Below are positions 1 to 29,392 of a DNA stretch of 29,392 nucleotides, one piece after another. Each line of letters starts with the position of its first letter. The stretch's first letter is position 1. The notes below the pieces were generated by a model that saw only the letters and a list, made by a program, of their open reading frames with translations, ran no database searches and was not told the origin of the DNA. The DNA is from a virus. Its lineage: Duplodnaviria; Caudoviricetes. Where the stretch lies: IMG/VR virus record IMGVR_UViG_3300044638_004209, positions 1-29,392 of that record. One strand, 5' to 3'. The translations under genes were made by a program, and so were the position numbers.

Positions 1-1
1 G

Positions 2-1474
2 TTGGGCACGCCTGCGTGCCCAACGACGACTACTGGGCCTAATCAATGTTGGGATGCGGCTAATCTCAGAATGTGCGTGTGTGGTAGTACGACTACCACA
101 ACAACTACCACAACAACACGAACACCGTCTAACTGTAGCGGTACTTGTAATTTTCAGTATGTCGCAAATAGCATCGTACCTGGAAGTTATCTGATACCCC
201 TAACGACATGCCCCCCATCATCGTGTTTCTGTAGCACAACTGCCATACCTAGCAACGTCCGTTGCGGTGATATTATTTCCGGTACTTGTGTTGCGTTATC
301 GGCAGCCGGGACTACTGCCGCACCAACTAGATGTACGTCTTGTCGTGGTTCTTGCTCATGGTTCGCGAAGTACAGTAACAACGTGCTAACATGGGCATAC
401 GATCCGTTGCTAGGCTCGGCCTGTGTCCCCCACGAACCGGGATGTAGTTGTGCTGATGGTGATTATGGCGATGCGCCGCTGCGAGGCACTAATTGTTGCC
501 ATTGTCCCACACCAGAGACACCACCTACAAGCATCTGCGACGTTACCGAAACAACGTGTGCGTTGTATGTCCCCGATCCAGACAACGATGGGGGTTGTGG
601 TTGTTGCACAACCCAACCTTGCGACAAGTATTGCTCGTTCAAAGGCAACGGCTACGGCGGTTGGACAAAGATCGACGATCCTTGTCCAACTACATGCCCA
701 TGTCCAGCCTACCCACCTACGGCTAGCCAATCGGATTGCGATCTTCGTCGATACGCTTGTGGTTCGGTCGTTCCGACCACAACCGCAAGCCCAACAACCT
801 CGACGACAACGACAACCCCTGGCCCTGGTGCTTGCTGTTACGGCGGTGGATGCGAGTTCATCCCCTACCAATGGTGTCAGAACTTTGGTGGTACGTTCCA
901 AGGCGAAGGTGTAACCTGCGCCTCGGTGACGTGCCCAACTACAGTCCCCCCGACGACAACTCAGCAGTATGGAGCATGTTGCAGACCGCAGGCAGGATTC
1001 CCATCGGTATTCTGCGAGCAGGGCGTATCGAAATCCTACTGCGATTACTATCAAGGAAGCTCTTGGTACTCAGGTCAGACTTGTGCCCAAGCCAACTGTA
1101 TTCCGACGACCACAGCATCGCCTGTTGGGCGATGCTGTTTCTACGTTAACGGCGTATTCCAATGGTGCGCAGATAGCATCACTCAGGTTTCCTGTAGTGC
1201 TACTGGCTTTGGTGCCGGTTGGTCGGCTGAGTGGGCACAAGGACAAACCTGCTCCGCAGGTTGTCCAACAACTACTACCACAACTACCACAACTACCACC
1301 ACAACGACCACTACAACTACAGCGGCCCCGCCTTGCGGGGTCTGCGACTATTTGTCCAGTGATGGTGTTACTTGGGAGTTGATAGTCAGTGAGTGTAACG
1401 CACCTTGCAACTGCGTACCGCCTTCAAATCCTCCGGCATTTGAAGGCGACTCAGCTACCACAAACTGCCAGTAA
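2..1474 (+). CDS. Cys-rich/Thr-rich repeat protein, 5' truncated; possibly virion-associated or extracellular
   Basis: Open from the window edge. Repeated GACC/GRCC..C..C modules and CxGxC modules are separated by poly-Thr linkers (TTTTTTTTTT). Followed by an intrinsic terminator. Confidence 0.75.
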   Translation: MGTPACPTTTTGPNQCWDAANLRMCVCGSTTTTTTTTTTRTPSNCSGTCNFQYVANSIVPGSYLIPLTTCPPSSCFCSTTAIPSNVRCGDIISGTCVALSAAGTTAAPTRCTSCRGSCSWFAKYSNNVLTWAYDPLLGSACVPHEPGCSCADGDYGDAPLRGTNCCHCPTPETPPTSICDVTETTCALYVPDPDNDGGCGCCTTQPCDKYCSFKGNGYGGWTKIDDPCPTTCPCPAYPPTASQSDCDLRRYACGSVVPTTTASPTTSTTTTTPGPGACCYGGGCEFIPYQWCQNFGGTFQGEGVTCASVTCPTTVPPTTTQQYGACCRPQAGFPSVFCEQGVSKSYCDYYQGSSWYSGQTCAQANCIPTTTASPVGRCCFYVNGVFQWCADSITQVSCSATGFGAGWSAEWAQGQTCSAGCPTTTTTTTTTTTTTTTTTTAAPPCGVCDYLSSDGVTWELIVSECNAPCNCVPPSNPPAFEGDSATTNCQ

Positions 1475-1505
1475 TTTGCCAACCTAGCAATTTGTTGCGA
1501 TCAAG

Positions 1506-1538
1506 GAGACTCCCTGTAGAATCAGGGAGTCTCTTTTT
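1506..1538 (+). terminator. Rho-independent terminator
   Basis: GAGACTCCCTG-tagaat-CAGGGAGTCTC, an 11-bp stem followed by TTTTT, about 30 nt after the stop at 1474. Confidence 0.8.
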
Positions 1539-1552
1539 CTAGCGGGGAAACA

Positions 1553-3571
1553 ATGACCAAACCATTTTTGACGGTCGCAATGGCGACCTATGACGATTTC
1601 GACGGCGTTTACTTTTCGATCCAAGCCCACCGACTCTTGCAGAACAGTTCCGACTGCGAATTTATCGTTCTGGACAACAACCCAGACAGCGAACACGGCA
1701 AGACCACCCGAGAGTTCGTCCAAGGGATCGCACACAACGAACGGATTCGGTACATACCATTTACCGAATCCAAGGGAACTACCCAGACTCGCGAACGACT
1801 TTTCAAGGAAGCCGAAGGCCAGTACGTCCTGGTTACAGATCCGCACGTCCTGGTACAAGCCAACGGCTTGTACCGGCTCAAGGAGTTCCTACGGAACTCC
1901 GACCCAGAAATGCAAAAGAATCTGTTCACCGGCCCTTTGCTCTACGACGGCATGAACTACGTCGCCACCCACTTCGAGTGCTTATTCCGAGATCAGATGG
2001 AAGGGGCCTGGGCGACCGCCTGGAAGCATCCAGACGGTACGCTGGTGGTTACATCCCAATCGTCTCAAGGAACCGTCCAGATGCGTCCTCTGCATCCTGA
2101 GGGGCTAGGGGAATGGGTGGCTACCGACATTTCGTGGCCCGGCCACGAAAAGGCTCTGATGGATCGCGGCTATAAGGTAGCCGGGATGGACTCGAACGAC
2201 CCGCCGTTCGAGATCCCGGCTCAGGGCCTCGGGCTTTTCTGCTCGTCCAAGGAACACTGGTTGGGGTTCAACCCTGATTTCCGGATGTTCGGGGGTGAGG
2301 AGTGCTACATCCACCGCAAGTATCGCGCCGCTGGTCGGCAGGCACTCTGCCTGCCGTTCCTCAAATGGGTACACCGATTCGGTAGAGTCGGTGGGCCGAA
2401 ATACCCTCTGACGATGGAAGGCAAAGTCCGGAACTACATTCTGGGGTACAAGGAATTGGGGCTAGATCCCGAGCCTATCCGCAAGCACTTCGTAGACGAG
2501 ATCAAAGTACCGCAACAGCGGTACGACATGATCGCCGCCGATCCTGTCAACTTCGCTCCCTACGTCGCGCCGAAGCAACCACAAGTTGATGCCATCGGAA
2601 CCTCGAACCTCGGGCATCCTTTGCCGGTATCGGCGCAGAACCTCGGCCAAGTGGCCGAGTTTCTGCTCAAGAACCCCCGAGACTTGGATCAGCATATCAA
2701 CGCCTTCATGCGATGGACTATCGACTGCGATACCGCAGTCGAAATCACCAAGCGGCGAGAAAGCACCGCTTTCTTGCTTGCTGCTCTTGGCCGCAAGGCG
2801 TGCCAAGGCAAATGCAACAAGGAATCCTGCAACAAGTCGCAGTGCAAGCAGACTGCCGAACTGTACTCTTGGCAGGAAGAAGGCGATACGCTCCTTGGTA
2901 TTTTGCAGGAGCATGTCAAGATCCACGAAGGTCGTCCACTGTCCTACACCGTTACGATGGCGGATTTGACCGAGCCTGTTGAGAAGATCCCCGAAGCGGA
3001 TTTCTTGTTCCTCGACACTCGCCATACCGGTGAGCGATTGCTCACCGAATTGAACCTGTATTCGCCCATGATCCGCAAGCGGATCATGGTACACGACACG
3101 GCATTATATGGGGTTACAGGTGACGGTAACACCAAGGGACTCTGGTGGGCCATCAAGTCATTCTTGGCCGAGAATCCAGAATGGTTCGTGGCCGAACACA
3201 ACGACGCTCAGTACGGCATGACCGTACTGAGTCATGTTCCTGAGGATCGTCCGAAGGACGAGACGAAGCCTTGGCCTAAGACCGACAAGGAAGGCCAGCC
3301 TTGCGGTTGTGGAACCAACCTCAAGGCTTGGCTCAAGAAGATCGGCATCGAAGCGACTCCGAATTGCTCTTGCAACCAAAGGGCGAAGGTCATGGACGAT
3401 CTTGGCCCCCAATGGTGTAGAGACAACATTGAGACGATCTTAGACTGGCTAAACGAAGAAGCTACCAAGAGAAGTCTTGGTAGCTTGTTCTTCCGACCGG
3501 CTGTCAAGCTGGTTGTGCAAAGAGCAATTGCCAAAGCCGAGAAAGATCAAGCCGCAGGCAACTGCGGCTAG
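1553..3571 (+). CDS. Multidomain protein: GT2 (GT-A) glycosyltransferase + class I SAM methyltransferase-like domain + small C-terminal Cys domain
   Basis: N-term LTVAMATYDD...EFIVLDNNP...VLVTDPH and later GFNPDFRMFGGEE fit GT2. DFLFLDTRHT...IMVHDT resembles Methyltransf_24-type domains. C-term CGCGTNLK..CSCN..WC. GGGG RBS-like sequence upstream. Confidence 0.75.
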   Translation: MTKPFLTVAMATYDDFDGVYFSIQAHRLLQNSSDCEFIVLDNNPDSEHGKTTREFVQGIAHNERIRYIPFTESKGTTQTRERLFKEAEGQYVLVTDPHVLVQANGLYRLKEFLRNSDPEMQKNLFTGPLLYDGMNYVATHFECLFRDQMEGAWATAWKHPDGTLVVTSQSSQGTVQMRPLHPEGLGEWVATDISWPGHEKALMDRGYKVAGMDSNDPPFEIPAQGLGLFCSSKEHWLGFNPDFRMFGGEECYIHRKYRAAGRQALCLPFLKWVHRFGRVGGPKYPLTMEGKVRNYILGYKELGLDPEPIRKHFVDEIKVPQQRYDMIAADPVNFAPYVAPKQPQVDAIGTSNLGHPLPVSAQNLGQVAEFLLKNPRDLDQHINAFMRWTIDCDTAVEITKRRESTAFLLAALGRKACQGKCNKESCNKSQCKQTAELYSWQEEGDTLLGILQEHVKIHEGRPLSYTVTMADLTEPVEKIPEADFLFLDTRHTGERLLTELNLYSPMIRKRIMVHDTALYGVTGDGNTKGLWWAIKSFLAENPEWFVAEHNDAQYGMTVLSHVPEDRPKDETKPWPKTDKEGQPCGCGTNLKAWLKKIGIEATPNCSCNQRAKVMDDLGPQWCRDNIETILDWLNEEATKRSLGSLFFRPAVKLVVQRAIAKAEKDQAAGNCG

Positions 3572-4356
3572 TAGTTTTGTTGGTAGTACGCCTCAATCTC
3601 TTGCCGAGTTTGTAGGTAGAACTCGTCATACACAGATTCTAAAGGCTTGTCCGACACGCTATGCGGGCAAGCATCCCAGGACGATTCACAGTTGAATCCC
3701 TGCGAGATCCCTGACCAGTGTTGTTCGCCCTCTCGCCCCCACCTATAGACATAGGTGGGGATCGTTGGAGTGGCTCTGCTGTCTGCGAAGCGAGTCTTGA
3801 GTTCGCCGAGGAACATCTGATCCTGGCCTACGTTCTTGCGGTCTGGGAACAGACCGCCCCAAGGATATAGGCATTTTCGGTCAAACGTGATGCTTGACCA
3901 GAACCGACCTTCGGTCGGTTCGACCCTGAGTGAGCCACCGAAGGTTGTGAATACCTTGTCGGGGTAAGTCCACATAAAACTGCTTTTATTTACCCTCTCA
4001 TACTCCCAAGCCGCCATATCCAAGTGCCCCTCGGTAAACCCGTCGTCATCATCCCAGATGGCGACGTGGGTGAAGTGAGGCCCCATGTACTCCAAGGCGA
4101 AGTTGTACTTTGCCGCAATGCTGCGGAACTTCTCGCCGTTTTGTGGCCTGAGTAGATAGACGTTGCGGCTTTTCCATTCTTGCCACTGTTCTTGGGTCGG
4201 AGAACATCTCGCATCTTTCGGGCGATCATCAATGATCGCCAACGTAGCGTTCTTGTAGGTCTGATCCAAAAAGCACTTGAGGGCGTTTTGGATGGTTTCG
4301 TGCCGGTGATTCCACACCGGCATCAGGCACAAAAAATGAGGTCGGTTCATTTGCAA
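3568..4356 (-). CDS. Glycosyltransferase family 2-like protein
   Basis: FLCLMPVWN..CFLDQTY..LAIIDD, VAIWDDDD (DxD) and GQDQMF are typical GT-A motifs. Confidence 0.8.
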   Translation of the reverse strand: MQMNRPHFLCLMPVWNHRHETIQNALKCFLDQTYKNATLAIIDDRPKDARCSPTQEQWQEWKSRNVYLLRPQNGEKFRSIAAKYNFALEYMGPHFTHVAIWDDDDGFTEGHLDMAAWEYERVNKSSFMWTYPDKVFTTFGGSLRVEPTEGRFWSSITFDRKCLYPWGGLFPDRKNVGQDQMFLGELKTRFADSRATPTIPTYVYRWGREGEQHWSGISQGFNCESSWDACPHSVSDKPLESVYDEFYLQTRQEIEAYYQQNY

Positions 4357-4727
4357 AACTCCTTGGGGTAGATGCTGATGATTTTCCTATAGATGGTTTT
4401 TTGAGTGGTGTGAATGACACCGGCTGTCTTGAATGTTACTAGACGGCTATGCTCAGTCGCCACGCCGTATTCCAGAATCCACGCGCCTTGCTCGATAGCG
4501 AGCAAGGCTTGGATAAGCCGCGAAGCGTCCAGAGGCCGCTTCGCATCTAACATCCTCTTAGCTTTTTTGAGAAGCCTGCGCTGTAGAGCGCAGGCTTCTG
4601 CCTGCGATCTAATCTCACGATGCCATCTGCCATCGACACTTGTATGTCGCCGTTTTGGTTTCGTTGTCGGGGGCTTCCAGCAACAGACTTCTACTTCTGT
4701 TGGCGGGTTCTTACAGTTCTTGCTCAT
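4347..4727 (-). CDS. Hypothetical basic protein (start reassigned to MSKNCK at 4727)
   Basis: Fills the gap in the minus-strand operon, with short overlaps to both neighbours. Confidence 0.55.
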   Translation of the reverse strand: MSKNCKNPPTEVEVCCWKPPTTKPKRRHTSVDGRWHREIRSQAEACALQRRLLKKAKRMLDAKRPLDASRLIQALLAIEQGAWILEYGVATEHSRLVTFKTAGVIHTTQKTIYRKIISIYPKEFCK

Positions 4728-4944
4728 GGTTCGGTTTGATAAAGGTAAGGCCAATCCCTTGCCAATCAGATCGGTCGTTTTCGTGGAAAATAGGTTGGCC
4801 GAGTTCTGCACGTTTGCGCATCACTTCGATTTTCTCAGGAGATCCGGCAGGAGCATCCGTCCCGACGAACATGGCTTGTGCCACGTCGTCGTCGATTGGG
4901 GTGTTGCCGTATCTCAGGACATACTCGAATCGGTCGCTGGTCAT
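4711..4944 (-). CDS. Hypothetical protein (TDAPAGSPEKIEVMRKRAELGQPIFH motif)
   Basis: 77-aa ORF abutting its neighbours in the operon. The motif resembles small proteins I recall from Planctomycetota (unverified). Confidence 0.65.
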   Translation of the reverse strand: MTSDRFEYVLRYGNTPIDDDVAQAMFVGTDAPAGSPEKIEVMRKRAELGQPIFHENDRSDWQGIGLTFIKPNHEQEL

Positions 4945-4946
4945 TC

Positions 4947-5207
4947 TTATCGTTTTCGTGGTGGGGGTGGTGATGTCGGTATGTTGCTTGTTTTTCTTTT
5001 TCTAGCTCGCCTAGCCCAGATCGCCAGCAACTCTCGAACCCACTCTTTAGCAGAAACCATTTCAGTTCGCCAATCTTCCCTATCCTCGGGATCTACACCG
5101 CACAGTTCGGCATAACAGGCCGCAAGTTCGAGCCGTTGGTCATCGGTTAAGGGTGGGATTACGTCGCCGGTTGGTGGTGGTGGTGGGGCTGGTTCTTTAG
5201 TTGGCAT
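4947..5207 (-). CDS. Hypothetical Pro-rich protein
   Basis: 86-aa ORF in operon context; its start lies inside the 34-bp duplication. Confidence 0.6.
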   Translation of the reverse strand: MPTKEPAPPPPPTGDVIPPLTDDQRLELAACYAELCGVDPEDREDWRTEMVSAKEWVRELLAIWARRARKRKTSNIPTSPPPPRKR

Positions 5208-5266
5208 CTTGCACCTTCTTCGATAGTTCTTTAGTTGGCATCTTGCACCTTCTTCGATAGTTCTTT
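5192..5266. repeat. Exact 34-bp tandem duplication (about 2.2 copies)
   Basis: gttctttagttggcatcttgcaccttcttcgata at 5192-5225 and 5226-5259, plus gttcttt at 5260-5266. Confidence 0.95.
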
Positions 5267-5497
5267 GAGCAGTGCATCGGCATAGAACACAGCGGCTTCT
5301 GCCGCTGGCATCCTGTCGGACTCTTGATCGTCAGATTCCTCCCACGATTCCTCAGGCTTAGTAAAGGAAACTTGATTTGCCAAGATCCCTTGTAAAGCCA
5401 TCGCTGCAAACAATTCGCGTTTGGTAAGACCGAATTCAGGATTGTATCGCTCGGGAACAAAATTGCTCGGATATGCCGAGTCGTATCCATTCATCAT
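5231..5497 (-). CDS. Conserved phage hypothetical protein (GLTKRELFAAMALQG motif)
   Basis: The GLTKRE.FAA.A.QG...A...A+.YADALL pattern is common in small phage proteins. ATGA overlap with the upstream gene. Confidence 0.75.
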   Translation of the reverse strand: MMNGYDSAYPSNFVPERYNPEFGLTKRELFAAMALQGILANQVSFTKPEESWEESDDQESDRMPAAEAAVFYADALLKELSKKVQDAN

Positions 5498-5709
5498 TCA
5501 ATCTCCTGTTTGTTTGTCGGTCTGCGAAAAATAGCCGTTGTCGGAACAGCGTATCGTTTGAACTGAGCGTTCATGGAATCGACTGTTCTGCCCGCATTTA
5601 CGTCAACGACGTAAACACGGTCAGGAGGGTCGTCAAGACACCAGAATACGTCCCCTTTTTCAAGCACTTCGTGCCCCTCAAGTTCTCGCCCTTCGAGTTG
5701 CGCCATCAC
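5494..5709 (-). CDS. Hypothetical protein
   Basis: 71 aa, with 4-nt start/stop overlaps on both sides. Confidence 0.6.
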   Translation of the reverse strand: MMAQLEGRELEGHEVLEKGDVFWCLDDPPDRVYVVDVNAGRTVDSMNAQFKRYAVPTTAIFRRPTNKQEIE

Positions 5710-6269
5710 TCAATCTCCAATCTGTTTTCAAAGTCCATGAATTCTTCGATGTGCGTCACCATGATGATCTGCACACCCATCTCTTGTGAAAGCTCAGACA
5801 GAAGTGCCCGGACGTTGCTGCGGTAGTGCGACGAGACGAACCGGAACGGTTCGTCCAGAATCAAAACTTTGGCAGGTTGAGGACGTTGCAGCATGAGGCA
5901 AGCGAGCCGCAAGCCGAAAGCCGCAACATCTAAAATTCCGCCGCCGCACGATTGGAGGGGGTCAAGCTCGTGACCTTCCGCATCGACAAGTACGCCGCGC
6001 ACTTCTGTCTGTCCCCGTTTCTGCTCGAAAACGAGCAGAAACTTCAATGCTTGGTCGCCAAAGACCGCCTGCAAGCATCGGGTAACGACGTACCCGATGC
6101 GTTTCTGGCAAGCCTCTTGGCACTCCATGCTAATCTGTTGAACAATCTCCTTGGCCGCCAAGGCGGCCTCGTATCGTTCACGCAAGTCGTCTATCGACGA
6201 CTTGCTACTTTCGACCGCCATGACGGCAGCCTCAAATTTATTTGAGGCTGCCAAGAGCGTTGATTGCAT
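5706..6269 (-). CDS. SbcC/Rad50 (gp46-like) ATPase, C-terminal half
   Basis: Signature-like SCGGG, Walker B/D-loop VLILDEPF and H-loop IMVTH, but no Walker A. Start reassigned to MQSTLL (6269). Confidence 0.8.
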   Translation of the reverse strand: MQSTLLAASNKFEAAVMAVESSKSSIDDLRERYEAALAAKEIVQQISMECQEACQKRIGYVVTRCLQAVFGDQALKFLLVFEQKRGQTEVRGVLVDAEGHELDPLQSCGGGILDVAAFGLRLACLMLQRPQPAKVLILDEPFRFVSSHYRSNVRALLSELSQEMGVQIIMVTHIEEFMDFENRLEIE

Positions 6270-6486
6270 CTTGGTTAGCCGCAAAAAATTCGTCACACTG
6301 TTTGTTGAAAGATGGTTCATTGGTTTCGATGTACTGTTCGAGTTCCTTGATTTCCGCCTGCGCTGATTCAATCGTCTCGTGTCCGAGATCCTTGAGGTTG
6401 CGGAGTAGTTGCTCCTTCTGCCCCTCCAATCTCGTTCGCTGAGTCTTGGCTGACTCTAATCTCTTTTGAATTTCCGCATAGTCCAC
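6238..6486 (-). CDS. Small coiled-coil protein (possible third Rad50 piece)
   Basis: AGGAG RBS before GTG at 6486; heptad-like EIQKRLESAKTQRTRLEGQKEQLLRNL. Confidence 0.65.
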   Translation of the reverse strand: MDYAEIQKRLESAKTQRTRLEGQKEQLLRNLKDLGHETIESAQAEIKELEQYIETNEPSFNKQCDEFFAANQDAINALGSLK

Positions 6487-6628
6487 AATCGGTTCTCCTG
6501 GCTTTGAGTGTGCATGGTTTATCGCCTGCCCCACCATAGGGGCAGGCGATGTATTGTACGTCTGGGCTAGGTACTTCTGGAATACGATAGACCGAGTTTT
6601 TGCAGATTATGCAAACATAATCAGCCAT
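6368..6628 (-). CDS. Possible small Cys-rich (Zn-binding) protein
   Basis: ATG overlaps the Mre11 stop; CIIC...C...C...CGLC. It overlaps the next gene by about 120 nt, so it is uncertain. Confidence 0.35.
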   Translation of the reverse strand: MADYVCIICKNSVYRIPEVPSPDVQYIACPYGGAGDKPCTLKARRTDCGLCGNSKEIRVSQDSANEIGGAEGATTPQPQGSRTRDD

Positions 6629-7526
6629 CTTGTTTCAGATCCGCAAGCATCTGCCTAAGGATGTGAGCAGTCCGTGGCGGGACGGCATCGACGGAACGCT
6701 CCAAGGTTTCCAGAAACGAATCGCCGGTGTGTTGGAGATCCTGCAACTCTTGGATGACCTCGGATGCCACCTTGGCATCCTCGATCTCAGGTTGCCACGA
6801 TTCTGCCCACACAGGTTCAGGCACGTCGTAGGGGTGCTTCTCGATGGAACCATCGGACATCAGGACTCCGTAGTGAGGCACTAGGGACTTCTGATCGGCG
6901 TTTTGCGGGATGAACCCGCCGTGGTTCATCACGTTGGGTAACATCCAAGGAATATGATTGTCCCCAATAATCATGGCATCGAGGTTGGGGTAGAGTCGCT
7001 CGAAACGAGACGACTCGTCGGCTTTGGCGTGGCAGTTGAACTGGTTGCTCCATGCGTATTTGTGGAGGACTCCCAGCTTGATTGTGCCTTCTTTTTTATA
7101 CTCTGTCGGTGGCTCCCACCGACCCCAAGGCATAGCCCATAATTGCAAGCCCCGAACACCGATATTAACCCACTCTGTAGTTGGCAGATCAAAAATAATA
7201 TCCACAGCGGCTAGGCATCCGTAGGCTCCTCTGAGCCTACTTTCATAGTCGTGGTAGCGAAGATCGTGTTGACCTGGGATAGCCGCCATCTGAGGTAGCT
7301 TTTGGACGGCGAATCGGACGAGTTCGCTCGATGGATTCCATCGGTCGAATACGTCGCCTGCGCAGATTATCGGGGAACTCCACCGACGCGATGCTTCCCC
7401 CAAAGCGTTGAGATGATTCTCCATGACCTCGTACCAGTCCTTTTCGGCCCTGGCACTCGGGGTAGTCTCCCGCAAGTGGAGATCGGAACACAGGATGGCT
7501 AAAGGGGCCTTTTGCACGTCGGACAT
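6621..7526 (-). CDS. SbcD/Mre11 (gp47-like) metallophosphoesterase nuclease
   Basis: Motifs SDLH, AGDVFD, PGQHD, H and GDNH. Start reassigned to MSDVQK (7526). Confidence 0.85.
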   Translation of the reverse strand: MSDVQKAPLAILCSDLHLRETTPSARAEKDWYEVMENHLNALGEASRRWSSPIICAGDVFDRWNPSSELVRFAVQKLPQMAAIPGQHDLRYHDYESRLRGAYGCLAAVDIIFDLPTTEWVNIGVRGLQLWAMPWGRWEPPTEYKKEGTIKLGVLHKYAWSNQFNCHAKADESSRFERLYPNLDAMIIGDNHIPWMLPNVMNHGGFIPQNADQKSLVPHYGVLMSDGSIEKHPYDVPEPVWAESWQPEIEDAKVASEVIQELQDLQHTGDSFLETLERSVDAVPPRTAHILRQMLADLKQDG

Positions 7527-8629
7527 ACTTCCCTCACTAATTTGATTTTGGTTTCTAACTCGGTGACAGATTGGCAGGCGACTTGGTAAGTCCCCTGCCA
7601 ATCTGCTATACCACTCAACACACGTTCCAACTTTGACTGCTTCGCTCGCGACTCTGCGAGTCGCTTGCTTGCTTCGAGCAGGAGATCCACGTCGCCGTGG
7701 ATCTCCTTAGTCGATGCGAGGCGTTGTATTGCAGATTGCAATACAACGAATCGGGATTGCTTGGCGGCAATCTGCTCGCCCTGCTTTTTCAGTTTTGCTA
7801 ATCCTGATCCAACAGTATTAACTAAACTGATCTTGGCCGACACGTCGGCCAAAGGTGCAACCGTCGTCAGAATCGCCTTACGGCGATTCTGCTTGTCGGC
7901 TAAAGCCTTGGCCTGATCGGCCAAGGCTTGCAAGCCTAGTATCAACTTTTCTAATGCTAGCAGAGACTTGGATAGCTCCACGACTACCTGCGTCTTGTCA
8001 GACAGCAGCGTGTATCGGCTTTGCTTATCCTGTAACTCTTGCATAAGCACTACTAATGATTTGTGCTGTACCAGAACGCCTGGAACCCAGGCGATCTGGT
8101 CGAGTTCGGCTCTCTGCTTCTCGGCGATGGTTTCCATCGCCGAAAGTTCGCCCTTGGTTCGAGTAGCGTTGCTGGCCGCCATCGCGTTTGCCTTGTCGAT
8201 GATCGACAAGTCCACAATGCGGTTGAGTTCCTTTGCCATCTGGCCGGGGGATAGCGTCAGCAGGAATGGAGCATCGTGCTGGCCTTGCAGGTTGATCTCC
8301 GAGAGTCCGAGTGTAGCTTGGACTTCGGATGGTTGCTTCGTGGCGCACGCCACGAAGGTCTGTCCGGCGACTCTGTAGCCGTACCCCTCGGATGGATGCT
8401 TGAATCGAGTGACCTCGCCTCTCTCAGAGGCGATGGTCACTTCGGTATGCGGCTCGTCGAACGTCTGCAATCCGGTGATCGGCTTGTGTTCCACAAGCCA
8501 CCGGATTGCACGAAAGACGGACGATTTACCTGCGTTTGTGGGGCCGACGATCACGTTGACGTTCGGAACGAACGTCAATCGTCGGTCGCGGTGGGCCTGG
8601 AAATTGGTCAGGTGGATTTCTGTGAGCAT
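7499..8629 (-). CDS. SbcC/Rad50 (gp46-like) ATPase, N-terminal half ending in a zinc hook
   Basis: LTNFQAH, Walker A GPTNAGKSS, Q-loop INLQGQHD, long coiled coil, terminal CPTCKRPL. Confidence 0.85.
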   Translation of the reverse strand: MLTEIHLTNFQAHRDRRLTFVPNVNVIVGPTNAGKSSVFRAIRWLVEHKPITGLQTFDEPHTEVTIASERGEVTRFKHPSEGYGYRVAGQTFVACATKQPSEVQATLGLSEINLQGQHDAPFLLTLSPGQMAKELNRIVDLSIIDKANAMAASNATRTKGELSAMETIAEKQRAELDQIAWVPGVLVQHKSLVVLMQELQDKQSRYTLLSDKTQVVVELSKSLLALEKLILGLQALADQAKALADKQNRRKAILTTVAPLADVSAKISLVNTVGSGLAKLKKQGEQIAAKQSRFVVLQSAIQRLASTKEIHGDVDLLLEASKRLAESRAKQSKLERVLSGIADWQGTYQVACQSVTELETKIKLVREVCPTCKRPL

Positions 8630-8630
8630 C

Positions 8631-9014
8631 TTACTTGGCCGCCTCTGCTCTAGCCTCTACCCTCACTTTAGCTTTGGTGTGTAGGGCTAGGATCTGATCC
8701 AACTCCTCATTGGTGAAGATACTAGCAGGTTCGGTTCTGAATATGCGGGATACATGGAATACCTTATCTTGTCGCTCCACTTTCTTCCGTATGTCATCAG
8801 TGATGACATACGCATGATGATGAATTCTACTCCACATATCCAATCCCCGGATAGTCAGATCGGGGTTGACGACATAGTAGTCCGTATGTTCGGAACCTAT
8901 CGTCAATCTTCCGGTTTTGCTGATCTTTCTGATCTTGTAGATTTCATACTGATTATCTCGATGGATAGCGAGTTCATCCCCGACTTTCCATTCTTTCTTC
9001 TGCTCAGACATCAT
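8631..9014 (-). CDS. Hypothetical protein
   Basis: 127 aa, coupled to its neighbours; WKVGDE N-terminus is SH3/KOW-like. Confidence 0.65.
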   Translation of the reverse strand: MMSEQKKEWKVGDELAIHRDNQYEIYKIRKISKTGRLTIGSEHTDYYVVNPDLTIRGLDMWSRIHHHAYVITDDIRKKVERQDKVFHVSRIFRTEPASIFTNEELDQILALHTKAKVRVEARAEAAK

Positions 9015-10213
9015 TTCCTCGGTAGATACTTATTAGGTACGAAGTGTTCCTTGATAATGCCATTCTCGACCATCTGCATCGAAGCTAGCAGCAATTCGAC
9101 TATGGCATCCATCCCGTTATACGTCAGGAGCTTTGGTGTGGGAATCGAAAATATCTTGTTTCTCTGAGAATTTTCCTCGGACTCGAAGAACGAATCCACG
9201 TCATCAGCGAAGTAGGGCACGCCCAACTTCGCAAACGCCTGAAACTTCAAGCCCGTGATGCCGCTGTTGGGATTCTCCCAATGCGCGGCCTGCATCGTAT
9301 CCCACCACCACCGGCGAACCTGAACCCCCAGCTTGGATCGGCTCCACCGATCCTCGAACTTCATGTTCGCAGCAATCTTCTGGATGTCCGATACCAGGAA
9401 TCGCCGAATCGCATCGTGCGTATCGGCGAACACCGGGAACGATATGCAATGTACGTCGCCTTCGGCGACGTATGCCACCGCCATCGACACGATCAACTGG
9501 TTATCCCACTCGGGCTTTAGCCCGGTGGTTTCGTAGTCGAACGCTGCGATCTTGGCCGTCTTGGTGATCTTGTCCAGTTCGGCAATGATCTCTTGGGCGT
9601 GGTAGACCTGCCGGATTCGACTGTCTAGCGGTACGCACCCATCGGGCCACGGGCGGCCCGATATTCGCATCGCATCCCGTAGGTACTTGTACTCAAACAT
9701 GCTCGACACGTCGAGCATCCGTTTGTGTTCGCCCATTAGGCCCACCGGGCAGATCCAGGCGTTGAGATCCCTGCAAGGGATCACCGCGCCGTACCACCGG
9801 TCGTAAAGCTCGGCAGGCTGTTGCCAATACCGGCCAATGACCGACTGCGTGGCTCTTGGCCCGTAGGGAATGACGACTTCGGGGTTGAGGCGAGCGAGTT
9901 CGCTCGCCACAAGCGGTTGGCAATGCCTCCACGCCTCGTTTGAGGCCCCTGGGCAGGCCGCTGCGGGCACTTTAGGGTAAGCATCGAGAGTTACGCCAAC
10001 CCGACTGCAAACTGTCCCTAAACGGCCAAATTGGCCGTTTAGGAGGGCATCCGGCGCATCATCACCGGCTTTATCGACCACAAAGACGACTTTGGCCGGT
10101 TTACCCGGCCAAGTCTGCTTTGGATGCTGGCAACTTCGGTCTGCCTTGCACGTCCCGCAAAGCGGGACGACGGGCAGAGACTTGGTTAGCTTTGCGGAAG
10201 CGAACAGCGGCAT
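9011..10213 (-). CDS. UDG-like (family 4) domain + DnaQ-like 3'-5' exonuclease; N-terminal part of a split family A DNA polymerase
   Basis: CGTCKADRSC...WRHC Cys pattern and LNPEVVIPYG. ExoI AFDYETTGL, ExoII ANMKFED, WDTM, ExoIII YNGMDA. Confidence 0.8.
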   Translation of the reverse strand: MPLFASAKLTKSLPVVPLCGTCKADRSCQHPKQTWPGKPAKVVFVVDKAGDDAPDALLNGQFGRLGTVCSRVGVTLDAYPKVPAAACPGASNEAWRHCQPLVASELARLNPEVVIPYGPRATQSVIGRYWQQPAELYDRWYGAVIPCRDLNAWICPVGLMGEHKRMLDVSSMFEYKYLRDAMRISGRPWPDGCVPLDSRIRQVYHAQEIIAELDKITKTAKIAAFDYETTGLKPEWDNQLIVSMAVAYVAEGDVHCISFPVFADTHDAIRRFLVSDIQKIAANMKFEDRWSRSKLGVQVRRWWWDTMQAAHWENPNSGITGLKFQAFAKLGVPYFADDVDSFFESEENSQRNKIFSIPTPKLLTYNGMDAIVELLLASMQMVENGIIKEHFVPNKYLPRK

Positions 10214-11007
10214 TTCTTCTCAGCATCCTTTACAGAGTTCAGCAGGACAAGCAATGCTTCGGGGTCGTCGAAAGACCAACCCGAAGTGGTTCGGATTACG
10301 AAGAACGGCTCCTCTCCGGGGAGTTGGTACTCGCATTCGACGGTCAGATACTCAGATCCGCAACCCGAGGCATCGGTCGTGCCGAGGGTATTGGGGTCTT
10401 GGGTGAACTCAAAACTGACTCTGCTGATGTCTGGGCCGTAGTGGGAATTGGTTATTACGGGTTGCTTAGCTTCGGGTTCGGGTTCGATGGGCGAAAGCTC
10501 GCTTTCGCCTACCCATACACTACTCCCATTTTCGTGCAAAAAGCAAAACCTCTGCGTTGTCTCACACCACCCTGCGACAATGCCCTTGTACCCACGCCAC
10601 GTTACGTCATCACCTACGCAGATCGTTTTCGGCCCAACCGTCTCGACTGCTTCGGGTTCAGCCTGATTCCAAGCCTGTTGTACCTGCGGTACAACAGGGA
10701 CATCGGAAGCAAGGATACGCTCACCCTTATCCAAATACCTAAAATCTTGAGAGCATTGAGGAGGCTCTACTGGCTGATCTTGAGTTGCCCAAAGCGCTTT
10801 CAAGGTTCGCTCGGCGAGTTTCTGCGCCGTAGTCGGCTCTTTCTTTGCCGGTTGCTCGACCGCTTCGGGCTCGACGGGCTTGCATTGTCCAGCGATGACC
10901 CAAAATGAACCGCCTGATGGCCCCGCAACTCTGTAGGTATTATCGCTAGGTGATTCAACAATCTCACATTCAACCAAAACCTTATCACCAACTTTGAACT
11001 CGCTCAT
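10186..11007 (-). CDS. Hypothetical modular protein
   Basis: 273 aa; two (K/C)VGD-starting small domains and repeated EPEA linkers. ATGA overlap with the clamp gene. Confidence 0.65.
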   Translation of the reverse strand: MSEFKVGDKVLVECEIVESPSDNTYRVAGPSGGSFWVIAGQCKPVEPEAVEQPAKKEPTTAQKLAERTLKALWATQDQPVEPPQCSQDFRYLDKGERILASDVPVVPQVQQAWNQAEPEAVETVGPKTICVGDDVTWRGYKGIVAGWCETTQRFCFLHENGSSVWVGESELSPIEPEPEAKQPVITNSHYGPDISRVSFEFTQDPNTLGTTDASGCGSEYLTVECEYQLPGEEPFFVIRTTSGWSFDDPEALLVLLNSVKDAEKKCRCSLPQS

Positions 11008-12011
11008 ACCACCGTCTCCATCGAAGTAAGGAATACAAAGGATTCGCCGCGAATACGCAGAGCAGTCTGCGTCAGCGAAACCGGGTAATCATGCTTGAGA
11101 AGCGTTTGGACATACTTTGGATTGATCCCAAACGCTCTGGCAGGCCCATCGTATTGTACGTCTCGGACTTCCTCATAAATACCACTTTCGTTCTGCCCAC
11201 GCACCATAATTTTCCCAGGCTTGAGCCGGAACTGGGCTTGCTTCCCAGTTCCGGTATCAGCGAGGAACGCAGTTGCCTTCTGCAATGCGTCGAGTAGGCA
11301 AGAGGGTAGCCTAACGCTAGCCTCCGATTCTGATCGAAACGCATCCGAAAGATCAGGCAGAGATCCACTGTACGTCCGGACTGCAACTTGCAGTCCGGTG
11401 TACGTCTTGAAATGCAACCAACCTTCCGATTCGGCCAGGGCGGCAACGCCCAGGCCGTTTACCGCACCGCAAGCCGAACGCTTGATAAGCGTCGGCTTGC
11501 TGATCGGGCAATCCAGCTTGTAGCGGATTGCCTGGAACGCATCCGTGGCCTGTAGGCCACGGGGGCTGAGTTCTACGCAGGTCAGTTCCCATGCTTCGGA
11601 GTCTTTGGCCGCCGAATCGGCGGCCATCGCCAATGCGTCTGCGAACACCGGTGGAACGTCAGCCCACTCGCCTGCGGCATCCACCGCTTCGTAGTGGGGG
11701 ATGACTTCGGGGTGGACATTGAGTTTGATCTGACGGACGTTGGCACACTTGATTACCAATCGGTCATCTTTGTACTCGATGTCGATCTCCTCCTCGGTGA
11801 GCTTACGTAGGGTTTCCAAAAGCGGCTTCGCAGGAGCCGCGCAGCGGAAATTGACAATGGTATCCTGTTGGCAGAGTACCTCGTCGTTGAAGGTGTAAAC
11901 CTTCCCGTTCGAGAACAGAAAGCAGTCAGACTGCTCGATGTTCTCGGTAGAGGATAAGCCAGGAGCGCAGGACTCTAGGTGGCGAAGGAATTCTTTACGC
12001 TGGATTTTCAT
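11004..12011 (-). CDS. DNA sliding clamp (DnaN/beta-like)
   Basis: 335 aa; [10 protein letters not shown] start, LQATDAFQA (cf. ATDGHRL) and FGINPKYV (cf. FN.KY). A clamp loader is encoded in the same block. Confidence 0.7.
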   Translation of the reverse strand: MKIQRKEFLRHLESCAPGLSSTENIEQSDCFLFSNGKVYTFNDEVLCQQDTIVNFRCAAPAKPLLETLRKLTEEEIDIEYKDDRLVIKCANVRQIKLNVHPEVIPHYEAVDAAGEWADVPPVFADALAMAADSAAKDSEAWELTCVELSPRGLQATDAFQAIRYKLDCPISKPTLIKRSACGAVNGLGVAALAESEGWLHFKTYTGLQVAVRTYSGSLPDLSDAFRSESEASVRLPSCLLDALQKATAFLADTGTGKQAQFRLKPGKIMVRGQNESGIYEEVRDVQYDGPARAFGINPKYVQTLLKHDYPVSLTQTALRIRGESFVFLTSMETVV

Positions 12012-13029
12012 TGCGGAACTCCATATAGGTTTGTATGACTTTAGCAGCTACTTGCGGGACGATGGCGTTGCCGTAGGCGCGCAATCGTCCCACTCTTTGG
12101 GGTATCCCATTAGCCAACGGGAATGCGCCGGGTTCAACTGGCCTCCACTTACCATCTCGGCAGAGAAGCCAGTCAGCATCTCGCCAGAAGCCGCTAGTCG
12201 GGCCGGACTGTTTTTTGCCCCCCAAACCACTCGACCTAGTAGTGAGTTCTCTGGAGCCGTTCCGTCCGATGCTCCGTCTTTGTAGTCCCGAGTCGTTGAG
12301 GTCGGCCAACTCGCTAGCATCTCTTGTTGTTCGATGCGCCCCTTCGTCTCCCCCGATTCGTCCATGATCTGAGATCCCTGACCGCTGCCTCCCACCCTCG
12401 GCGTTCCCCAACCCGCCAAATGGGCTTGATCCCGAAGTTTGACTCTCGGGCAATCCGCCTCGGCATACTTCGGATTCGACAGATCCTTGACTCCCCCCTC
12501 CCCATCGGACGCTGCAGGTGTTCGCCACGAACCACAGTCGTTGTCGGATGTGCGGCGCGCCGAGGCCACAAGCCGGGATACAGGTTGCCCCAAAGGCGTA
12601 GTTTTCGTTTTCCAAGTCAGATTGTACATCGTCGAGCCATCCGTGTCCGATAGCGGCATCAACCTGCTCTCCAAAAATGACCGCAGGTCTGCACTCTCGT
12701 ATGAGGGTTGCCCAGAAGGGCCACAAGTGTCGTTCATCTGTTTTTCCTTTACTTTTGCCTGCTATTGAAAATGGTTGACAAGGGCATGATCCCGTCCACA
12801 CTGGACGGTCATCAGGCCATCCCGATAATCGCAAAGCCAATGACCACCCACCAATGCCTGCAAAAAAATGAGCTTGGGTGTATCCTGCCAAGTCGCTAGG
12901 TGTGACATCAACTATTGATCGAGTGTCCACATCGCCGTAGGCGATGTGCCCAGCATCGATCAAATTGCGTAACCATTGGGCGGCATACGGTTCGTATTCG
13001 TTGTAGTAGGCTTTACGCTGGATTTTCAT
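11995..13029 (-). CDS. C5 cytosine DNA methyltransferase, large subunit
   Basis: Motif [46 protein letters not shown]. No motif IX in this frame. Start reassigned to 13029 (ATGA overlap). Confidence 0.85.
12048..12737 (-). CDS. Nested alternate-frame ORF: putative small subunit of the C5-MTase
   Basis: 229-aa ORF entirely inside the MTase gene. It ends [15 protein letters not shown] (motif IX-like) and has W.TP repeats. Confidence 0.65.
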
Positions 13030-13622
13030 ATTGGGCCACCATTTTCGTAGTTTCTTGCATCTATTTGGAGCGATGTTCTTCTGCCCGCATCCCAAAACTG
13101 CCACCCTCGGAAAATACATACGGAGTCGTCAAGTTCGGGATCTGTCCATAGGACGCATGAAACGTGCCCAAAGGTCATGTTGGTCACGATCAACTCCTCT
13201 CGCAAATCCCGCTTGAGAACCAGAATCCAAAACGGAGTCCCCGCAAGCGAAGCGGATCGCTTCGCTTGCTCAATGAAGTCTCGCATCTGATTTGGCCCAT
13301 TTGGCTTATCGAGCAGGTCTTGCAAGCTGATGCGATTAAATCCTCGTTTAAGCTCAAAAGTCGCTATGTTCAGCAACTTCTGTGCTTCGGGACATTGCGC
13401 TGCAATGTCCCCGTAGCCGTTGGCTGTGTTCCTGCCGGACTTTGCCCGGTTGGTGGCTCGGCCACCCGAGCCACCAAGCCGCCAGAACCAATCGTCGGCT
13501 TTGCCTTCGCTCCACCACAAGGATAGCTTTCGAGCGAACTCTCGCTCGAAAGCGGAGCCCTTCTTCGGATCGCCCTTGCGTTTCTTTTTTGGGGTAATAG
13601 GTGCAGTTGATTTCTTAGGCAT
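13026..13622 (-). CDS. Holliday junction resolvase-like PD-(D/E)XK nuclease
   Basis: KGSAFEREFARKL, SGG, GDI and FELKR match the Hjc-type pattern. Confidence 0.75.
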   Translation of the reverse strand: MPKKSTAPITPKKKRKGDPKKGSAFEREFARKLSLWWSEGKADDWFWRLGGSGGRATNRAKSGRNTANGYGDIAAQCPEAQKLLNIATFELKRGFNRISLQDLLDKPNGPNQMRDFIEQAKRSASLAGTPFWILVLKRDLREELIVTNMTFGHVSCVLWTDPELDDSVCIFRGWQFWDAGRRTSLQIDARNYENGGPI

Positions 13623-13860
13623 TATTGCCCGCCCTCCTCGCGACTGCTTGCAGCACTCGCTCGTCCTTGATGTGTTGGTATCCAGGCCACTTATTCTCGA
13701 CGGCCTGGACGAGTTCGCGGAAGCGAACTCGTCGAGGATGTTTACGCAGTTGAGTCGTCCTGTTTTTCTGCTTGTCGGCCTTTTTTTCCTCGGCGGTTCG
13801 CCGATCTTCCGGCTTTTTGTTCGAGTCTAGCCACTGCTTCCTGGTGAATCGGATGCTCAT
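13615..13860 (-). CDS. Small basic hypothetical protein
   Basis: Start MSIRF at 13860 overlaps the exonuclease stop (ATGA). Confidence 0.6.
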   Translation of the reverse strand: MSIRFTRKQWLDSNKKPEDRRTAEEKKADKQKNRTTQLRKHPRRVRFRELVQAVENKWPGYQHIKDERVLQAVARRAGNNA

Positions 13861-14708
13861 TTTTTGATGCCTTTCGGGGTTCGTTGGGGGATGCTGTCGA
13901 ATACTCGGCCCATCACTGACCAGTCCAGCGGAACGTCCTGTGGAACAGGACGGCACTTCGGCGTATCAGGTGCGGGCAGCTTGGTCAGTTGGATGTTCTT
14001 ATTGTACGTTTCAATCTGGCTCGTAAATCGCTCGCGGAAGGCAGGATTTCCTTTTCCCATTAAAAATTTTGCGGCCTTCGCCATACCGATGCCTGTTAGT
14101 CCGACAACATTGTCGGACGAACAGCCTGCCCATGCCTTTGCGGAAGCGTAAAGGCATGGTGGCATCTCGGAGTGTTTCCTTCGGAAATCCTCCTCGTTGA
14201 CAATCGTTTTGGAAGTCGGGCGGTGGACTACCACCCGACTGCCCTCGATCATCTGGTAGAGATCCTCGTCATTGCTGACGATGTAGACCTTTCGAGCCTT
14301 TGGCAAATTCAGTACGCAGGATGCAATCAGATCATCAGCCTCAAACCCTTTGGCCCAGAAGATATTCTTGGCCCCGATGGTTGGCAGGTGAATCTCACGG
14401 AACGCTGCAATCTGGTCAAATAGGATCTGCCTGAGTTCCTTTTCGTCCTCAGGTGCTTGCAACCTCGCCTCTTTGCGAGGTTGCTTGTACGCAGGGTCGA
14501 TTTTCTTGCGAAAATCGTACCCACCATCAAAGCAGAAAATCAGGGTGTCTACGCATAGATCGTCCTGCAACTTGTTGCAGGACTGATGCAATGCTTTGAA
14601 CAGCGTACCTGGATCATCCCGCCAAAACTGAGGCGGGATGGTGTGCCACCGAGCGTAAGCGAGGTTGCTTACGTCGATGATCGCGTAGCGAGCATCGTCG
14701 GTCATCAT
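13857..14708 (-). CDS. 5'-3' exonuclease / flap endonuclease (T4 RNase H/T5 D15-like)
   Basis: IIDVSN, FCFD, FRKKIDPAYK, FEADDLIA, SNDEDLYQ, SDNVVGLTGIG..KA. Confidence 0.9.
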   Translation of the reverse strand: MMTDDARYAIIDVSNLAYARWHTIPPQFWRDDPGTLFKALHQSCNKLQDDLCVDTLIFCFDGGYDFRKKIDPAYKQPRKEARLQAPEDEKELRQILFDQIAAFREIHLPTIGAKNIFWAKGFEADDLIASCVLNLPKARKVYIVSNDEDLYQMIEGSRVVVHRPTSKTIVNEEDFRRKHSEMPPCLYASAKAWAGCSSDNVVGLTGIGMAKAAKFLMGKGNPAFRERFTSQIETYNKNIQLTKLPAPDTPKCRPVPQDVPLDWSVMGRVFDSIPQRTPKGIKK

Positions 14709-14920
14709 TGCCTCCGAGCTTCTGCCAACGCTGCGCGGGTGATGGCGATGCCTTCGAGTTGGTGTCCGATCTCATGGAACTGATCTCGCAGTCGTGCGAG
14801 ATCAGTTTTGATCTTGACCACCAACTCAGTCTTTTCGTCGGCTGTTAGGGCATCCCCTGACAGCACCTTTTGCTCTACGTTCATTGCCGCAGATCGGATC
14901 TGCTCAATCAGTTCGTCCAT
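14705..14920 (-). CDS. Hypothetical helical protein
   Basis: 71 aa, coupled between RecA and the exonuclease. Confidence 0.6.
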   Translation of the reverse strand: MDELIEQIRSAAMNVEQKVLSGDALTADEKTELVVKIKTDLARLRDQFHEIGHQLEGIAITRAALAEARRQ

Positions 14921-14921
14921 C

Positions 14922-15992
14922 TTATTCGTACCTTTTCTTACGGGTTACTGTCAGTTGGGACTCGATAGAGTCCCAACAAGCCTGCATCGCCTCGAACAAC
15001 TCTTGTTCTCGGCCATCATCTTCGATCTTGCGAATGAGATCTTCGCGATAGTGTGTGGTTTCGTAGAACGGGCAGGAGATCCTGCCCGAAGATGCTGTCC
15101 ACGCCTTTTCTTTGAGTAGGAAATCGACCGCCGCGCCGGTCGCATCCACACCGAAGTCCGGCATGATTGGGATGCTGACTGCTCGCTGTCTGCCGTTGAC
15201 ACGGTTCTTTTCGACTTTGAATACCGGGTTGATGCCGATGATCCGCTTTTGGCCGTTGACTTCCTTTGTCAGCTTCTCGCCAGGATACGTCCAAATCTCG
15301 ACCGATCCGCCAAACTTGATCGCATGGCCGCCACCGCGAACATGCTTTGGCCCATACAAGCCTGCTTTGAGGTTATCTCGCACCTGCGAGATGCTCAGCA
15401 AAATCGATCCGGAATCCTCGATCATGGTGAGGATTCTAGGGAGTCTTTGGCTGTTGATTTTGGCTTTGCCGTCACCGTAGTTGCCGTCGATCTCTTTGCC
15501 TTCGGCGCGATTCTTCGCGTCGTCGGCAATCTGCTTTTCCTTCTGCTCGCTGGACAGGGTGTCCATCGAGTCGATGATCGCGACAAACTTCTTGCCCGCT
15601 TTGATCTTGGCTTCTAGCCAATCGTAGACGAATTCAAGTAGCATCGGCTTGCCGGGTTCGGAGCGAAGCACTTGGATTCGCTTGGCCGCCTTCGACCCGA
15701 AGAACTTCTCGAAGTCGAAGTGGTTGCCCACTTCGGCATCAATATGCCACAATTCGTAATCATCGAAATCAGGGTTGTTGGCCGCTTCGGCCAACAACGT
15801 CAACGTCGCCAGCGTCTTACCGCTGGACGAGTCACCGACGTAGAAAACGTAGGTTCCTGCCATGATTCCCTTACGCCAGTCGCCGGATACGGCGAGGTTC
15901 AGCAGGGGGCATCCGAGCGAAAGGAACTTCTGTTCCTTTCGCTTGGTGGTTGCTGCTTCTTCGAGGACTTCGAGTGGTTTCTTTTTAGCCAT
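14922..15992 (-). CDS. RecA/UvsX-like recombinase
   Basis: SLGCPLLNLAVSG, Walker A GDSSSGKT, IDAE, IIDS, ISQVRD, GGGHAIKF, VEKNR. Start reassigned to MAKKK (15992). Confidence 0.9.
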   Translation of the reverse strand: MAKKKPLEVLEEAATTKRKEQKFLSLGCPLLNLAVSGDWRKGIMAGTYVFYVGDSSSGKTLATLTLLAEAANNPDFDDYELWHIDAEVGNHFDFEKFFGSKAAKRIQVLRSEPGKPMLLEFVYDWLEAKIKAGKKFVAIIDSMDTLSSEQKEKQIADDAKNRAEGKEIDGNYGDGKAKINSQRLPRILTMIEDSGSILLSISQVRDNLKAGLYGPKHVRGGGHAIKFGGSVEIWTYPGEKLTKEVNGQKRIIGINPVFKVEKNRVNGRQRAVSIPIMPDFGVDATGAAVDFLLKEKAWTASSGRISCPFYETTHYREDLIRKIEDDGREQELFEAMQACWDSIESQLTVTRKKRYE

Positions 15993-16515
15993 CTTGTAAC
16001 TCCATAAGGATCTTGATACTGCCGAGGATGTATTGCGTTTTGTCTTTAGTCTCAATCGTACTGTTGTACGATTGAGGATACAAGATTGCATCACCGCCTT
16101 TCTCCCTAAAAAGCCGACAATTATCGACATTATCGTCGATCAGGATCGCCCCTGGGCGAGCCAGTTCGTACTTGTCGTGCATGTAGATCGTCTGCCGGAT
16201 CTCGATGTCCAGTTCCCTTTTGAGCCACACGGCTCTGCCGTACAGGCAATTCGGATGCGGGAACGGTCGAGTGCAGACGTATACCGAGTCGGCAAGTTTG
16301 CCGACTTCGGCCCAGAGTTTCTTGGCCCCTGGTAAGAGTTCCATCGAATCCCAAAACGATACGAACGACATCATGTCGTCAAGCTGGGCTTGGGTGATTC
16401 CGTTTTCCGAGAAGCCGTCCCAAGCCTTCCAAGGCTTGAGAGGCTTATCGGCCCATAGATGTACCTGCTTGACCCAATCACCCAAAACACCATCACAATC
16501 AACGTAAATAACCAT
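15985..16515 (-). CDS. HAD-family 5'(3')-deoxyribonucleotidase-like protein
   Basis: IYVDCDGVL (DxDGV), FW..M..LPGA and ILIDD. Start reassigned to 16515. Confidence 0.8.
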   Translation of the reverse strand: MVIYVDCDGVLGDWVKQVHLWADKPLKPWKAWDGFSENGITQAQLDDMMSFVSFWDSMELLPGAKKLWAEVGKLADSVYVCTRPFPHPNCLYGRAVWLKRELDIEIRQTIYMHDKYELARPGAILIDDNVDNCRLFREKGGDAILYPQSYNSTIETKDKTQYILGSIKILMELQDG

Positions 16516-16543
16516 TGTGGTTGCCCTTGTAAAAAAAAACATG

Positions 16544-16586
16544 AAAAAACCACCCACTGCCCGAAGTGAGTGAGGCAGTGGGTGGT
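16544..16586 (-). terminator. Rho-independent terminator
   Basis: 13-bp stem accacccactgcc/ggcagtgggtggt, followed on the minus strand by a T run. Confidence 0.75.
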
Positions 16587-16726
16587 GTATTTGTCCGGTA
16601 CGCAAGTCGGAGGTTTTGTTCTACTTGCTACACGAACTAGGTAGTTATGGGCCAGTAGGAACCCGGCACTTACCTCGCACCAGCCTATCTTGCGGAGAAG
16701 TTAGAATCCGCGCGGCAGGCCAACCG

Positions 16727-16852
16727 TTATTTTCCTTTGGTCATGCCACCCTTTTTCGGAGCAACCGGAGGCTGCTTCGGAGGCTTGGTTCCCTTCGCCC
16801 CCTTCTTTTCCTTAGGGATAGTGGACTTGTACGTTCCTGACTTCGATGGCAT
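16727..16852 (-). CDS. 41-aa Lys/Pro/Gly-rich basic microprotein (below the ORF-track cutoff)
   Basis: MPSKSGTYKSTIPKEKKGAKGTKPPKQPPVAPKKGGMTKGK*, with AGGA RBS upstream. Confidence 0.6.
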   Translation of the reverse strand: MPSKSGTYKSTIPKEKKGAKGTKPPKQPPVAPKKGGMTKGK

Positions 16853-16908
16853 GGTATTTTTCCTGTTGCCGAGTTGCTAAAAAACCAAAACTGTATTGTA
16901 CTGTAAAC

Positions 16909-16934
16909 GTCGGGACTTGTTTACAAGTCCCGAC
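16909..16934. other. Perfect 12-bp inverted repeat immediately 3' of tRNA-like element A
   Basis: gtcgggacttgt-tt-acaagtcccgac. Confidence 0.8.
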
Positions 16935-16938
16935 AAAA

Positions 16939-17115
16939 GGATCGGGCAGGATTTGCGCCTGCTGGGGTTTACACTATGGGACTGAATCGAACTGTCCTTA
17001 ACACGCCAGACCAACGTGGCTTCTCGACTGCTTTCGCAGTCGAGAGTGCATTTATTGTCTGTCCCCGCGATTTAAGTCGCGTGTCTCGCCGTGGTAGCCG
17101 CCACGCCGCCGATCC
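16939..17115 (-). ncRNA. tRNA-like element A (177 nt)
   Basis: Acceptor GGATCGG/CCGATCC, CGTGG/CCACG hairpin, T-arm GCAGG-CGCAAAT-CCTGC, large structured interior, TTTT trailer. Confidence 0.65.
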
Positions 17116-17127
17116 TCGGCCTGAGTG

Positions 17128-18264
17128 TTACTCAGGCCAATCCGAATCCCACGCTTCGCTATCACCTGAACCAACGGAAGCTGGTACTGGTTCCGGCGAT
17201 GCCGTAGGCGTGGCTTCTGTCGCTTGTGCCACAGGCTCCCGCGACAAGTCTGCCAAGTTTACCTTGTGGGGTTCATCGTCTTTATCAAAGACGCTGATGA
17301 CCCCTCCGGCGTTCTTGTGGACTGTCACTTGGCCCAAGGTTCGGTGGTAGACCACCGAACCCTTGGCAGGCCAGGAATCTGCCGCCGTAGTCGCCGGTGC
17401 TGGTGGTTGGGTCGTCGTGACCGTGGGTCTTTGCACCTTTGACTCAGGAACAGCAGGCTTCGGAATATCCAACGGCTTTGGAGCCGGAACTGGTTTCATC
17501 TCAGCCGAAACCGTGGCGGGAGCCTCGGTTTCAGCAGGGACAGCCGAAAGATCCTCCGGATCTTCGTCGTAGAACTTGGCCTTCAAGGTTTCTGCACTCT
17601 CGATGACCAACAGGTTATCGAGTTGCAAGGCTTGGGCCAAGATCGCATCGGGAACGCCGCCGTGTCGGTCGAAGTCGAACGATACGGCTTCGTAGCACTT
17701 ACCCTTAGGTGTGGGCTTCTCAGCGAAAGTGACGTAGATATACGCACCTTCGACTGGATCAGCGAAGTAGTCGATCCACTCGCGACCTGGGATCGCGACC
17801 TTGGCCGAGACAGTCGTGTTCAACTGCTTGGAGAATAGGTGGTAGCTGTGGTCGAACAGCAAGACTTGGTTCTGCTCAGGCAACCACACTGTATACAGTG
17901 TGCGTTGCTTGGCATAAAACTTCTCTTTAGCCATCTCCCTAGTCAACTCACCCGAATCGATGGCGGCACTGATGCCGTCGCAGATTGGGCACTTCCCGCC
18001 TTTGGTCAACTTAGGGCAGATGGCATAGCCCTTGCCGTCTGATCCCATGTTGTTGTGGACGTAGTAGTCGCGAGCGTAGTGCAACTCGCCGTCCTTTGCG
18101 ACAGGGTGCTTCGCACCCTGCGGTACGGTGTACGGCAGTACCACCATCTTGATCGTACCTGCCTTGTCGATCTTGAGGGTCTTTACGCCCTGGGGAATCC
18201 TCAGGACACCGCCGCCACGACCTTCTGCTGCTTTATCTCGGGTTTTCTTGGATGACAACGCCAT
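17128..18264 (-). CDS. Single-stranded DNA-binding protein (gp32-like)
   Basis: YYVH...CPK....KCPICD Zn motif, FADPVEG, Pro/Ala linker, acidic aromatic tail DSEAWDSDWPE; next to UvsY-like and clamp loader genes. Confidence 0.7.
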   Translation of the reverse strand: MALSSKKTRDKAAEGRGGGVLRIPQGVKTLKIDKAGTIKMVVLPYTVPQGAKHPVAKDGELHYARDYYVHNNMGSDGKGYAICPKLTKGGKCPICDGISAAIDSGELTREMAKEKFYAKQRTLYTVWLPEQNQVLLFDHSYHLFSKQLNTTVSAKVAIPGREWIDYFADPVEGAYIYVTFAEKPTPKGKCYEAVSFDFDRHGGVPDAILAQALQLDNLLVIESAETLKAKFYDEDPEDLSAVPAETEAPATVSAEMKPVPAPKPLDIPKPAVPESKVQRPTVTTTQPPAPATTAADSWPAKGSVVYHRTLGQVTVHKNAGGVISVFDKDDEPHKVNLADLSREPVAQATEATPTASPEPVPASVGSGDSEAWDSDWPE

Positions 18265-18265
18265 G

Positions 18266-18685
18266 TTAGTTCTTCACTCCCTTCGGTTGGATGTTGGTGG
18301 AACCGAGGAAGCCAGCGATGGACAACTCGGTCAGATACTTCAAACTGGAACGCTTTGCGTCGAGAGCATCGCAAACTGCGCGACTCTCGGACAGCTTAGC
18401 CTTAGCGGCAACTACTGCCTGCTGGGCTTCGGTGTAACTCGGCTGAATGAGGATCAATGCCTTGATCGTATCCTCAGTCGTCTTGGTAATGCCATAGTTG
18501 ACGGGGTTTTGCCTGATGTCGATGCTGAGTTTAGCTTCGACGAGTTTTAGGTAGTTTTCGGCGACGAGGGCCGCTGTTGCGTCCTCGGTCGCAGCGCGAT
18601 TCCACACCAGGATGTCCTGCGGGAGTGTTTCGAGATCCTCGCTGAGACGGTTACGATCCACCGACAAGTTTGTTTGGTCAGACAT
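18266..18685 (-). CDS. UvsY-like recombination mediator (putative)
   Basis: 139-aa helical protein with KTTEDTIKA...ALDAKRSSL; size and position next to the SSB fit. GGAGG RBS. Confidence 0.5.
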   Translation of the reverse strand: MSDQTNLSVDRNRLSEDLETLPQDILVWNRAATEDATAALVAENYLKLVEAKLSIDIRQNPVNYGITKTTEDTIKALILIQPSYTEAQQAVVAAKAKLSESRAVCDALDAKRSSLKYLTELSIAGFLGSTNIQPKGVKN

Positions 18686-18729
18686 TGCTGCCTCCTAAGT
18701 GAAAATTGTTAATCCGACTGTGCTAGGTT

Positions 18730-19632
18730 CTACGTCGAAGCCCTGACCAAAGCAAGAATAAATCCTGGTTTGCGGGAAGAAAAAAATGGATTCTCAAACT
18801 GAGACATGATCTTGACTACCGTTGGTACGGATTTTGAATTCAAAAGCATTGTCGCGCCGTAGGACATGATCGCACAGCGCAGTCGCTCGATCTCCCCTTC
18901 GGGGAGATCCTTCAAGACTAGACTATGCGTCGGGAAGATTTTTCTCCCGGCGTATAGATCCTGTACCAACTTGAATACGTCTGGTTTGAGTTCCTCGGGG
19001 TTCCCGAGGATCTCCGGCCAACGCTCCTTCGGAGCGTTGGCAATCTGCTCTAGCAGCACCAAGGCTTGCCTTGGGCTGCCATTGGCCGCCTGCGAGATCG
19101 TCGTCGGGATGCAGTCGATTCCTTCGGCGGTCGCTACCCTACCTACTAGGGTGTTCAAGTCGGCGATGCTGACATCGCCGAGCTTGAAATGCGTCAGACG
19201 AGTCTGCAACGGCTTTTCCAGCTTTTCCGGGTTGGTCGTACACAGGATGAAGTAGACGTGCGCCGGAGTGTCCTCGGTCATCTTGAGCATGGCTCGCTGA
19301 CCTTGGGAAGTGATTTGGTGGGCTTCATCGATGATGTAGATCCGCTTGCCCCCAGAGAGCCCACGCATTTGCAATCGGCCCTCGATCTCGCGGATAGCGT
19401 CAACTCCGTTGTCGCTAGCTGCGTTTTTCTCGATGATGTCAACGCCGGATGCTCCGAGTTCCTTGGCGAGTATTCTCGCCAAGGTCGTCTTGCCTGTTCC
19501 ACTAGGGCCGGAAAACAAGAGTGCGTGAGGCAATGCTTGCTTGGCAAGCATTGACTTCAACTGGTTGATAACGGCTTCCTGGCCGACAAGATCGGCCAGG
19601 GTGGATGGTCGGTACTTTTGATAAAGGCCCAT
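18730..19632 (-). CDS. Clamp loader AAA+ subunit (DnaX/RFC-like)
   Basis: LYQKYRP..LADLVGQ, GPSGTGKTT, IIDEAH, MLKMTE, FILCTT, GSPRQAL. Confidence 0.9.
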   Translation of the reverse strand: MGLYQKYRPSTLADLVGQEAVINQLKSMLAKQALPHALLFSGPSGTGKTTLARILAKELGASGVDIIEKNAASDNGVDAIREIEGRLQMRGLSGGKRIYIIDEAHQITSQGQRAMLKMTEDTPAHVYFILCTTNPEKLEKPLQTRLTHFKLGDVSIADLNTLVGRVATAEGIDCIPTTISQAANGSPRQALVLLEQIANAPKERWPEILGNPEELKPDVFKLVQDLYAGRKIFPTHSLVLKDLPEGEIERLRCAIMSYGATMLLNSKSVPTVVKIMSQFENPFFSSRKPGFILALVRAST

Positions 19633-20249
19633 TACTTTAGAAATCCCTTCATAATCTCGGTGATTCGGCGTTGGAATTGTGGGAGTGATCCGTCGTTTAG
19701 AACGATGCGATCAACAGCAAATTGCTGTTGTTCGCTTCGGTGCGCAGGCAGGGTTGCGACTTCCTCGGAGACTCGCCCCTGGATTTCCCAAATCTCGCCG
19801 CCGTTGGATTTGATGAACTCCGCTTCCTCTGGGAAGCGGAGATCGCGAATCGCATACCTCGGCAGATTTTTTTCCCGCATACGTTGCTTGGCTATGTTCA
19901 CCCAACAGTAATCACCGAATACATCCCTGCCGTTCTCCGTACCGATGGTACGGAGCATTTGTCGAACGGCGGGATACCGCCGTTTGATCGTGTCCCAACC
20001 GTCCTTATCGACGAGGGTTTGTAGATAGATACACCGGTGGTGGGCAACCAACACCGGGGGATTGAGTCGGTACAAGGCTTCGTACACAGGGTCGGAGAAT
20101 CCCATGATTCCGTAGCCGAAATGGTACGCAAGCCATGAGGCTGCGGTATCCTTGCCGGAGCCAATCTCCCCCCGTAATCCTATGATTGGAGGTAATTTGT
20201 CTAGCTTGCCTTGTACGGTCGGTTCTTGTTCCTGGACGGTTTCAGACAT
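19632..20249 (-). CDS. Deoxynucleoside monophosphate kinase
   Basis: IIGLRGEIGSGKDT, FSDP, RQMLRTIGTE.GR, DLRFPEE, HRSE. Start reassigned to MSETV (20249). Confidence 0.85.
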   Translation of the reverse strand: MSETVQEQEPTVQGKLDKLPPIIGLRGEIGSGKDTAASWLAYHFGYGIMGFSDPVYEALYRLNPPVLVAHHRCIYLQTLVDKDGWDTIKRRYPAVRQMLRTIGTENGRDVFGDYCWVNIAKQRMREKNLPRYAIRDLRFPEEAEFIKSNGGEIWEIQGRVSEEVATLPAHRSEQQQFAVDRIVLNDGSLPQFQRRITEIMKGFLK

Positions 20250-20881
20250 TCTTCGCCTATTTTCCCTTTTCTGATGCGTTTCAATACAGTTGTGCGAGCC
20301 AATCCATACTGGTCGGCCCATTCTGTATAGTGTTTAGTGACTCCATCTATTGTCAATACTATTGAACAGCGTTTGTTAAGTGATTGTTCGATTTTTGTTG
20401 CCCATCTACAGTTTTCTGGGCAATAGTCTCCGTTGTTGTCGATGCGATCCAAAGAATGTCTATTGCTTGGACGGTCTTGCATATCACTGAGGAAATTACT
20501 AAACCCATCCTCCCCGAGCCAGCGTTCACACACCCTAACTCCTCGTCCTCCGTAGTTGTGGTATGACTTGTTGTTTGGGTTGTAGCATCTGGCTTTCATG
20601 GCTAGCCATATGTTGTGCAAGCTGGTCTTGGCTCGAAGGTGCCTGCCTACAGATTCTCGTACTCGCAAGTCCCTGTAGCATCCACAACTGGTTGTTTTTC
20701 CGCCTCGAACATTGTCCCAAAAACAGCATTTGTAGGTTCCGCAATGGCATTGCACCACTACTAACCAATCTACCCTTGTTTGCGATTTACGAACACGGAA
20801 CGGAGCCCCAACAACTTTTAGATTGCCAAAGACTTTGCCTACCTCAGAGGGCAGGATTTGAATACCATTGCAGTTTTCCAT
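20201..20881 (-). CDS. HNH-type homing endonuclease-like protein
   Basis: CHCG..SCGC, MKARC, NYGGRGVRVCERW, SLDRIDNNGDYCPENCRWAT; AT-richer than its neighbours. Confidence 0.8.
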   Translation of the reverse strand: MENCNGIQILPSEVGKVFGNLKVVGAPFRVRKSQTRVDWLVVVQCHCGTYKCCFWDNVRGGKTTSCGCYRDLRVRESVGRHLRAKTSLHNIWLAMKARCYNPNNKSYHNYGGRGVRVCERWLGEDGFSNFLSDMQDRPSNRHSLDRIDNNGDYCPENCRWATKIEQSLNKRCSIVLTIDGVTKHYTEWADQYGLARTTVLKRIRKGKIGEECLKPSRNKNRPYKAS

Positions 20882-20901
20882 AGTTTCTCCTTTACTGCAT
20901 T

Positions 20902-20930
20902 ATTCTATGGTATTCTTATTGGATTGTCTA
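20902..20930 (-). promoter_or_regulatory. Sigma70-like promoter for the HNH gene
   Basis: TAGACA (20930-20925), 17-nt spacer, TAGAAT (20907-20902), then AAGGAG RBS and ATG at 20881. Confidence 0.6.
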
Positions 20931-22283
20931 GCTTTTATGGTATGGTTTTTTATCGGCCCACGATTCTCCAACTTCTGTTTCCGTACTGAGGGGCAGCACT
21001 ATCCAAGGCCATTGTGCTGCCAGTTTGTACGTCATAATGGAGGTAGCCATTTCTATGTAATCATCGACTTCCTGTCTAGGTACTTCTGCCAGAATAGAAT
21101 CGTGAATCTGGCAGATCAGTCGGGTTCCCATGCGTCTTTTGAGAATTTCTTTGGTAATCTCAATAACGCTTTTGAGAAGGCAGTGAAACGCGCATCCTTG
21201 GGTTTCTACGTTCAGGATCTCGTTTCGCTTGTAGACTCCATGAATTCTGAATCCAGTCTTTGTGTATAGACAGCCGTTTCGCAAATACCCTTCCCAGGTA
21301 TCGTTTCGCCATTTGGCGAAAACCGGAAATCGTTGCGACCAGAATCTATCGCAAACGCCTTTCATGTGGTATGTGAAAGTATCTGGGGACATATTGTGTT
21401 CTGTGCCCAGTGATCGAATGTTTTTAGTCTTGAGGTATTCGTGTACTGGAACGTCGTTATACGTTGCTGACTCTGCACTTTTCCAGAGCTTTTTAGCAAT
21501 GGCGGCATAGTAGTCTCCATAGATCAAACTGAAATTCGTGACTTTTGCCATCTGTCGCAAAGGCTTAGGAACATCTTCTCCAAGGAAAAAACAATCCTGA
21601 GCAGTGGCTCTATGGAAATCAAATCCAGTGGTTAGGTACTCCATCATCGAAGGATCTCGATGCAAACACGCGCCTATCACCACTTCTAGGGTTGAGTAGT
21701 CGATCTCCACAATCACGTTGTTCGGATCGCTAGGCTTGATAATCCCCCGAATCACCTTCCCGATGTCGGGATCTCGGATCGGGATATTCTGCAAGTTCGG
21801 AGAATCCGAACTTGACCGATATGTCGTAACCTTGTGCAAATTGAAAAAAGCGTGAACTCTGCCGTTGCAGAGTTCACGCTTGAATGGGGCCAAATACGTC
21901 CCACGCAGCTTTTCCAACTTCTGCGTGCGTTGGAACAGCTTTGTGTATGGAGTATTGATTTCTTGCAGGGCTTCGTCATCCAGAGACAGTTTACCTGTCT
22001 CTGGATTGATGACTCCCCCTGGGTGTCCCATGACGTTGTAGAGGATGTCGGCTAGTTGCTCTCGGGAGCCAAGTTTTGTCTTGGCTCCGTATCGCTTTCG
22101 CTGTTCCTCGTATTCAGGCATCGACCGCAATTCCGCTTCCATCCCCTTGATGCGATTGCCGATGTCGGCAATCGCAGTATCCAGACGCTCTGCGCAGACT
22201 GGCATCCCTACGCTTTCCATTCTGGAAAGCGCGAGAGATCCTTCGTGCATCAAGGCGTAGGCTTGTGGGGATGCCGGTTTCAT
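20928..22283 (-). CDS. polA: Family A DNA polymerase, polymerase domain only
   Basis: RSSSDSPNLQNIP, motif A EIDYSTLE, motif B RQMAKVTNFSLIYG, motif C QIHDS. No exonuclease domain. Start reassigned to MKPAS (22283, TAATG overlap). Confidence 0.9.
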   Translation of the reverse strand: MKPASPQAYALMHEGSLALSRMESVGMPVCAERLDTAIADIGNRIKGMEAELRSMPEYEEQRKRYGAKTKLGSREQLADILYNVMGHPGGVINPETGKLSLDDEALQEINTPYTKLFQRTQKLEKLRGTYLAPFKRELCNGRVHAFFNLHKVTTYRSSSDSPNLQNIPIRDPDIGKVIRGIIKPSDPNNVIVEIDYSTLEVVIGACLHRDPSMMEYLTTGFDFHRATAQDCFFLGEDVPKPLRQMAKVTNFSLIYGDYYAAIAKKLWKSAESATYNDVPVHEYLKTKNIRSLGTEHNMSPDTFTYHMKGVCDRFWSQRFPVFAKWRNDTWEGYLRNGCLYTKTGFRIHGVYKRNEILNVETQGCAFHCLLKSVIEITKEILKRRMGTRLICQIHDSILAEVPRQEVDDYIEMATSIMTYKLAAQWPWIVLPLSTETEVGESWADKKPYHKS

Positions 22284-22522
22284 TAGCGTCGTCGTCCCAA
22301 TCGGTCGTAGACAACGACTTTGCCAGCGGTCTTGACGATCTTGCCGACAGGTCGGCCAACTCGGTCGTAGACTTGCGAGCAAGTCCCGCCGACGCAGGTT
22401 GCGACCTTCGCCACGGGACGGCCCAAACGGTCAAAGACCGTTTGGGTATCACCCGCCATAGCAGCACATCCTGAACACAATGCGGCGACGATCATCACCG
22501 CGAAAATTGTTGGTTTCCGCAT
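22283..22522 (-). CDS. Small secreted/lipoprotein-like protein with three (F/Y)DR(L/V)GR repeats
   Basis: MRK + hydrophobic stretch + LCSGC; FDRLGRP, YDRVGRP, YDRLGRR. Confidence 0.65.
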   Translation of the reverse strand: MRKPTIFAVMIVAALCSGCAAMAGDTQTVFDRLGRPVAKVATCVGGTCSQVYDRVGRPVGKIVKTAGKVVVYDRLGRRR

Positions 22523-22556
22523 CGGAATACCCTCTTTCTAAATAAACCTAGAATCA

Positions 22557-22585
22557 GCAACCTAGCCCACGGCGGGCTAGGTTGC
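22557..22585. other. 12-bp hairpin 3' of the tRNA-like array (terminator or processing/stability stem)
   Basis: gcaacctagccc-acggc-gggctaggttgc. Confidence 0.75.
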
Positions 22586-22588
22586 AAA

Positions 22589-22680
22589 GCTCCGAGCAGG
22601 ATTCGAACCTGCGCCTCCTAGGTTTTGCCATTGAACAAAAAATGCTGGCCTAGGTATTCCACCGCAATAACTTCCGGGGC
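22589..22680 (-). tRNA. Atypical tRNA with an expanded (about 26-nt) anticodon loop; identity undetermined
   Basis: Acceptor GCCCCGG/TCGGAGC (one mismatch), CCTAGG/CCTAGG anticodon stem, canonical T-arm GCAGG-TTCGAAT-CCTGC. Confidence 0.6.
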
Positions 22681-22684
22681 AAAA

Positions 22685-22795
22685 GGATCGGGCAGGATTC
22701 AAACCTACTCACATGCTGCTTGCAAAACCCAGAGGCATGTGCCCCGTAGACCAGTGGTGCAAGTCTGTTGCGTGTTCCCACCACGCCGCCGATCC
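22685..22795 (-). ncRNA. tRNA-like element B (111 nt)
   Basis: GGATCGG/CCGATCC, D-like GCGTG/CACGC, AGAC/GTCT arm, long arm CACATGC/GCATGTG, T-arm GTAGG-TTTGAAT-CCTGC, TTTT. Confidence 0.65.
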
Positions 22796-22797
22796 AG

Positions 22798-22866
22798 TTG
22801 CAGGTCTAGGAATCGCACCTAGCACTCGAAGCTCATGAGACTCCGATGGGCACTAGACCACCTGCA
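22798..22866 (-). tRNA. tRNA with CAT anticodon (Met or Ile2), reduced D-arm
   Basis: TGCAGGT/ACCTGCA acceptor, GGAGT-CTCATGA-GCTTC anticodon arm, CTAGG-TGCGATT-CCTAG T-arm; 69 nt, no encoded CCA. Confidence 0.6.
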
Positions 22867-22875
22867 AAATTAAAA

Positions 22876-23015
22876 GGATCGGGCAGGATTGGCTACCTGC
22901 TTGCGGCCTCCAGGATGCAATCGTTTACCCCTGATTCTCTGCCGAGTCTCTACGTTTCCGCTTCTCTGGCCGATGCCGCTTGTTTCAAATCGTGGTTGCG
23001 CCACGCCGCCGATCC
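22876..23015 (-). ncRNA. tRNA-like element C (140 nt)
   Basis: GGATCGG/CCGATCC, CGTGG-CGCAA-CCACG hairpin, GCGGC/GCCGC-closed interior, T-arm GCAGG-TAGCCAAT-CCTGC, TTTT. Confidence 0.65.
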
Positions 23016-23171
23016 TGTTTCTCTATCGTTTCATTTCCGTTCTCCTTAATCCGGGAGGTTGCAAGATTCCTCACAGAGATGCTTAATTTGAGGCTAGCTC
23101 GGTGTCTGGTACTCTTTCACCCAGACTCGTCTGCTTGCATCTTGTTCGTACCAAGGTCGCCCCGGTCGATC

Positions 23172-23948
23172 CTATTCTACGTCCAGTGGCCGCCTAAAGG
23201 CGGCCACTGTTATAGATTTTCCGATATTTTCTTCAAGAATAGGTAGATTCCCTGCTAATTCGCAGGGAATCCACGATGTAGGTAGGTAGCCAGAACCGAT
23301 ACCATTCGAGATGGCATAGGCCATCTCGATAGGGTTGCTGACCTCGGCCACCCCCTCTTGCGTCTCCGACAAGTAGCCGTACCACTCGCCGGTGATAAGC
23401 CTGTTCGGGTCTGTCCCGAACAGGCTTATTGGCAGTGTTTGGATGGCTTCGCCCTTCGCATTTTCATGCGCCGAGACGAATATGTCGTGTCCCGGCTTGT
23501 CTCGCTTTGCGAGCCAATCGCTGAAACTGTCGTAGGCAATTATCTTGGTGACTTGGTACTTGTCTGACAAGAGATCCGCAAGGTTGGGAGTGACAATCCC
23601 CAACCAGCGTTCGACGTGTACGGCCACTTGTGGCCGTACTTTTTGAGCATCTCCCAGCTTTTTCATCTCTCGCAGGAGCTTGCGGTGGGCCGCAAGCACC
23701 TTCTTAGCGTGCTTGTACAAGGCCATGCCGTCAGGCGTGGGCTTGCGAAAAGAATCAAGTAGCTTGACCTGGAAGATGGCCTCCATCTTGCGGTTGCTGT
23801 TGGGGATGATCGCGGTGTTGCCCATCTTGAGCTTCTTGCTGGCGGCTTGGGCACTGCCTAGCTCTACGCATAGGACGAACCAGCGAAGGGCTTCGAGCTT
23901 TGGTTCGACCACTTGGTCGATAGGATAGCGACGTGAGGAGCTAGTCAT
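23172..23948 (-). CDS. LysR-like transcriptional regulator (divergent)
   Basis: LEALRWFVLCVELGSAQAASKKL...MEAIFQVKLL...PTPDGMALY matches the LysR winged-HTH pattern. Confidence 0.7.
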   Translation of the reverse strand: MTSSSRRYPIDQVVEPKLEALRWFVLCVELGSAQAASKKLKMGNTAIIPNSNRKMEAIFQVKLLDSFRKPTPDGMALYKHAKKVLAAHRKLLREMKKLGDAQKVRPQVAVHVERWLGIVTPNLADLLSDKYQVTKIIAYDSFSDWLAKRDKPGHDIFVSAHENAKGEAIQTLPISLFGTDPNRLITGEWYGYLSETQEGVAEVSNPIEMAYAISNGIGSGYLPTSWIPCELAGNLPILEENIGKSITVAAFRRPLDVE

Positions 23949-25320
23949 TGGGCCAACATGATATTAGGCTAGGTCTGCCGACTTTGGTGCAACCGGCTAC
24001 GGCGACGTAGGCCGGTTTGTCTTGCATGAACTCCGCTTCGCGGAGTGCAACATAATTGTAGCGGCAGATGTTCTGCCGCCTTTCAGATTCGGTCATATTC
24101 AGGCCGACCATCGCGGTGACGTGCGCCACCTTGGTCTTGGAGTCCGAGAAGTTTTTCTTTGTCAGGAGCCACGCCGAATACCCCTCGGTATCTGACTGCG
24201 ATGCAGTCAGAACCAAGCAACGCATACGAGTAGACAAGGCTCGAAGTTCTCGCCATGTCTCGTCGATCTGCTCTCGCTTTTCCTTGAATCCCGGCGGTGC
24301 GCCGAGAATGTCTGCGTAGTCGATGACAAGAACTTCGGGAACCCAACCTTCGTCAGCCCATCGGCTGACTTGGTTGGAAATATCCTTGGCGGTGATCGTA
24401 CCGGCAGGGTGTGTAAGCAATCGGAATCGTTTCGGATCTGCCCCCGCCGACGAGGAAAACGCTTTGATCGCATCTTCCTTGGTGATCGGGGGAGCCGATT
24501 TCGGCTCCCTTACGATCTTCGGTTCTTTGTTCTCGTAGGCCAATTCCTTAGGAATCATAAAGCGACCGCCTTTCAGCGGTCGCCTGCAAAGCCTCGGAAG
24601 CAATCGTAAGATGACCTGATCCTGGCTCATATCCCCGCAGGAGAAGAACGCCGTTCTTCTCCCTTGGTCTACGGATCTCCACGCCAAGTCCATCAAGACT
24701 GTAGTTTTACCTGTCTTTTCTGGGGCCAGTAAGGATATGAACGAGTCAGTAGACATAACGTCGCCGAAGAATTCCCCGAGCGCGCCGGGGAATTCGATCA
24801 GGGGTTTCTTGGTGGATTGCTCGAAGGCTCGTTCAACTACGGACAGATCGGCCAGTGGGAATACTCCGGATTCCTCTTGGCCGATTTTCGGTCGTTTCCA
24901 TTGAGCCTGAATGTTCAGGGCATCCTCAACCTTGCCGGTTTCGGCAAGGTTGGTGATCGCATTTCCAAGTCGCTTGAGACTGTTGCGCTGGACGATGTTG
25001 CGGATAAGGTCGATGGCGTAGTCGGGGGTCATGTCCGACGTTGCAGGCAGACTGGCTAGCCAGTCTGCCATCGTATCCACAATCGTCGAATCGGCGATGT
25101 CCTTCCAAGTATCAAACTTGGCGGTGATGCCCCCGATTCCGGGGGCATCTCCGTACTTGACGAAGTGGTCAACGCACCAGCGAGCAAGTATGTTGGCATA
25201 CTTGCTCGCGAAGGCTTCGTTGTCCCAAGCGGCGGAAACCGCCGCGAGGACTTCGGTGGAGTGGACTAGGGCACAGACTGCGTGCCGTTCGTCACTGCCG
25301 TCGTGTCTGACTACTTTCAT
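23941..25320 (-). CDS. Replicative DnaB-like (SF4) helicase
   Basis: Walker A APEKTGKT, LVIDYAD, LRALS, LTASQ. Start reassigned to MKVVR (25320, ATGA overlap). Confidence 0.8.
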   Translation of the reverse strand: MKVVRHDGSDERHAVCALVHSTEVLAAVSAAWDNEAFASKYANILARWCVDHFVKYGDAPGIGGITAKFDTWKDIADSTIVDTMADWLASLPATSDMTPDYAIDLIRNIVQRNSLKRLGNAITNLAETGKVEDALNIQAQWKRPKIGQEESGVFPLADLSVVERAFEQSTKKPLIEFPGALGEFFGDVMSTDSFISLLAPEKTGKTTVLMDLAWRSVDQGRRTAFFSCGDMSQDQVILRLLPRLCRRPLKGGRFMIPKELAYENKEPKIVREPKSAPPITKEDAIKAFSSSAGADPKRFRLLTHPAGTITAKDISNQVSRWADEGWVPEVLVIDYADILGAPPGFKEKREQIDETWRELRALSTRMRCLVLTASQSDTEGYSAWLLTKKNFSDSKTKVAHVTAMVGLNMTESERRQNICRYNYVALREAEFMQDKPAYVAVAGCTKVGRPSLISCWPND

Positions 25321-25556
25321 TTGCAATACTTCCAATGTATCAGAACGTCTCGGGCGAATAGTCCAGTCCTCATACCAACGATGATAACCGCTACCCAATC
25401 TCCTCGCCTGTCCAATAGTTCTAGCATGTACGCAAATGCAATCGTAATGCCAACGAGATTCATTACGAGGTTGATTGAATTCATCTTTGTTCCTGGTGCG
25501 TAGGCATAGTCCCAAAGGCAGGCAAACATAAACAGCAGTAACAAAAGTTCATACAT
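25317..25556 (-). CDS. Small membrane protein
   Basis: 79 aa with three hydrophobic segments; fits between its neighbours. Confidence 0.55.
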   Translation of the reverse strand: MYELLLLLFMFACLWDYAYAPGTKMNSINLVMNLVGITIAFAYMLELLDRRGDWVAVIIVGMRTGLFARDVLIHWKYCK

Positions 25557-25558
25557 GG

Positions 25559-26200
25559 TTACTTTCCAAATTCGACGGTATCAAGAGTAGCGTTGACTTT
25601 GAATCCGGTTTCAGTAATGTCGATACAGCACCCATTAGGGTGCTGTATTCGGTCGCCTACCTTGACTCGGATAAACTCATTACCGTCCCACAAAAAGGTG
25701 CAGGTGAACGATAGTTCACCTGCTTGTGCCTTGTCCACAAACTTGCGAAAGTCCCTATCGGCTTGTGCGTACTTTGCGCCGATTTCTAAAGGGTCGCATA
25801 TTTTGACTGTGGGAACTCGACAGGCATTCATCGCATATTGTATTTCCTCGTCGGTCGGCTCCCAATCGCCTCCTGGATTTTCGGTAGGCTCGATGCGTCG
25901 GCGATACCAAACACCATGATACTGAATGCTCCCAGTGTCACCTACTTGCGTCCATTTATTATCAAATGTTTCAAAGAACTCATCCGTAGTTAGCTTAGGC
26001 TCATCTGGAAACTTCTCTAGCAACCTCCACCCTTCGCCTGGATCGGGCTTGTTTAAGTACCATTGTGGCGGATCGTAGACTTCATGTGGACATTGCAGGT
26101 TGTGCCAAAACCTTGACTTCACATCCTCGCCCTTCATCCACCTTGCGACATCATCGGCAGTTGCAGGCCGCCAAAACTGTTCGATCTTTTGTTCGCTCAT
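25559..26200 (-). CDS. Hypothetical protein
   Basis: 213 aa; TAATG overlap with the primase stop. Confidence 0.65.
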   Translation of the reverse strand: MSEQKIEQFWRPATADDVARWMKGEDVKSRFWHNLQCPHEVYDPPQWYLNKPDPGEGWRLLEKFPDEPKLTTDEFFETFDNKWTQVGDTGSIQYHGVWYRRRIEPTENPGGDWEPTDEEIQYAMNACRVPTVKICDPLEIGAKYAQADRDFRKFVDKAQAGELSFTCTFLWDGNEFIRVKVGDRIQHPNGCCIDITETGFKVNATLDTVEFGK

Positions 26201-27066
26201 TATTCCAACCCCGCAAATTCCCTTAGTTCTCTGATCTCCTCTGGACTTGCCGACCCAGGGTCGTCTGCGTCCAGAGTTACTTGCAGTGTTTCCCCTGGAA
26301 ACACTGCTAAATCGCCAGCAAGTCGCGAAGCGACTCGCTGTGCGTCCGACGAATTGTCGAAGCAGATTATCCTACGAGGATAACCCGCCATCAATCTAAC
26401 CTGTTCTTGCGTGTAGGCTAGACCGAAGGTACAGACTGCGCCGTCCCCGATGTTCGCCATGTCGAAGAACCCTTCTACCACAATGATCGTGTTCGTACAA
26501 GTTTCTGCACCGAAAAGTATGTCCTTTTCGGACATACTTTTCTGGTCATCGGCAGCGGTCTTGTACCGCTGCCCGTCTACGGCTTCTCGGAATCGGATCG
26601 TCCAAGAGACGGGCCTGCCGTGAAACGTAATCGGAATGAAAATTCCCCTGGGTACACCTGAGAATGGCCCGATTGATTGCAAAGCATATCGCTTTGCAAT
26701 TCGATCAGCGTCCAATCCCCTATTGAGCAAATACGCTCGATCTCGTTGGCTAAGGGCAACAAGACCTGTAGGGGGTGTGTATTCTCCATACCTGACAAGG
26801 CTGCTGCTAATATCCGGTGCAGCGAAGGCTCGGATTTGCTTGAGTTCATCGAGGTTTTCCCTGGTAAGTAGGCGAAGTGCGTAAAGAACGTCCTTCTTTC
26901 CGCACTTGTAACAGTTGGCGCGAGAAAAGTCGTTCTTGATCCCCAAGTGATTCTTATGTCCGTGGCAGAAGGGGCACTTGGTATTTGTCCAGCCCAGACG
27001 ATAGTGAGGATCGTCTGGGCCTGCAACCGATATGTTATGCCTTTGGAGCAGATCCGTTGGTGTCAT
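26200..27066 (-). CDS. DNA primase (Zn finger + TOPRIM)
   Basis: CPFC..HLG..CYKCG; IIVVEGFFD; ICFDNSSD; DADDPG. Confidence 0.85.
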   Translation of the reverse strand: MTPTDLLQRHNISVAGPDDPHYRLGWTNTKCPFCHGHKNHLGIKNDFSRANCYKCGKKDVLYALRLLTRENLDELKQIRAFAAPDISSSLVRYGEYTPPTGLVALSQRDRAYLLNRGLDADRIAKRYALQSIGPFSGVPRGIFIPITFHGRPVSWTIRFREAVDGQRYKTAADDQKSMSEKDILFGAETCTNTIIVVEGFFDMANIGDGAVCTFGLAYTQEQVRLMAGYPRRIICFDNSSDAQRVASRLAGDLAVFPGETLQVTLDADDPGSASPEEIRELREFAGLE

Positions 27067-27655
27067 TGTACTCGTTCATCAATCGGACGAAAGGTAGCGA
27101 TTCACCCTGGCTCTTAGCAATTCCATGCAGGAATTGCTGAAACTTCGGGTGGTTGACCTCGAACTTGCGGAACTTCGGCGAGAAGGTTCCGCAGATTCGC
27201 TCAAACCACAGGAACGCAAACTCACTTGCCGGTGGCAAGTGAGTTACCAGCGTCTCGGCTACTCCGGTCTTTTGTTTCAGATATGATACAAAAGCGTCGT
27301 ATGTATCCATGCAATGCTGGATGTACTGAGGTTCGATTGTATTCTCCAAACGGCCAAGGACTTCCTTGGCCGTCTCGGAGACAGGATAGTCATCCAAGGC
27401 TATCTTCTGCTGCACGAGCAATTCTTTGTACTTGTGCCGCAACAGCGAACTGGAAATGTTCTTGACCGAATCAGGCTGTTTCCTAAGCCATGTCAGCATC
27501 TTGTCGATGTCGGCGTAGCTGTGTGCCTTGAGCAGTTCGTTGAAGTCCTTCAACGAACTGTACTGGCCCCCGCTGACCTTGATATGCTTCCGGCGAAGCC
27601 GGACGGCAGGGGACTCCGTTTTAGGCTGGTCTGGCTCAGGTGGTAGTAGTGGCAT
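27035..27655 (-). CDS. Hypothetical protein (start likely MPLLPP at 27655)
   Basis: Fills the operon; the longer start would overlap the upstream gene heavily. Confidence 0.6.
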   Translation of the reverse strand: MPLLPPEPDQPKTESPAVRLRRKHIKVSGGQYSSLKDFNELLKAHSYADIDKMLTWLRKQPDSVKNISSSLLRHKYKELLVQQKIALDDYPVSETAKEVLGRLENTIEPQYIQHCMDTYDAFVSYLKQKTGVAETLVTHLPPASEFAFLWFERICGTFSPKFRKFEVNHPKFQQFLHGIAKSQGESLPFVRLMNEYNDTNGSAPKA

Positions 27656-27959
27656 GATGCGCAGGTGGGTGGAGGTTTCCTTTGTCGTCGCGAGTCCATC
27701 CGTTGAGGATCTTCTCGATGTGTTCTCGGGTCGATTCAGGGTGGTTGTTGTCCCAAGCGTCAAGCAGTTGTACACGGTATGCTCGTTCGTCATTCAAACG
27801 AATGGCTACTTCCATTCCGCAAATGTCTATGCACGCAAAAGCCGGGACTTGATCGACTTCGAGCCAAGTGATCTTGTACCAAGGTAGTAGTTTTTCGCAG
27901 ATTCGTTCCACTACTTTAGCCGCGCCGCTTCTGATTGTCGGTTTTCTTGGATTAGCCAT
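27636..27959 (-). CDS. Hypothetical protein (start MANPRK at 27959)
   Basis: 8-nt overlap with the upstream stop. Confidence 0.6.
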   Translation of the reverse strand: MANPRKPTIRSGAAKVVERICEKLLPWYKITWLEVDQVPAFACIDICGMEVAIRLNDERAYRVQLLDAWDNNHPESTREHIEKILNGWTRDDKGNLHPPAHHATTTT

Positions 27960-28242
27960 TTTGCGTTTCCAGTTGTTTGAGTTTCGGTTGTAGTTGTTCC
28001 ATCGAGGATCGCAGTTTCCTGCGATCCTCGATTTCCTGTTTCCTGGCTTTCTTGAGCCGTTGTACCGGCACAAAGAGCTTTTGACCATCGGTCAAAGCTC
28101 TTTCGAGAATGACAGTCATCAGATCCTCGACTGTGCAATCCAATTGGATTGCCAGCGTCTTGATCCCCGTAACCAATCGCTCAGGCAATCGGTTGACCGT
28201 CAACGCCTTAACCTTTGGCTTTGTTAGGTCGTACTTTGCCAC
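27952..28242 (-). CDS. Small DNA-binding-like protein (ribbon-helix-helix-like N-terminus, coiled-coil tail)
   Basis: ALTVNRLPERLVTGIKTLAIQLDCTVEDLMTVILERAL; AGGAGG RBS before GTG. Confidence 0.6.
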   Translation of the reverse strand: MAKYDLTKPKVKALTVNRLPERLVTGIKTLAIQLDCTVEDLMTVILERALTDGQKLFVPVQRLKKARKQEIEDRRKLRSSMEQLQPKLKQLETQNG

Positions 28243-29392
28243 TTAATAGTCCTCCTGTCTTGGATAAGAGTAAATCTAGCACAGGCATCGTCGCGGCCTG
28301 TCGGCCATCGACGATGCTGTTTGCAACTTGCTGTTTGGTTTGGATCGCTTGGCAGATACGTTCTTCGACCGTCTCTGGTACGACCAAGTAGTAAATGTCG
28401 CAATCCTCTTTTTGGCCAATACGGTGAACGCGATCCGCACCTTGAGCCATCACCGCTGGTGTCCACCACATCTCGGCATTGGCAATCGTGCTTGCCGCTG
28501 TCAGCGTCAAGCCTACCCCCGCCGCCTTAATGTTGGCTACCATCAGCTTACATTGTGGGTCGGTCTGGAACCGATCCACAATGCCTTGGCGTTTCTTGGT
28601 CGGAGTAGAACCGTCGATGACGACGACGTTCTGCTCCGGCAAGATTCTACGCTTGAGAACATCGACCATCTGCGTGTGAACTGCAAAAAGAATCAACTTC
28701 TCTTTGGGATTGTCACGGAAGAACTTTCGTGACCAATCCACCACGGCGCGAGCTTTTAGCCTACTGGTAAGCCTGAGCAGAACGCCAAGCCGTGTAACGG
28801 CTTCGGCTTTCTGCGCAGAACTGACGCTGCCGTACTTGGTGTTTTGGGCTAACCAGCCGAGGAAATCTTCCTCGGCGGCATCAAGTTCGCTTCGGTCGTC
28901 CAAGTGTAAAGGCACAACGATCATTTTCTTCTCGGGCAGATCAAGTACATCCTCTTTGAGCCTTCTGAGCATAAACGGCTTGATCTTCTCATGCAGTTCC
29001 CCAAGGTTCTTGGCTCCCTTGTATTCCCATCCCCAATGCGTCTTTCGCGGATCGCAGTAGCGAGTCGCGTAAGCCTGCCAGCTTGGAAATAACTCAGGTC
29101 TGATAATGTTCAGGATAGGCCAGAAGTCGGCAGGTCGGTTCATAACCGGCGTGCCGGACATTCCGATCACCTTGGTAGTCATGCGGCTAAGGTACTTAGC
29201 CGCCTTTGTCCGGTTGCTGGTTCGATTGCTGAGGTTGTGTACCTCGTCAAAGGCGATGCACTTCCACTGGTAGCGGCCCAGTAAGGGCCGCTGGTCGTAG
29301 AGGATGTCGTAATTTACGATGACCGCAGGCGGCAGATCGTCGGGCAAAGTCGCAAGCGACTTGCCCTCGATCACCAGCGAGTCTGCTCCGGC
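28208..29392 (-). CDS. SNF2-family (SF2) helicase, 5' truncated
   Basis: VNYD, FDEVH, MSGTPVMN, MLRRLKEDVL, AAGVGLTL, WTP, QGADRVHRIGQ. Confidence 0.9.
   Translation of the reverse strand, partial: AGADSLVIEGKSLATLPDDLPPAVIVNYDILYDQRPLLGRYQWKCIAFDEVHNLSNRTSNRTKAAKYLSRMTTKVIGMSGTPVMNRPADFWPILNIIRPELFPSWQAYATRYCDPRKTHWGWEYKGAKNLGELHEKIKPFMLRRLKEDVLDLPEKKMIVVPLHLDDRSELDAAEEDFLGWLAQNTKYGSVSSAQKAEAVTRLGVLLRLTSRLKARAVVDWSRKFFRDNPKEKLILFAVHTQMVDVLKRRILPEQNVVVIDGSTPTKKRQGIVDRFQTDPQCKLMVANIKAAGVGLTLTAASTIANAEMWWTPAVMAQGADRVHRIGQKEDCDIYYLVVPETVEERICQAIQTKQQVANSIVDGRQAATMPVLDLLLSKTGGLLSGKVRPNKAKG

Follow-up and report, generated by a model that had tools for sequence, protein, structure and literature searches.

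A putative modular family of tRNA-like RNAs in the replication region of a freshwater phage

Resemblance to known tRNA-like RNAs

The closest described counterparts are stable RNAs of phages T5 and T4. RNA2 and RNA1 of T5 (misc_RNA T5s06 and T5s03 in NC_005859) are annotated as 'tRNA-like stable RNA with unknown functions', and species 1 RNA of T4 (rnaC, 139 nt) is cotranscribed with the T4 tRNAs according to the accessible part of PMC2330249. We compared them with three minus-strand elements, A, B and C, in a 29,392-nt stretch of phage DNA (hereafter the window), whose positions and lengths agree with those in an earlier note on this DNA. T5 RNA2 (125 nt) has the same build, with a 7/7 acceptor stem, a D-like hairpin of 5 bp, a non-tRNA interior and a 5/5 T-arm. 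Its interior holds a T-loop-like hairpin, as does that of A, and the 5' strand of its T-arm is identical to that of the shell shared by A, B and C. Both T5 RNAs also resemble the shell family in size range and in clustering with other RNA genes. However, RNA2 scored 17.3 bits against the shell model, a partial match at the level of chance hairpins, and RNA1 at most 9 bits, compared to 54 to 72 bits for A, B and C. Furthermore, RNA2 is a single gene whose interior stays the same (at least 80% of it is covered by 418 of the 445 phage records that match), and each T5 RNA has a separate acceptor stem, as opposed to one shell with at least 79 interior families that move between slots. T4 species 1 lies in the tRNA cluster and is built alike, with an acceptor-like stem (5/7) and a T-arm (5/5) around a long interior that is not tRNA, but it scored 9 bits, in the T-arm only, and is not homologous; it, too, is one conserved gene (728 of the 748 records that match it cover at least 80%). 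Species 2 of T4 (rnaD) has no shell. Elements A, B and C thus have the T5/T4-type build, namely a terminal acceptor stem and T-arm, a non-tRNA interior, a length of 100 to 180 nt and a location in a phage RNA-gene cluster, and their sequences suggest a modular version of these stable RNAs, alike in build and not homologous.

Further systems were compared as well. The class II (Leu/Ser) build of RF00005 has the same 7/5 acceptor and T stems, the T-loop motif and a helix at the variable-arm position, and short members with the A/B/C-type shell score as tRNA; in contrast, A, B and C lack a 5-bp/7-nt anticodon arm and have C at position 8 and U at position 73. Of the intron-containing tRNAs that the earlier note had raised as an alternative, those with a group I or II intron are not supported: no Rfam intron family matched the window or any of 24 related loci, and the interiors are unrelated and short. 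Transfer-messenger RNA also retains the acceptor stem and T-arm with another domain in place of the anticodon arm, but A, B and C are far shorter and have A3-U70 (G3-U70 occurs in 15 of 118 elements), and neither ARAGORN nor Rfam called a tmRNA in the window. According to the accessible part of PMC4201824, YrlA is a tRNA mimic that occurs in bacteria and in phages and has D and T arms; RNase P cleaves one member, to which CCA is added. That part also describes YrlA as permuted, with the acceptor as an internal hairpin, and as lying within 4 kb of Ro60, whereas in A, B and C the acceptor pairs the 5' end with the 3' end, and no Ro60 was found, with zero TROVE matches among 35 window proteins. 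Allo-tRNAs, as far as the available text of PMC5389517 describes them, form arrays of irregular tRNA-like genes, some translationally inactive, but with 8/4 or 9/3 stems and anticodon arms compared to 7/5 in the shell; the shell motifs were absent from the supplement of that paper. In the engineered tRNA scaffold, the acceptor, T and D arms protect an inserted RNA in E. coli, and the portion of PMC3753655 at hand places the insert at the anticodon stem-loop, whereas the large domain of A and C is at the variable-arm position. A literature search, with older T4 and T5 papers mostly outside its coverage, returned no description of the family. The shell motif was absent from six supplementary files of PMC10690425; three others, including the two largest, lay outside the search and could contain models for individual interiors.

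Genomic setting and pairing of the shell

The window is the replication region of a freshwater phage. Contigs of four lake metagenome runs mapped onto it, and the pieces from run X1 had zero differing letters over element B and most of the cluster. Element A occupies slot 1, starting 12 nt past the stop of the putative single-strand DNA-binding protein (SSB) gene, and the slot-2 cluster comes after the LysR-like regulator gene (Table 1).

Table 1. Features of the window around the two slots
Feature	Position	Strand	Basis or remark
RecA/UvsX-like recombinase gene	14922..16130	-	PF00154, E 1.6e-9; PHROG 97
Promoter-like site overlapping the hairpin behind A	16923-16895		Consensus match only
Perfect hairpin immediately behind A	16909..16934	-	Read directly from the sequence
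Element A, 177 nt	16939..17115	-	53.8 bits to shell model
Putative single-strand DNA-binding protein gene	17128..18264	-	PHROG 1192, E 7e-4 (weak)
Perfect hairpin behind D, ending the slot-2 cluster	22557..22585	-	Sequence; kept in close relatives
Element D, 92 nt, second shell family	22589..22680	-	Missed by the earlier note
Element B, 111 nt	22685..22795	-	64 bits to shell model
Met(CAU)-like tRNA gene, aberrant D region	22797..22866	-	ARAGORN; no Rfam score
Element C, 140 nt	22876..23015	-	72.1 bits to shell model
Shine-Dalgarno-like sequence and three-codon minigene (Met-Lys-Arg-stop)	23023..23048	-	Ends 7 nt before C
Putative structured module, conserved, upstream of C	23090..23163	-	No Rfam match
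LysR-like regulator gene	23172..23948	-	Atlas feature matches 0.96 to LysR clusters; no Pfam match

The Met(CAU)-like gene, flanked by B and C, was the only ARAGORN call in the window; genes of the initiator type in two other loci (L421 and L433) resemble it. As the earlier note had expected, A, B and C were called neither by ARAGORN nor by any Rfam family at E up to 1. The module upstream of C carries an insertion in some relatives and is not a tRNA shell. The minigene occurred in 6 of 112 windows upstream of elements and in 4 of 1263 controls, and was rejected as a general feature of the family.

A, B and C have in common a 15-nt start, a 12-nt end and TTTT behind it. They form a 7-bp acceptor stem, a 5-bp T-stem with a 7- or 8-nt loop and a D-like hairpin, and encode no CCA, all as the earlier note had read them; the three helices that it named before the T-arm, at the variable-arm position, are also present. 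The window contains three exact copies of the 15-nt start, a number reached in none of 100 shuffles, in which 0.11 matches were expected with up to two mismatches. In A, the acceptor stem is followed by the D-like hairpin, a short hairpin (17066-17081; 6-nt loop) that occupies the anticodon position, a domain of ~100 nt at the variable-arm position and a T-arm with C at T-loop position 54. B exhibits a D-like loop with GG, a hairpin directly ahead of the T-arm and U at T-loop position 56, and C an unpaired anticodon-position stretch, a domain of two hairpins within a closing 5-bp helix, and an 8-nt T-loop. Predicted pair probabilities in A and C were 0.97 to 1.0 for the acceptor and 0.98 for the T-stem; the T-stem of B had a probability of 0.05 in the predicted ensemble because an alternative pairing competes with it. 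The D family has its own acceptor, a conserved unpaired D region, a variable stem-loop at the anticodon position and a canonical T-arm. In its alignment 98% of cells were paired, with double changes in 5 of 12 pairs, and the D copy in locus L481 scored 35.6 bits as tRNA.

Pairing was assessed in 30 shells from loci found via flanking proteins only, with no pairing filter and with four mis-joined rows dropped. Among 27 changed pairs, 21 kept pairing (9 double Watson-Crick changes at 5 pair positions and 12 G-U) and 6 were broken. The excess of G-U over A-C is consistent with the minus strand acting as RNA. In addition, purine 57 and A58 were present in 20 of the 24 seven-nt T-loops of loci found in this way. 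D-loop class co-varied with T-loop class over 44 families (chi-square 29.6, p 6e-6), for classes that were defined post hoc with small cells and an association that kinship can also yield; such co-variation would be expected of a tRNA elbow. Four T-loop types are found among the seven copies of interior C.

No canonical anticodon arm (5-bp stem, 7-nt loop, Y32, U33, R37) was found in any of 53 type-I families, which included A and representatives of the families of B and C, in accord with the earlier reading. Of 78 type-I elements, 53 were followed by TTT. A, B and C carry U at position 73, and G stands there in 3 of the 118 elements; an association of A(-1) with U73 (p 5e-4) could add an eighth acceptor pair, giving 8/5 stems rather than the 8/4 of allo-tRNAs. 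The identity rule of tRNA-Ser has G73 as the discriminator. The Ser-like identity proposed earlier is therefore not supported, although G1-C72, G2-C71, A3-U70 and the variable-arm helix are present. In the slot of C in L481, an A/B/C-type shell around a short body scored 58 bits as RF00005, which suggests that the shell is of tRNA origin.

Interiors, slots and relatives

The shell is widespread in uncultured phages: we collected 118 distinct elements, a set in which its constancy is largely imposed by the search patterns, with 79 interior families and a Chao1 estimate of ~143. Together with the retained pairing, this size bears out the conserved tRNA-chassis family that the earlier note had proposed. 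The interiors of A, B and C are mutually unrelated. That of B recurs in L121 and L482, and that of C is 93% identical across seven sequences, with a double change in only 1 of 41 pairs; some of its carriers have no flanking DNA in common with the window. Locus L221 carries an array of up to five consecutive shells. Small ORFs were gained or lost beside the shells of L508 and L513.

The folded cargo of the earlier note holds for A (whole-element z -3.94; z -2.4 in the comparison of interiors) and C (z -2.5), and not for the class. The interior of B gave z +0.16, and 61 interiors had a mean of -0.69 compared to -1.28 for random window pieces; folding energy was rejected as a class-wide test, with interiors not exceeding shuffles or random pieces of the window in stability. 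A spacer or guide origin was also rejected, since only family members and chance 15-17-mers matched the interiors in 1.8 Mb of collected loci.

Relatives for the slot comparison were found by their flanking proteins, with the putative SSB gene anchoring slot 1 and the LysR-like gene slot 2. Slot 1 held 9 interior types in 19 loci, and slot 2 about 10 (11, two of them related) in 14 loci. Three of 17 loci had no element at slot 2, where it is thus dispensable; in this comparison a distance limit made L514 and L515 score as lacking an element, and elements are present there in the pairing set. Interior A was found at both slots in one relative's contig, in copies that differ at 6 positions, and the 3' junction of its slot-2 copy was bridged by a contig of run X7. 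With one junction checked, some swaps between metagenome contigs could be assembly chimeras at repeats. All elements were co-oriented with their operons. These differences between orthologous slots and the conservation of interior C amid unlike flanks agree with the claim that the interiors are exchangeable rather than decayed.

No cultured relative of the phage was found, phage records did not match the cluster beyond the T-arm, and a clamp-loader protein search indicated no host. A scan of 13 of 64 GTDB parts gave mostly chance matches among those listed; the real-looking ones there were L300 (Planctomycetaceae bin), L256 (Phycisphaerales bin) and L353, from which we tentatively place the host in Planctomycetota. 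In 401 genomes of this one candidate phylum, to which G001 belongs, the interiors had no match with two candidates scored per genome. A host tRNA or attachment site was rejected (31 places in 26 of the 401 genomes compared to 19 control places), and only the G001 place among the 31 has a family-type T-loop. A covariance-model search of 101 genomes gave zero matches and also missed the known G001 element. Metagenome contigs with the 3' shell followed by U-CCA gave four loci, two within coding sequence and two genomic tRNA-like genes, none of them a processed RNA. None of the 24 listed runs was an RNA run, a result that weighs neither for nor against expression.

Possible roles of the shell and its interiors

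We lean towards the view that A, B and C are processed, non-decoding carrier RNAs in which a tRNA shell surrounds an exchangeable payload and also anchors cassette-exchange recombination. The elements would be transcribed as part of replication operons, RNase P would cut the 5' end, and the 3' end would be trimmed into the U tract before CCA addition. With the shell forming an L-shaped elbow, host tRNA-processing enzymes may excise the RNA, so that its interior would be kept as a protected, stable payload. In the DNA, crossovers at the repeated shell would exchange payloads from slot to slot and from phage to phage, with the RecA/UvsX-like recombinase as a candidate agent. Each interior is presumed to have a function, for which the binding of host proteins or host RNAs during phage-host conflict is the likeliest candidate, and the fast turnover of interiors is proposed to result from this conflict. 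A tentative and rather doubtful extension is a natural tRNA-scaffold cassette library, with one shell, recognised by the tRNA-processing enzymes of the host, and well over 100 distinct effector RNAs that phages shuffle among slots and genomes by recombination at that shell, as an RNA counterpart of variable anti-defence gene islands.

It is less probable that the shell is the working part, acting as a decoy for host defence enzymes that attack the tRNA acceptor end or elbow, or tying up EF-Tu, a synthetase or the CCA-adding enzyme; in this view the interior is variable filler and serves to evade anticodon nucleases. The shell is indeed much more constant than the interiors, which are not notably folded, and it also occurs around short tRNA-like bodies whose anticodon loops vary (families 5, 9, 22 and 37) and, in family 2, in minimal members of 65 to 66 nt with little beyond the shell and one hairpin; genomes carry multiple copies. 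However, the identity of interior C across unlike genomes exceeds what filler needs unless transfer was recent. Furthermore, no host tRNA is evidently copied, as none of the 401 genomes has a core tRNA with the 3' shell.

Cis-acting punctuation, in which tRNA-like folds mark mRNA cleavage or termination behind replication genes and the excised RNA is a by-product, seems improbable. The position of A just past the SSB stop, followed by a U tract and hairpin, the common orientation and the frequent TTT would fit such a role, but the five-shell array of L221 and dozens of conserved interiors are superfluous for a single cut, and slot 2 can be empty. Decayed tRNA genes, with ends homogenised by gene conversion and neutral insertions as middles, are to our judgement equally improbable. 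They would explain the continuum from near-canonical tRNAs to long elements, degenerate copies such as that in L511 and, in our reading of the folds, the UAA hairpin of A with its 6-nt loop and the unpaired UUUGAAA of C, which resemble relics of leucine and serine anticodon loops; they do not explain the compensated changes, G-U bias and conserved T-loop motif, whole interiors conserved between unlike phages or the persistence of more than 100 distinct forms. DNA-level cassette sites (attC-like or for integration) with no RNA role would account for constant ends, variable middles and small ORFs that come and go near shells, but they are very unlikely given the RNA signatures of G-U bias and T-loop motif, the lack of an integrase among 35 proteins scanned in this partial contig and interiors that match no other phage DNA in the 1.8 Mb of collected loci.

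As carriers of exchangeable payloads, these elements present the build of T4 species 1 and T5 RNA1/RNA2 in modular form. Shell and interior evolve separately and can therefore be tested apart, the shell for its recognisers and each interior for its function. The family yields dozens of candidate functional RNAs, which in this window were missed by Rfam and ARAGORN, and the shell gives a simple rule for finding further members. The shell might also prove useful as a natural carrier with which to express stable RNAs. If the payloads do counter host defences, they would constitute a new layer of phage counter-defence built from RNA cassettes.

Shell elements in the window

Three minus-strand elements of the window, A, B and C, enclose unrelated interiors in one tRNA-like shell made up of an acceptor stem, a T-arm and a D-like hairpin. 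Their positions, strand, lengths and common start and end proved to be as an earlier note had read them. The first 15 and the last 12 bases are identical among the three, a U tract lies directly behind each, and the 15-nt start occurs in three exact copies, where 0.11 would be expected even if two mismatches were tolerated. Rfam gave zero matches on A, B and C at E values up to 1, and the sole gene found by ARAGORN in the window was Met-like, with A, B and C left uncalled; both outcomes had been anticipated. Folding z-scores of the whole elements were -3.9 (A), -1.3 (B) and -2.6 (C). Twenty-four freshwater metagenome runs were listed with window DNA, and the contigs of four, covering A, B and C, were compared.

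Features of the window and their positions (minus strand marked -)
Feature	Position	Length	Description
Element A	16939..17115 (-)	177 nt	Shell with own interior; slot 1, starting 12 nt after the putative SSB stop
Element C	22876..23015 (-)	140 nt	Shell with own interior; slot 2, behind the LysR-like gene
Met-like gene			Slot 2, between C and B
Element B	22685..22795 (-)	111 nt	Shell with own interior; slot 2
Element D	22589..22680 (-)		Second shell family; fourth in slot 2, after B
Minigene	23023-23048 (-)	three codons	Strong Shine-Dalgarno; just upstream of the RNA cluster
Structured module	23090-23163 (-)		Conserved, predicted; not tRNA; expandable internal hairpin
HNH endonuclease gene	20201-21640 (-)		Behind the polymerase gene
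Family A polymerase, apparently split	9011-10213 and 20928-22382 (-)		3'-5' exonuclease / polymerase domains, genes 11 kb apart
Tandem duplication	5192-5259	34 nt	Perfect
Hairpin	9335-9353		Inside the exonuclease gene; shell's exact 7-bp acceptor sequence, probably by chance

The 29-kb window carries replication genes for a helicase, a primase, a family A polymerase, a clamp loader and a processivity factor, together with genes for a putative SSB, a RecA-like recombinase and a resolvase. No close relative of the window was found among cultured phages. The only named genome bin with a family-type element, among the matches listed, was a Planctomycetaceae bin (L300). The HNH stretch and the 3' part of the polymerase gene were unaligned or ~68% identical to relatives that are otherwise 95% identical, as expected beside a homing endonuclease.

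Extent of the family and comparison with known RNAs

The tRNA-shell family is real and widespread. Three pattern scans of viral contigs and two scans anchored on flanking proteins gave at least 125 distinct shell elements, and removal of seven that were mis-bounded or chance matches left at least 118 in at least 79 interior families; A-type elements stand outside this count because the filter demanded U54. Among the matches listed, 52 of the 79 families were singletons (Chao1 ~143), elements with the window's D-like hairpin (type-I) numbered 78 in 52 families and measured 65 to 211 nt, and shells formed arrays of up to five in a row (L221). BLAST clustering of such short interiors probably splits some related families.

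Short tRNA-like bodies whose anticodon loops vary also occur inside this shell; one short member, at C's slot in locus L481, scored 58 bits as a tRNA, so the shell derives from tRNA. Short tRNA-like genes with differing anticodon loops and one acceptor/T-arm sequence were seen in L152, L179, L095, L232, L377, L448 and L481:8988-9055. In tRNA clusters of larger phages, the shell occurs with an ordinary D arm and an encoded CCA on genes of 160-170 nt, which contain an internal T-loop-like motif besides (L400:2865-3024, L381:2863-3024, L421, L433, L463). At L478:222-324 the shell has an ordinary D arm, and the anticodon stem is long and interrupted; this gene may be a tRNA with an intron.

The record of phage T5 annotates RNA1 and RNA2 as stable, tRNA-like RNAs whose functions are unknown. 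T5 RNA2 forms 7/7 pairs in its acceptor stem, its interior is non-tRNA, and it has a D-like hairpin as well as a T-arm similar to the shell's; T4 rnaC forms 5/5 pairs in its T-arm and 5/7 in its acceptor. A shell model built from 43 type-I families, A's family excluded, gave 54-72 bits for A, B and C and, as a partial match, 17 bits for T5 RNA2. Among their relatives, the genes of T5 and T4 are conserved in full. The T5 and T4 RNAs are thus like the shell family in build, non-homologous by the model test and different in lacking modularity. Loops resembling the unusual 8-nt T-loop of C were seen in T5 (L554) RNAIV (6839-6941) and RNA3 (7878-7950). Defining features of tmRNA, YrlA, allo-tRNA and intron-containing tRNA were lacking, and these identities were rejected. 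The literature searched, with thin coverage of subscription and older papers, held no description of the family in the parts compared (PMC5389517, PMC10690425 including six supplementary files, PMC4201824, PMC7609411, PMC2330249, PMC3753655). The family is apparently undescribed so far, a variant of a kind of phage RNA that is already known yet unexplained.

Evidence for structure in the shells

Because the 118-element set is biased by seed patterns and the pairing filter, pairing was tested on loci found by flanking proteins alone. These gave 34 rows free of any pairing filter, from which four joining one element's start to D's end were excluded. In the remaining 30 shells, 27 pairs differed from the window consensus: nine by double Watson-Crick changes spread over five positions, 12 by G-U, and six broken, three of the latter in one degenerate copy. 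The seven-nt T-loops of this set had purine 57 and A58 in 20 of 24 cases and U54 in 15. D-loop type was associated with T-loop type over 44 families (chi-square 29.6, p = 6e-6, with classes drawn after seeing the data), to which kinship may contribute; D-loops with GG paired with a canonical T-loop in 11/11 families. Four T-loop types were present among copies of interior C.

The lack of a canonical 7-nt anticodon loop reported for A, B and C extended to the type-I families, none of 53 (A included) carrying a canonical anticodon arm. CCA was encoded in 5 of the 118 elements listed. The tRNA-Ser discriminator is G73, and among the 118 listed, position 73 was mostly U (74) or A (36), with G in only 3, so that the proposed Ser-like identity fails on the discriminator.

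In the family of element D the acceptor stem is a different one, the D region is conserved and unpaired, and the anticodon position carries a stem-loop that varies. Its listing comprised 16 rows, one of them a chance match. Over 13 aligned copies, 98% of cells were paired and 5/12 pairs had double changes, a covariation score reached by 0/500 shuffles. This covariation and build indicate that the design of constant shell and variable middle is used at least twice in the cluster. Carriers, with strong acceptor/T-stem covariation, were L013, L041, L056, L073, L088, L165, L176, L177, L204, L211, L480 and L481, and the element often lay directly behind a type-I element. The minigene recurs in L040, L009, L121 and L167 with varying codons (MKR, MRP, MER) and constant length. 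The structured module, also present in L191, L488, L490, L491 and L492, had no Rfam match. Spacer modules between shells (L013, L040, L221, L508 and others) include four motifs recurring in 21, 20, 12 and 9 distinct contexts, and may themselves be separate RNAs.

Exchange and significance of the interiors

Slot 1 held nine interior types over 19 loci and slot 2 held 11 first-element types, two of them related, over 14 loci, several loci being near-identical strains; three loci had no element in slot 2. Just after the LysR-like gene, L485, L486 and L494 lack a full element; what is left there is a short hairpin that keeps the strands of the T-stem, along with an incomplete acceptor-like stem, possibly a collapsed shell. 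Interior A occupies slot 2 and again slot 1 in L479, where the flanking protein is identical to that of the window; the two copies differ at six positions, five within the T-loop. In L482, interior B lies directly at C's position. Chimeric assembly at repeated shells is a risk for such apparent swaps. The check by run contigs covered A in slot 2 alone among them: a contig of run X7, perhaps not independent of the source of L479, bridged the 3' junction with zero differences, and a second ran from the flank 29 letters into slot-2 A, just under the 31-letter bridging criterion. Modular exchange of interiors at the DNA level is well supported by these comparisons.

Interior C was 93% identical over seven sequences, some from phages whose 3-6 kb of flank has hardly any DNA, or none, in common with the window; it must therefore be under selection or have been transferred recently. 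Only 1/41 pairs of its consensus fold had a double change. The earlier note's folded cargo held for A and C, which beat shuffles (z -2.4 and -2.5), and failed for B (+0.2). For interiors as a class, high folding was not supported, the mean z of -0.69 over 61 families being weaker than the -1.28 of random window pieces (p = 0.90). The helix closing the interior was slightly longer than in shuffles (5.6 versus 4.8 pairs, 64 families, p = 0.001), and in most predicted element folds the acceptor and T stems enclosed two or three helices. The interiors matched no other phage DNA at hand.

With the class-wide folding result on one side and the persistence of interior C on the other, a decoy consisting of the shell alone seems doubtful. 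Punctuation of mRNA by elements lying behind genes is unlikely, and so, to the same degree, is neutral decay with gene conversion, given the double-changed pairs in the shell. DNA cassette sites are very improbable. We lean, by a small measure, towards operon-transcribed, excised, CCA-bearing stable payload RNAs whose shell provides homology for exchange, and we infer each step of this scheme. The elements would be transcribed together with replication operons, excised by RNase P and 3' nucleases and then given CCA. Exchange would use the repeated shell, homologous over 15-30 nt at either end, a RecA-like gene being present in the phage, while the tRNA fold would confer stability on an interior serving as the payload.
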